This document shows, piece after piece, positions 1 to 64,000 of a stretch of 64,000 nucleotides of DNA. The stretch spans positions 2,240,001 through 2,304,000 of the forward strand of contig OZ241329.1 in NCBI GenBank assembly GCA_965199825.1. Direction: 5' to 3'. The notes beneath the pieces were generated by a model. The model ran no database searches. It saw only the letters and a list, made by a program, of their open reading frames with translations, and was not told the DNA's origin. Each line of letters opens with the position of its first letter. Position 1 is the stretch's first letter. The DNA is from Bdellovibrionales bacterium. GTDB lineage: Bacteria > Bdellovibrionota > Bdellovibrionia > Bdellovibrionales > UBA1609. A program made the position numbers and the translations under genes.

Positions 1-1
1 G

Positions 2-1552
2 TTCATTGTTACTGCGCTCAAGCTCAGTGTTTAAAGTTGTTATGCGCTCCACGCGTTGCAAAACAATATCAATCACGGCACTGCGAAAATCTTTAAGAGC
101 ATTCATCTCAACTTCGCGCCACTGAAAAGACTTGAGCTGAACCGTCTCTTTCCAAACCTCAAAGGATTTTCTGGGATGAAGGGTTTGAGTGTCGCCCGCA
201 ACATGCCGATTGCCACCCCAGTTGACGGTATGAATTTTTTCGGCTCGAAACCATAAAAAATAATTGGCGTGGGCTTTTGAAATTGAAAACGCCGCAAGAC
301 CACAGGCCGAATCCTTGTAAGCTTCAGACCTCGGAAAAAGTTGAGACAGCGAGGTTGTCGAAAAAACCGGATCGCCGTCTTTATCCAACAGCCAATCAAT
401 CAAATCTTTAAGCTGTGAGTCCGAGGGTGTAAGGCCCATCAAATAAAATTTGCCACCAAAATAAATTGCTCCGCCAGTGGCATCGCCTAACTGCAGATAA
501 TCTTCCGGGTGACTGAGTAAACCCTCAATGAAATCTTCGTTTGAACTCATGCTGTGGATCAGGCGCGTCTGAATTTGAGCTAAACTTAATTTGTAGCTCG
601 TATCCACTTCGACTTCGTGCATAGGGAGAAGGGATGAAAAGGTTTCGGCCAAAAAATCACAAAGAGCTCGGACGTCAAAAGGCAAATACATCGAACCCGA
701 TTCATGATTACAGGAAATAAGTCCCCAGAGACGATTATTTTTGATCACCGCCATGCTCATTGAGGCTGTGGTGTTCATGTTGCGCATGTATTGAATGTGA
801 ACGGGCGAAACACTTCTTAATACCGCAAACGAGAGATCGATTTTTTGATCAGTACCAATGATCTGACTGACCTTTGAATCGGTGGTCGGTATAATTCTTA
901 AATGATTTGTTAAATAAAGATCACGCACTTGGGCAGGGATATCGGTTGAGGGGAAGTGCATATCTAAATAAGGATTTTGGATTGCTGCCGATTTTTCTTC
1001 GGCGAGCACATGGCCATTCCAATGCTCATCAAATTTGTAGATTAAGACGCGATCAAATCGGGTGATTCGCTGCACCTCTTTGACCGTGTGCGAATAAAGC
1101 TCTGCAATATTTTTGGCAGCCCTTAGGACTTGCACCGATTTCCGCGCTTGATGATAAAATCCGGCAAACTCAAATGGGTTTAAGACCTCTAAGGGCTCAA
1201 GCTCGAGAATCAGAATGTTGTTTTGTCGGTGAGCTATGCCGTCAAATGTGGATCGTGGGCCAAATTTCAAGGTGATCCGCATTGGATTGTGGCGCAAAAG
1301 ATCTTCATCATTTAATTTTTCTTTTAATGATTTAAAATCTTTTGGTTCCACCAAATCTTCAAGCTGAGTGCGGATCAGCGACTGTGACTCGATTCCCAAT
1401 AGGGGCTGTGCATTGTCTGATAAAAATAAAATTCTTAAATCTGGTTCTGAGAGTCCAAAAAGCAATCCATGGGGTTGAATCGAGCCTGGAGTACGGATCG
1501 GTTCTTTTTCACAATTAGAGAGATCATAAGTGTGGTGCAATTCTGATTTCAC
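2..1552 (-). CDS. bphP: Bacteriophytochrome (PAS-GAF-PHY), probably with a C-terminal histidine kinase; truncated by the window edge
   Basis: Not in the ORF track. Manual translation of segments in one frame from GTG 1552 gives DLSNCEKEPIRTPGSIQPHG (bilin-binding Cys14), HRQNNILILELEP, HFPSTDIPAQVR, LRSVSPVHIQY, PHY-tongue HPRKSFEVW and ELERSNNE at the edge (typical linker into HisKA). Confidence 0.93.
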   Translation of the reverse strand, partial: MKSELHHTYDLSNCEKEPIRTPGSIQPHGLLFGLSEPDLRILFLSDNAQPLLGIESQSLIRTQLEDLVEPKDFKSLKEKLNDEDLLRHNPMRITLKFGPRSTFDGIAHRQNNILILELEPLEVLNPFEFAGFYHQARKSVQVLRAAKNIAELYSHTVKEVQRITRFDRVLIYKFDEHWNGHVLAEEKSAAIQNPYLDMHFPSTDIPAQVRDLYLTNHLRIIPTTDSKVSQIIGTDQKIDLSFAVLRSVSPVHIQYMRNMNTTASMSMAVIKNNRLWGLISCNHESGSMYLPFDVRALCDFLAETFSSLLPMHEVEVDTSYKLSLAQIQTRLIHSMSSNEDFIEGLLSHPEDYLQLGDATGGAIYFGGKFYLMGLTPSDSQLKDLIDWLLDKDGDPVFSTTSLSQLFPRSEAYKDSACGLAAFSISKAHANYFLWFRAEKIHTVNWGGNRHVAGDTQTLHPRKSFEVWKETVQLKSFQWREVEMNALKDFRSAVIDIVLQRVERITTLNTELERSNNE

Positions 1553-1639
1553 AGCCCCAATGTTTAGCAGTTTTAAACAAACAAAGACAATGTTCTTGGC
1601 GCTTTGAGAGTTGTTCGACTAGGTTGGGGAATTCACTTT

Positions 1640-4600
1640 ATGACGATAAAACAAATTTTAGAGCTTAAAAATAATCAAAGCCCACCCGAGGCCGACTCTC
1701 GAGCTGCCCTGTGGCTTCAGCGTGAGGGCTTCACCCGATATGTGGGCGAGCTCACTCCCAATGACGGTTTGAGTTTTAAGTTTTTCTTTTATGCATCGCT
1801 ATTTAGCCGCGGATGGAATCTCAATGAAGAGAGCACTTTTGTGGTCAGTTTGCTTGAAGAAGAGCCTGGAGAAAACTTAAGAACCTCCTGCTCCCATTGC
1901 AAAAAAGAGTACTGCCATCACGTGGCGGCGGCCGAGATGTTTCTGACGCAAAACAGCGATGTCGAAGACATTCAGATTGTTCTTACGCGTCAGATTGAAA
2001 GAAAAAAAGAACGCCAAGCCGCCTTGGAAATTCTTAAAGACGTTCGATTATCGAAGTTTGTGCTCAAACTTGAAGAGCAGAGCTTTTTAGATCTTAAAAA
2101 ACCAGACCCACCAAAGCTCACCTATCATTTTAGTGATGGCAAAGTATTGAGCTCTTTTGAGGTGGCTCAGCACATTTATTCGGCGTTGGTGCCCCCAGAG
2201 CTTTTGCCAAAACGAAATGATTTTTTAAATGTGATTACACAAATCGAAAATTATTTAAACACGATCCAGTTTGAAGTTGAAACCATTGAGCCTGTAGCAA
2301 TAAACAAAATCAATTTTGGTCAGTTTGAGACTCACTTGTGGCAAAGAAGTTTTTATCTCGCAGCGGATCAAACGCCCGCAGTCCGCCTGGATCTGACCCC
2401 TTTGACTCAGTATTTTTATTCAGAAGATTTTTGTGTCGACTTAAAAAACGGAATTCTCACCCAAGTTCCTTGGGGGGATATTGTCGACACCGCCTACGAC
2501 AGTGCCGATGTGCAGTCTTCATTAGATATCCCGTTAAGTTTAATTATTGAGGGTGCAGAAAGTTTAGAGACTTTCTTTTATCATTTTCAAAAGTCAGTGC
2601 TCTCACGCTTTAAAATAAAAGACGACACCCCGCTACGACAGGTTGAATTTCAACCCCAGATTCATTTTCAAGATGATGGCTCACTTCAGTTTGCTCGAAG
2701 CTTTGAGGATCTTCAAATCTGGGGATTTTCACCTGAGGTGATGTATTTGCTTTATCAAGTGGACCGCGGTGTTGCGGCCCTCTTATTCGGCGAGGCTCAT
2801 GATCTGGCTTGTAGAACTAAGACCGATCGGCATTTTGAATTGCGGGCCTTTAAACACGCAGGCCTTGCCCAGTGGCTTTTGTTTGAAGCTTTAAATGCGG
2901 TTTTCTTTAAAAAACTTTCTGACGGTTCCGAAGCCCATGATGCAGAATCGGTTTTTTTGAGCCTCAAAGACCGCATCCCCACCTTGGTTGATCCAAAAGA
3001 GCGCGAGGGTCGATTAACCATAAAGGCCCAAAAACATTTCCTAGAAGCATTAAGATCGATATTTTTAATTCTTAAAACCAAAGATATCTATTCGCCTCAA
3101 GGACTTTTGCAATCTGAAACAGCTCTTTATCAAGAGCTCAGACTGATCCAATGTTTGCTTTCGCTCGTTTCGACCAAAAACTCAGGCGCACAGTTCTTAA
3201 AACCCCGCAGCTCGCTACAAAAAATTTTAAATCTGAATGAATTTTCGGATTACAAATTCAAAGCTCTTGATCACGGTTTTTTACTTCCACAAATGGAAGA
3301 TTCATCTCGGGCCGACAAAATTTTTGCACTTTCTGAATTATTAGAAAGTGGATTTCAGTTCTTTATTAATAATTCTCCCGTGGAGAGTTTAAGGCCTGAG
3401 GATTTTGTCTCGAATTTAAAAGTCGACGAGCAAAATATCGATTGGTTTGAACTTCATCCCGAATTCTTTTTAAAGGGTAAAAAAATCGAAGCCTCAGAGG
3501 CCGAAAATTTTTTGACTCAAGGAGTGGTGGAGTACCGCGGCACATATTATTTGTTACCGGTTAAAAAACTTCCGAGCCTTGAGCGGCTTGGCCGATTTTG
3601 GCAGCGCCTTCAGGGTCAAAATAGCAAGCGCTCAAATCTGTCGCAAAAAATATTTCAGCTGCCAAAAAATCAAGTGATGGAACTGTTGGCTCTTAGAAAT
3701 TCAGGAGTGGACATTCAAGGGGGCGAGCGCTTTCAGGCGGTTGTTGATTTTTTTGATTCACTCGATCAACCGCGAAAAGATTTTGAAATTCCTCAAAGCC
3801 TTCAATGCGAACTTAAAAGTTTTCAAAAAAAAGGGGTGCGTTGGCTTTACGATCTCTACACTCTTCGTTTGGGCGCATTGCTCGCCGATGAAATGGGACT
3901 TGGCAAAACGGTGCAGACCATCGCATTTTTGGAAAAACTGAGAGAAGAGGGTAAGCTGGGACAAGTGCTAATTGTGGTGCCCACCTCGATGACCTTTAAC
4001 TGGATGAGTGAGTGCAAAAAATTTGCTCCCGATCTTGCGGTCTCTAGCTTTGTGAAGTCCGAAAATCCTCAAGGTGTTTTGATTACCACTTACGGTCTTT
4101 TGACCGAACACCAAGAATATTTTAAAGACAAAAAATTTAATATTGTGATTTTTGACGAAGCCCAAAATTTAAAAAACATTGTGGCGCGCAGAACCACCGC
4201 CGCCCGAAGTTTAGAAGCGCAATTCAAAATTTGTCTTTCGGGAACTCCACTTGAAAATCATTTTGGCGAATTTTATTCTCTTATGGATTTGATTTTACCA
4301 GGCTCCCTCGGCACTTATGATTATTATCGTAAAACCTATATTAATCCGGCACAAATCGCGGCAGCCGAAATTGATTATCTCAAACTCAGAGTCAAGCCTC
4401 TGGTGTTGAGACGAACAAAGGCTGAGCTCCACTCAGAATTTCAGCTGCCCGAAAAAACTGAGAGCAAAGTTGTGCTCACATTTTCTAGTAAACAAAAAAA
4501 GATATATCGGGATATCGCACTTTCTTATAATCAAAAAATTCGCGAGGTGGTGGCCGAGCAGGGCGAGCGAAAATCTCAGCTCCAAATGCTCACGGCACTT

Positions 4601-5188
4601 TTGCGCCTCAGGCAAGTGTGCTCGGATCCTTCTGCCTTACCGGGGGTTCAGTACACCGAAATTCCGCCCAAAATTGGGCGCTTAGTCGAAGCCCTCCAAG
4701 AAATCACCGAGGCGGGTGAATGTGCGATTGTTTTTACCCAATTCTTACGAACGTTGGAGCGGGTAGAGGCCGAGCTTTTGAAACATAAAATTTCTGTTCT
4801 CACCCTCCATGGATCCATCGAAAGAAATAAGCGGCATATTATACTTCAAAATTTTGAAGATTTACCGGCGGGTGGAGTGTTGTTGATGACCCTCAAAACA
4901 GGAGGAGTGGGACTGAATTTAACTAAGGCCAATTACGTTTTTCACCTTGAGCCGTGGTGGAATCCGGCGGTGGAAAATCAGGCGACCGACCGGGTCCACC
5001 GTTTGGGTCAACAGCGCAGCGTGCAAGTTTATCGCTACATCATGCACGAATCGGTTGAAGAAAAAATTGAGCTGTTAAAGGCGCGTAAATCAGAAAGATT
5101 TAACGCGCTCTTTTCAGAAAATGAAGACGGCGTGGTTCAAAGTGCGGCTCATTTGAGTCAAAAAGATTTTGAGTTGCTTTTAACTTAA
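1640..5188 (+). CDS. SWIM-zinc-finger SNF2/SWI2 family helicase
   Basis: CSHC..YCHH SWIM-like motif; LADEMGLGKT, DEAQ, SGTPLEN, LRLRQ, GGVGLNL, PWWNPAVENQATDRVHRLGQ. ATG 1640 preferred over TTG 1604. Confidence 0.93.
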   Translation: MTIKQILELKNNQSPPEADSRAALWLQREGFTRYVGELTPNDGLSFKFFFYASLFSRGWNLNEESTFVVSLLEEEPGENLRTSCSHCKKEYCHHVAAAEMFLTQNSDVEDIQIVLTRQIERKKERQAALEILKDVRLSKFVLKLEEQSFLDLKKPDPPKLTYHFSDGKVLSSFEVAQHIYSALVPPELLPKRNDFLNVITQIENYLNTIQFEVETIEPVAINKINFGQFETHLWQRSFYLAADQTPAVRLDLTPLTQYFYSEDFCVDLKNGILTQVPWGDIVDTAYDSADVQSSLDIPLSLIIEGAESLETFFYHFQKSVLSRFKIKDDTPLRQVEFQPQIHFQDDGSLQFARSFEDLQIWGFSPEVMYLLYQVDRGVAALLFGEAHDLACRTKTDRHFELRAFKHAGLAQWLLFEALNAVFFKKLSDGSEAHDAESVFLSLKDRIPTLVDPKEREGRLTIKAQKHFLEALRSIFLILKTKDIYSPQGLLQSETALYQELRLIQCLLSLVSTKNSGAQFLKPRSSLQKILNLNEFSDYKFKALDHGFLLPQMEDSSRADKIFALSELLESGFQFFINNSPVESLRPEDFVSNLKVDEQNIDWFELHPEFFLKGKKIEASEAENFLTQGVVEYRGTYYLLPVKKLPSLERLGRFWQRLQGQNSKRSNLSQKIFQLPKNQVMELLALRNSGVDIQGGERFQAVVDFFDSLDQPRKDFEIPQSLQCELKSFQKKGVRWLYDLYTLRLGALLADEMGLGKTVQTIAFLEKLREEGKLGQVLIVVPTSMTFNWMSECKKFAPDLAVSSFVKSENPQGVLITTYGLLTEHQEYFKDKKFNIVIFDEAQNLKNIVARRTTAARSLEAQFKICLSGTPLENHFGEFYSLMDLILPGSLGTYDYYRKTYINPAQIAAAEIDYLKLRVKPLVLRRTKAELHSEFQLPEKTESKVVLTFSSKQKKIYRDIALSYNQKIREVVAEQGERKSQLQMLTALLRLRQVCSDPSALPGVQYTEIPPKIGRLVEALQEITEAGECAIVFTQFLRTLERVEAELLKHKISVLTLHGSIERNKRHIILQNFEDLPAGGVLLMTLKTGGVGLNLTKANYVFHLEPWWNPAVENQATDRVHRLGQQRSVQVYRYIMHESVEEKIELLKARKSERFNALFSENEDGVVQSAAHLSQKDFELLLT

Positions 5189-7149
5189 CCGCTTGTTTCA
5201 AAATCAGCAGGAGTGATTGTGCCTTTTGCTTTTTGCAACACATCACTGATCCGCCCAACCAATCGCCCACGCAATTTTTTGGGGTCAACTTCTTTGGGTT
5301 TTTTCATCAGCACTTGACCGACCACCGTTTGGGTCAGTTGCAATGTGCGAGTATGATAATCCTCAAGTCCTGCCCGATGCCCAATACTTAAAATTGCGGT
5401 ACCGTTGAGTTCTTCGGTAAAAATCGACATCATCCGGTGCTGATTTTCATCATCAAGCGCACTGGTGGCTTCATCCAAGAAAACCCATTTTGGTTTATGC
5501 AACAAGAGGCGACCAAATGCCAATCTCTGTTGTTGACCGAGACTCATCAATTTATCCCAACGTGCAGTCTCATCAAGCATCGGAATAAACGATTCCAAAT
5601 TTACCCGGCGAAGGCACGTCTTCATCAGTTCACGATCCCACTCTTGAGCCGATCGAGGATAAGACAAAGCTTGGGCAAAAGTTCCAATTGGCATGTAGGG
5701 GCGTTGAGGTAAAAACATCATCTCCGCTTTTGGCGGAATTTTGATTTCTCCAGAACCCCATGGCCAAAGACCGCCCACCGCACGCAGCAGGGTGCTCTTA
5801 CCAGATCCTGATTCTCCAGTGAGCAAAACGCGCTCGCCCGGTAGAATTTCGGCTGTGGCATCGGCAATCACCACTTTGCCATCCATCAAACTGATCGAGG
5901 TCTTTTCAAAAGCCAAACAGCCTTTTTCATTGGCGGTGAGCGAAATGGTTTCGGGTTGATTTTCATACTCATCAACCGTCGTAACCGCCTCACGGAACAC
6001 AATCACCCGGTGAAGGGCTGAGCGCCAGTCGGCGATTCGCGGAAAGTTTTCGACAAACCATCTTAAAGAATATTGCACCTGGTTGAATGCGCCAACAACC
6101 ATCATCAGCGCACCAAAATCGAGCTTGCCTTGAAGGTATCCGGGCATTGCCACAAGAACGGGGAGAATCACAACCATCCAACCATGGCCACAGGTAATCC
6201 AAGTCAGTCGCGCATTTGCAAACGACAGGGTCTTCATGGTTTTAAGCACCTGACCCAAAGCCCCATTGATGATTTTGCGCTCATCTTTCTCGCCAGAATA
6301 AAACGCGATACTTTCTGCAGAATCACTGACCCGAACAAGCGAGTAGCGCAAATTCGCTTCATTGGTGTAGCGCTGTTCATTGAGCGCAATCAGAGGCACA
6401 CCAAATTTTGCGGTCAACCACGAGCCTAAAGCGGCATACAAAATGGCAAACCAAACCATGTATCCCGGAATTTGGAGATGATGACCTAAGACATCAAAAC
6501 CAATCCCACGCGAGAGCACCCACAAGACACCAACAAAACTCACCAGCATCAATGCCGATTTGGCCAAACCAATTCCGAGATCGCCCGACATTTCGCTTAA
6601 GTTTTTAACATCTTCTTGAATCCGTTGATCGGGATTGAGAGATTCTTCCGAGGTCATATTGAGGCGGTAAGCACAGCCTGGCTTCATCCACTCATCGAGT
6701 AAGCTATTGGCAAGCCACTCCCGCAAACGAATCTTAAAAATTTCGACAAGCCAATTTTGGAAAATCACAAAGCAGAGCAATATGGCAATAATCCCAACAA
6801 ACAATAAAGCTTGATGACCGATGCCGCCTAAATTTTTGTGTTCGAGCTCGCGATAAAAAGATCCTTGCCATTCGTTCATTCGGATTTCGCCAAGAACATT
6901 GATGACCAAAACCGCCATCGCAGCATAAACAATAAACCAAACTCTGCGCGATTTTTTGGATTTTCGCATTTGTCTAAACAAAGTGAGCAACTCATAGCCC
7001 ACCGAAAATTTGGGATTTTTGCGCTGCTGCGCTAAGAGGGCCTCGGCAGGGGGTCTCTCGATTGTTCCTTCAACTGCTTTGACAACGTCTTCGATTGAGC
7101 TGACGTCGCCGGCTTTGGCCGTGAATGAAATTGCTTTGTTACGTGGCAT
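5185..7149 (-). CDS. ABC transporter permease/ATPase, YddA / SbmA-BacA-like (ABCD-type)
   Basis: NPDQRIQED, EANLRYSLVRV..SAESIAFY, GESGSGKS, FLPQRPY, SLGQQQR, LDEATS. Confidence 0.88.
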   Translation of the reverse strand: MPRNKAISFTAKAGDVSSIEDVVKAVEGTIERPPAEALLAQQRKNPKFSVGYELLTLFRQMRKSKKSRRVWFIVYAAMAVLVINVLGEIRMNEWQGSFYRELEHKNLGGIGHQALLFVGIIAILLCFVIFQNWLVEIFKIRLREWLANSLLDEWMKPGCAYRLNMTSEESLNPDQRIQEDVKNLSEMSGDLGIGLAKSALMLVSFVGVLWVLSRGIGFDVLGHHLQIPGYMVWFAILYAALGSWLTAKFGVPLIALNEQRYTNEANLRYSLVRVSDSAESIAFYSGEKDERKIINGALGQVLKTMKTLSFANARLTWITCGHGWMVVILPVLVAMPGYLQGKLDFGALMMVVGAFNQVQYSLRWFVENFPRIADWRSALHRVIVFREAVTTVDEYENQPETISLTANEKGCLAFEKTSISLMDGKVVIADATAEILPGERVLLTGESGSGKSTLLRAVGGLWPWGSGEIKIPPKAEMMFLPQRPYMPIGTFAQALSYPRSAQEWDRELMKTCLRRVNLESFIPMLDETARWDKLMSLGQQQRLAFGRLLLHKPKWVFLDEATSALDDENQHRMMSIFTEELNGTAILSIGHRAGLEDYHTRTLQLTQTVVGQVLMKKPKEVDPKKLRGRLVGRISDVLQKAKGTITPADFETSG

Positions 7150-8899
7150 GAACGGCTCCTAAATTTCGCGTCGGGGTCAGCTCGCCTGCGCGAACTAAAT
7201 CTGCGAATAAACCATTTTTATTTTTAAGTTCATCAAAAGTTCCGCTTTCGATAATGCGGCCCTTTTCAAACACCAAGATCTGATCCGCGGTGATCACCGT
7301 AGACAAACGATGGGCAATGATAAAAGTGGTTTTTTGTTGCGCCCGCAAGTTTGCGATGGCGTTTTGAATTCGTTTTTCGGTTTGGTTATCAAGTGCACTT
7401 GTGGCTTCGTCAAAGATCAAGAGCGGAGCATTTTTTAAAATGGCGCGAGCAATCGCCACGCGCTGTTTTTCACCACCCGAAAGGGCCGCTCCGCGCTCAC
7501 CAATAATAAAATTGTAGCCGTTAGGTTTGGCGCTAATAAATTCATGAGCATCGGCCTGGCGTGCGGCATCTTCCACTTCTTGATCAGTTGCCGAGGGTCT
7601 CCCCACACGAATATTTTCGGAAATTGAGCGGTTAAATAATCCAGATTCTTGAAACACGGTTGCCACCAAATGACGAAGGCTCGACATTGTAAAATGCCTA
7701 ACATCTTCACCATCAATTGTGATTGAGCCTGATTGCGGATCAAACAATCTTTGTAGGAGTGCAAGAGTGGTGGTTTTACCCGAACCCGAAGCTCCAACAA
7801 GCGCAATTGTTTGGCCTGCTTTGGCCGCAAAGTTGAGATTTTCAACCCCGTAGTTGCTATTTTTGTAGTGAAACGTGACATCTTTAAATTCGACCTCGCC
7901 TCGCACGGACGAAAAAGTTCGGGCATTTGGCGAATCTTCGGTGACACCGCTTTGATCGAGCAAATTAAAAAAAGTTTGAAGAGCAGGTGCTTGCGTCATC
8001 GAGCGCGAAACAAATCCAGAGATTTGTTCAAGGCGTGAAATCAACAAAAGCGAAAAGCTTGCGAACGCGACGACTTCGCCAACGCTGAGCTCTTTTTTCA
8101 TTACAAGCCATGATCCCAATGCCAAAATCGCAACCATGGTGAGAGTCGCCGAGATGCGGGTAATCACCGAGAGAATTCCCCACCATGTGAGAATGGGATA
8201 TTGCGCACTTAAAACTTGAGCTTCGATATTCTGCAGGGCTTTGACCTCTTCTAAAAATCGGGTGTAACTCTGAACAACGGTGACGTTTCCAATCACATCG
8301 CCCACTCGAGCAAATAAATTTTGGTGATAACGCTCGACTTGCTCTTGCCGGTGGTGAGTTTTTTTAACGATCGTAAAGTTGGCAACCAAGTAAATAATAG
8401 CCAAAAAGAACAGCAACCCTGCCATCCTCAAATCCATTGTGAGGGCCACTGGCACCAAGAACGCGATCCCAATAATCGAGGCCAATTGTTCGCGAATCAG
8501 AGCAAGCCAAAATGTAAAAAGCTGATCGGTGCCCTTTAAAATGGCATGGACCACCCGGCCCGAGCCCTGCTCGGTGTGATAGCTCACGGGGAGGGCAATC
8601 ACCCGCTCAAACACCTGATCAAGCGTATTGAGCCTTTGGCGATGGGCCAAACGGTCGCTCATCACAGCCATAAACACACTCGAGATGATGTTTAAAACCC
8701 CAATAAGGCCCCATAAAACAAGCACCTTCTGGACGCCATTTTGGGTTGAGAGCTTGTCGATCACTTGACCAAACAAGACGGGTTCGAAAATTTGGATCAC
8801 ACCCACACAAACGCAGGAGATCACCAAAAAAATGACGAGAAGCTTTTCGTCGCTCCATAAGATATTGAGCGAACGAACGTATGTGCTGAAATATTTCAT
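7139..8899 (-). CDS. ndvA: ABC exporter resembling the cyclic beta-1,2-glucan exporter NdvA/ChvA
   Basis: EPVLFG, SDRLAHRQRL, TDQLFTFWL, GNVTVVQSY, AQYPILTWW, GASGSGKT, VFQESGLFNRSI and LSGGEKQR match NdvA as I recall it. Confidence 0.75.
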   Translation of the reverse strand: MKYFSTYVRSLNILWSDEKLLVIFLVISCVCVGVIQIFEPVLFGQVIDKLSTQNGVQKVLVLWGLIGVLNIISSVFMAVMSDRLAHRQRLNTLDQVFERVIALPVSYHTEQGSGRVVHAILKGTDQLFTFWLALIREQLASIIGIAFLVPVALTMDLRMAGLLFFLAIIYLVANFTIVKKTHHRQEQVERYHQNLFARVGDVIGNVTVVQSYTRFLEEVKALQNIEAQVLSAQYPILTWWGILSVITRISATLTMVAILALGSWLVMKKELSVGEVVAFASFSLLLISRLEQISGFVSRSMTQAPALQTFFNLLDQSGVTEDSPNARTFSSVRGEVEFKDVTFHYKNSNYGVENLNFAAKAGQTIALVGASGSGKTTTLALLQRLFDPQSGSITIDGEDVRHFTMSSLRHLVATVFQESGLFNRSISENIRVGRPSATDQEVEDAARQADAHEFISAKPNGYNFIIGERGAALSGGEKQRVAIARAILKNAPLLIFDEATSALDNQTEKRIQNAIANLRAQQKTTFIIAHRLSTVITADQILVFEKGRIIESGTFDELKNKNGLFADLVRAGELTPTRNLGAVHAT

Positions 8900-8950
8900 A
8901 TTGTCGATTTCCCTCGTTCAATCCGACTGACTCAATCAGATTGGTTCAAT

Positions 8951-8966
8951 TACAAAAAGCTTGCCA
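8951..8966 (-). promoter_or_regulatory. Sigma54-type -24/-12 promoter upstream of the ndvA-like operon
   Basis: TGGCAAGCTTTTTGTA (GG-N10-GT), ~50 nt upstream of the ATG. Confidence 0.5.
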
Positions 8967-9014
8967 ACGTGAAGTAGTTTTTAACAGGTTTACTCTGAGA
9001 TCAAGAGAGGAAAT

Positions 9015-9605
9015 TCAGTTCGTGCTTGCCCCATCAATTTGAGTCAACAAATTTCCGCGAATAGACTCTAACCTAAGGGTCACAAGTTGGGAGTGGATCG
9101 GAGTGCGCGAGAGCACAAACGCTTTGCCATTCGGCTTTAACATGCGCTCGATCGTTTTTGTGAGATCGATCAAAGTCGAGTCGATAAAAAATCGACATCG
9201 ATTTTTAAATAAATTTTTTGAGAGTTTGCCCGTTCCGATTTCAAAGAATGGCGGATTGCAAACAATGAGATCATACTTTTTGCTTTCAAGATCTTTATAA
9301 TTTCCGAGCAAAAAACGAGTGGGTGCTGAAACAAAAGAGGCATTAATTTTAAAATGCGGTTGGTAAATTTCCTGCACTTCAACAAAGTCGGCGATTAGGG
9401 GCATTTCGCGTTTGGCCTGTTGACAGTGATAGAGGAAATCGAGCCCAACAATCCCACAGCCTGAGCACAAGTCGAGCATCGAATAATTTTTCAAATCAAG
9501 GTCTTGATCAAACACTCGTCGCGCCAAAAAAACCGAATCGTGTGAAAAACGATACTCCTCGGGTTGAGAATATTGAAAGGTGTAAAACGGATTGATTGAG
9601 CTCAA
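9015..9605 (-). CDS. SAM-dependent N6-adenine-type methyltransferase (YfiC/TrmN6-like)
   Basis: YRFSHDSVFL, LDLCSGCGIVG, NPPFF. Confidence 0.75.
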   Translation of the reverse strand: MSSINPFYTFQYSQPEEYRFSHDSVFLARRVFDQDLDLKNYSMLDLCSGCGIVGLDFLYHCQQAKREMPLIADFVEVQEIYQPHFKINASFVSAPTRFLLGNYKDLESKKYDLIVCNPPFFEIGTGKLSKNLFKNRCRFFIDSTLIDLTKTIERMLKPNGKAFVLSRTPIHSQLVTLRLESIRGNLLTQIDGASTN

Positions 9606-9692
9606 GAAGTTGTCATAACAAAAAAAACTGAATTAGCCATTGGTCAAACATCCCCAATCTGATATTTGTGTTTTTTTTCGAAAGGACCTTTT

Positions 9693-10292
9693 ATGAATAA
9701 ATTTTTTTTGAGCATTAGTTTTTTGATCTTATCGTCATGTGTGTCGACCGAGCTCGATCGGGCGCGAGCGAGCAATCCCGAGTTTTTAAAAGAAGAAAGC
9801 TCAACGCGACTGTCATTAAGAAAAGCCGATACCGAACTCACTCGTTATTATTTTAAAAAAGATAATAAATTTCCCGATTCGGCAACCGCCATGCCGCTGT
9901 CTGGCGCTTTATTGACCGAGTTGCTTCAAGACCAAACCCCTCAAGCGGTTCCCGAAACTTTGCAAAAATTTGCGCAACATAAGTCTTGTTTCTATCTCTA
10001 TGTGGCGGGTCAGGGTCCGGCTGGACGCTTTTTGAATTATGAAGTGAGCATGGGCAACAAAGCAGGCGAACTCAAAACCATGAGTACGGTTTCAAATTAC
10101 GCGCTCGAAGAAATTTTGAACCAAAAGTTTCCTGCGTCTACTGGCCTTCGAGCAGCGCGCAGTATTGCGGGTGAAGGCCTTTATCAGAGAAAGATTTTTT
10201 GTGGCGAAAAAATTGATTTTTCAAAACCATTTAGTGTTGAGATGAAACCTACTTTTGAAAATGGATCGAAGGTCGTTTTTGAGTGGCTGTAA
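9693..10292 (+). CDS. Hypothetical lipoprotein
   Basis: MNKFFLSISFLILSSC lipobox; AAGGA SD upstream of ATG 9693. Confidence 0.7.
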   Translation: MNKFFLSISFLILSSCVSTELDRARASNPEFLKEESSTRLSLRKADTELTRYYFKKDNKFPDSATAMPLSGALLTELLQDQTPQAVPETLQKFAQHKSCFYLYVAGQGPAGRFLNYEVSMGNKAGELKTMSTVSNYALEEILNQKFPASTGLRAARSIAGEGLYQRKIFCGEKIDFSKPFSVEMKPTFENGSKVVFEWL

Positions 10293-11311
10293 TCCGCTCC
10301 AACACATCGCTCATTAAAAATGGTTTAGTCCCTGAAGATAGCGAATCCTGGCTCAACCTGGTTAAACAAGGTTTAGATATTCGCATTCCTGACGAAATCG
10401 GCAAGAATCTAAAAAATAATCCGACTCTGTCTAAGCAGTTTGTTCCCTCAAAAAATGAACTGCTTTTTTTACCCGAAGAACTCAATGACCCCATCGGCGA
10501 TGAACGCTTTACCCCTGTTAAGGGTTTAACTCATCGCTACGGTGACCGTGCTCTGTTAAAACTGACCTATCATTGTGGGGTGTATTGTCGGTTTTGTTTT
10601 CGGCGTTATAAAGTCTCAAAAGATTCAGACTCGATCGATCTTGAAGCTGCTCTCGATTACCTTCGTTCACATCCTGAAATTTGGGAGGTGATTCTGACGG
10701 GTGGGGATCCCTTGATGTTGGCCGATAAAGAACTGTTTGAAGTTTTAGATCAGCTCAATCAAATTGAGAGTCTCAAAGTGATACGCTTCCACACTCGAAT
10801 GCCTTCAGCCGTTCCAAAGCGTGTGACACCTCACCTTATTGAGCGCTTGAAAGGTTTAAACAAAGCAGTCTGGGTGGTGGCCCACATCAATTCTCATCTC
10901 GAACTGAGCCCCAATACGAATGAATGCCTTAACAGATTGATCCACAATGGAATCCCAGTCGTTTCACAATCGGTTTTGCTGAAGGGTGTGAACGATAGTA
11001 TTGAGCTATTGCAAAAGCTTTTTAGAGGATTAGTGGAGCAAAAGGTAAAGCCCTATTATCTGCACTATCCTGACTTTGCTGAAGGAACATCCCATTTTCG
11101 AATTCCATTGGATCAGGCGATTCAACTGTTTGCAAGTTTGCGGGGTAAAATCAGCGGACTCTGTTTACCCCAGTTTATTTTGGATATACCAGGAGGCTTA
11201 GGTAAAATTTCTTTAGAGCCTGAGCGTTTTGAGCGCCTCTCGAAAGAACAATGGCGCTTTAAAAGTCCGCTCGATGACGAATGGATTTTTTTAAACTATC
11301 CCATTCGCTAA
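10283..11311 (+). CDS. KamA-family radical SAM enzyme (lysine 2,3-aminomutase / EpmB-like)
   Basis: DPIGDE, HRYGDR, CGVYCRFCFRR, ILTGGDPL, QSVLLKGVND, PYYLH, DIPGGLGK. Confidence 0.9.
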   Translation: MAVIRSNTSLIKNGLVPEDSESWLNLVKQGLDIRIPDEIGKNLKNNPTLSKQFVPSKNELLFLPEELNDPIGDERFTPVKGLTHRYGDRALLKLTYHCGVYCRFCFRRYKVSKDSDSIDLEAALDYLRSHPEIWEVILTGGDPLMLADKELFEVLDQLNQIESLKVIRFHTRMPSAVPKRVTPHLIERLKGLNKAVWVVAHINSHLELSPNTNECLNRLIHNGIPVVSQSVLLKGVNDSIELLQKLFRGLVEQKVKPYYLHYPDFAEGTSHFRIPLDQAIQLFASLRGKISGLCLPQFILDIPGGLGKISLEPERFERLSKEQWRFKSPLDDEWIFLNYPIR

Positions 11312-11421
11312 AGCTCAAAATTGGCAACACTGATCAGCGCTTAGTCAAAGCGCAATTTCGTCACTCCAAGCCCTAATGCCCTTTAAGCTCTTAATCAGCG
11401 GTCAAATTGCCTACTTACAGA

Positions 11422-11437
11422 GGGCATATTTGTTGAA
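11422..11437 (+). promoter_or_regulatory. Possible sigma54-type promoter for the VWA lipoprotein
   Basis: GGGCATATTTGTTGAA (GG-N10-GA, imperfect -12), ~33 nt before the ATG. Confidence 0.35.
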
Positions 11438-11469
11438 ACTCCCCTGTCAGGGAACAGAGGGGTAGAGTG

Positions 11470-12585
11470 ATGAAAAAGGTAATATTGTTTAGTTTCGTTG
11501 CAGTCTTAACAGCAAGCTCAATGGCATGCTCGAAAGTGAGTTTCTCAAACAGTGCAGCGGCGGGCTCGACAGCAGCAGGTGGATATGATTACACCTACTC
11601 CACAACAGGAGTTGTCAAAACCGATCTGTTATTTGTGGTTGATAACTCGGCATCGATGTCGGTATTGCAACAACAAATGGGAACAAAATTTCCATCGCTC
11701 TTTAGTCGCATCCAAGGATTAGACTATCACATCGCCATCACTAACACCGATGTGACCAGTGCCAACAACCCACAACGTTCCGAGATCGCAGGCTTTCCAT
11801 ATACTCAAGATGGTCAGTTGATTCCATTTCCTGATGGTTCAAAAGTATTGTCGAATGCTTCAAACAATCCTCAATCACAGTTTTTGCAAACAATCATCCG
11901 TCCTGAGACATCACAGTGTCAGCAGTACATTCAGAATTTTTGTCCAAACGGATGTTCGGATCAAGCGACACTTCATTACTATTGTCCTTCAGAAGAAACT
12001 CGAGCCATCGAAGCGTCATTGATGACCGTACAAAGTTCATCAGGTTTTATTCGTGACAGTTCGGTACCTTTAAATATTATCATCCTATCAAACGCGGATG
12101 AGCGTGGGTCGGGTGGAATTTTGTCGGATTATCCAATGGAATCGAATGATCAACCGAGCGCCTTAATCTCCACAGTGTCTCAGGCTTATCCTGGTAAACA
12201 ATTAAAAGTTCACTCAATGATTATCGAGCCCGGTGATGGCGGATGTTACAATGCGCAATACCAAACATTTGGCAAATTTATTTTCGGTTGGTATGGCAAT
12301 GTGTACGCTGCATTGTCGCAATCCACCGGAGGAGTGATGGGGAATGTCTGCGCTCCCGATTACAGCTCGACACTCACAAATATTGCAATCTCGGCCACAG
12401 CCGATAACGGAGATCGCGATTTGCCATGTCAGCCCCAAAACAACCAAGTGACCGTGACTTTATCAAACGGTCAAACACCTGCCTATTATGTGCAGTCAAC
12501 TTCAGCTGGAGCAGCAAGATTGATTTTTACTCAAGCTGTTCCGCCACAAGTCAGCGTGCGAGTTCAGATTCTTAAATGCTCATAA
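11470..12585 (+). CDS. VWA-domain lipoprotein
   Basis: Lipobox SSMAC; DLLFVVDNSASM (DxSxS MIDAS); several Cys; GAGGGG SD. Confidence 0.8.
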   Translation: MKKVILFSFVAVLTASSMACSKVSFSNSAAAGSTAAGGYDYTYSTTGVVKTDLLFVVDNSASMSVLQQQMGTKFPSLFSRIQGLDYHIAITNTDVTSANNPQRSEIAGFPYTQDGQLIPFPDGSKVLSNASNNPQSQFLQTIIRPETSQCQQYIQNFCPNGCSDQATLHYYCPSEETRAIEASLMTVQSSSGFIRDSSVPLNIIILSNADERGSGGILSDYPMESNDQPSALISTVSQAYPGKQLKVHSMIIEPGDGGCYNAQYQTFGKFIFGWYGNVYAALSQSTGGVMGNVCAPDYSSTLTNIAISATADNGDRDLPCQPQNNQVTVTLSNGQTPAYYVQSTSAGAARLIFTQAVPPQVSVRVQILKCS

Positions 12586-12842
12586 CCGTTTCGCATATTT
12601 TGGTTCGGCATCGTTATGAGGCCGAAGATATCTTGAGAAAACTTAAAGAGGGCGTGCTCTTTACTGAGCTTGCCCAAAAGTTTTCGATCTGTAGCTCAAA
12701 CAAAAATTCAGGATTTTTAGGGGAAGTTGAAATCACTCGACTTGATCCCGATTTTGCTCAAGCCGCTCTTGAACTCAAGCCCAATGTGGTTTCGGGCATT
12801 GTAAAAACACGTTTTGGTTATCATTTGATTCAACGCCATTGA
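12576..12842 (+). CDS. ppiC: Parvulin-type peptidyl-prolyl isomerase
   Basis: SHILV, FTELAQKFSICSS, VKTRFGYHLI; 88 aa. Confidence 0.88.
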   Translation: MLITVSHILVRHRYEAEDILRKLKEGVLFTELAQKFSICSSNKNSGFLGEVEITRLDPDFAQAALELKPNVVSGIVKTRFGYHLIQRH

Positions 12843-12895
12843 ATTGAGATTTCATTTCAATTACACTCACACTTTTTTTCAGATGGAGTGTCGAG

Positions 12896-13897
12896 TTGCC
12901 CCAATTGACCATGCCCGCCGAATGGGCCCAACATAAAAGTGTTTGGCTTGCTTGGCCTTCACACAAAAGCCTATGGCGAGAGAATCTCGAGATCGCACAA
13001 ACAGAATTTATTGAATTGTGCAAAGAAATATCAAAAAGCGAAGCCATTGAGATGCTTGTGCCAAACAGTGAGATCCTTCAAATTGCAAAGAAGGCTTTGG
13101 GTCCATTAAATATCACTTTCCATCAAATTCCATTTGGAGATATTTGGCTGCGCGACACGGCCCCCTTATTTTTGAAAGCGGATGCGGCAAAAACAATTGC
13201 GATGTGCTTTATGTTTAATGGTTGGGGCGATAAATATGACTTGCCTTACGACCGCCAAGTTGCAAAAGACATTGCCGACGCCTCAAAATACAAAACCCTC
13301 AACACCCCCTTTGTGCTTGAGGGAGGCTCGATCGATGTGGACGGGGAAGGAACTCTGCTGACCACCGAACAGTGTTTGCTCAACCCCAACCGCAACCCTG
13401 GATTTTCAAAAAGTGATATTGAGAGCATCTTGGCCCAAACCCTTTCGATCAAAAAAATTCTGTGGCTCAAATCTGGCTTGCTTAACGATCACACAGATGG
13501 ACACATCGATACCATCGCTCGCTTTACCGCTCCAGGCGAAGTTGTCTGCATGGCCCCCTCTGGCCAGGATGATCCCAATGCCGAGGTCTACGCCGAAATT
13601 TTTGCTGATTTAAAGCAGATGACCGATGCTCAGGGCCAGCGTCTCAAAGTGACACAAATCCCTTCACCTGGCCTTATCAAAGATCAAGAGGGTGAGATCA
13701 TGCCGGCCAGTTTCGTCAACTTTTATATTTCTAACGGATCGGTTATTGTTCCAACCTATGAGTCCAAATATGATCACGATGCGGTCAGCGCCATTGCCCA
13801 ATTGTTTCCACATCGAAAAACGATCGGACTTAAAAGCCGTGCAATTTTGAGCGGCGGTGGAAGTTTTCACTGCATCTCCCAACAGGAGCCCATATGA
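12896..13897 (+). CDS. aguA: Agmatine deiminase
   Basis: MPAEW, DIWLRD, LEGGSIDVDGEGT, DHTDGHID, GGGSFHCISQQ. Confidence 0.95.
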   Translation: MPQLTMPAEWAQHKSVWLAWPSHKSLWRENLEIAQTEFIELCKEISKSEAIEMLVPNSEILQIAKKALGPLNITFHQIPFGDIWLRDTAPLFLKADAAKTIAMCFMFNGWGDKYDLPYDRQVAKDIADASKYKTLNTPFVLEGGSIDVDGEGTLLTTEQCLLNPNRNPGFSKSDIESILAQTLSIKKILWLKSGLLNDHTDGHIDTIARFTAPGEVVCMAPSGQDDPNAEVYAEIFADLKQMTDAQGQRLKVTQIPSPGLIKDQEGEIMPASFVNFYISNGSVIVPTYESKYDHDAVSAIAQLFPHRKTIGLKSRAILSGGGSFHCISQQEPI

Positions 13898-14727
13898 AAA
13901 TCAAAGTGGGTGCGGTCCAAGCCGCATTTTCAGAAAACAAACAGGCCAACATTGACCTGATCACAAAACTCATTCGCAAAGCAGCTCAAGACGGCGCACA
14001 AGTGATACTTCCGCCAGAATTGTTTGAAAATATTTATTTCTGTCGCACTCAGGACGAATCGTTTTTTGCAACCGCACAGCCGGTTGAAAATCATCCGATG
14101 ATTGAGCACTTTCAAAATCTCGCTCGAGAGCTCAAAGTGGTGTTGCCCATTTCTTTTTTCGAGAAGGCGCATCATTGTTACTACAACAGCTTGGTGATGA
14201 TTGATGCCGATGGGCGCTCACTTGGGGTGTATCGCAAGAGTCACATTCCCGACGGCCCAGGATACCAAGAAAAATTTTATTTTAAACCCGGTGACACCGG
14301 CTTTAAAGTTTTTAAAACACAGTTTGGAACAATCGGAATTGGGATTTGCTGGGATCAATGGTACCCCGAAACCGCACGAGAATTGATGCTTCAAGGTGCC
14401 GAAATTTTGTTTTTTCCAACCGCGATCGGCAGCGAACCTCATGATCCTTCGTTAAACACAAAAGATTTATGGCAACGCGCAATGATCGGTCACGCTGTCT
14501 CAAACGTGGTGCCTGTGGTCGCAAGCAACCGGATTGGTACCGAAAGCGGCCAACATTTTTATGGCCACTCGTTTATTGCCTCTCACCGCGGAGAGATCGT
14601 TGCAGAGATGGATGAGAACTCGAGCGGTTTCATCACAGCCGAATTTGATTTAAAAATCATTGAGCGAAACCGAGCCGCCTTTGGATTTTTTCGTGACCGC
14701 AGATCCGATTTATACAAAAATATTTAA
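13894..14727 (+). CDS. aguB: N-carbamoylputrescine amidase
   Basis: Nitrilase E-K-C triad: PELF, YRKSHIPDGPGYQEKFYF, ICWDQWYPE. 4-bp overlap with aguA. Confidence 0.95.
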   Translation: MKIKVGAVQAAFSENKQANIDLITKLIRKAAQDGAQVILPPELFENIYFCRTQDESFFATAQPVENHPMIEHFQNLARELKVVLPISFFEKAHHCYYNSLVMIDADGRSLGVYRKSHIPDGPGYQEKFYFKPGDTGFKVFKTQFGTIGIGICWDQWYPETARELMLQGAEILFFPTAIGSEPHDPSLNTKDLWQRAMIGHAVSNVVPVVASNRIGTESGQHFYGHSFIASHRGEIVAEMDENSSGFITAEFDLKIIERNRAAFGFFRDRRSDLYKNI

Positions 14728-14747
14728 ACCTTTATCATGGAGTTTTT

Positions 14748-15179
14748 TTGAAACAAATGTACGACAGTTTTTTTGGATCGGTCAGACGCAAAGTTTCCTT
14801 CACGACGCGCTACGGATTGGTTGTGTTGGCGTTATGCACCATCACCTACGTGGTCGTTGGATATTGGAGCTATATTTTTTCAAAAACAATTTATGGCACC
14901 GTCCTCAGTGTTGAGCGCGTCACTCAAGCCAATTCGATCATCGCGACCAATCGACCGGTGGATCCGGTGCAGCTCTTTTCGTTTGCGGTTTCGTTGCGCG
15001 ATAAAAAAGGCAGCATATGGACTGCGGCAGGTGAAGACCGTCAGTGGGCGGTGGTCAAAGAAGGGCAGTGTATCGAGGCTCGGTTTTATCCTTATCCGCC
15101 TTGGGATTTGGCGAAGTCGGGGACTTATGCGAATGCGCGCCTAATAAGAATTTTTGACTGCGACAGCTGGCCCCTTTAA
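14748..15179 (+). CDS. Hypothetical membrane-anchored protein; stop codon lies in the IS left inverted repeat
   Basis: One N-terminal TM segment, then SFAV..EDRQWAVV..YPYPPW. Confidence 0.7.
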   Translation: MKQMYDSFFGSVRRKVSFTTRYGLVVLALCTITYVVVGYWSYIFSKTIYGTVLSVERVTQANSIIATNRPVDPVQLFSFAVSLRDKKGSIWTAAGEDRQWAVVKEGQCIEARFYPYPPWDLAKSGTYANARLIRIFDCDSWPL

Positions 15180-16197
15180 TTGTTTTTGGCCGAGGGTTTG
15201 CTCTACTGATTATTAATGAATCAGAGAACAAACCCAGTTTGCGAATGTGAAAAACAATCCGGCAAAGAGCGGATGCGCGTTCGCAAGGCCGGATTTTTCT
15301 TTCGTAAATCTGATCACAAAAAGATTCAGCGCTACACTTGTCTTGTGTGCAAAAAAAGTTCCTCAACCGCGACTCGCGAAATTTGTTATCGCCAGAAAAA
15401 AAGATCCTTAAATATTCCTATCTATCACAAACTTTGCGGTGGCTTTTCGAAACGAAGAACTGCTCTCGTCTTGAGAACGAATCGTAAAACTGTGATTCGA
15501 AAATTTCGCTTTCTGGCAAATCTCTCAATTGAGTTTTTTGAACAGCACTCTCAACCGAAAAATATCACCGAGGTGCAATTCGATGATATGGAAACCTTTG
15601 AGCATACAAAGTGTAAGCCGATTTCGATCACCCTTGCGGTCGACAAAAAAACCAGACGCATTCTCGGATTAGAGTGCAGTCAAATGCCTGCAAAAGGGCT
15701 TTTAAGCAAAAAAGCGAAAGTGAAGTACGGGCAACGAAAGGATGAGAGATCCATAGCTCGCAAAAGACTTTTTATTAAAATCAAACCCATGGTCAAAAAA
15801 GATTGCGTCTTTTATTCTGATCAAAATCCTCATTACGCCTCCGATGTAAAAAGACATTTTCAGTATCATGAGCACAAGACCTTTAAGGGAAGAAGGGGAT
15901 GTATAGTTGGCCAAGGTGAATTAAAGAGTGGAGGCTTTGATCCTCTTTTTAGCTTAAATCATACGTGCGCGATGATTCGAGATAATTTAAAGAGGATGTC
16001 GCGAAAGACTTGGTGCACTACCAAGAAAATTCAAGAACTCAGCAATCACTTGGCTATTTACACGGTTTATCACAACCAATTTTTGATAAATCCGAGCAAG
16101 TCCCACCAAATTTTTTCTGATCTGATGGGATTTGAGGATTAAAACCTAGTTCATCCTCTTCAATCATTTTTTAAAAAAACAATTAAAGGGGCCAGCT
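15165..16197 (+). mobile_element. IS1-like insertion sequence (~1.03 kb) with perfect terminal inverted repeats
   Basis: 15165-15187 AGCTGGCCCCTTTAATTGTTTTT is the exact reverse complement of 16175-16197. The repeats enclose one transposase ORF. Confidence 0.88.
15216..16142 (+). CDS. IS1-superfamily transposase (Zn-finger, HTH, RNase H fold)
   Basis: CECE..QRYTCLVCKK Zn ribbon, HTH, VQFDDMETF, FYSDQNPHY, IRDNLKRMSRKTWCTTK. Confidence 0.8.
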   Translation: MNQRTNPVCECEKQSGKERMRVRKAGFFFRKSDHKKIQRYTCLVCKKSSSTATREICYRQKKRSLNIPIYHKLCGGFSKRRTALVLRTNRKTVIRKFRFLANLSIEFFEQHSQPKNITEVQFDDMETFEHTKCKPISITLAVDKKTRRILGLECSQMPAKGLLSKKAKVKYGQRKDERSIARKRLFIKIKPMVKKDCVFYSDQNPHYASDVKRHFQYHEHKTFKGRRGCIVGQGELKSGGFDPLFSLNHTCAMIRDNLKRMSRKTWCTTKKIQELSNHLAIYTVYHNQFLINPSKSHQIFSDLMGFED

Positions 16198-17028
16198 TTA
16201 GAAGTTTAGGGGGATTCTGTTGTTGAGTGGCTGCAGCGGCCGATTATTCTTCGAATACACCTGTCGAAATTGCAGGATTTGGGCCTTCGACATTTCAACA
16301 GGTGTGTTGAGCACATACCATCGTACACCTTCGGTGCATGGTGGAGTGGTCAAGCTTCCGGTGTACATGTAATGAGTCATATGATCAGGCAAAAGGCGCG
16401 AAGGATCAAACAGGGTGTTTGGTTTTTCAACCACCATTCCTTTTTGTTTTGGAAAATTGTCGAAGATATCGCGGATGGTTTGATTTTCTTTACCCACAAT
16501 CAGGATGATCGCCACCACAGCAATTTCGCCATTGTCAGATTTATGAAAGAACTGGGCTTCCATTGGGAGGGAGTTGCCCGAGAGGGTGTGCTCCGAGGAG
16601 GTTCGAAATTGAATATGTGTGAGCGAAAAATTTTGGCCATGAAGTTTTGCACTGCTTTGGCCGCTTGTGCCCACTTCAATAGTGTATCCGTTATCCATCA
16701 CCTTTAATGGCTCGGGACGATAGTTAAAAGAAATTTCGCCCCCACCTTTTGGTTTATGGAATTTCAAATCTACCGGAGATTGGCTTTTGCCGGTGCGGCA
16801 CAAACTAAATTCAGGTTTGATGTCTCCCCAATGTTCGGGCCCAGTATCGCCTTCGTAACTCCAAATTCGAGTGACGGGCGAAACTTTAAACTCGCTCTTT
16901 TGCACTTTTTCGACCACAGGCGTGGGTACCGGTGAAGATTCAACCGGAACAATCACAGGCTCTTTGGGGTCGGATGCACAAGAAACAATAAAAGAAAAAA
17001 CACCGAAAATAAGTAGTCGTTGGATCAT
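16198..17028 (-). CDS. Lipoprotein alpha-carbonic-anhydrase-like protein, predicted catalytically inactive
   Basis: Lipobox IVSC; WSYEG, QSPVD, SEH, YTGSLTTPPCTEGVRW and NNRPLQPLN retained. Zn-ligand His positions are Q140, R142 and Q159. Confidence 0.88.
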   Translation of the reverse strand: MIQRLLIFGVFSFIVSCASDPKEPVIVPVESSPVPTPVVEKVQKSEFKVSPVTRIWSYEGDTGPEHWGDIKPEFSLCRTGKSQSPVDLKFHKPKGGGEISFNYRPEPLKVMDNGYTIEVGTSGQSSAKLHGQNFSLTHIQFRTSSEHTLSGNSLPMEAQFFHKSDNGEIAVVAIILIVGKENQTIRDIFDNFPKQKGMVVEKPNTLFDPSRLLPDHMTHYMYTGSLTTPPCTEGVRWYVLNTPVEMSKAQILQFRQVYSKNNRPLQPLNNRIPLNF

Positions 17029-17049
17029 GGATGTACCTCGCTTCGGTTA

Positions 17050-18291
17050 TCAAATAATATGATAAGCCTTAAGTCCACGAAAGAGTGTCTCGGTCATAAC
17101 TTTCGTGACAACGATAGTCGGAATCGCAAGAAGCATCCCGGCAAAACCAAAAATGATGGCTCCTCCCATCACTCCAAGAATCACCATCAAGGGGTGAAGG
17201 TTGACGGTGCCTCCCAAAATCACGGGGGCGTAAAAAAAACTGTCGAGAAAATGGGTGACCGCTACAACAAGTGCGACCCCGATGAAAATTTGGTCTGGCA
17301 TCAAACCAGGAATGACAGGAGTCAAATCCTCGGCAATCAAGGCATACAAAAATCCAACGCCCAACCCAATCATTGGGCCCACAAATGGAATGACATTGGT
17401 GAGGCCAGCAAAAATTCCGATCAGTAAGGCAACCTTTAACGGAATTCCGATTAAGAAAAATCCAAGCGTAAATGTGATACTCACGAGCAGGCATTCGATC
17501 AATGTGCCGCGCAGATAATTGCCAATGGCCGAGTCCACTTCGTAAATTGTTGTGAGCATCAATTCAAAATATCGATTGGGCGCGAGGCTGACGAAGTAGC
17601 GTAGAATATGACGGTCATCAAAGAGCAAAAATAAAAAGATAATCGGCATCAACAGCCAAATGGATGCGAGATGAAGAGCGGTCATTAGGGTTGATTCTTG
17701 TTTTGTGGTGATGTCGACAGAAGCAAGCTCGCGCGTTTCATTTTTGATTTGGTTGGCCGAAAAGTATTTGAGATATTTGGCGCTCAAATCTGTTTTCGAT
17801 TTGCTAAAACTTAGAAATCTTGAGGACTCTTCTTTATCCAATGTCAGAATGCGATTTAAGGAATTTTTAAGCGGTTCGAGTTCTCGTCCAAAAAGTGAGT
17901 GTAGAAAATTACCTTCTGAGGAGCCGGATTTGAGGCCCATAAATTTGGCGTAGCGTTCATTGAGTTTGTACTGCAATCGGACTTTGAGCTCAAGATTGCC
18001 GCGATCGTCGGGAAGGCTTGCCTGTACTGCAAAAAATAAAATGAGAAAGCCTAAAGACATCGCAACCAATGCCGAGCACACACGAAATTTGTATGGCAAA
18101 AATGAAATCGCGTGAGAGCGGATCAACGGACGAAATAAGTAAGCGAGTAAAACGCCCAAAGTGCAGGGCAAAATAAGATCGCGCAGCGCCCACACCACAA
18201 AAACCAAGAGCGAGGCCAGCACAACGGCAAGTGCTGTATAAATAAAAAATGTATGATCCGATTTTTGTTTAGGCAATTTTTCGATGGTCAC
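17050..18291 (-). CDS. AI-2E family (UPF0118) transporter with an enlarged soluble loop
   Basis: LLAYLFRP, GNYLRG, NVIPFVGP, NLHPL, GFAGMLLAIP. Confidence 0.88.
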   Translation of the reverse strand: MTIEKLPKQKSDHTFFIYTALAVVLASLLVFVVWALRDLILPCTLGVLLAYLFRPLIRSHAISFLPYKFRVCSALVAMSLGFLILFFAVQASLPDDRGNLELKVRLQYKLNERYAKFMGLKSGSSEGNFLHSLFGRELEPLKNSLNRILTLDKEESSRFLSFSKSKTDLSAKYLKYFSANQIKNETRELASVDITTKQESTLMTALHLASIWLLMPIIFLFLLFDDRHILRYFVSLAPNRYFELMLTTIYEVDSAIGNYLRGTLIECLLVSITFTLGFFLIGIPLKVALLIGIFAGLTNVIPFVGPMIGLGVGFLYALIAEDLTPVIPGLMPDQIFIGVALVVAVTHFLDSFFYAPVILGGTVNLHPLMVILGVMGGAIIFGFAGMLLAIPTIVVTKVMTETLFRGLKAYHII

Positions 18292-18799
18292 TTTGTGATT
18301 GTCCTAAGAGTAAGTTCGTTGCTTTTAATCTTTCGCCAATCACCAATGCGAGGGCCTTATAAACGTGGGCCGCAATTTCGGGTTGAGTTGGGATCAGCGA
18401 CAAAAGATCATTGCGAAACAAAGCAAAAGTCGAAGTGGTTTTGACCACGCGGGCGGAAGCTGAACGGACCGAATCGTCCAGCAGAGCAAGTTCTCCTAAA
18501 AAATCACCATCAGTTAAAGTGGCGATTTGGCCCGAGTTGCCTCTGTCGGTAAGCATCTCGATGCTAATCGTTCCGGTTTTTATAATAAACAAAGCAGCAG
18601 CGGGTTGACCCATTTCAAAAATATATTCGCCTTTTTGATAAGTTCTTTCGTGGAGGATGCGCGACATGACGAGAAGCTGTTTGTGATTGAGCATTTCAAA
18701 AAAAGGTAAGGATTTTAGAAATTGGATTTTTTCTTGTGTGGGCGATTGGATCAAGCGTCTTTTGACTCTTGTCCACATGATTGCGACTGGGGTTTTCAT
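18269..18799 (-). CDS. Stand-alone cyclic-nucleotide-binding domain protein
   Basis: GEYIFEMGQ; phosphate-binding cassette GELALLDDSVRSASA; no C-terminal HTH. Confidence 0.9.
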   Translation of the reverse strand: MKTPVAIMWTRVKRRLIQSPTQEKIQFLKSLPFFEMLNHKQLLVMSRILHERTYQKGEYIFEMGQPAAALFIIKTGTISIEMLTDRGNSGQIATLTDGDFLGELALLDDSVRSASARVVKTTSTFALFRNDLLSLIPTQPEIAAHVYKALALVIGERLKATNLLLGQSQSDHRKIA

Positions 18800-18855
18800 C
18801 TTAGATAAATCGGAAAATAAGACCCAAAGATTGATTGAGGAATCTAAAACTGGCC

Positions 18856-19740
18856 CTAACGATTTCGAAATAAGAGGTCGAGGCGTTCTTTATCAATAAG
18901 ACTTAAGCCTGTTTTTGAGGGCGCAATCACGTGTTGCTGATCTAAAGTCTCGAGGGTGCGCAAACCTTCGGCCTTTTGAAAGGCGGTTTCGGAATAGAGC
19001 ATGATCGAGTGGTAATCAAAACCAGTAGAATTTAAAACCTCAAGTAGCGGTGCCGGGACCATTTCAAATTGGGGTAAAAATTCGGGCAAAATATTTTCTT
19101 CGATGACCCTGACATAGCGATCACGATCTAATCTTGATTGTTCATGCGGAAATCCAAGCGCATGCATCACTTCATGGACCACCTGTTGCCATTGACAAAA
19201 ATCAGCAATCATAATGGCTTGGGGGCCACCGATGCGGCCCATATAACTGGCGCATAGATTTTGGCTTTTTTGAAAGACGAGAGAGTCTTCGGTGGGAGTT
19301 TCAATTGCACGAAAGCGAAGGCTCGAATGCATTTCGATATGGTGAAGGGCCTCGGTAATTCGGTCCGGCTGAAGAACATGCGAATCGATCGCGTACGGAA
19401 TCGTTGCGGTGGGCCACAATCGGGGCTCTTCAAATCGGGTGATGCCGCCATTGATTTCTTGAGAAGGTTTACCCAACACAACATCGCCAAAGGCCACCGC
19501 CACCCCTTCGATCACCTTGAAATGAACAACGGGTATATTTTGTTTTGTCACCGGCGCAAGGGTTGGTAGGCTTTGGGTCTGTTTGTTTTCAGAAATTGTT
19601 GGAACTGGAATTTGTTTTACCGGATGGTCGACAGTTGGCTTTGAAGGCGGACTCTGATTTTTTGGTTGCCGATTTTTAAACAAAAAATATCCGCAAATCA
19701 AAATACAAACAATCAGGGGCCAGTGACGAGAGATCATCAC
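18856..19740 (-). CDS. Astacin-family (M12A) zinc metallopeptidase with N-terminal anchor and propeptide
   Basis: FGDVVL propeptide, LWP..TIPY, CASYMG, HEVMHALGFPHEQSRLDRD, DYHSIMLY Met-turn. Confidence 0.92.
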   Translation of the reverse strand: MMISRHWPLIVCILICGYFLFKNRQPKNQSPPSKPTVDHPVKQIPVPTISENKQTQSLPTLAPVTKQNIPVVHFKVIEGVAVAFGDVVLGKPSQEINGGITRFEEPRLWPTATIPYAIDSHVLQPDRITEALHHIEMHSSLRFRAIETPTEDSLVFQKSQNLCASYMGRIGGPQAIMIADFCQWQQVVHEVMHALGFPHEQSRLDRDRYVRVIEENILPEFLPQFEMVPAPLLEVLNSTGFDYHSIMLYSETAFQKAEGLRTLETLDQQHVIAPSKTGLSLIDKERLDLLFRNR

Positions 19741-19764
19741 AATGTTTTAAGCGAGGGATCTAAA

Positions 19765-20523
19765 TTGCACAAGATACCGGTTTTAATATTTTGCTACATT
19801 CGGGCTCTTTTTCAATTGTTGTGGCTTGTGTTTCACACCGTAATTGGCGGGTCGATTCTCATTGCCGAAACGTTTTTGATCAAAAATAGAAAGTTTGAAG
19901 ATGCAACCCTCAAGTTTTGGGGCCGGATGCAGCTGTGGCTCACAAACGTGCATGTCGAGGTTGAAAGCGATCAAGTTCCTAACGAAGGCTGTTTGTTTTT
20001 ATTTAATCATGCGAGCTACTCCGATATTTTTGTGCTTTATGGATATTTACCTAAACCTTTTCGATTTGGTGCAAAGATCGAACTTTTTTCGATACCCATT
20101 TTTGGCGCCACAATGAAGAGTGTTGGGGTTTTGCCCATTGTGCGTGATCAGCGAGAGGATGTTTTAAAAGTTTATAAAGAAGCCATCGCGCGTGTTCGAA
20201 ATGGCGAATGTTTTGGGCTTGCACCCGAGGGCACTCGGCAAGACGGCAAAAATTTAGGTAAATTTAAACTTGGGCCTTTTGTTTTTGCTCGCAATGCAAA
20301 TATGCCCATTGTTCCGGTGGTGATGACAAACACCTGGCGGGTTCAACCCAAGGGCTCACCCCTAATGAATGCCAATCATTTTAAAACGGTGATCAAACTC
20401 AAAACTTTAAAACCTATTTATCCAGAGGGGCGCTCGGAGTTTGAGTTAAGGGCAATGGCGTTTGAAGTGATGGATAAGGAATATCATCGATTATTGGAGT
20501 CATCGAATCCATCAATGGAATAA
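19765..20523 (+). CDS. plsC: Lysophospholipid (1-acyl-glycerol-3-P) acyltransferase
   Basis: NHASYSD, AKIEL, APEGTR. Start uncertain; the ORF is open from 19666. Confidence 0.85.
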   Translation: MHKIPVLIFCYIRALFQLLWLVFHTVIGGSILIAETFLIKNRKFEDATLKFWGRMQLWLTNVHVEVESDQVPNEGCLFLFNHASYSDIFVLYGYLPKPFRFGAKIELFSIPIFGATMKSVGVLPIVRDQREDVLKVYKEAIARVRNGECFGLAPEGTRQDGKNLGKFKLGPFVFARNANMPIVPVVMTNTWRVQPKGSPLMNANHFKTVIKLKTLKPIYPEGRSEFELRAMAFEVMDKEYHRLLESSNPSME

Positions 20524-21313
20524 TACGGTCGCGAATTAAAGCCTTAGTTTTTTCGAGATGCAGATAAAGGGTTTTTGCATCGAAGTTTCCATTTCTGTGA
20601 AATAAACCTTCAATCAAAACACGACGAATATCTGTTTGCTCTTTTTCGAGTCGGTTAAAGTTTTTGGCAATGCCCATATTTTTTTGGTGCAAAAAATCGG
20701 CGATGGCACTCTTAAAATCAGTATCCTCAGAAATCTGAAAAATTTCTTTTAGTGCTTGAGTGGTCAGCTGCAGCAAGATTCGGGTGTTGAAGTTCAGAGA
20801 ATCTAATCTTTCTGGCCGCTCCCTCTCGACAGTTTCAAAAACGGTCACAAGTTTTTGCCATTCCGAACTTGTGAGCAATGCATAGACATCAGGCTTTAAG
20901 AGGTTTGCATCTAATTTTCGAATACAGTTTTTATAGATATCCAAATTCATTTCGGCATCCCGCTCTTGATAGCAATGTTCTAATTGAAAGGTTGAAAACG
21001 CTCCTTTTTCGGGATCGAGGACTTCGATCAATTTGGCAAGCTCAGCAATGGCGCCTGGATTTATTTGCGATGTCAGATCAATTTGGAGGGCTAAAATATC
21101 TCCGACCAAATTCATCAAAATCGTATACTCCACTCGGCCTTTTCGGTCGGTTTCAATAAGCTTATTTTCGAGCAGAGATTTTGCGGTTTCTACAGTGTAG
21201 AGGGTCTCAAAGGCGGTGGTGCGGAGAAGCTCAGGCAAAAAATAGGAAGACTCGAGCGAAGTCACACAACTCGCTGACGACCAAAACGAAAATAAAATTT
21301 GAAGCACCAGCAC
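20414..21313 (-). CDS. Hypothetical secreted helical protein
   Basis: 299-aa ORF with an N-terminal hydrophobic signal and no recognised motif. Confidence 0.6.
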   Translation of the reverse strand: MLVLQILFSFWSSASCVTSLESSYFLPELLRTTAFETLYTVETAKSLLENKLIETDRKGRVEYTILMNLVGDILALQIDLTSQINPGAIAELAKLIEVLDPEKGAFSTFQLEHCYQERDAEMNLDIYKNCIRKLDANLLKPDVYALLTSSEWQKLVTVFETVERERPERLDSLNFNTRILLQLTTQALKEIFQISEDTDFKSAIADFLHQKNMGIAKNFNRLEKEQTDIRRVLIEGLFHRNGNFDAKTLYLHLEKTKALIRDRIIPLMDSMTPIIDDIPYPSLQTPLPLTQTPSAPLDK

Positions 21314-21317
21314 GAAT

Positions 21318-22136
21318 TTATTCCTCTCTCAAAATTGGGATGAGCCACTCGGTTTTAAATTTTTTTATAAACAAAGGAACAAGTTCAATCAGTTCGTGAT
21401 GAAGCGAAGATGGGATCACATAATCGGTGTTGATATGAAGTTGGCTTGTATCAAACTGTGCATCTCGCAATCGATTGAAAACAAACTTCGCGCCCCACTC
21501 TTCATTTGTTAACATTTTGTTTGCGGCGGCGATCAGCACTTTGTTTTCGGTGATTTCAGAAATACCGGTTAATCCTTCGCTTAGCGATTCAATAATAGGG
21601 AGAAGAGAGTACACTGTTGTTGCAAAGTGATCCGCCATTGGCCTTGACCATGTTGAATTAAGAATGACATGAAATGGAATCCAATCGGAGGATTTAGTGC
21701 TCGACCAATTCTTCGGTGATTTTTCCCATTGAAACGTCAGGCTGGTTGAATTGATAAGTGCATCTAATTCTTCCAAAATATTTTGCGAATTATAATATTC
21801 TGGAAAATATTCGATCGGAGTCATTCCGGTGAGAGGATTCAGATCTTTTAAGCTGCCAGAAAGCCGCAGCGAGAGCTGATTCCAGTTTTGATTTGATGGG
21901 GTTAAATAAAGATTAGATAAACGCAACCCAACATCATAGATCCGAATGCACCGACTTGTACTTTGAACTTTTTCAATGGCCTCTTTTGCATGTTCCAACG
22001 TGTAGCACGCTCTCACGTAGCCTTGTCTTGCTATCACTTTTTGCACAGCCACCGACTGAAGGTCTGTGTGGCAATCAGCAAAAGCAATTACAAAAGTCAA
22101 AAACTTTATAAATATCAATGGTGCCCCCCGGCTCAT
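21318..22136 (-). CDS. Hypothetical secreted protein
   Basis: 272-aa ORF with a signal peptide ending in AFA. Confidence 0.6.
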   Translation of the reverse strand: MSRGAPLIFIKFLTFVIAFADCHTDLQSVAVQKVIARQGYVRACYTLEHAKEAIEKVQSTSRCIRIYDVGLRLSNLYLTPSNQNWNQLSLRLSGSLKDLNPLTGMTPIEYFPEYYNSQNILEELDALINSTSLTFQWEKSPKNWSSTKSSDWIPFHVILNSTWSRPMADHFATTVYSLLPIIESLSEGLTGISEITENKVLIAAANKMLTNEEWGAKFVFNRLRDAQFDTSQLHINTDYVIPSSLHHELIELVPLFIKKFKTEWLIPILREE

Positions 22137-22217
22137 CCAAACTCTAAAATAAAAAGAAGAGTTTTAGCAAACCTCATCTATTCATCTTATAAAAAGTTAA
22201 GTAGAGTAGAGTCTTCG

Positions 22218-23255
22218 ATGAAACAAGTTTTTATTATAGCGATCTGTATGGGCGTCAATGCGGTGCTTGCCGCGGTTGAAATGGCTTTTGTCACGGTGGC
22301 AAAGCCGCGACTGCGACAAATGGTCAAAGAAAATCATATCGAGGCCGAAAAGGTTTTGCGACTGCGCGAAAAGCCGGAGCGCACACTTTCGGTTTTGCAA
22401 ATCGGAATCACGTTGGTTGGATCGGTGGCGGCTGCGGTTGGTGGCGCTCTCGCTCAAGAGCGAATGACTCCATTCTTTATTGAACAGTTTGGTTTACTCC
22501 CTGCAGGAGCCGAGCTGATTGCGATCGTGTCGATTGTTTTGCCCATCACCTATATGAATGTGGTGGTGTGTGAGCTTGTGCCAAAGACTTTGGCTTTAAG
22601 AAATTCACTCAATATTATGCTCAAGTCGGCGTCTTATCTGATTTTGTTTGAAAAGATATTGAGCCCACTTGTCAGTGTGCTCGAGTTTTCGACCAAGAAA
22701 ATTTTAAAATATTTTTTTGTGGCAAAAGTTGCAGAAGGGGCTTCTGAAGAAACCGTGGCACTTGATTCCTTAAGCACCCAGGCTCGGCAATATGTTGTTA
22801 ATCTGGTGAATATGGAAACCAAACGGATCCGCGATATTTTGGTTCCATGGTCACAGGTGAATTCGGTGCGGTTTGATCAATCTATGGATGATGTAAGGTC
22901 GGTTGTGGTCACATCGGGCCACACGCGGCTGCCGGTTTTAAAAGACGATGTGGTGATTGGGATTCTCAACACCAAAGAATTTATGACTTTGGATCGAGTT
23001 GGTGAAACTCATTGGGAAAAGATTGTGAGACCCATGGTTAAAGTTTCCGAAGCCGATCCACTATTGAAAGTTTTAAGATTGATGCAAGAAAAAAGATCTC
23101 ATCTCGCGACCGTTTACACCCAAAATCGACGGCTTGGGGTGGTGACGATGGAAGATATTTTAGAAGAAGTGATCGGCGATGTTTTTGACGAAGATGACGA
23201 TGGAGCGCTCAAACGAGTGCTTGCCACAGCCGCTACATTTAAGAGCCTCAGATGA
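22218..23255 (+). CDS. CNNM/DUF21-CBS (hemolysin-family) membrane protein
   Basis: EMAFV, LSVLQIGIT, ELVPKTLA, SGHTRLPV, GVVTMEDILEEVIG. Confidence 0.9.
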   Translation: MKQVFIIAICMGVNAVLAAVEMAFVTVAKPRLRQMVKENHIEAEKVLRLREKPERTLSVLQIGITLVGSVAAAVGGALAQERMTPFFIEQFGLLPAGAELIAIVSIVLPITYMNVVVCELVPKTLALRNSLNIMLKSASYLILFEKILSPLVSVLEFSTKKILKYFFVAKVAEGASEETVALDSLSTQARQYVVNLVNMETKRIRDILVPWSQVNSVRFDQSMDDVRSVVVTSGHTRLPVLKDDVVIGILNTKEFMTLDRVGETHWEKIVRPMVKVSEADPLLKVLRLMQEKRSHLATVYTQNRRLGVVTMEDILEEVIGDVFDEDDDGALKRVLATAATFKSLR

Positions 23256-24079
23256 GTTATCAACTTTTAGACTCTGGTGATTTTGAAAAACTTGAAAAAG
23301 TAGGCCCCTACATTATTCGCCGTCCCGCAGCCCAAGCGGTGTGGCGAAAAACCGAATCGCATTGGCCCACCGCCGATGCGGTTTATCATCGCTACTCTGA
23401 AGGAAAAGGGGAATGGAAGACGGCGTCCTCGGTTCCTCAGTCATGGACGATCGAACTTGGAGATCTCAAATTGATCGCCAAGCTCACAAGTTTTGGGCAT
23501 CTCGGACTTTTTGCAGAACAACAAAAAAATTGGTCGCTGATCCAAAACCGTATTGAACAAACTAAAAATAACCGGGTTCCTCTTATACTTAATTTGTTTG
23601 CTTATACCGGGGGTTCAAGTCTTGTGGCAGGCCGAGCCGGAGCCGAAGTTGTCCATGTGGATGCTTCGAAAGGTTCGGTCGATTGGGCCAAACGCAATTT
23701 TGAGGCAAATGGAATTGAGTCGACCACGCGCTATATGGTTGATGACGTCATGGCTTTTGTTGAACGCGAAGTCAGGCGTGGACGTGTGTACGATGGTATC
23801 ATTCTCGATCCTCCAACCTATGGCCGTGGACCTCAAAAAGAAATTTGGAAGATCGAAGAGCATCTGTTGCCACTTTTGGATATGTGCAAAAAACTTCTTG
23901 AGCAAAGCTCAGGTTTCGTTTTGCTCAGTTGTCATTCGCAAGGCTATACGCCCATTGCCCTCAAACATCTGTTAGCAAGCAGCATTGGCGCCCATACCGT
24001 TGAGGCTGAAGAGATGGTCATTATGGACCGCTTCGGAAAAGCCCTGCCCTCTGGAGCCTCGGCTTTTATTACGTATTAA
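23252..24079 (+). CDS. Class I SAM-dependent methyltransferase (RlmI/RlmK-like)
   Basis: HLGLFAEQ, LNLFAYTG, VDAS, ILDPPTYG. Confidence 0.85.
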   Translation: MSYQLLDSGDFEKLEKVGPYIIRRPAAQAVWRKTESHWPTADAVYHRYSEGKGEWKTASSVPQSWTIELGDLKLIAKLTSFGHLGLFAEQQKNWSLIQNRIEQTKNNRVPLILNLFAYTGGSSLVAGRAGAEVVHVDASKGSVDWAKRNFEANGIESTTRYMVDDVMAFVEREVRRGRVYDGIILDPPTYGRGPQKEIWKIEEHLLPLLDMCKKLLEQSSGFVLLSCHSQGYTPIALKHLLASSIGAHTVEAEEMVIMDRFGKALPSGASAFITY

Positions 24080-24701
24080 GAATTTTATCTAAATATTTTC
24101 TTGTGAGCGAGCCTTGAGGCATCAAGCGCTCAATGGTGCTTGAAGCCGATTTTAGTTTTTGGGCTTCACTCCAGAGATCTTCGTAAATCAAGGACGTTGC
24201 TCCCACCGCAAGCGAAGGAAATGCTCCATCTTCCACTTCACCAAATCCTACCGCCAAAAACTCATTGAATAAAAACTTAAGGGCCTTTGAATACGTGGGC
24301 TCATTGAGTTTTCCCTGAAGACCGATTTCGAGTTTTAATTCTTTTGTCGAAAGCGGAGAATTTTGTTTTAAGATTTCGAGCATCTCTTTGGATTCCAAAA
24401 TAAATTTGGATTTACGAGCGAGCGGCACTGTTTTGATGAGAGCGGTAAACAGTTCGCGCGAAAAAAAAGTGGCTCGTCCTTGATACCATTTGGAATACAC
24501 AACCTCGCGGCACTTTGAGAGAGTCTTCATCAACTGCCACATTTCGGATACCCGGTTGTCGCTGCCCGAATCCCAGGTCCAGCGCATTTTTGAGCGTGGG
24601 TAAAACTCGGACCACAAAGATTTTGGCTCGGGCCGGTTATTGATCGGAAAAACAAGCAATAAACCATTATTATTTATTTTATCAATTGCTTTTTTGTACA
24701 T
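24069..24701 (-). CDS. Hypothetical protein, possible winged-helix (AlkZ-related)
   Basis: SLWSE, VYSKWYQGRATF, PLSTKELK; weak recognition. Confidence 0.5.
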   Translation of the reverse strand: MYKKAIDKINNNGLLLVFPINNRPEPKSLWSEFYPRSKMRWTWDSGSDNRVSEMWQLMKTLSKCREVVYSKWYQGRATFFSRELFTALIKTVPLARKSKFILESKEMLEILKQNSPLSTKELKLEIGLQGKLNEPTYSKALKFLFNEFLAVGFGEVEDGAFPSLAVGATSLIYEDLWSEAQKLKSASSTIERLMPQGSLTRKYLDKILNT

Positions 24702-24702
24702 G

Positions 24703-25353
24703 TCACTTGCCTGATAAGATTGGGAGAGCTTCCTTTATACCTTCGATCACAAATTGGATCGCCACCGCAGCAAGAATAATCCCTAATAGCCGCGACATCA
24801 CATTCATCCCGATATGACCCAAAAAATTGGCGAGTCTTCCGGCTTCGCGCAATATTAAAAAACAAAGTCCAACCGTGCACACAAGTGCCAAATAAAGTGC
24901 GGCATGATGGGGAAGTTCTGAGGCCTTTTCTGAAAGCAAAAAAACCGAAACAATCGCACCCGGGCCAGCGAGTAAAGGGATGCCTAGGGGAAATACCGCA
25001 ATATCCTCTTTGACCGAGCCCTCTTCGGCCTCTTCACTTGTTGATTTGGTTCGCGAGGTGCGGGCGTTTAACATATCCAGGGCGACGATAAACAAAAGTG
25101 TTCCACCAGCGATTCGAAGTGCCGGTATGGTCACACCAAAAAATCGAAATACAAAGGAGCCCAAAATACTTGCGCCCAATAAAACACTAAAGGCCACGAT
25201 GCATGCGCGCTCAGCCGTAAGGATTCGTCGGGCTCGATCATAGTCGCTGGTCATCGCCAAAAAAGGCCCAAGCGCTCCGAGCGGATTCATAATTGTAAAG
25301 AGAGTCGAAAAACAGATCACAAAGAATGCATGAAACGAATTGAGTGTTGCCAT
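24703..25353 (-). CDS. MarC family membrane protein
   Basis: MNPLG, IAGG, FPLGIPLLAGPGAI, RLLGIILAA. Confidence 0.92.
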   Translation of the reverse strand: MATLNSFHAFFVICFSTLFTIMNPLGALGPFLAMTSDYDRARRILTAERACIVAFSVLLGASILGSFVFRFFGVTIPALRIAGGTLLFIVALDMLNARTSRTKSTSEEAEEGSVKEDIAVFPLGIPLLAGPGAIVSVFLLSEKASELPHHAALYLALVCTVGLCFLILREAGRLANFLGHIGMNVMSRLLGIILAAVAIQFVIEGIKEALPILSGK

Positions 25354-26385
25354 TTACCTCTTTTGCGCCACGACCCACTTGCTTGATAAACCGTAGCCTT
25401 CTTCGAATTTTGTAAAGCCAGCTTCGCTCATCAAACTTTGAAGGGGGTGCTGGATATAATTTTTGTAGAAGGGCTCATGAAAATCAATAGGAAACTGATA
25501 AAGGGCTTTATCCAGCTCTGGAACATCCCCCAACTGGACCGAATCAACAATCGCAATTAAACCTTTTGGCTTTAAAACTCGAAATGCTTCTTTTAATACT
25601 TTTTTGCGTTCTTGGAGTGGGAGTTCATGAAATAAAAAAACATGAAACACCAAATCAAAACTTTTTGGTGCAAGCTCAGTATGAGCCGCATCTCTTTTTA
25701 AAAAGTTAATCTGAGGAAATTCGACCAAATGCTTTTGGGCTTCTTTTAGATAAGGAAAGCTTAAATCCACACAGGTGATTTCGCTATTTGGAAAACTCAA
25801 CGCAAAAGCCTTAGTCGCATTTCCGGTTCCTGAAGCCATCTCTAACACTTTGAGTTTTTGATTTTTCTTAAATCCACGATCCAATAGCGGCTTGATAAAA
25901 ATGCGTCTCATTGTATCGCCAAGTCCGCGAAACAAAATCTCAACCTGATGCTCGTAAATCTTTGCCGAATTGTCGCTTAAGTAGCCATCGGTTTGATAAT
26001 GAAAATTGCGGCGATAATATTCGGGCACATCTTCAAGAAACACTTTTGATTTTTCAGAAAAATCGTTGTGGCGTAATTTTAATTTCCGTGAATTGAGCAG
26101 CACCACATCGGCAAGCACTTTGGCATAACTTAAAAGATGGGTGGAGACATTTCTTGGAACCAAAACTTGAACCGGATAAACACCATCAACAATATTTGCG
26201 GCATCTTGATCGATTAGTTTTTTTGCAGCCGCAAGTGCGGCATCGGTGGTTTCTTTGCTGATTTTAAATTTAGGATCGCTGTGGAACACCTGCTGTAAAA
26301 AGAGAAATGGAATTCCCTCGACCGTGTAAACCGCACTTCGCACATAGGCGAGGGCGCGAACAAATTGCTTCCTTAAAGATTTCAT
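25354..26385 (-). CDS. Class I SAM-dependent methyltransferase
   Basis: YYRRNFHYQTDGYLS, LEMASGTG, VDLS, FLFHELP, FHEPFY. Confidence 0.85.
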   Translation of the reverse strand: MKSLRKQFVRALAYVRSAVYTVEGIPFLFLQQVFHSDPKFKISKETTDAALAAAKKLIDQDAANIVDGVYPVQVLVPRNVSTHLLSYAKVLADVVLLNSRKLKLRHNDFSEKSKVFLEDVPEYYRRNFHYQTDGYLSDNSAKIYEHQVEILFRGLGDTMRRIFIKPLLDRGFKKNQKLKVLEMASGTGNATKAFALSFPNSEITCVDLSFPYLKEAQKHLVEFPQINFLKRDAAHTELAPKSFDLVFHVFLFHELPLQERKKVLKEAFRVLKPKGLIAIVDSVQLGDVPELDKALYQFPIDFHEPFYKNYIQHPLQSLMSEAGFTKFEEGYGLSSKWVVAQKR

Positions 26386-26445
26386 CTTTCCTCCACAGCT
26401 AATATCAGCTAAAAGCGAGTTTATCTTTTTTTGAAAGGTGTGTAT

Positions 26446-26925
26446 ATGATCGCAGCGAATAAAGTGGTTGGCTTAATCTACACGTTAAAAGACGATGCTG
26501 GAAAGCTCCTGGATGAAGCCCCAAAGAATGATCTGTTCTTTTATCTTCATGGTGAAGGGCAAATTGTACCTGGTCTCGAAGATGCGCTCGAAGGTTTAAA
26601 ACCTGGCGATAAAAAAGCCATCACAGTGACACCCGACCAAGGCTATGGCCAATTGAACGAGGAGATGAAGGTGGTGGTGAGCCGCGATCAATTTCCGAAA
26701 GAAGCCGATGTTCAGCCCGGAATGCAATTTTTAGCCGAGATGGGTAAGGGCGGAAAGCACCCTTTTACCGTGATCGATGTCAAAGATGGCCAAGTTCACT
26801 TGGATGGCAATCATCCACTTGCGGGTCAGACATTGCATTTTGATGTTGAGGTGGTCGAAGTTCGTGACGCCACTAAAGAAGAGTTGGAACATGGCCATGC
26901 CCATGGTCCCCACTCGCATCATTAA
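26446..26925 (+). CDS. slyD: FKBP-type PPIase SlyD
   Basis: VPGLEDAL, DGNHPLAGQTLHF, His-rich tail. Confidence 0.93.
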   Translation: MIAANKVVGLIYTLKDDAGKLLDEAPKNDLFFYLHGEGQIVPGLEDALEGLKPGDKKAITVTPDQGYGQLNEEMKVVVSRDQFPKEADVQPGMQFLAEMGKGGKHPFTVIDVKDGQVHLDGNHPLAGQTLHFDVEVVEVRDATKEELEHGHAHGPHSHH

Positions 26926-28031
26926 TCGAGAAAAAACGAGCTGCGCTGGTATTCGACCCGCAACATTTTTGAAGCTTCTTGAAGAACTGCCGCAGCCGGA
27001 ACCGCAATCAGCAATCCTAAAAATCCAAACATATTTCCACCCACGATCAACGCCAATATCGTGGTCAGGGGATGAAGTCCCACTTTGTGGCCCACCAAAC
27101 GTGGAGTCACAACAAAGCTTTCGAGGGCTTGACCAAGAGCAAAGATCATCAAAACTGAAAACACATGTGACCATGATGAAAAACCCGAAAGCTCAATCAC
27201 CATTGCGGTCAATAAACCTGTGCCGTAACCCACATAAGGCACAATCACCAATAGACCCGTGCAGACGCCCACGATAAATCCAAATTTAAGGTGAACCACC
27301 AAAAGCCCAATTCCATAAAACGCGGCTAATATCAAAGCGGCTAAACTTTGCCCCAACAGATATCCACTTAAGATCTCATGCACACGTCTCGAGAGCGCTC
27401 GTAAACGAGGCCGAAAGCGCGGAGGCAACAAGTCATTTAGGCCAGTGCCGATCGACTCATAACTATGAACCAAGTAAGCAAAAAACAAAGGGATCAGAGC
27501 TAAATTTAAAACCATTAAAACAATCTGTAAAAGACTCGAAAAGGTATTGCGCAAAATGGGCGAGGCCATATTGAAAATATCTAGCGAGGAGCCGGGCAAA
27601 CTTTGCTTTAAGAGTTCGCGCACATCATCGCGGTGAATGGGCAGAGTCACATCATATTTTTGTGCAATCTCTTCGAGATGGGCAAACAGAGTGTCGATCT
27701 GTGCAGGCAGGGCATAGAGTAAATCTTTAAGCTCTCGAATCAGCATGGGGATTACAAAAATAAAAAATAAAGTGATCAATGTGAGGGCGACGAAAAACAC
27801 CAGCAAAACCGAAATCACTCGGGGAAGTCCCCAGCTTTCAAGCTTCAAGGTCATCGGTCGCAAAAGATAAGCTAAAATAAAACTGAGTAAAAGTGGTCGA
27901 AAGGCATCGCCGAGGCCATAGCCCAGCATAAACAAAAGTGCTACGCCAAACAGAGTAAACATGAAAATGGTGTTGGTCTTAGTCGAGCGAGTTTTTTGGA
28001 GCGGCTGAGTGATCATGTCTTGATGTGCCAC
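26922..28031 (-). CDS. AI-2E family transporter
   Basis: LAYLLRP, GYLLGQ, VPYVG, TPRLVGHKVGLHP. Confidence 0.9.
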   Translation of the reverse strand: MAHQDMITQPLQKTRSTKTNTIFMFTLFGVALLFMLGYGLGDAFRPLLLSFILAYLLRPMTLKLESWGLPRVISVLLVFFVALTLITLFFIFVIPMLIRELKDLLYALPAQIDTLFAHLEEIAQKYDVTLPIHRDDVRELLKQSLPGSSLDIFNMASPILRNTFSSLLQIVLMVLNLALIPLFFAYLVHSYESIGTGLNDLLPPRFRPRLRALSRRVHEILSGYLLGQSLAALILAAFYGIGLLVVHLKFGFIVGVCTGLLVIVPYVGYGTGLLTAMVIELSGFSSWSHVFSVLMIFALGQALESFVVTPRLVGHKVGLHPLTTILALIVGGNMFGFLGLLIAVPAAAVLQEASKMLRVEYQRSSFFLD

Positions 28032-28071
28032 ACAGTTTGTACAGGCGCAATGAGTTGCAGGTCCTAATCTC

Positions 28072-28118
28072 TAAAAATCTGCGCGCGGGTTTTGTTTTGA
28101 GCCGCGCACAGCTTTTTT
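28072..28118 (-). terminator. Intrinsic terminator after the Cys-rich lipoprotein
   Basis: CTGTGCGCGG/CCGCGCGCAG stem flanked by A and T tracts. Confidence 0.65.
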
Positions 28119-28154
28119 AAGATTTTAATTTTTGAGAAGTTTAACTAAATACTT

Positions 28155-28493
28155 TTAGTAAGTTTTAACTGGCCAGCAACGGTTTGTTGCTTGGTAGTAT
28201 CCATATGTCCAAGCGGGATTTGCGCCAGCTTGAAGATTTGCTCCAACACACAAGCTAAGTGGTAAGCACTGATTGAAATCACAAGAATATGCTGTTCCTG
28301 CCCAGCACTGGGTTTGTTGTACGCAGCTCACTGTCCCTGTAGTATTTCCAGTTGACGACTGGTTACAGGTGTAAACGCCGTTCACTGTTTGGCAACCTTG
28401 AAAACCGTTGCTGTTGTTGTTGCCGCTTCCGCCGCAAGCACTCAAGACATAAGCTGCAGAAAGTAAAAGAGCTGTTTGTAGAATCGTTTTCAT
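28155..28493 (-). CDS. Small Cys-rich lipoprotein
   Basis: Lipobox LSAC, 8 further Cys, GAGGGG SD. Confidence 0.8.
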   Translation of the reverse strand: MKTILQTALLLSAAYVLSACGGSGNNNSNGFQGCQTVNGVYTCNQSSTGNTTGTVSCVQQTQCWAGTAYSCDFNQCLPLSLCVGANLQAGANPAWTYGYYQATNRCWPVKTY

Positions 28494-28534
28494 ATTTTTC
28501 CCCTCGTTTTTTTAAAACCTTATGCAGTCTTCAT

Positions 28535-28550
28535 TACAACGAGAGTGCCA
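28535..28550 (-). promoter_or_regulatory. Sigma54-type promoter
   Basis: TGGCACTCTCGTTGTA, ~42 nt upstream of the ATG. Confidence 0.6.
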
Positions 28551-28727
28551 GCTGCGATTTTGTAAAGTGGCCGGTACACGTGTCCAAAGTGTAGACGTTT
28601 AAAAACATCGAGCGGTGAGGGGATGAAAAAAGATTTTTAGCGATCTGCGCGCTTGAGCCGACATCTGTCATTTCAGTGACCCAAAAGTGTCACTGAGCGC
28701 AATCAGAGTGTCTCATCTTGAAACGGT

Positions 28728-29414
28728 TTAGAGCTTAGTGAGCGGGGCAGTGAGCCAAGCACAAAAATCGGGTTGGGCCGCGATCAGCTCATCGTTTTGA
28801 CGTCGCGAAATGGAATGGTCCCGTTCTTTATTGAGCAAACCTAAAACGTTCGCTAATTGAAATTTTGCGTCTCGATGATGATATCCAAAGTTGATCAAAT
28901 TGACCAACGCAAGCTTGTTGTTCGGCTGAAAAATGAGATTTCTGACCGATTCAACCCTTAGAAGGGTGTTTTGAGGGAAAACTTGAAGGATAAGGCGATC
29001 TTGGTGTGCTGAATTTGGGGTAAACACTCCGGGAACCAAATTCGTCTCGATCCAAATGGAATGACTTAAAATCGCAAGTTCTTTGAGCGACCTTACCGGG
29101 CGCGCCACCTCTATTAAATAATACAGCGGACTCATGTCGGTTTGGGGGTTGTGATCATAGGCCAATGCGAATTGATAGGCTAAAACCGCTTCGTAAAATT
29201 GGCGATTTTCTTTAAAGATATTTCCCATTTCGATGGCTGCGAGAACGATTCGTCGGGATTCAGTAAGGAGAACCGAAGTCTTTTTGGCCAACGACTCGCT
29301 GTAGGAGGATTTGGCGATGTCGTGTTGTGCGGTTTGAATCACTTCTTGGTACATGGCAATTTTTGAAACAGATCCAAAAACGGTCGAACCAAAAAATATT
29401 AAAATCAACAACAT
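28728..29414 (-). CDS. Hypothetical secreted protein with a TPR-like helix pair
   Basis: Signal peptide; MGNIF..QFYEAVLAYQFAL. Confidence 0.6.
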   Translation of the reverse strand: MLLILIFFGSTVFGSVSKIAMYQEVIQTAQHDIAKSSYSESLAKKTSVLLTESRRIVLAAIEMGNIFKENRQFYEAVLAYQFALAYDHNPQTDMSPLYYLIEVARPVRSLKELAILSHSIWIETNLVPGVFTPNSAHQDRLILQVFPQNTLLRVESVRNLIFQPNNKLALVNLINFGYHHRDAKFQLANVLGLLNKERDHSISRRQNDELIAAQPDFCAWLTAPLTKL

Positions 29415-29446
29415 GGATAAATTGTGACGAGCCTTTTATCCATGTT
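29410..29446. repeat. Perfect 12-bp inverted repeat overlapping a start codon
   Basis: AACATGGATAAA-N13-TTTATCCATGTT. Confidence 0.85.
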
Positions 29447-29453
29447 CAACAAA

Positions 29454-30074
29454 TTATTTTTCGAGTTGGGCGTATTCGCTTTCCATAAATAAACTGGCGT
29501 TGCCACCTTTGGCGCGGATCCCATCAATAACCGTTTTGGCTTGGGCTGAACGTTTGTTGGCAATCAACATTTTAACATAGCTTTGGGTTACGGTTACTTG
29601 GAGGGCATCGACCTTTGAGGCGAGCACGCGCTCGTAATATTGCGAGGCTTGATCGATCATTCCGAGCTGTCCTAACACCTTGGCATAATCATAAGAAGCA
29701 TCCACACTCAATCCGCCAGAGCGAAAATAACTACCAAAAGAATTTGCCGACTCACGAAATTTTTGACGTTGCATCTGGATTTTACCGAGTTGGGTTAAAG
29801 CCTCAACTTGTGTTGTGGCTTCACTCTGAAGAGCACTCTCGGCACAGTCCAAGTTTTTTCTTTCAAGACATATTTTTGCCAGCTCATCGGCATCATGGGC
29901 ACTGAGCGAGGACATCATGCTTTTTATTTGCAAAGGTATGATAGACAAAAAATGACTGTCCCATTTGATTGCCTGGATAAAACAGAGAACCACCACTAAA
30001 GAAAGTGTCACGCTGACTTTTGAAAATCTCTTAAAAATTTCTCTTTCGGCCTGACGTTCATAATTAACAAACAT
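29454..30074 (-). CDS. Membrane-anchored TPR protein
   Basis: TM segment, then TPR-like repeats (LGKIQM, YAKVLGQLG..ASQYYE); AAGGAG SD. Confidence 0.75.
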   Translation of the reverse strand: MFVNYERQAEREIFKRFSKVSVTLSLVVVLCFIQAIKWDSHFLSIIPLQIKSMMSSLSAHDADELAKICLERKNLDCAESALQSEATTQVEALTQLGKIQMQRQKFRESANSFGSYFRSGGLSVDASYDYAKVLGQLGMIDQASQYYERVLASKVDALQVTVTQSYVKMLIANKRSAQAKTVIDGIRAKGGNASLFMESEYAQLEK

Positions 30075-30109
30075 AACCACTCTCCTTGTGAGTTCTTATT
30101 TAATGATAG

Positions 30110-30125
30110 AGCAACCTAGACGCCA
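30110..30125 (-). promoter_or_regulatory. Sigma54 promoter
   Basis: TGGCGTCTAGGTTGCT (GG-N10-GC), ~36 nt upstream of the ATG. Confidence 0.65.
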
Positions 30126-30194
30126 CCTTGCCTCGCTTTTGTTTTGGTTTTAAGCTTTTACAGTTTGAAAAAAACTCTTTTGAGGTGACAATTT

Positions 30195-31328
30195 TTGAGA
30201 GCGTCGTTGGTTTTAATCCTATTGTTTTTGGTTCATTGTGCAAGGTCTCCTTTAAAAAATGCGGATCAAGCCCTCAAACTTGTCACCAAAAAGATCACCC
30301 TAAAAGATGATCAAAACTTAGATTTGCTTAAAACCGCAATTGAGCAATCGGCCTTAGCTCTCGAAAAGAACGCGGGTGTGCTCAAATTTGGCTCGATGAC
30401 CATCTCCAAAGAGGTGTATGCGGCCCAGCTTAAAAATCTCTTAAAAGTGCCAAACGATCAGCTTGTCAGCGAAATTCAGAACCATTTTGATTTCTATGAG
30501 GTCTATGGTGAACGAAGGTTGGGCGAGGTCTTTGTGACCTCTTATTTTGAGCCGGTACTTGAGGCCTCAGTCAAACCCTCAAAGCGGCTCTCACAAGCCC
30601 TCTATCAGGCGCCAAAGGATTTGATCTCGATTGATTCCAAATCCTTTCATGAGCGATTCTCTTATTTTGATGATCAATTTAAACTGTCATTTTTAAAAGG
30701 GCGTTTGCTTCAGCCCGAGATGCGGCTTGTGCCCTTTTACAATCGAAAAGAGATCGATCAGGATTTAAATCTCAAAAACCAAAATCTTGAGATTGGCTAT
30801 GTGGATCCGGTGGATGCCTTTACGGTTCAAATTCAAGGGTCGGGCACCTTGATCTTTCAAAATCAAAAAAAAATCCGCATCGGTTACGCCAATCAAAATG
30901 GCTATCCCTATGTGGCCATCGGCAAATTTTTGCTCGACCGCATTCCGCTTGAAAAGATGACTCTGCAAACAATCGAAGCCGCACTTCACGACATGACAAA
31001 CCAAGAGCGCCAAGCGATCATGAACAAAAATCCATCTTATGTTTTTTTTAAAATTATGGATGGTGATCCCAAAACATTTTTTGGAATACCTGCGGTCGAG
31101 GGGCGAACGATCGCAACCGATCAACGCTATTTTCCAAAGGGCGCATTGGCTTTTTTGGATTTTCCGGCAAACGAAATACCATCTCGTCTGGTGATCGATG
31201 CCGACACGGGCGGTGCGATTAAGGGTGCGGGGCGTGTGGATCTTTTTGCAGGTCGCGGTGTTGAATCCAAAAAATTCGCAGGCCAAATTAAAAATCGGGG
31301 GCGACTCTACTATCTTGTCCCAAAATAA
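30195..31328 (+). CDS. mltA: Lytic murein transglycosylase A
   Basis: TSYFEP, QIQGSG, NGYPY, NPSYVFF, DTGGAIKGAGRVDLF. Confidence 0.93.
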   Translation: MRASLVLILLFLVHCARSPLKNADQALKLVTKKITLKDDQNLDLLKTAIEQSALALEKNAGVLKFGSMTISKEVYAAQLKNLLKVPNDQLVSEIQNHFDFYEVYGERRLGEVFVTSYFEPVLEASVKPSKRLSQALYQAPKDLISIDSKSFHERFSYFDDQFKLSFLKGRLLQPEMRLVPFYNRKEIDQDLNLKNQNLEIGYVDPVDAFTVQIQGSGTLIFQNQKKIRIGYANQNGYPYVAIGKFLLDRIPLEKMTLQTIEAALHDMTNQERQAIMNKNPSYVFFKIMDGDPKTFFGIPAVEGRTIATDQRYFPKGALAFLDFPANEIPSRLVIDADTGGAIKGAGRVDLFAGRGVESKKFAGQIKNRGRLYYLVPK

Positions 31329-31412
31329 AAGGGACAGCTCAGTCCTTATCCATAAAGACTGAGCTGCGGGGGTAGAGTGGGAGAGGGGGTAGATGCCGTC
31401 CATGACATCTGC
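31325..31412 (-). ncRNA. Candidate sigma54-dependent small RNA with two GGA-loop hairpins
   Basis: Promoter at 31423-31438; hairpin 1 at 31391-31410; C-rich linker; hairpin 2 / terminator at 31335-31366 followed by UCCCUUUUAUUUU. Confidence 0.6.
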
Positions 31413-31422
31413 TAACCTATAG

Positions 31423-31438
31423 AGCAAGCGATGTGCCT
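31423..31438 (-). promoter_or_regulatory. Sigma54 promoter for the candidate sRNA
   Basis: AGGCACATCGCTTGCT (GGCAC-N5-TTGC). Confidence 0.7.
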
Positions 31439-31642
31439 CAATGTTCGTTGAAAGTTTCAAAGACAATTTTTGTCGCTCAGCTGTACGGATTTCATTCAAT
31501 AAGCAACTGCGTGCTCAAGAATATTTGATCGCCAATTCCAAATGAAAAAATTTTGTTTCGAGGCTTGGGCGTTGGATTAAAAAAAATCCGATTCTGCCGC
31601 CCTTTGTCGGCATTTGACGCAAAGATCGTCACTCTCTAGGGT

Positions 31643-32641
31643 ATGCCGATGCAAACAGTTTTAACCGGGGTCAAACCCACAGGTCAGCCCCATATCGGAA
31701 ATTACTTAGGTGCGATCAAACCCGCCCTGTCATTTCAAAGCACCACACATACTTTTTTGTTTATTGCCGACTACCACTCACTCACCGCTGCAACCCAACC
31801 CAAGGAGCTCAATGCTTGGGTGTATGAGTTGGCGGCCACGTGGATTGCTTGTGGTCTTGATCCCGAGCAAACGGTGTTTTATCGCCAAAGCGATATCCCT
31901 GAAAATTTTGAGCTCTATTGGGTTTTAAGTTGCCTTTCATCTAAGGGCTTAATGAACCGCGCCCACGCATACAAAGCCAAGGTCCAAGAAAATGTTGAGG
32001 CTGCTCGCGAAGATCAAGATCACGGTGTAAACATGGGTTTGTTTACTTATCCTTTGTTGATGAGTTCTGATATTTTGTTATTTGATGCCGACACTGTTCC
32101 GACGGGTGAGGATCAACTCCAGCATATCGAGATCGCCCGCGATTTGGCTCAGCGAATGAATCATCACTATGGGCCCATACTCAAGGTTCCAAGTCCTCAA
32201 ATCCGCACCCAAATGAAAACGGTGCTTGGGCTTGATGGGCGAAAGATGAGCAAATCTTATAACAATACGATTCCACTGTTTTCAGAAGAAAAAAAGCTGC
32301 GCTCTCTCATTATGAAAATTAAAACCGATTCGACCCCACCCGAAGCTCCAAAGGAAACCAAAGGATCTTTGTTATTTGATTGGTATCAGCACTGGGCAAC
32401 CGCTCAAGAGATTGAAGCCCTTTCTGAACGCTATGCCAAGGGCATTGCGTGGGGCCATGTGAAAGAAGAACTGTTTGAAGTCATCAACCGCGAGATCAAA
32501 CCTTTAAGAGAAGTTTATCAATCGGTGATTGGTGATAAAGACAAAATCGATCAAATTTTAAAGCGGGGAGCCGATAAAGCGCGCGAGGTGGCTAAACAAA
32601 CTTTGTTAAGAGTGCGCAAAGCCACCGGCATCGAGCGCTAG
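31643..32641 (+). CDS. trpS: Tryptophanyl-tRNA synthetase
   Basis: PTGQPHIGNYLGA, ADYH, YPLLM..DIL, GEDQ, KMSKS. Confidence 0.97.
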   Translation: MPMQTVLTGVKPTGQPHIGNYLGAIKPALSFQSTTHTFLFIADYHSLTAATQPKELNAWVYELAATWIACGLDPEQTVFYRQSDIPENFELYWVLSCLSSKGLMNRAHAYKAKVQENVEAAREDQDHGVNMGLFTYPLLMSSDILLFDADTVPTGEDQLQHIEIARDLAQRMNHHYGPILKVPSPQIRTQMKTVLGLDGRKMSKSYNNTIPLFSEEKKLRSLIMKIKTDSTPPEAPKETKGSLLFDWYQHWATAQEIEALSERYAKGIAWGHVKEELFEVINREIKPLREVYQSVIGDKDKIDQILKRGADKAREVAKQTLLRVRKATGIER

Positions 32642-34023
32642 ATTTGGCGCGCCCGTTTGTCTACCGCCAATGCGGCTTCACGAACCGCTTCGGCTAAAGT
32701 GGGATGGGCATGAAAGCTTCGTGCGATATCTTCGCTACTTGCCGAAAATTCCATGGCGATCACCGCCTCGGCAATCATATCCGAAGCCCTTGGCCCTAAA
32801 ATATGAACTCCCAAAACCCGGTCGGTTTTTTTATCGGCCAATATTTTAACCAATCCATCGGTTGAAGCCATTGTTTTTGCGCGTCCATTGGCCACAAACG
32901 GAAAGCTTCCCATATTGTATTCGATGCCTGATTCTTTTAATTGCTCTTCGGTTTGTCCCACTGACGCTACTTCGGGCCATGTGTAGATCACTCCAGGAAC
33001 CGTACCATAGTTCACATGTCCAACACCTGTGACCATAAACTCGGCAACAGCCACGCCTTCTTCTTCGGCCTTGTGGGCAAGCATCGGCCCTTTGATCACG
33101 TCGCCAATCGCAAACACATTTTCAACCGAAGTTTGATAGTGCTCGTTGACCTCGATTTGTCCCCGAGGCTCGAGCTTTAATCCAATCGATTCGGCATTTA
33201 GGCCCGAGGTGTTGGGCTTGCGACCAGCTGAAACCAACACCACATCGGCTTCGAGCTCTTTTGTTTCGCCGCCTGTTGAAAATCGTACTTTGGCACCTTG
33301 TTGATGAACCTCGGCACTCTCAACTTTGGCGTTAAGGATAAATTCCATTCCCTGTTTTTTTAAAATCTGTTGCAGTTTTGAACTGATCTGAAGATCCATC
33401 GCTCCACAGATGTGATCGGCATATTCGATAACGGTGACCTTGGCTCCTAACCGCATCCACACCGATCCGAGTTCGAGCCCGATATAGCCCGCACCCACCA
33501 CAAGAAGATGCTTTGGAACTTCGGCTAACTCTAGGGCTCCGGTTGAGTCCACCACAATTTTATTATCCACCGGTAAACTTGGGATTTGATTGACCGAACT
33601 GCCGGTGGCAATCACAACTTTTTTGGCTTCAACAGTTTGATCACCAACTTTGATTTTGGTGGGGGTGACAAAAGATCCGGTCCCTTTGAATGTGGTGATT
33701 TTATTTTTTTTAAATAAATATCCAACACCACCTGTAAGGTCTTTAACTATTTTTTGTTTACGCGCCATCATTTTTGAAAGATCCAGTGTCACGTTTGAAA
33801 CATTGACCCCATGACTTTCGAGTTCATGATTGGCATTCAAAAAATGCTCACTCGATTCAAGCAGGGCTTTCGAAGGAATACACCCCACATTGAGGCAGGT
33901 GCCTCCAAAGGTTTCTTCTTTTTCGATCACCGCGGTTTTAAGCCCAAGCTGTGCCGCACGAATGGCGCAAACATAACCGCCGGGACCTGAACCAATCACA
34001 ACCAAATCAAAAACTTCTGACAT
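32638..34023 (-). CDS. lpdA: Dihydrolipoamide dehydrogenase (E3)
   Basis: GSGPGG, GGTCLNVGCIPSK, HAHPTLAE. Confidence 0.97.
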   Translation of the reverse strand: MSEVFDLVVIGSGPGGYVCAIRAAQLGLKTAVIEKEETFGGTCLNVGCIPSKALLESSEHFLNANHELESHGVNVSNVTLDLSKMMARKQKIVKDLTGGVGYLFKKNKITTFKGTGSFVTPTKIKVGDQTVEAKKVVIATGSSVNQIPSLPVDNKIVVDSTGALELAEVPKHLLVVGAGYIGLELGSVWMRLGAKVTVIEYADHICGAMDLQISSKLQQILKKQGMEFILNAKVESAEVHQQGAKVRFSTGGETKELEADVVLVSAGRKPNTSGLNAESIGLKLEPRGQIEVNEHYQTSVENVFAIGDVIKGPMLAHKAEEEGVAVAEFMVTGVGHVNYGTVPGVIYTWPEVASVGQTEEQLKESGIEYNMGSFPFVANGRAKTMASTDGLVKILADKKTDRVLGVHILGPRASDMIAEAVIAMEFSASSEDIARSFHAHPTLAEAVREAALAVDKRARQI

Positions 34024-35208
34024 TTAAATCTCCAATAAAAGACGTTGAGGGTCTTCGAGGCTTTCTTTGACCTTCACCAAAAAGCTCACACTCTCTTGCC
34101 CATCTACCATGCGGTGATCATAGGAAAGTGCAAGGTACATCATCGGCCGAATTTCAACTTTTCCATTGATCACCACCGCGCGGTCTTCAATCTTATGCAT
34201 CCCTAAAATTCCGCTTTGGGGTGGATTCAAAATGGGTGTCGACATCAGCGAACCATAAACCCCACCGTTGGTGATGGTAAAAGTACCGCCGCTTAAATCA
34301 TCCACCGAAATTTTTCCGTCGCGAGCTTTCACCGCATAATCGCGAATCGACTGCTCAATTTGCGACAGACTCATATTTTGAGCATTGCGAATCACAGGAA
34401 CCATCAATCCACGCTCGGTGCCCACAGCAATACCGATATGATAGTTGTTGTTATAAACAATATCTGTTTTATCAAGCCGTGCATTCACTTTTGGAAAGGC
34501 CTTAAGGCCAGCAATCACTGCTCTCACAAAAAAGCTCATAAAGCCGAGGCCAACGTTGTGCTTTTCTTTGAATGAATCCTTATAGCGTGAACGAAGGTTC
34601 ATAATTGCACTCATGTCCACTTCGTTAAACGTGGTCAAGATCGCAGCGGTCTGTTGAGCTTCGACCAAACGCTCGGCAATTTTTTTCCTCAAAGTGCTCA
34701 TCGGCTCGCGACGAGTGTCGTCTTTTGAATTTTGAATAGGTTGAGGAGGGGGCGTCGCTTTTGGAACAGCAGCTGGTGGAGTTGATTTTTGTTCGACATC
34801 GGCTTTGGTCAAACGGCCATCTTTACCGGTGCCGGTAATTGTTTTGGGATCGATCTTTTGTTCTTCGACCACACGACGGACCGCCGGCGATAAGGGCTGA
34901 TCTTTAACTTCGGTGGCCTTCACATTCGGAACAGGAGTTGTTTTTGGTGGGGCACTTGGTTTCGAACTCTGAGCTTCAGAGTCAATGGTGCCGATCACCG
35001 CTCCCACTTGCACGGTCTCACCACTTTTGGCCGATGTTTGAAGCACACCTTCGTGCTCTGAAACCACCTCGACACTGGCCTTGTCGGTTTCAAGGGTCAA
35101 AATCACATCGTCACGTTTGATCAAGTCGCCGCTATTTTTGAGCCACTGACCGATTGTGGCTTCGGTGATCGATTCGCCAACCGCGGGAACTTTAATATCT
35201 ACTTTCAT
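34024..35208 (-). CDS. sucB: Dihydrolipoamide succinyltransferase (E2)
   Basis: ETDKA lipoyl site, [18 protein letters not shown]; start ATG 35208. Confidence 0.96.
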
Positions 35209-35218
35209 GATCTCTTCC

Positions 35219-37942
35219 TTATTTTTGAAAACACTGATTGATGATTTCGTTTTGTTCGCGAGCATGTGTCTTTGCAGATCCGGTTGCGGGTGAGGCCCGA
35301 TCGGTTCGACCCACATACTCGATCTCAATTTTTTTAAGTCCTAATTCATCGAGCAATTGGCGAAGCCGAGGTTGAACAAAAGTATAGCCCCCCATATTTT
35401 TTGGCTCCTCTTGAGCCCAAATTAATTTTTTCAAATGGGAATAGCCATTCACAAAAGGGGTCAGTTGGGTTTTGGGAAAGGGATAAAATTGCTCAAGCCG
35501 AATGACCGCCACATTTTTAATATTTTTTTCTTCGCGGTATTTATCAAGATCGTAAAATAATTTACCCGAACAGAGCACCACAGTGTCCACATCTTGTGGC
35601 GCACTGATAAAAGGATCATCCAAAACTTCTTGAAAGTGGCCAAACAAAAGTTCTTCGGCTTGCGAAATCACTTTTGGATGACGCAGCAAGGATTTTGGCG
35701 ACATCACAACAAGGGGCTTTCTAAAATCTCTGCGCACCTGACGTCTCAATGCATGAAAGATTTGGGCGGGTGTTGTCAGATTGCAAACTTGCATATTGTC
35801 TTGAGCACAGAGTTGCAAAAATCGCTCAAGCCGAGCACTCGAATGCTCAGGCCCTTGACCTTCATAACCATGAGGGAGAAGCAGAGTGAGTCCACAGCCT
35901 CTGGCCCATTTTTCTTCACCACTTGATAAAAATTGATCGATCACAATTTGGGCCCCATTGGCGAAATCACCAAACTGAGCTTCCCAAACGGTAAGGTAAG
36001 TGGGATCAGAAATTGAATTTCCATATTCAAATCCCAACACCGCCATTTCGGAGAGCAAAGAATTGTAGATCACAAATTCGCCGTGCTCAGGATTTAAAGT
36101 GGCAAGCGGACAAAACCCTTTGCCGTCTTTGCTATCAAAATAAACCGCATGTCGGTGCGAAAATGTTCCGCGTTTGACATCTTGACCCGAAATTCTCACA
36201 GGCGTTCCTTCAACACACAAAGTGCCGTAGGCCAAGAGTTCGCCAAGTGCCCAATCCACCCGGCCCGAACCCAGAAGTTCTTTGCGGGTTTGTAAGAGCT
36301 TTTGAACTTTTGGATTAAGATGAAAATTTGGTGGATCTTCGGTCAAAACTTTTCCGACCTTGGTCATCAATTCCATAGGAACGGCGGTCTCAGGAGATTT
36401 CTCAAAATCCTCATGTTTTGCGCGTCTCAGATTTTTCCAAAATTTTTCAAAGGCGTGAGGTTTAATTTCTGGCGGATTGGACCGGGTGTTATCAAGAACC
36501 CCTTGGAGATTTTGCATTTTTTCTTGATAAAAGTTTTTGATTTCATCTTCGCTCAAAACTTTTTGGGCAACACATTGTTTGCCGTAAATTTCCATCAGAG
36601 TCGCATGCTTTTTGATATTCTCAACCATCACCGGTTGAGTAAAAGCGGGCTCATCTTGCTCGTTGTGACCATGACGTCGGTAACAGATCAAATCGATAAC
36701 CAAATCCTCACCAAATTTTTGTCGAAACTCGATCGAAATTTCCATCGCTTTAATGCAAGCTTCAACATCATCCCCATTGACCAAAAGTATGGGAGCCTTG
36801 ATCGATTTTGCCATATCAGAAGAGTAGCGAGTCGATCGGGTTTGATCGGGATCGGTGGTGAATCCCACCTGATTATTAATGATGATATGAATGGTTCCGC
36901 CAACCGTATACCCTTGAAGGCGCGACATCTGTAAGGTTTCGGCCACCACACCTTGACCCGAAAAAGCGGCGTCGCCATGAATTAAAATTGGCAAAACTTT
37001 TTTGCGTTCAACCGTATCGTTGCGGCGTCGTTGTTTGGCGCGCGACATTCCCAAAACCACAGGATTGACGATCTCAAGATGTGAAGGATTAAAAGCCAGC
37101 GACACATGACATGGACCATTTGGTGTTTCTTTATCGCACGAGTAGCCTAAATGATATTTCACATCGCCATCATAGGCATGATCGATACGGGCAATGCCGT
37201 CGAACTCAGCCAAAATATCGCCGAGAGCTTTACCCATAAAATTGGCGAGCACGTTGACCCGGCCGCGATGAGCCATTCCGATCACAATCTCTTCAATATG
37301 AAGAGGTGTTCCCATCTGCACCGAAAATTCGAGCATGGGCATCAGCGCATCACCACCTTCAATCGAAAAACGTTTGCTACTCACAAAGCGGGCTTGCAAA
37401 AATTTTTCGAGCGATTCGGTCCGGGCTAAGCTGTGATAAATCGCAATCTTTTGTTCTTTGGAAATTTCTGATTTGGGACTTTCTAAAATTTGTCGAAACC
37501 ACTGCGCCACTTCGGGGCGACAATCAGAAACCTGTGCGGTCAAACTTCCGCAATAAGCATTTTCAAGTTTTGTGATGATCTCGCGCAGTGTACTTGTCCC
37601 AAGTCCAGCAAACGCTCCCACTTTAAAAGTCTTATCGAGATCTTTATCACTCAAAGAAAAATTTTTGAGATCAAACAATTCGGTCTGTTTGGAGCTTAAT
37701 CCCAAGGGGTCGAGATTGGCTTTGAGGTGACCGTAATCGCGATAAGTTTGGATCAGATTTAAAACATTGAGTTCATCTTGCGAAAGCTCGCCCGAATTTT
37801 TAAATCCGCTAAATTCCATGCCTTCAAAAAAAGCGCGCAACGTGGCTTCGACCGACGACGGATCGCTTTGAAATTGATGATACATAGTTTCGAGATATTC
37901 AAGATTCGAGCGCGATGCGAACTCCGAGTTTTTCACAGGCAA
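35219..37942 (-). CDS. sucA: 2-oxoglutarate dehydrogenase E1
   Basis: [39 protein letters not shown]. Confidence 0.97.
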
Positions 37943-38041
37943 AAATTCCTTAATAAGAAGTGAATTGGGAAGGGTCAGTTATACCAGACATCTGACAAAA
38001 TCTTTAGACTTTCTGCGTTAGTCACACTACAACCAAAGCCT

Positions 38042-40654
38042 ATGAAAAAACCCATTTTGATTCTTTTTGGTGTCGTCTTTTTTATTTTAGCAACCTATGC
38101 GGTCTTAAGTCAGACATTGCTGCACTCTTTAGCCACCCAAAAAATTTTGGCGGCGGCTCACGAAGCTCATGTGGATTTGCGATTTGATCGACTCAAAGTG
38201 GATCTCTTGCCCATCGGCGTGACGCTTGAAGGTGTTTCGGTCGAAATTCCTAAACAAATCCGGTCGCACATCGAAACCGCCGAAGTCTCGATTTCAATTT
38301 TGCATCTCTTCATTTTTGACCTCAAATTAAAAGTTTTTGTTGATTCAGGTCATTTTGAATTCTTTGAAAAACCATCAACTCCATCACAAACCACCGCGGC
38401 ATCCACCGAAACTTCGGTGCCTCAACTTCCTCTTTCAATTTCTTTGAAATTTGAAGGCCGTAATTTAAATTTTAAAAAATCAGATCAAGAAATCGAACTC
38501 AAAAAGTTAGAATTTGAAAAATCAAATTTGCTCGATCTTAAAAAACCATTTGCTGTTGCGGTGGAAGGCGACTTGATGTCGCTCCCATTTACAATTGAGT
38601 CAGCAAAAGTTTTTGCCAATCCCACCGAATTTGAATGCGAAAAATTCACTCTGACCGCCGCAGGAATTAAGCTCAAAGGCTCGGCCTCGGGGACAACCGA
38701 TTTGAGTCTCTTTAAGTCCTCAGGCGAGTTGATTGGAAAAGATCTTGGCGCTATACCGGTTGATCATTTTACCAATAAAATTAAATCTTTAAGTGGAGAT
38801 CTTGAGGCGACTTATATGATCGATCGCGCGCCTCAAAAAGCTCTCGAATTCCAAATCAAGGCCAAATCAACAAAGGCCACTGCGACTCTAAATCATCCCC
38901 AAGTCATTGGGCTGGTCGAGGTCGCATTGGCGCTGGATGTAGAAGCAGCCAACAATCAGCTAAAAGTCCAAAATAGTTTTATCACTGCCAATCTCAACGA
39001 GGCCGAAATTCATTCCAGCTATTTTGAAAAACCAAAAAAAATTCCGCTTGAAGTCTCAAGTGAATTTTCGGGTGATCAAAAAAATGTTGTTCTCAAAAAT
39101 TCGCATCTCAAATTCGCTCAAGCTCTTTTGCAATTCGAAGGAGCACTCAAAGATGCTTTGACTGAGCCGGTTTTAGATCTCTCCTATCAGCTCCCTCAGA
39201 TGAGCCTTTCGCAGATTCAACCATTCTTGCCAATGCTCAAAAAATCTCCACTGAGTGGCAATGCTTTAGTTCAAGGGACCGCATCGATTCCGTTAAAGGA
39301 TCCCAAAAAGTTAAGTGCCGAGGTCAAAAAACTTGAACTCAAAAATGTAAAAGGCCATTTGCAAATGTCACCCGCACTGTCGGGACCATTTGAATTTGAC
39401 CTTGATGCTTCGGCTTCTATTGATAAATCATTGGTCAAAAAATTAGATTCTCAGGGTCAGCTGCATTTTGATCCCTTAAATTTAAAATTTAAAAGTCATG
39501 TGACAAATCTTAAAAATGTTTCTGCCGAATTGAATGGTGAGGTCACCGATTTTAAAAAGCTTGCCGCATTCAATCCAAATTTAAGTCAGATCGAGGGCAA
39601 ATCCCAATTTCAAATTCGTGTCAGTGGGCCGTTGACCTTGAGTACTCCTGTTATGGATTTGTCCCTGACCACCACGGGATCAGTCAAAGTACAAATTCCG
39701 AAATACAAATCAATGAGTGTGGTGAGTTCCCCGAAATTGCCTGCACCTCACTTAAGTGCAGCCCCCTTAAAACCCAAACCTTTTTTAAGCCAACAAAAAA
39801 TATTTAACGACATGAACATTGAATTTGCACTCAACTTAAATGAAGCGCAGTTCAATCAAATTGTTGCAAAAGATGTGAGTCTTAAATCTCGTTTTACAAA
39901 TCAGGGTTTAAAAGGTGAGGTGCGCATTGGTTCGATTTTTGATGGATCGGTGACCGCTTCAAATTTGAGTCTCAATCCCTTTCGACCCAACTCATTTGCC
40001 CAAGGCCGCTTAGGGTTTAATCAAATCAATGTCGAAAAAATGCTTAAAGGTGTAAAGCCAGAATTCGCCGATTATGCATCGGGAATCGCCTCTGGAAATT
40101 TGCAATTTGAGAGTCCAGATCCACGGATCTTAAATTTTCAAAAAGAGGTGAGTGCCAATGGTCAAATGCAGGTGAGCCATGCTCGCTTAAAATCTGCACC
40201 GATCAAAGCGATGGCCCAAAAGTTTTTGGCTAAAATTCCTGGAGTTTCTGTCAAGACCGATCAAATTCAAGATGTGGCAATGAAGGCGGACTTAAACTTA
40301 ACCCTCAAAGACAATGTGGCAAATCTTCATCCCTTTCATGCGGTGAGCGAGCAAAATGATGATCTTCATTTTGAAGGAACGGTCTCGCTTGATCTTCTGG
40401 CTCACCTTAAGGGCGAAATGCACATCGCCAATTCTCCGTTGGGAGGAAGTTTGCTCAAGGCCAATCAAGATGAAAAGGGCAGGCTCGTTTTGCCGCTCGA
40501 GATCAATGGCAACTTGATGGATCCAAAAATTAATTTCGCCGAAGCCACAATCGAAAGAATGTTACATAAAACTTTTCAGCTCGAAAAAGACAATTTGCTC
40601 AAAAATGCGGGCGACCAACTGAAAGATAAATTGAAAGGAATTTTTGGCAAATGA
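38042..40654 (+). CDS. AsmA-like (bridge-type lipid transfer) protein
   Basis: N-terminal TM anchor, long beta-rich body, C-terminal LPLEINGNLMDPKI and amphipathic tail. Confidence 0.7.
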   Translation: MKKPILILFGVVFFILATYAVLSQTLLHSLATQKILAAAHEAHVDLRFDRLKVDLLPIGVTLEGVSVEIPKQIRSHIETAEVSISILHLFIFDLKLKVFVDSGHFEFFEKPSTPSQTTAASTETSVPQLPLSISLKFEGRNLNFKKSDQEIELKKLEFEKSNLLDLKKPFAVAVEGDLMSLPFTIESAKVFANPTEFECEKFTLTAAGIKLKGSASGTTDLSLFKSSGELIGKDLGAIPVDHFTNKIKSLSGDLEATYMIDRAPQKALEFQIKAKSTKATATLNHPQVIGLVEVALALDVEAANNQLKVQNSFITANLNEAEIHSSYFEKPKKIPLEVSSEFSGDQKNVVLKNSHLKFAQALLQFEGALKDALTEPVLDLSYQLPQMSLSQIQPFLPMLKKSPLSGNALVQGTASIPLKDPKKLSAEVKKLELKNVKGHLQMSPALSGPFEFDLDASASIDKSLVKKLDSQGQLHFDPLNLKFKSHVTNLKNVSAELNGEVTDFKKLAAFNPNLSQIEGKSQFQIRVSGPLTLSTPVMDLSLTTTGSVKVQIPKYKSMSVVSSPKLPAPHLSAAPLKPKPFLSQQKIFNDMNIEFALNLNEAQFNQIVAKDVSLKSRFTNQGLKGEVRIGSIFDGSVTASNLSLNPFRPNSFAQGRLGFNQINVEKMLKGVKPEFADYASGIASGNLQFESPDPRILNFQKEVSANGQMQVSHARLKSAPIKAMAQKFLAKIPGVSVKTDQIQDVAMKADLNLTLKDNVANLHPFHAVSEQNDDLHFEGTVSLDLLAHLKGEMHIANSPLGGSLLKANQDEKGRLVLPLEINGNLMDPKINFAEATIERMLHKTFQLEKDNLLKNAGDQLKDKLKGIFGK

Positions 40655-41565
40655 ACCACAGTATATTGGCTTACGAAAGAGCTGAGGCGATGGAAGTTTG
40701 GGGCCTATTCTTAAGCGTTTGGAATTACAATGTGTTCGCGGTGGACGGCAATGGGGTCTCTTTCGGAAAAATTGTTGCCGGAATTATTTTGTTTATTTTT
40801 GGGATTGCACTCGCACGAAAAATTTCGGGACGGATCGAAAAGCGATTTCTGATGCGAATGGATATTGATGCATCGGTGCGCTACAATCTGCGATCGATTA
40901 TTCTTTATCTGCTTGTGATTTTTAATGCCCTCTTTGTGATGCGCCTTTTAAATATTCCGCTCACTGTTTTTGCGGTGGCTGGGGGAGCGCTTGCAATCGG
41001 AATCGGATTTGGCAGTCAGAATATTGTGAATAATTTTATTTCAGGTTTAATCATTATGGTCGAGCGGCCTGTTCGAGTGGGCGACGTGATCGAAATCGGC
41101 GACCTCTCAGGCACGGTGGAACAAATTGGGGCCCGATCCACCCGGGTCAAGACCGCACTTAATACCCGAATCATCGTTCCGAATAGCACATTTTTAGAAA
41201 AAAATATTGTCAATTGGACCCTTGGCGACAAGATCGTTCGCTGTAAGGTGAGCCTTGATGTTTCTTATAACAATAAGATTCAGCAAGTGATCAAAGTGTT
41301 AACCGAAATTGCTTTAGAAGATGCCGATGTCGTCAAACATCCCGTACCGATGGTGGTGGTTTCAGATTTTAGCGAGAACGCGATAAAATTTGATGTGTTC
41401 TATTGGGCTCAAGTGGGGGGCTCAAGAACATTGGTCGAAATCGCGAGTGATATTCGTATTGCGGTTCATGGTCGGTTTGAAAAAGAGCAGCTCTCGCTCG
41501 CTTATCCCAAAAAAGCATCACCAACCCAAATTCAGGTCTTAAGCCTTCCACCTCCTCAAGGATAA
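40651..41565 (+). CDS. MscS-family mechanosensitive channel
   Basis: GIGFGSQNIVNNFISG..ERPVRVGD, IGARST, IIVPNS. Confidence 0.92.
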   Translation: MNHSILAYERAEAMEVWGLFLSVWNYNVFAVDGNGVSFGKIVAGIILFIFGIALARKISGRIEKRFLMRMDIDASVRYNLRSIILYLLVIFNALFVMRLLNIPLTVFAVAGGALAIGIGFGSQNIVNNFISGLIIMVERPVRVGDVIEIGDLSGTVEQIGARSTRVKTALNTRIIVPNSTFLEKNIVNWTLGDKIVRCKVSLDVSYNNKIQQVIKVLTEIALEDADVVKHPVPMVVVSDFSENAIKFDVFYWAQVGGSRTLVEIASDIRIAVHGRFEKEQLSLAYPKKASPTQIQVLSLPPPQG

Positions 41566-41569
41566 AAAC

Positions 41570-42148
41570 ATGTTTTCATTTATACAAAATATTGACGATG
41601 CCATTTTTAAATTCGTAAATTCCTCGATGACCCACCCTATGCTGGACTCCTTTTTCCCATGGCTTACCGGACTACAAAACGACGACACCTTTCGCTATCG
41701 AGTTTTACCCATTTTGCTTGGTGTTTTTATTTTGATACTTCGTATGAAAATGGTGCGAGCCATATTGGCGATCATTTGTGTTTTGATTGTGACCGATTCG
41801 ATTGGCAGCCGAATTTTTAAGCCTTTGTTTAATCGCACTCGTCCCAACAACCAAATTGAACAAAGTCATTCGATTTTGCGAATTCCCTATGGTCCACAGA
41901 GCGGGTCGTTTCCGAGTAATCATTCGATGAATAGTTTTGCGGTTGCAACAGTTCTTGTTTACTACTTTCCGCTGATTGCATTCCCGGTATTTTTTATTGC
42001 GGTCCTCTCGGGCTACGCCCGAATTTACGTCGGGGTACATTATCCCACCGACGTGATTATTGGAGCGATGCTTGGAATAGCAATTGCGATCTTGGTGCTC
42101 AAACTCTTAAATTATATTCCGCTATTTCGTCGCATCCGCGGCTTGTGA
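41570..42148 (+). CDS. PAP2-family phosphatase
   Basis: KPLFNRTRP, SFPSNH, ARIYVGVHYPTD. Confidence 0.92.
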   Translation: MFSFIQNIDDAIFKFVNSSMTHPMLDSFFPWLTGLQNDDTFRYRVLPILLGVFILILRMKMVRAILAIICVLIVTDSIGSRIFKPLFNRTRPNNQIEQSHSILRIPYGPQSGSFPSNHSMNSFAVATVLVYYFPLIAFPVFFIAVLSGYARIYVGVHYPTDVIIGAMLGIAIAILVLKLLNYIPLFRRIRGL

Positions 42149-44167
42149 ATTGAGCCGGCTCGGATTGTGATAGAGCAAATATTTTGCGGTTTCAAAAAGT
42201 CCTTCATTTAAGTTTTTGAGATTCTCAAAATCTTTGGGAAATTTTTTGGCTACATCTTGAGATGCGGGTGCGTTTCTGGTGGCATAAAGATGGGTCACAC
42301 CGCGTGCATCTCCGGATGAAAAAAACTGCGGGGTTAAAAGTCCAATGCCAGGCGGATTTTGATAATAGATGTAGCTCAATGCAAATCTTGAATCTTTAAA
42401 TTGGGGATCAAATAAATTTCGTCCAAACGCTCCATTTTCAAAATTTCGACCCATGAGGCCGGCTAAACTCGGAAGAACATCGGGTGAAGTTGCAATCTCG
42501 GTATTGATTGAGCCTTGAGGCCAATATTTTGGTGAATAAAGCGTTAAAGGCACGTGAAAGCGCGAGAGCAGATGTTCTTTTTCAAAAGGTGTCACATGAT
42601 CAGCCCCATCGTCAGGCAATCCATGATCTCCCACTACCACAAAAATGGTATTGCCAAAATAAGCCGATTTTTTGGCAAGCTCAAAGAAACGTCCAAGACT
42701 ATAGTCTGCAAAGCGCATCGAGTTGTATTCGTCATTTGAAATAAACCCGGAGTGGGCCAGTTGCTCTAAAGTTAAATTTTCAACCGCGAAATCGCCATGA
42801 TCGCTTGGTATGGTGTAGGGGCGATGAAATCCGGCGGTTTGGATAAACGCAAAAAATGGTTTTTTTGTTCCATGCTGAACCAGGCGCTCGTTCGCTTCTT
42901 CAAATAAATGAAGATCGGCAATGCCCCAAACATCGGTGCGTGGATGATGAAATTGACCTTCTTCAACAATGTCGACGCCAGAAATATTGTGAGCTAAGAC
43001 GCCGCGAATATTTCCCCAGTTCGCGCTTCCACCAATAAAATAAAATTTATCGTAATCGGTAAATGCATTGACGATGGTGTTTTGCTCAACAATCAGCGGA
43101 TTGCGCGAAGATGTTTTGTTGCCCGTCACATCAGGCACACCAGAGACATAACAAAATACCGAGCGCGCAGTGCCTTCGGCAGGAACATAAAACCGCGTAA
43201 AGGTGAGAGCATTTTTGGCGATCTTATCAAAATAGGGAGTGGGGTTCATCGGATGCCCCAAGAAGCCGGTTTTGTACGAGGCAAACGACTCCATGATGAT
43301 AAACACAACATTGGGCTTATCTTTTAAAACATTCGGCAGCGGTGTGAGATGAATGGGGCGCGCAAAATTTAAATTTTGATTATCTAATTTTTCGACACCG
43401 AAATATTTGGCAACCAGCGGATAAAACTTTTTTACTTTTCCGATATCAAAATCTTTTTCGCGATGATGAAGGGTATCAAAAAAATAGTGGACCGGATTAA
43501 TTCCAAGTGAGGACGTAAAGGCATCGGTGGTAAAAAAGGCCTCCGACCAACGCAAAGGATATTGCGAGAGTTTGCCGTGACCCAAGGCCGCAATAATGAT
43601 TAGCCCAGTGAGCCCACCAAAAATTCTTTTTTTAATCGGAAAATAAACAATCGCCAGATCACGAAAAATCAATCGGCGAAAAACCAAATAAAAAAACGCG
43701 AAGGCTCCAACCAACAAAAAGACGCTGGGTAAAATTGGGTAGGTCTGCCACACCATCTCAGCCGAAATCCAAAAATTTTCGAGAAAGCCGAGAACACTCG
43801 CATTGAGTCGACTGTGCAGGTAGGCAAAATATCCAAAATCAACCAAAAAAACCGCAATGAGAATCGTGACGATTGCGGCATAGACCACCGCCCACCATTT
43901 ATTTTTTGTGGGCGTGTTAAAAGGCCTAGGCCACAAAAACAATGGGAGCGACAGAGCAAGTGCAACACGCAGATCAAATTTTAAACCAAGGTAAAAAGCC
44001 CAGAGAGTGTCTGAGCTTGAAGGGTGGTTTGCAAGATGATGAAACCAGCCATAAAACCCTAATCGAAAAAGAGTCTCAAGACTCAAGATCAAGATGACGG
44101 TAAGAATTAAATTTCGTGCACGAAGGCCTAAAATTGAAAGCATCGTGGGGGTCTCCTTAAAATTCAT
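42122..44167 (-). CDS. LTA synthase / phosphoglycerol-transferase (sulfatase-fold) membrane protein
   Basis: N-terminal TM helices, PNVVFIIMES, GTARS, HRPY, VGDHG. Confidence 0.88.
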   Translation of the reverse strand: MNFKETPTMLSILGLRARNLILTVILILSLETLFRLGFYGWFHHLANHPSSSDTLWAFYLGLKFDLRVALALSLPLFLWPRPFNTPTKNKWWAVVYAAIVTILIAVFLVDFGYFAYLHSRLNASVLGFLENFWISAEMVWQTYPILPSVFLLVGAFAFFYLVFRRLIFRDLAIVYFPIKKRIFGGLTGLIIIAALGHGKLSQYPLRWSEAFFTTDAFTSSLGINPVHYFFDTLHHREKDFDIGKVKKFYPLVAKYFGVEKLDNQNLNFARPIHLTPLPNVLKDKPNVVFIIMESFASYKTGFLGHPMNPTPYFDKIAKNALTFTRFYVPAEGTARSVFCYVSGVPDVTGNKTSSRNPLIVEQNTIVNAFTDYDKFYFIGGSANWGNIRGVLAHNISGVDIVEEGQFHHPRTDVWGIADLHLFEEANERLVQHGTKKPFFAFIQTAGFHRPYTIPSDHGDFAVENLTLEQLAHSGFISNDEYNSMRFADYSLGRFFELAKKSAYFGNTIFVVVGDHGLPDDGADHVTPFEKEHLLSRFHVPLTLYSPKYWPQGSINTEIATSPDVLPSLAGLMGRNFENGAFGRNLFDPQFKDSRFALSYIYYQNPPGIGLLTPQFFSSGDARGVTHLYATRNAPASQDVAKKFPKDFENLKNLNEGLFETAKYLLYHNPSRLNSQAADATK

Positions 44168-44282
44168 TCGTAACGTAAGTTTTGGATAGAGAATAGTTTT
44201 TAGCCCTACAATGCCGGGCGTAATTGAGAACCATTCTTATTTCTTTGACTGCAATTCAAAGCTCCTCGATAACTGTGTCCCT

Positions 44283-44795
44283 ATGGAAACACTCAAAATA
44301 CCCCATTTGGTTCGTGGTTTGAAAAGCCCTCAAGAAGAGCAATTATTAAAGCGCGAAAAATTAAAGCCAGAAACTTCGAAGCGTATTATTCGTGACATGG
44401 GCCTTAAGGTCACAGGGCAGCGAATTGCGATTCTTGAATCGCTCACCTCGGGGCGTGCTCATGTGACTGCTCAAGAAGTTTTTGAGCAGGTTCACACCGG
44501 TCATCCAGAAATTGGTTTTGCAACTGTCTATCGATTTTTACGTAAACTCACCGAATCGGGTTACGTGACCGAAGTGCGCATGGGGGGATTGCCCGCTCGT
44601 TATGAGCTCACTCCCAAACGCCATCATGATCATTTGACCTGTGTCAGTTGCGGAAAAATTGTCGAATTTGAAAATACTCAGATCGAACATCTTCAAGAAA
44701 CAGTGGCAAAGAGTCATAACTTTAAATTAACCAGTCACGTGCTCGAACTGTATGGTGTGTGTTCCATTTGCCAATCGAGACAGCGCAGTGTCTGA
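44283..44795 (+). CDS. fur: Fur-family transcriptional regulator
   Basis: TGQR, ATVYR, HHDHLTCVSCG, GVCSIC. Confidence 0.9.
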   Translation: METLKIPHLVRGLKSPQEEQLLKREKLKPETSKRIIRDMGLKVTGQRIAILESLTSGRAHVTAQEVFEQVHTGHPEIGFATVYRFLRKLTESGYVTEVRMGGLPARYELTPKRHHDHLTCVSCGKIVEFENTQIEHLQETVAKSHNFKLTSHVLELYGVCSICQSRQRSV

Positions 44796-47352
44796 TTTTT
44801 TTGGGATCGAAGTTCGCGGTGCGCGCGAACACAATTTAAAATCGATCGATATCAAAATTCCTCATCACAAAATGACCGTGATCACCGGCTTGAGCGGCAG
44901 CGGAAAATCTTCGCTCGCCTTTGATACCATTTATGCCGAAGGTCAGCGCCGATATGTTGAGAGTTTGTCGGCCTATGCTCGCAATTATTTAGAACAGATG
45001 AAAAAGCCAGAGGTTGATTTTATCTCTGGCTTAAGCCCTGCCATTGCGATCGATCAAAAGTCGATCAGCACCAATCCTCGCTCGACGGTCGGAACAGTCA
45101 CCGAGATCTATGATTTTTTGCGATTGTTATTTGCTCGAGTCGGCACACCCTTTTGTCCCACACATCATATTCCGGTGGCGGGTCAAAGTGTTGAGCAGAT
45201 TATGTCTGATATTTTAAAAAAACCTCCAGGTACCAAGTTTCAAATTCTTGCTCCTGTGGCTCAAGCCCAAAAGGGTGAGTTTTTAGCCGAGTTTCAAAAA
45301 TGGCTTAAAAAAGGTTTTGTAAAAGCCAAGGTGGACGGCGAGTGGATCGAAATCGCCAATGCCCAAAAATTAAAAAAACGCCAGAGCCACGATATCGATT
45401 TGTTGGTGGATCGTTTGGTGATCAAATCGGGAGTGGAAACCCGACTCAAGGAGAGTTTGGATCGAGCCCTTACCATGACAAATGGTGTGATTACGGTGGA
45501 GATCATTGGTGGCGATACAAAAACCTATTCCACCACCAAAGCTTGCCCTCATTGCGGATTTAGTTTTCCAGAAATTGAGCCGCGTCTTTTTAGTTTTAAT
45601 AATCCTCGCGGGGCTTGTGAATTGTGTGCGGGTCTTGGCACTTTGGATTTGACCGAAGATGTGGTGATCGATGACGAGACCGATGAGAGCTTTGATGAAT
45701 ATGCGATAAAGGTTTGTCCTGATTGCAAAGGCACAAGGCTCAAACTTGAAGCCCGCAATGTTTTAATCGGTAATAAAAATATCGCAGAGCTCTCACGGCT
45801 TGCGGTCGAAGATCTTGAACCCTCGCTCAAACAATTTGAATTTACCACTAAACAACTTCACATTAGTGAAAAAATATTAGGTCAAATTTATTCGCGCATT
45901 GAGTATTTAAAACGGGTGGGCACAAGCTATCTTTCGCTCGATCGCCCCACACGCACACTCTCAGGCGGTGAGGCGCAGCGCATTCGATTGGCCACCCAAG
46001 TGGGATCAAGTTTAGTCGGTGTACTTTATGTGTTGGATGAACCAAGTATTGGTCTTCACCCCAGAGATCAAGAGCGGCTTTTAGGAGTGCTCAAAGAAAT
46101 TCGCGATCGCGGCAACACCATTTTGATGGTGGAGCATGATGAAGACACAATGAAAAATGCCGATTATCTGATTGATCTTGGACCTGGTGCGGGTCGTCTT
46201 GGCGGCAGCATCCTTGCTCAAGGTACACCCGAAGAGCTCGAAAAAGATGTTCTCAGTGTGACCGGCCAATTTTTGAGCGGCAAACACCGGATTACCGAAA
46301 GGCGTGAACGAAGGTCCGGCAATGGACAATTTTTAAAACTGACTAAATGTAGCGGCAACAATCTGCAAAATGTGGATCTCAAACTTCCGCTCGGAACTCT
46401 CGTCGGCGTAACAGGGGTCTCGGGCAGCGGTAAAAGCACTCTTATTCTTGATACCCTTTATCGCAAATTGGCTCAGCATTTTTATAAATCCTCACCTGTG
46501 CCTCAGCCCTTTCAAAAGATTGAGGGCATGGAGCATCTTGATAAGGTGATTGATATCAATCAAAAGCCAATTGGTCGCACGCCGCGTTCGGTGCCCGCAA
46601 CTTATGTGGGGCTTTTTCCATTGATTCGTGATTTGTATTCCAACATTCCCGAAGCAAAAATTCGGGGATATAAACCAGGACACTTTAGTTTTAATGTCAA
46701 AGGCGGAAGGTGTGAGGCCTGTCAGGGCGGGGGATACATCCGAGTTGAAATGCATTTTTTGTCGGATGTTTTTGTTCGCTGTGAAACCTGTCAAGGGCGC
46801 CGCTACAACCGTGACATTTTAAGTGTGAAGTATCGCGAAAAATCGATTGCCGATGTGCTCGCGATGACAGTGGGCGAGGCCGAAGAGTTTTTTCGTAATC
46901 ACAAACTGATTCATCGCAAACTCGAAACACTCAAAAAAGTGGGGCTCGATTATATTCAGCTGGGACAGAGCTCGACCACACTTTCGGGTGGAGAAGCTCA
47001 GCGGGTGAAGCTCTCAAAAGAACTTGCCAAACGCGGCACCGGAAAAACTCTTTACATCTTGGATGAGCCCACCACCGGACTTCATTTTGAGGACATCAGA
47101 AAATTGGTCGAACTTCTTCAAGACCTGACCGATCAAGGCAACACAGTGCTCGTGATTGAGCATCATATGGATGTGATTAAAGCATGCGATTATGTTGTGG
47201 ATCTAGGACCTGATGGCGGCATTCACGGTGGACAGATCGTGGCCTTTGGAACTCCTGAGCACGTGGCTGGGATCAAGAATTCAGAGACGGGGCGGTATTT
47301 AAAGAAGGCACTTGAAGCTCCCCACTCACACGATTCTGCGGCAGCGACGTAG
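44788..47352 (+). CDS. uvrA: Excinuclease ABC subunit A, lacking most of the insertion domain
   Basis: GAREHNLK, GLSGSGKSS, AEGQRRY, LSGGEAQR twice, GVSGSGKST. Confidence 0.96.
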   Translation: MSDFFGIEVRGAREHNLKSIDIKIPHHKMTVITGLSGSGKSSLAFDTIYAEGQRRYVESLSAYARNYLEQMKKPEVDFISGLSPAIAIDQKSISTNPRSTVGTVTEIYDFLRLLFARVGTPFCPTHHIPVAGQSVEQIMSDILKKPPGTKFQILAPVAQAQKGEFLAEFQKWLKKGFVKAKVDGEWIEIANAQKLKKRQSHDIDLLVDRLVIKSGVETRLKESLDRALTMTNGVITVEIIGGDTKTYSTTKACPHCGFSFPEIEPRLFSFNNPRGACELCAGLGTLDLTEDVVIDDETDESFDEYAIKVCPDCKGTRLKLEARNVLIGNKNIAELSRLAVEDLEPSLKQFEFTTKQLHISEKILGQIYSRIEYLKRVGTSYLSLDRPTRTLSGGEAQRIRLATQVGSSLVGVLYVLDEPSIGLHPRDQERLLGVLKEIRDRGNTILMVEHDEDTMKNADYLIDLGPGAGRLGGSILAQGTPEELEKDVLSVTGQFLSGKHRITERRERRSGNGQFLKLTKCSGNNLQNVDLKLPLGTLVGVTGVSGSGKSTLILDTLYRKLAQHFYKSSPVPQPFQKIEGMEHLDKVIDINQKPIGRTPRSVPATYVGLFPLIRDLYSNIPEAKIRGYKPGHFSFNVKGGRCEACQGGGYIRVEMHFLSDVFVRCETCQGRRYNRDILSVKYREKSIADVLAMTVGEAEEFFRNHKLIHRKLETLKKVGLDYIQLGQSSTTLSGGEAQRVKLSKELAKRGTGKTLYILDEPTTGLHFEDIRKLVELLQDLTDQGNTVLVIEHHMDVIKACDYVVDLGPDGGIHGGQIVAFGTPEHVAGIKNSETGRYLKKALEAPHSHDSAAAT

Positions 47353-48337
47353 GATAATTTTTTTGTAAAAACAAAATCACTTTTTCTCTCACTGCACATC
47401 TTAAATCAAAAGCGTTGGGTGAGTTTGCAGCGCTCATCAAAATTCGAATCTGCATGGTTCTTTCGGTGGCATCCACCACTTGGACCACGTTGGTGAGCCC
47501 ATCCCATAACGGCTCGTGTTTTAAAATGCGGGTCACTTCTTTTCTGAGCGCATCCATCGGAACTGTATAATCCAAAAACACCATCACATTTCCCAATAAC
47601 TGAGCCGAAGTTCTGGTCCAATTTTGAAAAGGCTTTTCGACAAAATAAGTGATGGGCAAAACCAATCGGCGTAAATCCCAGATGCGCACAACCACATAGG
47701 TCATAGTGATCTCTTCGACAATGCCCCATTCATTTTCGACCACCACCACATCTCCCAAACGAATGGGTTGGGTAAAGGCGATTTGCAAACCTGCGATCAG
47801 ATTGCCCAAAGATTTTTGGGCCGAGATCCCGATGATGGCTGAGGTCAATGCGGCCGAGGCCAAAAGACTGCCGCCAAAACTTCTTAACGCCTCAAAGCTT
47901 GAAGCAAAAAATGCGAGCGCAATAAACACCACAAAAATATTTGCCACTTGCTCAAGAAATTGCATTTGGGTGTTCAGTCGTCTTGCCCGAATGTCATTTG
48001 CGATATTGGTTTTGAACCGTCGTGAATAAATCGAGGTGACAAGCCCAATCAGCCGCACTCCGATCATCGCGGCCCCGTAAGTCAGGGCAAGCTTTGCCAC
48101 AAAAGAGACCACATCGGCCATGGAGTCGGGAAGGCCCGCATGTTGAGCGATAAAAAAGATCGGAACCGAAAAAAGCAGGGCATGCACCGGAAATAAAAAT
48201 CGTGAAACCAAAGAATCCAAATGAAGAGAACTTTTTTGGACTTTGACCAGCAACCAGCGAATGCCGATCGAGAGCACAATCACGAGAGCGGTGTAAAAAA
48301 CTAAAAGGATATACCAATTTTGATCAAATAAAAGCAT
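47273..48337 (-). CDS. MscS-family mechanosensitive channel
   Basis: AGLQIAFTQPIRLGD, WDLRRLVLP, FQNWTR. Confidence 0.9.
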   Translation of the reverse strand: MLLFDQNWYILLVFYTALVIVLSIGIRWLLVKVQKSSLHLDSLVSRFLFPVHALLFSVPIFFIAQHAGLPDSMADVVSFVAKLALTYGAAMIGVRLIGLVTSIYSRRFKTNIANDIRARRLNTQMQFLEQVANIFVVFIALAFFASSFEALRSFGGSLLASAALTSAIIGISAQKSLGNLIAGLQIAFTQPIRLGDVVVVENEWGIVEEITMTYVVVRIWDLRRLVLPITYFVEKPFQNWTRTSAQLLGNVMVFLDYTVPMDALRKEVTRILKHEPLWDGLTNVVQVVDATERTMQIRILMSAANSPNAFDLRCAVREKVILFLQKNYPTSLPQNRVSGELQVPSLNTAPSLNS

Positions 48338-48379
48338 AGCCCTATGTGTAAGCAAAATCACAGCGCCTAGGAAGTAAAA

Positions 48380-48595
48380 TTATTCTTGAGGCGCATCTTC
48401 TACGGTTGGAGCGGAATTGATATCACGAGTGGCGTCGTTGCACTGATCTTGTTGCGCCTTACAAAAACTGTCACGCGTTTTATAAGCTCTGTTATCAGTG
48501 GGATCTATACCCGCCATACAGTTGGTGTAAAGAATTTGGCAGCCCATTCCATCCGCGTGTGCAAAACTCATAAATAGACTTAAAATCAGAATCAT
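48380..48595 (-). CDS. Small secreted twin-CX6C protein
   Basis: Signal ending AHA; CQILYTNC and CKAQQDQC; GAGG SD. Confidence 0.65.
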   Translation of the reverse strand: MILILSLFMSFAHADGMGCQILYTNCMAGIDPTDNRAYKTRDSFCKAQQDQCNDATRDINSAPTVEDAPQE

Positions 48596-48726
48596 ATCGT
48601 CCTCGATCCTTGATCTTATTTTAAGATAAATTGCCCAAATTCTAAAGGGCCAACTGATTCTATCTCAAAATGAGAAATGTTTAGATTTCAAAAACGAATT
48701 CCGATGAGGACTCCAGGAGATTACCG

Positions 48727-49383
48727 ATGTCATGGGATGATATTCCAACACAGGTCTTGAGTTGTTCAGAGGGTTTGCTAAAGGCCCTAAAAACCAAAGA
48801 CCCCTATACCTACTATCACTGCCTTCGGGTTGGTCGTTTGTCGCGGAAGCTTGCAAAAGCAATGGGGCTGAACGAATTTGAGCGTGGGATATTGGAAATC
48901 TCTGGTCTTCTTCATGATATCGGCAAGGTTTCGATTCCCGATCATATTTTGCAAAAGCCGGGTCGTTTGACCGATGAAGAGATGCTGACAATGCGAAGTC
49001 ATGCGGACTTGAGTGCCGATCTTTTAATTCCTTACGAATCCACACCCTTTTTTAAACTTGTGATTCCTGGAGTCAAATATCATCACGAACGGATTGATGG
49101 TGAAGGTTATCCGCACGCGATCAAAGGGGATGATTTGCCTCTGACTGCTCGAATTATTTCGATCACCGACACTTTTGATGCGATGGTGAACACTCGGCCT
49201 TACCGAACCGCGCAACCCATGGAGCGCGTCGAAAGTGAGCTGATCAAATTTTCGGGCACTCAGTTTGATGCCCAAATCGTCAAAATTTTTCTTGAGCTTT
49301 TGCCGTATCTAGATCTTCAGGCTGAAGAGCCCAAAGACAGCAAAGAAGAAGTTGCGGTTCAGTTTTTATTTAAAGCGGCCTGA
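48727..49383 (+). CDS. Stand-alone HD-GYP phosphodiesterase
   Basis: KDPYT, HDIGK, HHERIDGEGYP, RPYR, QFD. Confidence 0.93.
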   Translation: MSWDDIPTQVLSCSEGLLKALKTKDPYTYYHCLRVGRLSRKLAKAMGLNEFERGILEISGLLHDIGKVSIPDHILQKPGRLTDEEMLTMRSHADLSADLLIPYESTPFFKLVIPGVKYHHERIDGEGYPHAIKGDDLPLTARIISITDTFDAMVNTRPYRTAQPMERVESELIKFSGTQFDAQIVKIFLELLPYLDLQAEEPKDSKEEVAVQFLFKAA

Positions 49384-50346
49384 TAAAAAATCTGCGGCTT
49401 CGGGCGCATGATAAGTCAAAATAATATCGGCTCCCGCTCGTGCAATGCTTGTTAGCACTTCTAGAATTGCCGATTTTTCATCCAAAATTCCTTGAGCAAT
49501 CGCAAATTTAAGCATGCTGTACTCGCCGCTCACGTTGTAGGCCGCCACAGGTACGGGTGAGATTTTTTTTATTTTTACAATCACATCAAGGTAACTGAGT
49601 GCGGGCTTAATCATCAAAATATCAGCCCCTTCTTTGATGTCCAACACCGCCTCACGCTCGGCTTCATGAGAATTACAATAATCCATTTGATAGGTTTTTT
49701 TATCACCAGATTTTGGTGCCGAATCTAGGGCTTGTCGAAAAGGACCATAAAAGCTCGAAGCATATTTCGCGCTATAAGCCAAAATGCCGCAATCCTCATA
49801 GCCGGCCTTATCCAAATGTGAACGAAGGTATCCGATGCGGCCATCCATCATGTCGGAAGGAGCCACAAAGTCTGAGCCCGCTTGGGCTTGTACCAAAGCC
49901 ATTTCGGCAAGGAGAGGCAGAGTCTTATCATTCACGATTTGACCCTCTTCCACCAATCCGTCGTGCCCATCACTTGAGTACGGATCAAGGGCCACATCGG
50001 TGAACAAACATACTTCTGGAAACCTTTTTTTAATCTCGAAAATCACCGATGGAAATAAACCATTTTTATTTTTTGATTCCGAACCGAAGCGGTCTTTTTT
50101 GTGCTCGCTCACCACCGGAAAAAGAGCAAAAGATTTAATTTTTTTATCTATGCAAGTTTCGATAACCTGAAATGCCTTTTCAATTCCGAGCCGCGATTGG
50201 CCGGGCATAGCGAGGATTGGCTGTTCGCTTTTTGGATCTTCATTTATAAATAAAGGATAAACCAATTGCTCCACACTCAACCGGGTCTCGCGCAACAGAC
50301 TGCGGATGGTTTCACTGCGACGGAGTCGTCGTGGTCGCTCAATCAT
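49366..50346 (-). CDS. hemB: Porphobilinogen synthase
   Basis: RPRRLR, DVALDPYS..GHDG, PSDMMDGR, YGPFR, KPAL. Confidence 0.97.
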   Translation of the reverse strand: MIERPRRLRRSETIRSLLRETRLSVEQLVYPLFINEDPKSEQPILAMPGQSRLGIEKAFQVIETCIDKKIKSFALFPVVSEHKKDRFGSESKNKNGLFPSVIFEIKKRFPEVCLFTDVALDPYSSDGHDGLVEEGQIVNDKTLPLLAEMALVQAQAGSDFVAPSDMMDGRIGYLRSHLDKAGYEDCGILAYSAKYASSFYGPFRQALDSAPKSGDKKTYQMDYCNSHEAEREAVLDIKEGADILMIKPALSYLDVIVKIKKISPVPVAAYNVSGEYSMLKFAIAQGILDEKSAILEVLTSIARAGADIILTYHAPEAADFLSGRFK

Positions 50347-50939
50347 TGTTTTCTCTTTTGAAAAGGCAAGCCCATTCCAAGTTCTAAAAAGATCGAAGTC
50401 AAAGTGATTAGAGGTAAACCAACGATGGCGCTAGGATCATCCGATTCGATCCGCTCAAAAAGGGCTGCTCCCGCACTTTCAAATTTATATCCGCCCGCGC
50501 ATTCAAAGGGCTCATCAATCTCAATGTATTCTTCGATCGCTTTTGTTGAGAGGGCACGCATATGGAGTGTGACTGTTTCTAGATGCTGAAATGTTTTTTG
50601 TGGAGTGACCACCACAAGGCTGGTGTAGAGTTTGTGGGTATGACCCGATAATTTTTCGAGTAAGTTTTTTGTTCCTGGGCGCGTGAGGCCTTTCCCTAAA
50701 ATTTCGCTTTTGATCGAGAGCAATTGATCACTGCCGATCACCATCGCCTCAGGGTGAAGCTTCGATATTTTTTGCGCCTTTTCGAATCCCAAATGAAGCG
50801 CAATTTTTTGAGGATCCGCAGGATGAGAGTCGATGTAACTTTGCTCATCAATTTCGGGTTTGATTTGGGTAAAAGGAATATGAAGTGCACTCAACTGTCG
50901 AGCGCGCGAGGGTGAGGAGCTTGCCAATATGATTTTCAT
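50343..50939 (-). CDS. maf: Maf-family NTP pyrophosphatase
   Basis: ILASSSPSR, GSDQ, CAGGYKFE, IVGLP. Confidence 0.92.
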   Translation of the reverse strand: MKIILASSSPSRARQLSALHIPFTQIKPEIDEQSYIDSHPADPQKIALHLGFEKAQKISKLHPEAMVIGSDQLLSIKSEILGKGLTRPGTKNLLEKLSGHTHKLYTSLVVVTPQKTFQHLETVTLHMRALSTKAIEEYIEIDEPFECAGGYKFESAGAALFERIESDDPSAIVGLPLITLTSIFLELGMGLPFQKRKQ

Positions 50940-50969
50940 AGTCCAAATTCTTAAAAGAATAAGCAAAGT

Positions 50970-52037
50970 GTGTCAAAGGGGGAGCATGTGCAGTACGTCC
51001 ATCATCTTAATCCATTCGCCATCCAATTTTCAGAGACCTTTGGAATTCGTTGGTATGGCTTGGCTTATCTTGCTGGATTTATGGCGGGGTATTATTCGAT
51101 TCTTGCATTGATCCGTAAGGGGCGAGTGCTCATGCCTGAGGCTCAACTTTCGGATTACATCACCTACTGCGCGATTGGTGCACTCGCGGGTGGCCGCATT
51201 GGTTACTGCTTATTTTATTCGCCCGATCTTTTAACAGAGCTCAATAATGAATTTCCATTTTGGGGTGTCTTAAAAGTTCACAAAGGCGGCATGGCCTCAC
51301 ATGGCGGAATTTTGGGAATGATTGTCGCCTCTTATCTTTTTGGCAAAAAAAATAAGCTACCCTTTTTTCATTTGCTCGATCTCAATGTGCTCGGTGGGTG
51401 CTTAGGAATATTTTTTGGTCGCATCGCCAATTTTATTAATGGTGAGCTGTACGGGCGTGAAGCCCCGAGTGATTTATGGTGGGCGGTGAAGTTTCCGCAA
51501 GAGATGTTTTTGTGGGGCTCAGGCCAACTCGACAAAATTGCCAAATTGGCCGAAGCTGCCCGCCTGTCCGGTGTCTCAACAGTCGAGCAGTGGAGCGGTT
51601 GGGTCCAAAATTTTAATTCCGATTTTAAAGCACGATCTGCGATTGATTTTGGAATCGAAAAAATAATTGCGAGCACCCAAAATGGAAATCTGATGGTGGT
51701 TGAAAGTTTGAGGCCCCTTTTGACTCCGCGCTATCCTTCACAACTTGTTCAAGCTGTGCTTGAGGGCCTATTTGTATTTCTAATTTTGTTGGTGATTTGG
51801 CGTCGCCCCCAAAAACAGGGTGTAGTTGCGGCTTGGTTTGGCTTTTTCTATGCGGTGGCTCGCATTGTAGGCGAGCAATACCGAATGCCCGATGTGCAGC
51901 TGGGATATCGGGCACTCGGGCTGACGCGTGGCCAGTGGTTGAGTGTGGCCATGCTGGTGGTCGCGATTGCTTTTGTGGTGTGGGCCTACTGGCATGATAG
52001 CCGAAAATTGGGTGGGTTTTTGCCCGAGAAGTCTTAA
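50970..52037 (+). CDS. lgt: Prolipoprotein diacylglyceryl transferase
   Basis: IRWYG, GGRIGY, GGMASHGG, GRIANFINGELYGR, RYPSQL. Confidence 0.95.
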   Translation: MSKGEHVQYVHHLNPFAIQFSETFGIRWYGLAYLAGFMAGYYSILALIRKGRVLMPEAQLSDYITYCAIGALAGGRIGYCLFYSPDLLTELNNEFPFWGVLKVHKGGMASHGGILGMIVASYLFGKKNKLPFFHLLDLNVLGGCLGIFFGRIANFINGELYGREAPSDLWWAVKFPQEMFLWGSGQLDKIAKLAEAARLSGVSTVEQWSGWVQNFNSDFKARSAIDFGIEKIIASTQNGNLMVVESLRPLLTPRYPSQLVQAVLEGLFVFLILLVIWRRPQKQGVVAAWFGFFYAVARIVGEQYRMPDVQLGYRALGLTRGQWLSVAMLVVAIAFVVWAYWHDSRKLGGFLPEKS

Positions 52038-52183
52038 CGTCATCAGATGCCATAAAATTAAACATTCAAGAACGATATTCAAATTGGATTTCAATTTTTA
52101 AGGGCTTGAAGTGGTTCAAACCGATCGGCGCCTCAATTTGAGTTCCGGTCTAAGCTTTGCAATTTCGGCTTCGAGGGCGCCCG

Positions 52184-52918
52184 ATGAAATTACTGATGCT
52201 TGCTTTGTTGATGTTCAGAGGACACGTCTATTCGCAGGTCTGTCGAAACCAAATCTACTTTTTGCCCGAATACTATGAGGTGCCCGACATTCCAAAATCT
52301 GCGATGACTTATGCGGAACACCTCCAGGTGGCAAAGTCCGAGCTGAAGGTCCTCAATTTTCTCGAACGCTACGCGGATCGGCCGGTGTTTTCCGAAAAAG
52401 TGTCGTATCGCGATTATCATGTTGATCAGTTGAGTGCTGAGAAATTTTCGCAACTTAAACATTCACTCGATTCCATTTTTCCTGATGGATTTCAATTTCA
52501 TTCCGGCAGTCTTAACAGACAGCAGGTCCAAGCATTGTCTGAATACGGGGCCGAATTTATCCAGCTGTTCAGTGGAAATCTCACAACGATTCATCGGGTC
52601 ATAGCCGACAAAGAAACAGATCTAAAAATTTTTGGTCCAATTTTGAAATGGTCTGAGGCACATAAAGACGAGAGTGAATACCCTTTAGAAATTGGAAATC
52701 TCATTTATGGAGAAAGAGAAAAAGAGGCACTCAGACAAATCGTTAGTTTTTTTAACACTCATCCTCATGAGTACGAAGCGGTGTTAATTTTCGAAACGAA
52801 TCACAATTTTTGGTTTTATCCCGAGATCTTTCCGCCGGAATGTATCACTGTGCCAGGTGAATTTAAGACAGATTGGTCGGGCCAATATCGTCGTGGGCCC
52901 GCTGGTTTTGTGAAATGA
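52184..52918 (+). CDS. Hypothetical secreted protein
   Basis: Signal peptide from ATG 52184; no confident family. Confidence 0.6.
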   Translation: MKLLMLALLMFRGHVYSQVCRNQIYFLPEYYEVPDIPKSAMTYAEHLQVAKSELKVLNFLERYADRPVFSEKVSYRDYHVDQLSAEKFSQLKHSLDSIFPDGFQFHSGSLNRQQVQALSEYGAEFIQLFSGNLTTIHRVIADKETDLKIFGPILKWSEAHKDESEYPLEIGNLIYGEREKEALRQIVSFFNTHPHEYEAVLIFETNHNFWFYPEIFPPECITVPGEFKTDWSGQYRRGPAGFVK

Positions 52919-52927
52919 GTAATGAGA

Positions 52928-52947
52928 GGCCCTTTATCAAAAGGGCC
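52928..52947. terminator. Hairpin between convergent genes
   Basis: GGCCCTTT-ATCA-AAAGGGCC. Confidence 0.55.
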
Positions 52948-52964
52948 ATTGTTAAATAAAATTC

Positions 52965-53963
52965 TTAGAAGCTCTCATCAAAGGCAACGTTGCCGGTCAC
53001 ACCAATTTGGTAGGCCGAAACACGTCGCTCAAAGAAATTGGCAAGCTCTTGGGTGTCTTGGAGTTCCATAAAGCTAAATGGATTTTTAACATTAAACTGC
53101 GATGGAATACCTAAACGGTTGAGGCGTTGATCCGCCACATGCTGCAAATAAGTTCTCATGTCGCGAGCACTTAAACCTGCAACCCCATGATCCAAAATAT
53201 CTTGGGCAAAGGTCATTTCGCAATCGATCGCATCGTTCATCATCGCAATAATGGAATCCTTCATCACAGAATCCATCAATTCAGGCTGTTCGCGAAGAGC
53301 AATCTCGATCACCTGAAATGCAAAGTCGATATGTGCCGACTCATCACGAAAAACCCAGTTGGTTCCGGTAGCAAGGCCGTTCAACAACCCTTTGGATCTG
53401 AGAAAATAAACATAAGCAAAGGCTGCAAAAAAGAAGAGTCCTTCGATGGTTCCAGCAAAACAAATCAGATTCATAAGAAATCGACGTTTATCATCCATTG
53501 ATTGAATCACATGGAGTTCTTGAATCGAGTCCATCCATTTAAAGCTGAACTCCGCTTTCTTTTTAATCGACGGAATATTGTGAACTGCCGCAAACGCTTT
53601 TTCGCGCTCTGAATGATCGGGGATATAGCTATCCAGCAGTGTGAGATAAAACTCCACATGCAAAGCTTCCTCAAACAACTGGCGTGACAGATAAAGGCGC
53701 GCCTCTGGGGAATTGATATGCTTATACAAATTCAAAACCAGATTGTTGCCGACGATCGAGTCCCCGGTTGCAAAAAAAGCAACAAGGCGATTGATCAAAA
53801 ATCTTTCGGCCGGAGTCATTTTTTTATTCAAATCAACAATGTCATTGCTGAAATCAACTTCTTCTACGGTCCAAGTATTTTTGATTGCGGCTTTATAGCG
53901 ATCAAAAAAAATGGGGTACTTCATTGGTCTAAGGGTAAGGTCAAATCCTGCATCTAAAATCAT
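52965..53963 (-). CDS. nrdB: Class Ia ribonucleotide reductase beta subunit
   Basis: FFATGD, EEALHVEFY (radical Tyr), EGLFF, RDESAH, NFFERR; AGGAGG SD. Confidence 0.95.
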   Translation of the reverse strand: MILDAGFDLTLRPMKYPIFFDRYKAAIKNTWTVEEVDFSNDIVDLNKKMTPAERFLINRLVAFFATGDSIVGNNLVLNLYKHINSPEARLYLSRQLFEEALHVEFYLTLLDSYIPDHSEREKAFAAVHNIPSIKKKAEFSFKWMDSIQELHVIQSMDDKRRFLMNLICFAGTIEGLFFFAAFAYVYFLRSKGLLNGLATGTNWVFRDESAHIDFAFQVIEIALREQPELMDSVMKDSIIAMMNDAIDCEMTFAQDILDHGVAGLSARDMRTYLQHVADQRLNRLGIPSQFNVKNPFSFMELQDTQELANFFERRVSAYQIGVTGNVAFDESF

Positions 53964-53973
53964 GGTGGTCCTC

Positions 53974-56394
53974 CTATTGACAAGCTTCACAAACTTCGGG
54001 GTTTTCTAACGAACATGCGACGGCTTCTTGATCGGTAAACGTGGGTTGACTTGTGACTTGTGCAATTTTGGTAGCAGGTCGCGAGCGCAAGTAATAAGTC
54101 GTCTTAATTCCATTTTTCCAGGCGTACATATACATACTCGAAAGCTTCCCGATGGTGGGGCTTTCGATAAATAAATTGAGCGACTGACTTTGATCGATAT
54201 AAGCACCGCGAGCCGCTGCCATATCAATCATTGATTTTTGGGGCACTTCCCAAACCGTTCTAAACACAAGTTTCAAAGACTGCGGAATCTGTGGAATATT
54301 CTGAATCGAACCCTCATGGAGTTTAATTAATCCACGAATCTCCTCGGTCCACAAACCCTGTTTTTTCAACGCTTGAGCCAAATATTTATTGACCTGAATG
54401 AACTCACCCGAGAGTGTTTCGCGCTTAAATAAATTAGAAATTTGGGGCTCGATCGCCTCATACGCACCGGTGATACTTGCAATCGTTGCGGTCGGTGCAA
54501 TTGCAATCATCAACGAATTTCTTAAGCCGATTTTTTTAATCTTTCGTCGCAATTTTTCCCAACGTTCCATATCGTCGGGCACAACACCCCAATGATCAAA
54601 TTGCAGTTCTCCATTGGCAGCGCGTGTTTCTTTAAAGGCCTCATGGGCTCCCAATTTTTCGGCAAGGGCACAAGACGTTTTCAGCGCGTGATAATAAATC
54701 TCTTCTTGAATCTTGGTCGAAAGCTTTAAAGCTTCTGGACTATCAAAAGCATAACCTAATTTAAAAAAGGCATCTTGCAGACCCATCACACCAAGCCCCA
54801 CGGGGCGCCAGCGATAATTCGAAGTCTCGGCGGTTCCGATGGGATAAAAATTAATATCGATCACACGGTCGAGATACTTAATGGCAGTGACAACAGTTTC
54901 GCTTAATTTTTCAAAATCAAATTCTTTACCTGTGACATGGTTTCCGAGATTGACCGAGCCTAAATTGCAAACCGCAGTTTCCCCATTTGAGGTCACTTCC
55001 AAAATTTCGGTGCAGAGATTTGAAAGATGAATCACATTTTGGGGCAAACCGGTTTGGTTACTCTTGGAATTACACGCATCTTTAAAGGTCACCCAACCGT
55101 TACCGGTTTGGGCAAGGGTCTTCATCATGCGCGAATACAAATCTCGGGCTTTGAGCTGTTTTAAAAACAGACCTTCTTTTTCGGCCTGCTCATAAGCCAC
55201 TTCAAATTCTTTTCCAAAAAGATCAACCAAATGAGGGACATCTTTGGGATCAAATAATGACCATTGGCCATCACTCTCAACTCGCTTCATAAATAAATCG
55301 GGAATCCAGTTGGCTAAATTGAGATTGTGAGTGCGTTGAGCCGCATCGCCGGTGTTGTCGCGAAGTTCTAAGAACTCTTCGATATCCCCATGCCAGCTCT
55401 CAAGATAAATACAAGCAGCCCCTTTGCGTTTTCCACCTTGGTTTACCGCTGAAACCGAAGAATCTAAAGTCTTAAGCCATGGTGTTAATCCATTGCTGTG
55501 ACCATTTGTTCCTTTGATCAAAGAGCCGCGCGAACGCACGCGTGAAAATGAAACCCCAATGCCTCCGGCAAATTTAGAAAGCATCGCGATGTCTTTGTAC
55601 TTGTCATAAATTGAGCCCAAATCATCAAGAGGGGAATCAAGCAAATAGCAGGATGAAAGCTGAGGTCTTAAAGTCGCCGAATTAAACAAAGTCGGTGAGC
55701 TTGGCATATAATCCAATGATGAAATCAGCTCGTAGAATTCTTTTGCTTCTTGAAATGTTTTTGCCAAACCACAAGCCACACGAAGGAAAAAATATTGGGG
55801 CGACTCAATCACCTGGCGCGTTTTTGGATCTTTTAAGAGGTAGCGATCATAAACCGTACGTAGTCCAAAGTACTCAAACTTTTGGGTGCGGGTATCATCG
55901 ATAATAATATTTAAAGCCTCTTTGTGTTCGCGCACAAATTTAAGAGTGGAGTCGGCGATCAATCCGGTTTCAAAACCGATCTTGATACAATCGGCAAAAT
56001 TGCGAATGCCCTGATTGTTCACTTCCTCGTCGATATAGCGGGCTAAAAGGCGCGAAGCCAACCGTGAATACGCGGGCTCTTCGCCAATCAAGAGTGAAGC
56101 CGTTTGGATGCACAGTTGATCAAGTTCTTTTGTGGTGGCTCCATCGTACAATCCGCTGATCACTTTTGTGGCCACACGCATGGGATCCACATCTTGCAAA
56201 CGATTGGAGCAAGCAATGACCACGTTCACAATCTTGTTCACATTGACCGGTTCTAAAACTCCATCGCGTTTTCGCACACGCATAATCATCGGGCCGTCGG
56301 CTTGATCTTGAGGCGGCAACTGATTTTGAGCCGGATTGATGTTTAGTCTTGTACCACGATCATTAATTATTTCTTGCTCATTTTTCATTTGCAT
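53974..56394 (-). CDS. nrdA: Class I ribonucleotide reductase alpha subunit with ATP cone
   Basis: VRKRDG, SPTLFN, SSCYL, SNLCTEI, APTAT, TTYYLR, C-terminal CEACQ. Confidence 0.97.
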   Translation of the reverse strand: MQMKNEQEIINDRGTRLNINPAQNQLPPQDQADGPMIMRVRKRDGVLEPVNVNKIVNVVIACSNRLQDVDPMRVATKVISGLYDGATTKELDQLCIQTASLLIGEEPAYSRLASRLLARYIDEEVNNQGIRNFADCIKIGFETGLIADSTLKFVREHKEALNIIIDDTRTQKFEYFGLRTVYDRYLLKDPKTRQVIESPQYFFLRVACGLAKTFQEAKEFYELISSLDYMPSSPTLFNSATLRPQLSSCYLLDSPLDDLGSIYDKYKDIAMLSKFAGGIGVSFSRVRSRGSLIKGTNGHSNGLTPWLKTLDSSVSAVNQGGKRKGAACIYLESWHGDIEEFLELRDNTGDAAQRTHNLNLANWIPDLFMKRVESDGQWSLFDPKDVPHLVDLFGKEFEVAYEQAEKEGLFLKQLKARDLYSRMMKTLAQTGNGWVTFKDACNSKSNQTGLPQNVIHLSNLCTEILEVTSNGETAVCNLGSVNLGNHVTGKEFDFEKLSETVVTAIKYLDRVIDINFYPIGTAETSNYRWRPVGLGVMGLQDAFFKLGYAFDSPEALKLSTKIQEEIYYHALKTSCALAEKLGAHEAFKETRAANGELQFDHWGVVPDDMERWEKLRRKIKKIGLRNSLMIAIAPTATIASITGAYEAIEPQISNLFKRETLSGEFIQVNKYLAQALKKQGLWTEEIRGLIKLHEGSIQNIPQIPQSLKLVFRTVWEVPQKSMIDMAAARGAYIDQSQSLNLFIESPTIGKLSSMYMYAWKNGIKTTYYLRSRPATKIAQVTSQPTFTDQEAVACSLENPEVCEACQ

Positions 56395-56789
56395 CCTCCA
56401 TCAAAATTTCATCTCAAGCGAAAAGAGTCCCTTAACAATCTTTATTAAAATTTTCCGCTGCCGGAATTTTTTAAATAAAATTGCATGCTTTAGTGACCCT
56501 CTTGAACTGTCTTGAGGTGTGTCGGGCGCGATAGGCCCAGCACTCAATTTCGACGCTATCTTGGGGTTCAGATTTCTGTCAATTCTGAAACCCTGACTTT
56601 CTTTGGACAATTTTTTTTTCTCACAACTGCGCGGCTCTATTGATGTTCCCGGGATGACTGAGCGCGAATGGTGCAACTGGACTATAAGATCATTTAGCAA
56701 ATTAAAACGCCTTGACCTTTAGCCGGCAGTTCAAAGCGGGGTCTATTCCGGTAGCAACTTGAACCCAATTCTCATATGCTTAAGATTCA

Positions 56790-57824
56790 ATGAAACAACT
56801 TCTAGTCCGAAAAAAGTTTCCAGAAATGGATGAGCTTGAATCATTAATTGAACAGTTCGGCACAAATGCTCGCACGACGGTTGTCGAAACAGTGCACCTC
56901 AAAGATCGTGAATTTCCAATCTATACCGTCGAGGTGGGATCCCAAAATTTAAACGATCCGGTGATCGCATTTTTTGGCGGGGTTCATGGTCTCGAAAAAA
57001 TCGGCACCGAAGTTTTGCTTGCTTATATGAGAACTGTTTTAGAATTGATTCGTTGGGATCACAGTTTTAATGAGCGATTAAAACATACACGACTTTTGTT
57101 TATGCCAATTGTAAACCCCGTAGGCATTGTGGCTCGCAGTCGATCCAATGGGAATGGTGTTGATCTGATGCGAAATTCTCCTGTGGTGGCCGAGCGAGCA
57201 GGAGGCCCGATCTACCGCGGGCATCGTCTGACTCCAAGACTTCCTTGGTACCGGGGGCCCGAAAATGTGGAAATGGAAAAAGAAGCAAAAGCACTTTGCC
57301 AAGTTGTGGTCGATAAGCTTTTTCCCTCTCGATTAAGTATGGCTATTGATGTGCACTCTGGCTTTGGGGCTCACGATCGGTTGTGGTTTCCATTTGCACA
57401 CAGTAAAAAACCTTTTCCTTACGCAGCCGAAGTGTTCTCGCTCAAAAATCTATTTGAATCTTCATATCCGCATCACTTTTATGTGATTGAGCCTGTGAGC
57501 CGTCAGTACACGGTGTTTGGCGATTTGTGGGACCACTTGATGATCCAACACACAAATCAGATAAATAAAAATAGTTTTTTTCCTTGGACTCTCGAAATGG
57601 GATCTTGGACGTGGCTCAAAAAAAATCCTCTACAGATTTTTTCGCGATTTGGAGTGTTTCACCCAATGAAGCCTCACCGTCGTCAAAGAATTTTACGAAG
57701 ACACAATGCGCTCTTTGATTTTCTTCATCGCGTGGTGTCCTCACCCGAAGCATGGCTTCATCTCTCAGAATCCGATCGCACCGCAAAAATGAAACTGGCA
57801 ATGGAGATGTGGTATGAAAAATAA
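56790..57824 (+). CDS. M14-family zinc carboxypeptidase-like protein
   Basis: GGVHGLE, NGVDLMRN, DVHSG, TLEMG. Confidence 0.85.
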   Translation: MKQLLVRKKFPEMDELESLIEQFGTNARTTVVETVHLKDREFPIYTVEVGSQNLNDPVIAFFGGVHGLEKIGTEVLLAYMRTVLELIRWDHSFNERLKHTRLLFMPIVNPVGIVARSRSNGNGVDLMRNSPVVAERAGGPIYRGHRLTPRLPWYRGPENVEMEKEAKALCQVVVDKLFPSRLSMAIDVHSGFGAHDRLWFPFAHSKKPFPYAAEVFSLKNLFESSYPHHFYVIEPVSRQYTVFGDLWDHLMIQHTNQINKNSFFPWTLEMGSWTWLKKNPLQIFSRFGVFHPMKPHRRQRILRRHNALFDFLHRVVSSPEAWLHLSESDRTAKMKLAMEMWYEK

Positions 57825-58590
57825 AACTTGGATTCTGCTTCGTGGACTGTGTCGTGAGTCGGGCCATTGGGGTGAGTTTTTACCACTTTTTGAAAAATCA
57901 TTTTTGGATCACAACGTGATCTCGCTCGATTTGCCCGGCCTTGGACAAAATATCAAAATGAAGTCGCCGTCATCGACCGAAGAGATTGTGTCGTACTTAA
58001 GAAAAACTTTGAAAGAAAAAAACATCAACACACCCATTCATATTTTTGGTGTGTCTTTTGGTGCGATGGTCGCAGTCAAGTGGGCCGAGCTTTTCCCTGA
58101 AGAAATAGAATCATTTTGTGTTGCCAATTTAAGCGATCGACAAAGTCCTTTTTTTAAAAGATTAAAAAGTAAAATTTGGGGAACGGCCTTGCGGATTCCA
58201 TTAAAATTCAGTGCCAAATCTCGCGAAGCTTTGATCTTGAAATGCATTTCCAATTCGCCCCAAAAAAGTGCCGAAGCTCTTGACGCATGGACCGAAATTG
58301 CGCGGTTAAGGCCATTTCGACTTCAAGTTTTGACCGCTCAGTTATTGGCTTCAAGATCATTTCGGGCACCAAAAATCTTAAATGTCGATGGCATGATTAT
58401 GGTCAGTCTTCATGACCGTTTTGTTGATCCCACTTGCTCATTTAAAATTGGGCGGGGACTTAAGAAAAAAATCTTTACTCATCCGTGGGCGGGTCACGAT
58501 TTGACATTAGATGATCCAGAATGGGTCCTTCAAAAAGTGCATGATTTCATCCAGTCCTCTCAACCGCTGAAAAAAATTATATCCTCATAG
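57814..58590 (+). CDS. Alpha/beta hydrolase
   Basis: LLRGL, DLPG, GVSFG, HD, GHDL. Confidence 0.88.
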   Translation: MKNKTWILLRGLCRESGHWGEFLPLFEKSFLDHNVISLDLPGLGQNIKMKSPSSTEEIVSYLRKTLKEKNINTPIHIFGVSFGAMVAVKWAELFPEEIESFCVANLSDRQSPFFKRLKSKIWGTALRIPLKFSAKSREALILKCISNSPQKSAEALDAWTEIARLRPFRLQVLTAQLLASRSFRAPKILNVDGMIMVSLHDRFVDPTCSFKIGRGLKKKIFTHPWAGHDLTLDDPEWVLQKVHDFIQSSQPLKKIISS

Positions 58591-58635
58591 TTTGAGTTGT
58601 TAGTCCTAGGCATTGCGCGGTACTTTTATGGGATC

Positions 58636-60012
58636 TTGAAGCCAATTTTAGCCACCCTACTATTTTGTTTTTTCTCCTCGACTTTGAGTCACGCCCAAAT
58701 GGTCAGTGCCCAAAATCGGGGTGAGTTTGGTTTATTTCAAAATCAGTATGTCTCACCATCAGTCACACCCAATCAGCACGAAGGATTTTCGTCTTTAGGT
58801 GGGCAAGCAGATTATAAATTTATCGGCAGAAATTGGGATTACAAATCAAGCGCAAACGGAATCTTGGCGCTCGATGGAACTAAAGAAAATTATTTTGCGG
58901 TGCCCGATATTTTTGCGGTTTACAAAGGATTCAATAACAACATTCAGGTCTCACTCGGACGCCGGCGCGAAATGTGGAGTGAGTTTGATGAGCAGTGGAA
59001 ACTTGGACTCTTTCAACCGGTGGCCCGCTGGGATTATCTGAATCCTCAAGAGCAGGGATTGACCGGTGTGTTTTTTGATTACGAGCGACACCCCTATGCG
59101 GTGCGAGTTTTTGTCTCAGGCTTATTTATTCCTGATCAAGGTCCCAATTTCGAAATTCGCGATGGTGAATTCGCAAGCGACAATCGTTGGTTTTCGGCTC
59201 CCCAAACTCATGCTTTATTTCGCGAGCGATTTACAAAAATTAATTATCAAGTCGATCGGCCTCCAGTGAGCGACATTATTAATCAAGCAAGCTTTGGAGC
59301 AAAGATCACTTATGGCTCGCGCGATGAGGGGTACTGGGTGTCGTTTGCCGAAGCGATTAAGCCTCTAAACGAATTTCATTTGGCCATTGATCCGCGCTAC
59401 AGCATCTCACCAACCCAATTTTCACAGCAAGGGGTTGCGATCGTTCATCCCATTGTGGTGTCGGACCAAGTGTCCTCGGTCGAGGCGGGTGTGACCCATG
59501 ATCGTGAGCGCGGCTGGGTGTCGGTCACACGCGATGCACCCAAGCGCCCAGACCTTCCGGCACGCTATGAGCAAGCAAGCCTTTATCCCGCACTGTTTTT
59601 GGGTGTAAACTATGCTCATGGAGCCGAGATTTTTGGAATTCGCCGCTCAGAGGTTCAGGTCTCGGCACTTTACCGTTGGGACGAGAGAACAACGCGCGCC
59701 GGAGGCCTTGCTGGAGATACGGTCGAATCCTCTCTTCAGCGTTTTGATTTTGAACAAGTGGCGGCTGTGGAGTGGAATATTCAGCCAATCAACCTTCGTT
59801 CACGCTCGATCACTTTTAAAACAAAATATATGTACTCATTTCCTGAAAAAGGCGGACTGCTCTCTTTTCGAACCGGTATCGGATTTGATCGCGACTTACG
59901 AATCGATTTGGGTTTTGATTTGCTGGGTGCCGACACGGATTACACGACGGGGCTTATGGGTCGCTACAGATCCAATAGTCGAATGACGGGGGGATTGAGT
60001 TACATTTTTTAA
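58636..60012 (+). CDS. Putative outer-membrane beta-barrel protein
   Basis: Signal ending SHA; alternating beta-strand pattern; C-terminal GLSYIF (BAM-type signal). Start uncertain; the ORF is open from 58597. Confidence 0.65.
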   Translation: MKPILATLLFCFFSSTLSHAQMVSAQNRGEFGLFQNQYVSPSVTPNQHEGFSSLGGQADYKFIGRNWDYKSSANGILALDGTKENYFAVPDIFAVYKGFNNNIQVSLGRRREMWSEFDEQWKLGLFQPVARWDYLNPQEQGLTGVFFDYERHPYAVRVFVSGLFIPDQGPNFEIRDGEFASDNRWFSAPQTHALFRERFTKINYQVDRPPVSDIINQASFGAKITYGSRDEGYWVSFAEAIKPLNEFHLAIDPRYSISPTQFSQQGVAIVHPIVVSDQVSSVEAGVTHDRERGWVSVTRDAPKRPDLPARYEQASLYPALFLGVNYAHGAEIFGIRRSEVQVSALYRWDERTTRAGGLAGDTVESSLQRFDFEQVAAVEWNIQPINLRSRSITFKTKYMYSFPEKGGLLSFRTGIGFDRDLRIDLGFDLLGADTDYTTGLMGRYRSNSRMTGGLSYIF

Positions 60013-60037
60013 TCGGCTTTTTTTTCTATTTTTCTTT

Positions 60038-62377
60038 TTGACTGGATGTGGAATTCATCTGGGCGAAAAACCACCAGAAAAAAAAGAAATTCGGGTGGAT
60101 TTTCATTGCTCGGCCGATGTTTCGACATTTGTGCGGACCTATGTGCACGCCGAACAAAAAAATGTTTCCGAAACCGAAAAGTTTTTTGAGTGTCTCAAGG
60201 AATCACTTTTGTCTTTTCAGACTTATGTGGCTGGAGATGTTAAAGAGCGCTACACCCCAGAAGAACTCAAAAATTTTGTTGAGCATGTTTTGATTACTGA
60301 TCGCCCGCTCACCAACCAACTCTTGCATCAGTTTATGCTTATCAAAGTGGCTTTGATTGGCGGAAGCACCGAATTTTTAAGACATGATGAAATCACCGGC
60401 GCCATTATTTTAATGGACCAACTTAAGACCATTGCCAAAAATTTATGGCCCTACATTTCAATTATTAATCCCTATGTTGGCCGCCAAAAAAAAATAATGA
60501 ACTTACCCTTGCCATCCACCGATCTTGCGGTCGCGGCTCTTGATCAAGCGGCCATCCAAATTGGTGATCTTTTGGCTTCCAGTCACAACCCCTATGCCTT
60601 CAATGACTTCAAAAATTTTATTCAAGAGTTTAGGAGTTTTGCGAAATGGGATTCGGCCTTTCCTTCGGCCGGCTCAGTGGACTCGTGGATTGATTTTTGG
60701 ATAGCATTTAAGGATTTTGCGGTGCGCCCTTCGGCACAAACAGAAATTGTTCCTGAAGAATGGCCACGACTGATGCGTCAAGCAGTGGGGTGGTACAGCA
60801 CCTGGCTGCGCTTTGAATTTTCGGTTCATGGCCAAGATATTTTTGTTCAGCCCGGTTTAAATCAGACCACCGCCTTGGTAAACGGAGTAGCCGATCTGCT
60901 TGAGCGCTCCATTGCCTCTCATCCAAAAACAATGATTGAGTTTGATCAAATTTTAAATCTCTTTCAGAAAATGAAAGGTGTGGATCTGATTTCTGACCCG
61001 GTCACGCCCGAGGTTCTTTCGAGTGTGGTTCGAGTGGTGTTTGAAAAAATCTTAGGCCCCACAGAGGTTCAGCCCAAGCGTCGGGTGAGCGAAGGTATTG
61101 ATTTAGCTGCGGTTGCCCATCTGAAAAATGAATATGAAATCTTTAAACAAGCTCAACTTTTTTTAAACCAATTATTTTTTGAAAAAAACAAAAAAGGTTT
61201 AAGCGTAATCAAAGATTGGCTTAAGTCTCCATCTTTAAGAGAAAGTATTGACCCCTTAGATTTGGCGCGCAAAGTGGGAGGGCCAGACGAGCAATATCTC
61301 GGACTCTTTTTTCAAGCCATCCGAATTGACCGGCCACTCTTTGCACCGAATCTCGAGAATAAAATACGCGTGCTTTTATTAAGTCCAAAAAATCTCGATC
61401 AGATTCAATTTTCATTTGAAGATTTGTCGATGAAAAATATGTTGTTTGCGGTGATCCGACTTCTGGTCAAAGGTTACGCGGGCGATGACGAGCGACGGCT
61501 TCAAATGGTGGGTCTGACCCGAAGTGAAGTCCAAGATTTTTACGAAGATTTTAGACTCTTAGGCGAGCAGATTCATATTCTTGATCCTCGCAGTCCACGT
61601 TCAGGCAGCCGAAGTTTTTTAGAAGGCAAACTCTTTACCTACGCAGGCCACGGGTATGAGGAATTCTCGGCAGATGTGCAGTTAAAATATTTAAGTCTTG
61701 CACCAGGGATCGAACTTTTTGGATTTTTAATCTCAGGCGGATTGACATCGCGACAGCTGTACTACGAGCTTGCCAAGCCGTCGCTCTGCCCGCCGCAAGA
61801 GGATTATCCAGTTGATATTTTTGGTGATAAGGAACTCAAAAAAGAGTGCATCATGCCCTACATGGTTGAGCACATTCAGGATAACCTTGATCACCTTCCA
61901 GAGTGGCAAAAATATTATCGACAATTGAGCCTGGCTGAAAAAAATAAATTTCTAGAATCCCTTTTGGCAGCCGCAAAGGATCCCCAACTTGATCCCAACT
62001 GGGTTGAAAAACCAGATCTCACCGGAATGATCGTGGTCCTTCAATACATTGAGGCGATCTTTACCCGTTATGATCTTAATGGCGATGGAATTTTAAATGA
62101 ATCAGAAATCAATAATGCTTATCCCACCTTTCGTGGTTTGATTCGAGATATGGCAGCCCAAATCGGCAGACCGCTCACGAGTGAATCCGATGTGCGCTAC
62201 GTGTTTAATCATATTTTGCTTTATCATCAAATCCCTCCTGGGACGTGGCGCGATTTGATTCGCAAAAACTTTCGCCTTCGTGATTTTCATCTGACACGTC
62301 TGCAGCTCACCGAGGCATTTCATATGATCATTCAGCAAATTCTTGAAATTGACCGACTTAAAAATCCTGGGCAGTGA
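60038..62377 (+). CDS. Large helical lipoprotein with an EF-hand-like loop
   Basis: LTGC lipobox; DLNGDGILNESE. Start codon problematic (see findings). Confidence 0.7.
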   Translation: MTGCGIHLGEKPPEKKEIRVDFHCSADVSTFVRTYVHAEQKNVSETEKFFECLKESLLSFQTYVAGDVKERYTPEELKNFVEHVLITDRPLTNQLLHQFMLIKVALIGGSTEFLRHDEITGAIILMDQLKTIAKNLWPYISIINPYVGRQKKIMNLPLPSTDLAVAALDQAAIQIGDLLASSHNPYAFNDFKNFIQEFRSFAKWDSAFPSAGSVDSWIDFWIAFKDFAVRPSAQTEIVPEEWPRLMRQAVGWYSTWLRFEFSVHGQDIFVQPGLNQTTALVNGVADLLERSIASHPKTMIEFDQILNLFQKMKGVDLISDPVTPEVLSSVVRVVFEKILGPTEVQPKRRVSEGIDLAAVAHLKNEYEIFKQAQLFLNQLFFEKNKKGLSVIKDWLKSPSLRESIDPLDLARKVGGPDEQYLGLFFQAIRIDRPLFAPNLENKIRVLLLSPKNLDQIQFSFEDLSMKNMLFAVIRLLVKGYAGDDERRLQMVGLTRSEVQDFYEDFRLLGEQIHILDPRSPRSGSRSFLEGKLFTYAGHGYEEFSADVQLKYLSLAPGIELFGFLISGGLTSRQLYYELAKPSLCPPQEDYPVDIFGDKELKKECIMPYMVEHIQDNLDHLPEWQKYYRQLSLAEKNKFLESLLAAAKDPQLDPNWVEKPDLTGMIVVLQYIEAIFTRYDLNGDGILNESEINNAYPTFRGLIRDMAAQIGRPLTSESDVRYVFNHILLYHQIPPGTWRDLIRKNFRLRDFHLTRLQLTEAFHMIIQQILEIDRLKNPGQ

Positions 62378-63650
62378 GCCGTGCCACGAGATCATGCCCA
62401 ATCCACATCACCGGTTTTTTGGGTTTAAAACCTTCGCACAGCATTACTTTTCCGCATGCTTCAAAAACAATTTCGCTTAAAACTGCGGTTAATAATTCTT
62501 TTTCAGAGCGATGGGCTTTGAGGATTTGGGTTGAGGCCTCGCGCATCAGTGCCATTTGTGCTGCACCATTGTGCTGCGGCCATTTTTCATACTGGCTCCA
62601 CTCCTCGGCAATTAAAGGATTCGAAAAATAATCAGAAGCAGTTTTCAAAACTTGGTCGAGATCAATGTCTTCCTTTAACAATGACTGACATTTTTGAAGC
62701 AACTCTTTGGTTTTTGGATGATTGGGAATTTCTTTTTTGAGTGCCCCCAAAAGCGGATAAAGCGCAACCTCGACACCTAAAAAAATACTGCTCGAATTGG
62801 TCAAAATTTCGGGAGCATTGTAAACGCTCGCGCTAATGCCTTTATGAAACATTTCGGTTGCGATTTTTTCAAGCTCAAGTTTGGCAAAACCTTGTAAATA
62901 AGGCGCGTAGGATTGCCAACGATAGCCTTCATTGATCAAGATTTCGGTTCCGTGATAGCCATAGGCCACATATGAAACTTGTTTACCTGATTGGCGCGCC
63001 CTTAATGGCTCGGAGAGTTCGATCAGTTGCCGAAAAGTTTGAGCGGTGACTTCCATAAAACTCAAATTACACAAACGTCCCAGAGGGGATTGCCAAAATT
63101 CTTCGCTCGATTGAAAGCGCTCACCAAACCCCTTAAACACCCGATTCATCGCGGGCATTATGATTTTGGCGCGGGGAACACCTCCGGCCATGGTGTGCAC
63201 GAAAAGGACATGACTTGATTTTGGAATGTGGCCTTCAAGCTCTTTTAAATATTTTTTTACACTGCTCGAAAATCTTTTTTGACCCACTTCGAAAGATTCC
63301 TGAACTTGATCAAAATCAAGTTGGGCTGACAGCCAATTGGAAAGCTTAGTGCCTTCAAGCTGCGAGGCGGGTGATTGATTTTTTTTTGAGAGTTCAAGAT
63401 CAAAACCGGCTTCAAGCGGAATGTTGATCAGTGGGCTTTGTTTTTGTTCAAGTTCTTGGTCATCTAAGGCTCTTAAATGATTTTCGGCATCTCGACGGCC
63501 CACGGTGCTGTAGATCACGGTCATGCCTTTTTTTTTGGCCGCATCGATCAAACCATTCACGTAGCCTCGCGAGAAGACCTCACCAAAGACAACCAGAACA
63601 TCCCCTGGGCCGTAATGACATTCCGATATCTCTCTTAAAGGTTCAAACAT
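62358..63650 (-). CDS. FabMG-type enoyl-ACP reductase-like protein
   Basis: VFGEVFSRGYVNG, HTMAGGVP, AYGYHGT, WQSYAPY, PEILTNSS. Family recognised from memory; start ATG 63650 inferred. Confidence 0.65.
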   Translation of the reverse strand: MFEPLREISECHYGPGDVLVVFGEVFSRGYVNGLIDAAKKKGMTVIYSTVGRRDAENHLRALDDQELEQKQSPLINIPLEAGFDLELSKKNQSPASQLEGTKLSNWLSAQLDFDQVQESFEVGQKRFSSSVKKYLKELEGHIPKSSHVLFVHTMAGGVPRAKIIMPAMNRVFKGFGERFQSSEEFWQSPLGRLCNLSFMEVTAQTFRQLIELSEPLRARQSGKQVSYVAYGYHGTEILINEGYRWQSYAPYLQGFAKLELEKIATEMFHKGISASVYNAPEILTNSSSIFLGVEVALYPLLGALKKEIPNHPKTKELLQKCQSLLKEDIDLDQVLKTASDYFSNPLIAEEWSQYEKWPQHNGAAQMALMREASTQILKAHRSEKELLTAVLSEIVFEACGKVMLCEGFKPKKPVMWIGHDLVARLTAQDF

Positions 63651-63934
63651 AGAAGGGTCTCCAATTTTTTTAAAATCTTTGCATGGTCTCAATAAAAATA
63701 GGAATCGGATTTTAGCAAGGAGATCAAGCATGGTTTTCTTTTTGACACTCAAGGGGATTATTCAAAGGCTATTACAGGTTGTAATTGTTCTAAATTTAAC
63801 CCCGGATTCGGTTGAAACCGCCTGAAGCCCTTTTGATAAGAAAAAACCAACTGAAAATTTGTGAAGCTGCACCAATTTTGTTAATCCCAGTGCTTGTTTT
63901 GGAGGCCGTGAGGAGGGGATTGAAGAGTCCATTG

Positions 63935-63950
63935 TGGCACTGAGATTGCC
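63935..63950 (+). promoter_or_regulatory. Sigma54 promoter for a gene beyond the window
   Basis: TGGCACTGAGATTGCC, a perfect TGGCAC-N5-TTGC; GGGAG near the window end. Confidence 0.7.
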
Positions 63951-64000
63951 ATACCCTCATTGTGGCTTGAAATTGGGCACAAATAAGTTTTGGGAGACAT

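Follow-up and report, generated by a model that had tools for sequence, protein, structure and literature searches.

What becomes of a carbonic anhydrase (CA) when the histidines that hold its zinc are gone: does the gene decay, does some catalysis remain, or is the fold kept for other work? The question is raised by P0001, a protein encoded in the window, by which we mean the whole stretch of 64,000 nucleotides that was analysed from a Bdellovibrionales bacterium. The relevant features are given below, where the residue labels His64, His94, His96 and His119 follow CA II numbering.

16198..17028, minus strand: open reading frame of P0001 (276 aa), an alpha-CA-fold lipoprotein without the zinc ligands (translation, PF00194, alignment, AlphaFold2, Foldseek)
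16978..17028, minus strand: signal peptide, its lipobox IVS-C17 followed by Ala at +2 (sequence; C17 invariant in 32/32 degenerate homologs)
16864..16977, minus strand: disordered linker of 38 aa (residues 18-55) that includes 7 Pro, sequence not conserved (pLDDT about 55, alignment)
16201..16863, minus strand: alpha-CA domain, residues 56-276 (alignment, pLDDT >90, rmsd 1.4-1.7 A)
16798-16800 / 16336-16338, minus strand: disulfide pair C77 / C231 (alignment to bacterial CAs)
16684..16686, minus strand: Tyr115 replacing the proton-shuttle His64 (translation, alignment)
16609..16611, minus strand: Gln140 replacing the zinc ligand His94, codon CAA (translation, alignment)
16603..16605, minus strand: Arg142 replacing the zinc ligand His96, codon CGA (translation, alignment)
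16591-16593, minus strand: gatekeeper E146 (alignment)
16552..16554, minus strand: Gln159 replacing the zinc ligand His119, codon CAG (translation, alignment)
16348-16350, minus strand: gatekeeper T227 (alignment)
15165..16197, plus strand: insertion-sequence-like (IS-like) element, bounded by perfect terminal inverted repeats of 23 bp at 15165-15187 and 16175-16197

The gene, its fold and its surroundings

P0001 belongs to the alpha-CA superfamily by its match to PF00194 (E 5.8e-35, profile positions 2-248 of 254). The AlphaFold2 model, built on a 32-row alignment, had a mean pLDDT of 89, the domain scoring above 90 and residues 1-50 about 55. Foldseek placed the model closest to the bacterial enzymes of Neisseria (1kop), Thiomicrospira (4xz5), Thermovibrio (4c3t) and Persephonella (6im0) at 1.4-1.7 A and a probability of 1.00. 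The identity to the bacterial CA structures was 36-41%, and that to human CA II 29-30%. The ESM Atlas features of P0001 pointed to ordinary CA clusters only.

The alignment of P0001 to 4c3t and 6im0 indicated that Gln140, Arg142 and Gln159 all stand on zinc-ligand columns (3/3), which agreed with the original prediction, and a recount from the start at 17028 gave the same codon positions. These replacements are read in the motifs HIQFRTSSEH and MEAQFFH, and Tyr115 of NGYT is aligned to the shuttle histidine of NGHT, as had also been noticed. The disulfide cysteines and the motifs QSP, SEH, GSLTTPPC and NRPLQ were seen intact in the translation, as expected, and the alignment retained E146, H147, E157, H162, T227, T228 and C77/C231. 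It had further been proposed that four targeted changes were made and that His138 could be an alternative ligand. The first idea did not hold, since the degenerate group diverges at further pocket positions, those that correspond to CA II N62, Q67, Q92, V121, L141, V143 and T200. The second is unlikely, since this position is His in just 33% of the strongly degenerate members. Judging from the missing ligands, P0001 very probably binds no zinc and has no catalytic activity.

The view that the reading frame is intact and selected, and is not a product of decay or sequencing error, was borne out by identical bases in a second sample, by the agreement of all seven nearest homologs and by low dN/dS in relatives. 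A contig from the second sample of the same study (X2) covers positions 16383-16940 at a depth of 11 with zero base differences, and the marks of a pseudogene (stops, frameshifts, dN/dS near 1) were seen neither in P0001 nor in its relatives. One polyA RNA run gave two partial reads only, which speak neither for nor against expression, and the promoter scan stayed at chance level (5 vs 7.4).

At the N terminus a hydrophobic stretch is followed by the bacterial lipoprotein pattern [LVI][ASTVI][GAS]C, so that a lipid anchor is predicted; the lipobox named in the original prediction is I14-V15-S16-C17, whose cysteine is present in 32/32 aligned degenerate homologs. By the E. coli rule a +2 residue that is not Asp would lead to outer-membrane sorting, if that rule extends to P0001's group. 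What had been called a Pro-rich tether turned out to be an ordinary variable linker, which measures 24-107 aa with a median Pro fraction of 0.13 in the lipobox-bearing members of the clade described below and has a pLDDT of about 55 in P0001.

Astacin, cNMP-binding and AI-2E genes precede the P0001 gene in the same orientation. An operon with the cNMP-binding and AI-2E genes was considered and rejected, since in L173 (P0006), a relative at 69% domain identity and the sole close relative with long flanks, the pair runs towards the CA gene from the opposite strand and is separated from it by two genes. Neighbours across the order differ from genus to genus, being Vut_1 and PhoD-like in one and HGLS/hemB-like in a second, and no conserved neighbour or partner gene, including any signalling, transporter or kinase gene, was found across the order's examined loci. 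The right end of the IS-like element abuts the CA stop codon and leaves the coding sequence uncut. Its transposase-like ORF (15216-16142, plus strand) had no Pfam match, and contig C1 contains five more copies of the element, one of them frameshifted, whose proteins are 57-82% identical. At 20414-22136 of the window, on the minus strand, two ORFs of 299 and 272 aa without a Pfam match form an insertion between genes that are direct neighbours in L173.

Distribution and repeated loss of the zinc site

The homologs carried titles of Bdellovibrionales, Bdellovibrionaceae and Bdellovibrionia and were publicly annotated as carbonic anhydrase. The best 120 proteins of the homolog search, P0001 included, comprised 77 with the triad His-His-His (HHH) and 43 without it. 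The seven nearest homologs, at 66-72% domain identity, read QRQ in four cases, QRE in one and QHQ in two. The pseudoenzyme proposal was to fall if close relatives all kept the triad, and it survives, since 7/7 of them lack it. The conservation of Q/R/Q that had been suggested was found in part: all seven read Q-[R/H]-[Q/E], but position 96 mixes Arg and His, and it alternates between them even within the eight closest sequences.

In the same order, 59 of 301 genomes had a match, one of these to the signal peptide only. From the other 58 genomes, 60 alpha-CA ORFs were read, 17 of them HHH and 43 with at least one ligand replaced, and no internal stop was found in any match among the order's genomes. 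Because 43/60 copies are without at least one ligand, counts of alpha-CA genes would overstate the capacity for CO2 hydration in this group. Two families carry the gene in 23/26 and 7/7 genomes, with 28/30 main copies degenerate, and another family of the order has it in 0/103 genomes. P0001 is the sole alpha-CA match in its 2.84-Mb, 100%-complete genome. Two alpha-CA genes were observed in G090 (L148/L149), which read ERQ and EHQ, and in G121 (L143/L144), where an ERQ copy is accompanied by an unrelated intact HHH copy.

As a control, a contig scan across all species gave 74 HHH among the 80 loci listed, mostly from other phyla; after the four Bdellovibrionota-titled loci were taken out, 72/76 were HHH and 4/76 degenerate among the matches listed. 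In a metagenome scan, triads were read by pattern for 49/80 loci, with 46 HHH, 2 degenerate and 1 misread. Elsewhere in the phylum, 14 further matches consisted of 12 HHH proteins, a lipoprotein reading QHQ and a divergent match that was weak. Eight of those 12 HHH proteins carry an ordinary signal peptide together with the clade's W-x-x-[PT/N]-N-T signature, which suggests that this signature arose before the lipid anchor and before the site was lost.

Degenerate alpha-CAs were also observed outside the clade. In the Rhodocyclales-titled L061:4404-5666 and L073:4053-5666, an Adhesin_E domain (PF16747) is fused to an alpha-CA that reads RRQ or ERH; the tree sisters of these fusions are HHH, which indicates an independent loss in a surface-adhesin-like fusion. 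Others are L087 and L069 (EHQ, DHH) and P0256, P0287 and P0290 (HRQ, DHQ, QHQ). The Rhodocyclales-titled copies suggest that zinc-site loss is recurrent in bacteria and not unique to the window.

A FastTree of 298 domains, calculated with the ligand columns removed, grouped 155 sequences into one clade (support 95), 90 of them degenerate and 65 intact. An IQ-TREE was then made from a thinned set of 84 clade members plus 4 outgroups, with 11 pocket columns removed, and sister pairs of opposite state were kept on purpose. On these 88 rows at least 17 changes between the intact and degenerate states were counted; such counts do not separate loss from regain, and the direction was taken as loss because the outgroup is intact. 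Six sister pairs of opposite state were marked on the tree (e.g. HHH/QKQ, HHH/EKQ, HHH/SRQ, HHH/DHQ and HHH/RRQ), and two or three ligands change in five of them. The sisters P0009 (RRQ) and P0012 (HHH) are 76% identical and differ in all three histidines. A single origin of the loss was rejected, as forcing the 31 strongly degenerate rows into one clade was 538 log units worse (p-AU 1.6e-69). A Dollo count of 30 losses was set aside as inflated by weak branches. Taken together, the zinc site was lost many times independently within the clade, and the gene is mostly single-copy.

In L127 and L130 (G107, G140) and in P0012, all three histidines are kept while the shuttle histidine and rim residues are already gone; it suggests that the rim can decay before the ligands.

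The replacements at the lost site are constrained in kind. Among the 90 degenerate clade members, position 119 was Gln in 77, Glu in 1 and His in 12, so that a replaced residue was Gln or Glu in 78/78 cases. Position 96 was Arg in 34, Lys in 7, Tyr in 1 and His in 48, a basic residue thus taking the place of His in 41/42, and Arg or Lys at 96 was found only together with Gln or Glu at 119 (41/41). On the other hand, ten different replacement residues were counted at position 94, and 119 was the only ligand changed (the eta-CA-like HHQ) in 4/90. The changes from His to Gln and from His to Arg are one-base changes; those to Asn, Asp, Tyr, Leu and Pro are so likewise, yet none of these occurs at 119.

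A lipobox was recognised by pattern in 82/88 degenerate and 36/64 intact clade members, and among the six degenerate misses four are lipoprotein-like by eye and one is truncated. Lipidation as a repeated trigger of site loss was tried and rejected, since the independent pairs gave a sign test p of 1.

Selection, the released rim and the possible work of the fold

Of 88 within-genus pairs, 73 were saturated at synonymous sites, and all pairs come from relatives, P0001's genome being alone in its genus within the set. The Nei-Gojobori dN/dS was 0.007-0.138 over 13 usable degenerate pairs and 0.015 and 0.057 in 2 intact pairs, and the value of 0.007 comes from a pair without all three histidines. 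The dN/dS comparison that had been recommended thus revealed purifying selection in degenerate relatives. In one genus, E-R-Q was fixed in 11/11 genomes despite synonymous codon change that included CGN and AGA. The root-to-tip path was 1.08 in strongly degenerate and 0.81 in intact members, so that some relaxation is real.

The entropy of 51 strongly degenerate and 52 intact thinned clade members was compared. Eight pocket-rim positions reached 2.48 bits in the degenerate against 0.66 in the intact members, the buried core 0.10 against 0.04, and the remaining 186 positions 1.99 against 1.86. The rim is freer than the average position (2.48 against 1.99 bits), which argues against one new ligand for the whole family, and single lineages may have fixed a pocket of their own. 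A plugged pocket, with the work done elsewhere on the protein surface, fits these sequence patterns better than a new ligand site common to the family.

Such a surface may be present. Nine positions (W90, K92, P93, S150, T218, N241, T242, N275 and Y/F276) are kept in both the intact and the degenerate part of the clade and not outside; their entropy is 0.54 and 0.70 bits in the clade and 3.18 bits outside, a circular comparison as the positions were picked from the same alignment. Positions 90, 92 and 93 align with R57, V59 and D60 of the Persephonella CA, which are listed as dimer-interface residues in the available part of PMC7662607 (Table 2). This overlap with a known homodimer interface of bacterial alpha-CAs suggests that the protein binds itself or a partner, the conserved face being perhaps a dimer contact in remodelled form or else a site for a partner. 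The same face also occurs in intact, non-lipidated members of another family, and may be a plain clade signature or the homodimer interface.

No beta-CA match was found in P0001's genome, and a beta-CA is present in 67/80 relatives. It was missing in 11/42 carriers of a degenerate copy and in 0/15 carriers of an intact copy (p 0.051 by Fisher's test); of 5 independent pairs, 3-4 agree with this trend and none is opposite, which is not significant, and 3/11 of the genomes concerned are less than 90% complete. Compensation by beta-CA was rejected, as the trend runs the opposite way. If the trend is real, lineages that need little CO2 hydration would have dropped the beta enzyme outright while the alpha fold stayed, which would fit a second job for the alpha fold alone. 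Besides P0001, a single CA-like gene was seen in this genome. It encodes a gamma-CA/YrdA-like protein of 170 aa, recognised by a regular-expression match to its His motif, at G000 C1:2417882-2418394 (minus strand), outside the window.

On balance, we lean with moderate confidence towards the reading that P0001 has no catalytic activity and is retained as a lipoprotein of the envelope, where a surface outside the old active site would serve in binding or structure. The replacements would stabilise the metal-free core: Gln119 would keep the hydrogen-bond geometry with Glu117, and Arg or Lys at 96 would put a cation at the place of Zn2+, beside Glu106, and position 94 and the rim would be left to drift. 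The lipid anchor and the flexible linker would present the domain at the membrane, probably at the outer membrane's periplasmic face or at the surface. The work would be done by the face W/F90-K92-P93, T218, N241-T242 and the C-terminal N-[YF], the least certain step, and CO2 hydration would be a dispensable second function. The original prediction of a repurposed, membrane-tethered binding or sensing protein is accordingly kept for a selected and tethered pseudoenzyme (lipobox, low dN/dS), but the pocket as a shared binding or sensing site is disfavoured by the variable rim, by the Arg/His mixture at 96 and by the lack of a conserved signalling neighbour across the examined loci.

A bolder version, which we regard as rather doubtful, is that predatory Bdellovibrionota made a periplasmic CA into an envelope adhesin or scaffold for prey contact or envelope remodelling and shed the catalytic site at least 10 times via His119 to Gln and His96 to Arg/Lys, the same route as in animals and apicomplexans. 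If true, the living intermediates and the 76%-identical intact sisters would show how a pseudoenzyme originates without gene duplication.

It is also conceivable, though unlikely, that the pocket itself was repurposed, with Arg or Lys at 96 as the cation instead of Zn2+, and binds bicarbonate or another anion in a sensor or solute-binding lipoprotein. A basic residue at 96 was gained repeatedly (12 changes on the thinned tree; R34 and K7 of 42 replaced), E106 is kept in 100% and T199 in 97% of degenerate members, and Y64, K92, E94, R96, Q119 and H200 are invariant in 11/11 genomes of the E-R-Q genus. RPTP-gamma has likewise been argued to bind HCO3- without histidines, as far as the available text of PMC7541084 goes. 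However, the more-than-average variability of the rim speaks against such a pocket, His96 is kept in 48/90 degenerate members and the eight closest sequences mix it with Arg, and His to Arg is a one-base change. There is no conserved transporter or kinase neighbour in the examined loci, the AI-2E and cNMP-binding genes face the opposite way in the 69%-identity relative, and the beta-CA trend hints at a low demand for CO2 or bicarbonate. Residual or different catalysis, such as metal-free CO2 hydration, an esterase, a dioscorin-like reductase or a rebuilt metal site in the E/D-H-Q members, appears improbable. The gatekeepers and the disulfide are intact, the His-His-Gln eta-CA is active and H94N CA II retains reduced activity (PMC5437132 and PMC6158936, in their available parts), and dioscorin (4twl), a close structural match of P0001, is reported to have CA and dehydroascorbate reductase activity (PMC7358276, available part). 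The missing beta-CA match in P0001's genome points the same way. Against this, P0001 is without all three histidines and the shuttle, whereas the Toxoplasma protein TgCA_RP is inactive after two substitutions already, according to the part of its description available; the rim is unconstrained, unlike an enzyme site, and a gamma-CA-like gene with a His motif, a pattern match only, is present.

Zinc-free ribosomal paralogs offer an analogy for a further idea, namely that zinc sparing or the avoidance of mis-metallation selected for removal of the metal site from an envelope protein that is abundant and has a second role. It is compatible with a dead, surface-working lipoprotein, and the change of all three histidines between the 76%-identical sisters, and of two or three in five marked pairs, would suit it; we nevertheless find it very improbable, as neutral release with structural filtering explains the changes equally, given that synonymous sites are mostly saturated (73/88 pairs). 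Hardly credible is a dispensable enzyme slowly heading to loss, its core kept by folding constraints alone. The patchy distribution (59/301 genomes), the longer branches of degenerate members, the co-loss of beta-CA and the insertion element against the stop codon would be expected of it, but the dN/dS falls to 0.007 in a pair lacking all three histidines, no match has a stop or frameshift, and two almost wholly degenerate families show near-complete retention. A gene without function would not have its core maintained by selection, and the dN/dS values already largely refute this explanation.

If the preferred reading of a dead lipoprotein with a role for its surface is correct, repeated loss mostly without duplication would mean that a second function, independent of catalysis, resides in the alpha-CA scaffold. 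Matched active and dead pairs are available for finding this function and for testing which substitutions stabilise a metal-free fold.

Comparison with known carbonic anhydrases and related proteins

P0001 has the fold, the disulfide, the gatekeepers and an export signal in common with the bacterial periplasmic alpha-CAs (4c3t, 6im0, 1kop, 4xz5), and the intact members of its own clade are ordinary HHH enzymes by sequence. Unlike these enzymes, it has neither the three zinc histidines nor His64, and it carries a lipoprotein anchor with a long linker and the clade-specific W-x-K-P, N-T and C-terminal N-[YF]. In the available part of PMC5746736, bacterial alpha-CAs are treated as exported enzymes. 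We found no bacterial alpha-CARP and no description of P0001's family in the literature searched, which reached few subscription papers and no supplements, and a zinc-less alpha-CA lipoprotein is apparently undescribed in bacteria.

The CARPs (CA-related proteins) VIII, X and XI of animals are conserved proteins with the alpha-CA fold minus one to three zinc histidines, as in P0001. CARP X and XI carry Arg and Gln at the zinc sites. P0001 differs from them in belonging to a group of independent origin inside the bacterial alpha-CAs, with many losses and intact sisters: on our tree, which was built without animal CARPs, it is nested among intact bacterial CAs, with HHH sisters in the marked pairs. 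Its gene is also single-copy, with no active paralog in most genomes. A CARP has been defined as an alpha-CA homolog without at least one zinc histidine and without activity, known from vertebrates, insects and nematodes as well as viruses (PMC5437132, available part), and CARP VIII is reported to bind ITPR1 (PMC9032886, available part). P0001 lacks 3/3 zinc histidines, and selection despite this loss was measured in its relatives.

The receptor phosphatases RPTP-gamma/zeta and vaccinia D8 resemble P0001 in joining a zinc-less CA fold to the membrane through a long disordered stalk, whereas P0001 is a stand-alone lipoprotein without a transmembrane or signalling domain. The CA-like domains of RPTPs bind contactins (PMC10815196), bicarbonate sensing was proposed for that of RPTP-gamma (PMC7541084), and an attachment role of D8 is cited in PMC5437132, each according to the available part of the source.

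The apicomplexan TgCA_RP is described in the available text of PMC5437132 as a GPI-anchored, inactive protein with F94/Q119 and a structural role in an invasion organelle. By that description it shares with P0001 a lipid anchor, Gln119, a variable position 94, a replaced shuttle histidine and the kept gatekeepers, but its anchor is a C-terminal GPI, and it is a eukaryotic protein of the eta lineage in which His96 is kept. P0001 reads Q-R-Q and not the His-His-Gln of the eta-CAs. Judged by its sequence, P0001 is a bacterial counterpart of the animal and apicomplexan CARPs.

Follow-up and report, generated by a model that had tools for sequence, protein, structure and literature searches.

The window analysed here, a stretch of 64,000 nucleotides from a Bdellovibrionales genome, carries a candidate small RNA gene on its minus strand, located in the gap between mltA and a trpS-type gene. 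An original prediction, made from the letters of the DNA, had described a sigma54-type promoter at this site, followed by a hairpin with an AUGGAC loop, a C-rich linker, a second hairpin with an AUGGAU loop and a U-tract. The minus-strand sequence agreed with this description throughout, and both hairpins and the linker were present where they had been placed (Table 1). In addition, two runs from the same study gave contigs that carry the element without differences, although the assembly may itself derive from one of these runs. It had been claimed that no credible coding sequence follows the promoter. Indeed, no gene follows, but an AUG at +5 opens a frame of 20 codons. No Pfam match was obtained either for this frame or for a 244-codon antisense frame over mltA.

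Table 1. Positions of the predicted small RNA, its parts and the neighbouring genes in the window
Feature	Positions	Strand	Description
Sigma54-type -24/-12 promoter	31420..31439	-	GG at 31437-31436, TTGC at 31427-31424; predicted +1 near 31412
Predicted small RNA	31322..31412	-	~88-91 nt; from sequence, fold and terminator call
Hairpin 1	31391..31410	-	7 bp including one G-U; a C-G pair closes the hexaloop AUGGAC; CsrA-type site
C-rich linker	31368..31390	-	23 nt; single-stranded, anti-SD-like, complementary to G-rich ribosome-binding sites
Hairpin 2	31334..31367	-	13-14 bp including G-U; loop AUGGAU; second CsrA-type site; also terminator stem
CCC and U-rich tail	31322..31333	-	U-tract 31330-31322; overlaps the mltA stop codon of the opposite strand
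mltA	30195..31328	+	MltA and 3D domains; convergent with the RNA
trpS-type gene	31643..32641	+	class I tRNA synthetase; divergent from the RNA; synteny marker
TPR-like protein gene	29454..30080	-	preceded by a strong sigma54 motif of its own (20.5 bits); next gene after the element on this strand
20-codon ORF	31346..31408	-	start codon within stem 1 (+5); alternative reading

The promoter motif, GGCAC-N5-TTGC (31437-31424, minus strand), was scored with two matrices. A matrix self-trained on this genome, which made the test partly circular, gave 17.0 bits, and 53 sites of the genome were as good. The score rose to 18.2 bits with a matrix of 52 promoters taken from other genomes only. Genome-wide, 13 sites reached that score, of which 10 fell outside gene bodies, when each of five shuffles contained 0-2 such sites; the motif was therefore placed among the best of the genome. 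The base preceding the GG was A instead of the usual T. The usual spacing of 12 nt places the transcription start of a sigma54 promoter, and on this basis a +1 near 31412 was predicted. Hairpin 1 (31410-31391) follows from this predicted start, as had been proposed.

The sequence features expected of a sigma54-dependent gene, namely GG and GC elements at the fixed -24/-12 spacing, rpoN and enhancer-binding proteins, were all found, the last with 11 strong matches to sigma54 activators in the genome. Together with the two promoter scores, they upheld the assignment of the promoter to the sigma54 type. The original prediction had also presupposed csrA, which was located within a flgK-flgL-csrA-fliW run of a genome that encodes five flagellins. 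Both csrA and rpoN were confirmed, and fliW was present as well. In this genome, rated 100% complete, hfq was not found.

The fold of the element had a z score of -3.9, and none of 200 shuffles was equally stable. One G-U pair occurred in each stem, at which the plus strand would have a C-A mismatch, and the U-tract was confined to the minus strand. A terminator was called on the minus strand only; since 0.9 such sites were expected by chance in the region, the call was weak on its own. Three C residues separate the stem of hairpin 2 from the U-tract, hence termination may be imperfect. From the outset, it had been considered fatal to the prediction if hairpin 2 acted only as the mltA terminator. 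This is unlikely because the U-tract is absent from the plus strand. Altogether, the presence of a sigma54-dependent sRNA gene at this site was judged very likely, and the element is probably a real, functional new sRNA.

The two GGA loops had been interpreted as CsrA-type sites. Genome-wide, the element was the sole intergenic pair of ANGGAN hexaloop hairpins in which both stems had at least 6 bp. No hairpin pair at 7 bp was found in 20 shuffled genomes, and control motifs gave none. By a site definition derived from the multi-GGA RNA of the lineage itself, which lies between flgI and flgJ, four intergenic clusters of at least two CsrA-type GGA hairpins were detected in the genome. Besides the element, these were a sigma54-activator leader, a flagellin leader and the flgI-flgJ RNA. 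The numbers expected from 200 shuffles of intergenic DNA were 0.2 clusters for stems of at least 5 and a mean of 0.005 for stems of at least 6. The loop contexts of the element, CAUGGACG and UAUGGAU, recur in the conserved flgI-flgJ RNA family, and hairpin 1 is closely similar to a hairpin of the flagellin leader. The loops matched those in the flagellin leader and the multi-GGA RNA of the lineage, in agreement with the CsrA-type assignment. For CsrA of the FliW type, the flagellin leader is the classical target (PMC7652899). A CsrA dimer bridges sites that are 10-63 nt apart (PMC7652899), and the distance of 50 nt between the two GGA sites of the element therefore fits one dimer. The loops lacked the ACA/GU flanks that belong to the SELEX consensus for CsrA, and long stems are rare among SELEX winners (PMC7652899).

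Searches by sequence gave no credible homologue of the element. There were no Rfam matches in the window at the gathering threshold, and an E-value scan of the element locus returned sub-threshold chance matches only. By blastn, no credible homologue was recorded in the genome itself or in 61 genomes, where the best match was the end of mltA. The same outcome was obtained by a pattern search of 109 family and 384 order genomes, the spacing limits of which were too narrow for the longer syntenic RNAs described below. A pattern scan of GTDB produced 74 loci, consisting of a family located before amidase-rph genes and chance matches. Two metagenome scans produced 0 and 51 loci, respectively, and the fold of the element was absent from all of them; neither of the 2 loci from a viral scan resembled it. 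A single-sequence covariance model (R2), run over 109 family genomes, 151 order genomes and 62 loci, gave no credible homologue. One look-alike terminator hairpin (genome G024, E 0.002 per genome) was rejected, as it had no promoter, GGA or linker. A search for related loci with MltA as the query found nothing. Among the genomes compared, the source genome was the sole member of its genus.

Further, a scan of 59 mltA/trpS neighbourhoods provided one lead, in genome G132, which led to a syntenic RNA family. The family consisted of 10 full copies and one partial copy in 11 family genomes from genera g34, g16 and g14. These RNAs are 116-142 nt long and share one order of parts: a promoter of the form GG-N8-TTGCT, a 5' hairpin that varies, a spacer of the AACC type, a hairpin whose GGA loop is invariant, a CCCUCC-type linker conserved in sequence, a 12-bp terminator and a U-rich tail. 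The promoter, the GGA loop and the terminator were kept in 10/10 copies. Both sides changed in 8 of the 18 pairs, five of which belong to the six pairs of the GGA hairpin. This level was reached by 0/500 shuffles and slid controls were far lower, but counts of this kind are inflated by relatedness. Rfam scanning of four loci of the family returned sub-threshold chance matches only.

The original prediction was to be given up if neither covariation nor GGA conservation could be found. Both were observed in the syntenic family, with its invariant loop and covarying stems. The idea of two sites per CsrA dimer did not hold as a conserved rule, because the second GGA loop occurred in about half of the syntenic RNAs and never in the terminator loop.

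The syntenic RNAs were divergent from trpS in all nine copies with trpS on the contig and lay 1.0-5.3 kb upstream of it; proximity to trpS was a search criterion, when orientation was not. An orthologue of the TPR-like protein gene was the next same-strand gene in 5/11 of these genomes. The TPR gene was not used to find the RNAs, and one of the five genomes (G086) was not selected via trpS. Of the 38 genomes examined for trpS-upstream DNA, only 8 had a member of the family, and it was not found in 20 further regions, including those upstream of several other TPR orthologues.

In position the element agrees with the family, as it diverges from trpS and precedes the TPR gene, and its parts come in the family order, namely promoter, hairpin with GGA loop, C-rich linker, long terminator stem and U-tract. 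A descriptor of this shared architecture, written with the element already known, matched the element alone in its genome and nothing in 8 shuffles, and a scan of other loci totalling 1.09 Mb added no new match. A sequence profile of the syntenic family gave the element 8.3 bits (E 2.5), covering the promoter and the first hairpin only, and by a core profile it was not among the best 10 matches. The 5' hairpin and the AACC-type spacer of the family are missing from the element, and a joint alignment broke several pairs. As the profiles miss the element and the alignment breaks pairs, orthology rests on position and design. On these grounds the element is probably a remodelled orthologue of the syntenic RNA, which sequence profiles do not prove. 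The remodelling was read as the loss of the 5' hairpin, a lengthening of the linker and the gain of a second GGA in the terminator loop. Hairpin 1 would then be the positional equivalent of the invariant GGA hairpin.

The flgI-flgJ RNA is ~205 nt long, with five GGA hairpins and a G-rich enclosing stem. It was delimited in 27/30 family loci and was present in 117/151 order genomes; in the sampled family genera that had no such RNA (g5, g30, g23, g20 and g3), flgI was not found either. No sigma54 motif was detected in the 300 nt upstream of it. With the flgI-flgJ model (R3) the element scored 9.1 bits in a wrong register, and it was not listed by nhmmer with the HMM of this RNA. In the cultured model predator Bdellovibrio bacteriovorus, the RNA APsRNA1 is expressed, has 207 nt, is located directly before flgJ and is 16-fold higher in the attack phase (PMC3627812). 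Its order of motifs was, by eye, that of the flgI-flgJ RNA, and it ends 61 nt before flgJ (PMC3627812, supplement). CsrA is nowhere mentioned in that paper (0 occurrences; PMC3627812). The flgI-flgJ RNA looks like a CsrB-type sponge that coexists with FliW, which makes RNA ligands of CsrA plausible in this lineage. The literature also mentions predicted RNAs of the CsrB type in Geobacter, which has FliW as well (PMC11934962).

An additional sigma54-driven, C-rich and terminator-ended RNA was observed before the amidase-rph genes in 106/151 order genomes. It has no GGA loop. With its model (R1), 27 matches were recorded in the window at E <= 10 with filters off, and the element was absent from them. 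Its distribution indicates that a sigma54-driven C-rich sRNA type is in use in the order.

The linker of the element was unpaired in the structural ensemble and was one of 39 stretches with at least 16 C in 24 nt genome-wide. Its potential targets were scored in genome-wide scans, for which gene starts came from a crude in-house caller. By duplex energy, no excess over 150 shuffles was obtained. When accessibility was included, the top three targets beat 24 of 25 shuffles, when the best single match beat only 20 of 25. By inspection only, the top targets were mostly exported or lipoprotein-type proteins with no assigned function, plus flgF. Pairing of the linkers with the ribosome-binding site of the neighbouring TPR gene was modest (-12 to -17) in the 4 cases with a usable start, and two of the start calls were in error. 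Thus, the part of the original prediction that described an exposed linker complementary to G-rich ribosome-binding sites stood, but specific targets were weak and barely above shuffles.

Several candidate targets were rejected. The sigma54 genes had been expected as the preferred targets and were not (p = 0.81). The three genes named as examples, at window positions 8899, 11470 and 28493, do carry GAGGG stretches; however, their sigma54 character was unsupported (7.4, 3.9 and 6.7 bits, respectively). The linker match to the ribosome-binding site at 11470 spans 11 bp and is the longest of the genome, a length reached by 10% of 60 shuffles. A duplex with the G-tracts of the flgI-flgJ RNA had a raw energy of -32.8, but these tracts are locked in stems of that RNA, and with structure counted the net value was -3.9 kcal/mol, a weaker pairing than that of 92% of the shuffled linkers.

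We proposed that the element encodes a ~90-nt sigma54-dependent sRNA that would bind CsrA via its GGA loops and pair with G-rich ribosome-binding sites, a reading to which we assign about an even chance. An enhancer-binding activator would fire the promoter, and an RNA of ~90 nt would be released at the U-tract. CsrA would bind one or both GGA loops and stabilise or deliver the RNA, when the exposed C-rich linker would occlude G-rich ribosome-binding sites and thereby damp translation. CsrA would likely act here in place of the chaperone Hfq, given that hfq was not found.

The alternative that retained the most weight, although we consider it rather unlikely, was a minimal CsrA sponge, in which a sigma54-made RNA titrates one CsrA dimer and the linker is a mere unstructured spacer. 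It would account for the spacing of the two sites, the clustering of the element with CsrA ligands of known type and the lack of a linker target clearly above shuffles. However, a multi-site candidate sponge already exists between flgI and flgJ, which suggests that sponging is covered and favours a pairing role for the element. Moreover, the syntenic family has only one invariant GGA loop, and its CCCUCC-type linker is conserved beyond the needs of a spacer.

It was considered improbable that the site is a cis element uncoupling mltA from trpS, as a convergent terminator, insulator or antisense RNA, or a chance terminator next to a stray promoter. The element takes up the space between mltA and trpS, a gap of just 27-91 nt in several relatives; its tail extends over the stop codon of mltA, and no homologue was found at the sequence level. 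Against this, the plus strand has C-A mismatches and no U-tract, the promoter is among the 13 best of the genome, and the syntenic RNAs are located between other genes, not behind mltA.

Slightly less credit was given to a plain anti-Shine-Dalgarno pairing sRNA whose GGA loops are incidental or merely stabilising. The amidase-rph RNA, the other sigma54-driven C-rich sRNA of the order, does without a GGA loop, and the loops of the element depart from the SELEX consensus. However, it is rare for two GGA hairpins to occur together, and the GGA loop is invariant in all ten syntenic RNAs, on a stem that covaries at five of its six pairs. Finally, it is very improbable that the transcript is a near-leaderless mRNA encoding a peptide of 20 residues, perhaps with a dual function: leaderless sigma54 transcripts are common in the genome (28/168 strong sites have the ATG of a gene 12-14 nt behind TTGC), but the ATG of the element, at 15 nt, is at the edge of this distribution (1 gene at that distance) and buried in stem 1, the frame has no Pfam match, and by inspection of the alignment the syntenic RNAs have no common start codon or frame length.

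The preferred reading, that of a CsrA-binding and base-pairing sRNA, was compared with known systems. McaS and GadY are Hfq-associated enterobacterial RNAs. These dual sRNAs of E. coli are likewise short and combine at least two GGA motifs with a pairing region (PMC7652899), when the element has a sigma54 promoter, a FliW-type CsrA, no hfq found in its genome and no Rfam match. SR1 of Bacillus subtilis is paired with ahrC mRNA with the help of CsrA in a FliW-containing bacterium (PMC6546359), and it carries a small ORF too. The likeness lies in CsrA as an sRNA matchmaker in a FliW bacterium, a role that is a proposal for the element; no sequence or family relation was found between the two RNAs, and the promoter and the lineage differ. 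CsrB/CsrC and RsmY/RsmZ also present GGA motifs in hairpin loops, but have 13-22 sites (PMC6546359) versus two in the element, which had no Rfam match. The sponge-like RNA of this genome is the flgI-flgJ RNA rather than the element. APsRNA1 comes from the same taxonomic order as the element and shares its loop types, and it differs in its length, in its five GGA hairpins, in the G-rich enclosing stem and in the lack of an upstream sigma54 motif.

With regard to setting, Pxr of Myxococcales is a stem-loop sRNA with a sigma54 promoter in an Hfq-less former deltaproteobacterium (PMC5568312, PMC5684412). The element had no Rfam match and is not located beside its activator gene, and CsrA loops are not reported for Pxr in the accessible parts of these papers (PMC5568312, PMC5684412). 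In Campylobacter jejuni, which has CsrA and FliW, CjNC1 and CjNC4 (FlmR) act independently of Hfq and base-pair across ribosome-binding sites (PMC4626219), and FlmE of the same species depends on RpoN (PMC11187230). CjNC1 and CjNC4 are sigma28-driven and target sigma54 genes, which were not preferred targets of the element. In its proposed concept the element resembles McaS/GadY or SR1, and its setting is comparable with that of Pxr or the Campylobacter RNAs; by the tests run it was a member of none.

According to a 2020 review, the joint action of FliW and an sRNA on CsrA was still to be determined in any species (PMC7652899). CsrA regulation in Bdellovibrio is described as little known, although csrA has been implicated in predation and the CsrA protein of Bdellovibrio showed activity in a heterologous assay (PMC13443453). 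In the literature searched, with few subscription journals covered, no paper was found that describes these RNAs as CsrA ligands, and neither was a description of RNA control of CsrA in this lineage. The question of whether FliW and sRNAs act together can be put to concrete candidate CsrA ligands, namely the element, the RNAs of its syntenic family and the flgI-flgJ RNA. The combination of CsrA sites with an anti-SD linker would extend the idea of CsrA as a matchmaker beyond SR1. More tentatively, and with somewhat less than even confidence, we suggest that Bdellovibrionales possess an undescribed Hfq-free RNA layer around FliW-type CsrA, which would consist of APsRNA1 as a CsrB-like multi-GGA sponge within the flagellar operon and of sigma54-dependent hybrid sRNAs such as the element. 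In these hybrids a CsrA-binding hairpin would adjoin an anti-Shine-Dalgarno strand, with CsrA delivering the sRNAs to ribosome-binding sites. If true, such a layer would bring the protein FliW and RNA together as controls of CsrA within the same cell and would tie the control of CsrA to the switch between attack and growth in these predators.

The C-rich linker of the predicted ~90-nt small RNA (the 23-nt single strand complementary to G-rich ribosome-binding sites) was matched perfectly over 11 bp at the ribosome-binding site of a gene for a 371-aa protein, which gave no Pfam match (Table). This complement was the longest found among 2534 start regions, a length reached by 10% of shuffles.

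Two further sigma54-type RNAs with C-rich loops were recorded. The RNA lying 5' of amidase-rph, ~62 nt long and conserved, consisted of a 5' C-tract, a 10-bp stem, an anti-SD-like C-rich loop and a U-tail; it was present in 106 of the 151 genomes of the order and had no match in Rfam. Its stem differed from family to family when compared by eye, and covariation in the family alignment was slight. The other one, composed of two hairpins with C-rich loops and a U-tail, was of nearly identical design in two families, showed a weak, sub-threshold likeness to ar14 and was not found in the source genome (G000). By the genome-wide motif scan, the sigma54 regulon of G000 is large and many of its transcripts are leaderless: the start codon lay 12-14 nt past the -12 element at 28 of the 168 strong sigma54 sites. 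In a dispersed repeat family, a strong sigma54 motif was followed by a similar sequence of ~120 nt containing an inverted repeat.

Features located in the source genome (G000, contig C1), its window and other sequences
Feature	Position	Strand	Loci
Ribosome-binding site, 371-aa gene	window 11440-11470	+	
Leader of sigma54 response-regulator/activator gene	G000:C1:573950-574003	+	
Flagellin leaders	G000:C1:587786, 594391 region and others		
Multi-GGA RNA, flgI-flgJ gap	G000:C1:1564590-1564796	+	L315-L344, L413-L442
Stretch with several GGA hairpins	metagenome contig Ga0182022_1245936		L376
sigma54-driven RNA, 5' of amidase-rph	G000:C1:1893551-1893636	-	L023-L052, L217-L266
Third sigma54-type RNA	G133:C67:~23645-23731		L251
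Third sigma54-type RNA	G129:C35:~8960-9055		L254
Dispersed repeats (at least 6 copies)	window 15187; G000:C1:2323880, 2350985, 2083764, 1921328, 1290451		

The linkage of mltA and trpS was kept across the family, while the gap ranged from 27 nt to several kb and the inserted genes varied (sodC and others); this junction is an insertion hotspot. On the 14.5-kb contig C3 of G000, a C-rich segment recurred every ~3.4 kb (positions 1451, 4837, 8305 and 11764), which suggests that the contig is tandemly repeated or mis-binned. The metagenome stretch, with a weak sigma54-like motif ahead of its GGA hairpins, resembled an Rsm-type sRNA from another organism.

GGA hairpins were also observed in mRNA leaders. 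In the flagellin leaders of G000, GGA hexaloop hairpins preceded the SD, which is the classical layout of a CsrA target. The leader of the sigma54 activator carried two CsrA-type hairpins, which suggests that the activator is under CsrA control.

Five GGA hairpins, an enclosing stem and a U-tail made up a conserved RNA of ~205 nt in the flgI-flgJ gap, detected in 117 of the 151 Bdellovibrionales genomes and unmatched in Rfam. By position and motifs, it was the counterpart of APsRNA1, the expressed RNA of Bdellovibrio bacteriovorus. We proposed the flgI-flgJ RNA as a candidate CsrB-type sponge in genomes that also have FliW, the protein that controls CsrA, and its importance is arguably greater than that of the small RNA between mltA and trpS itself.
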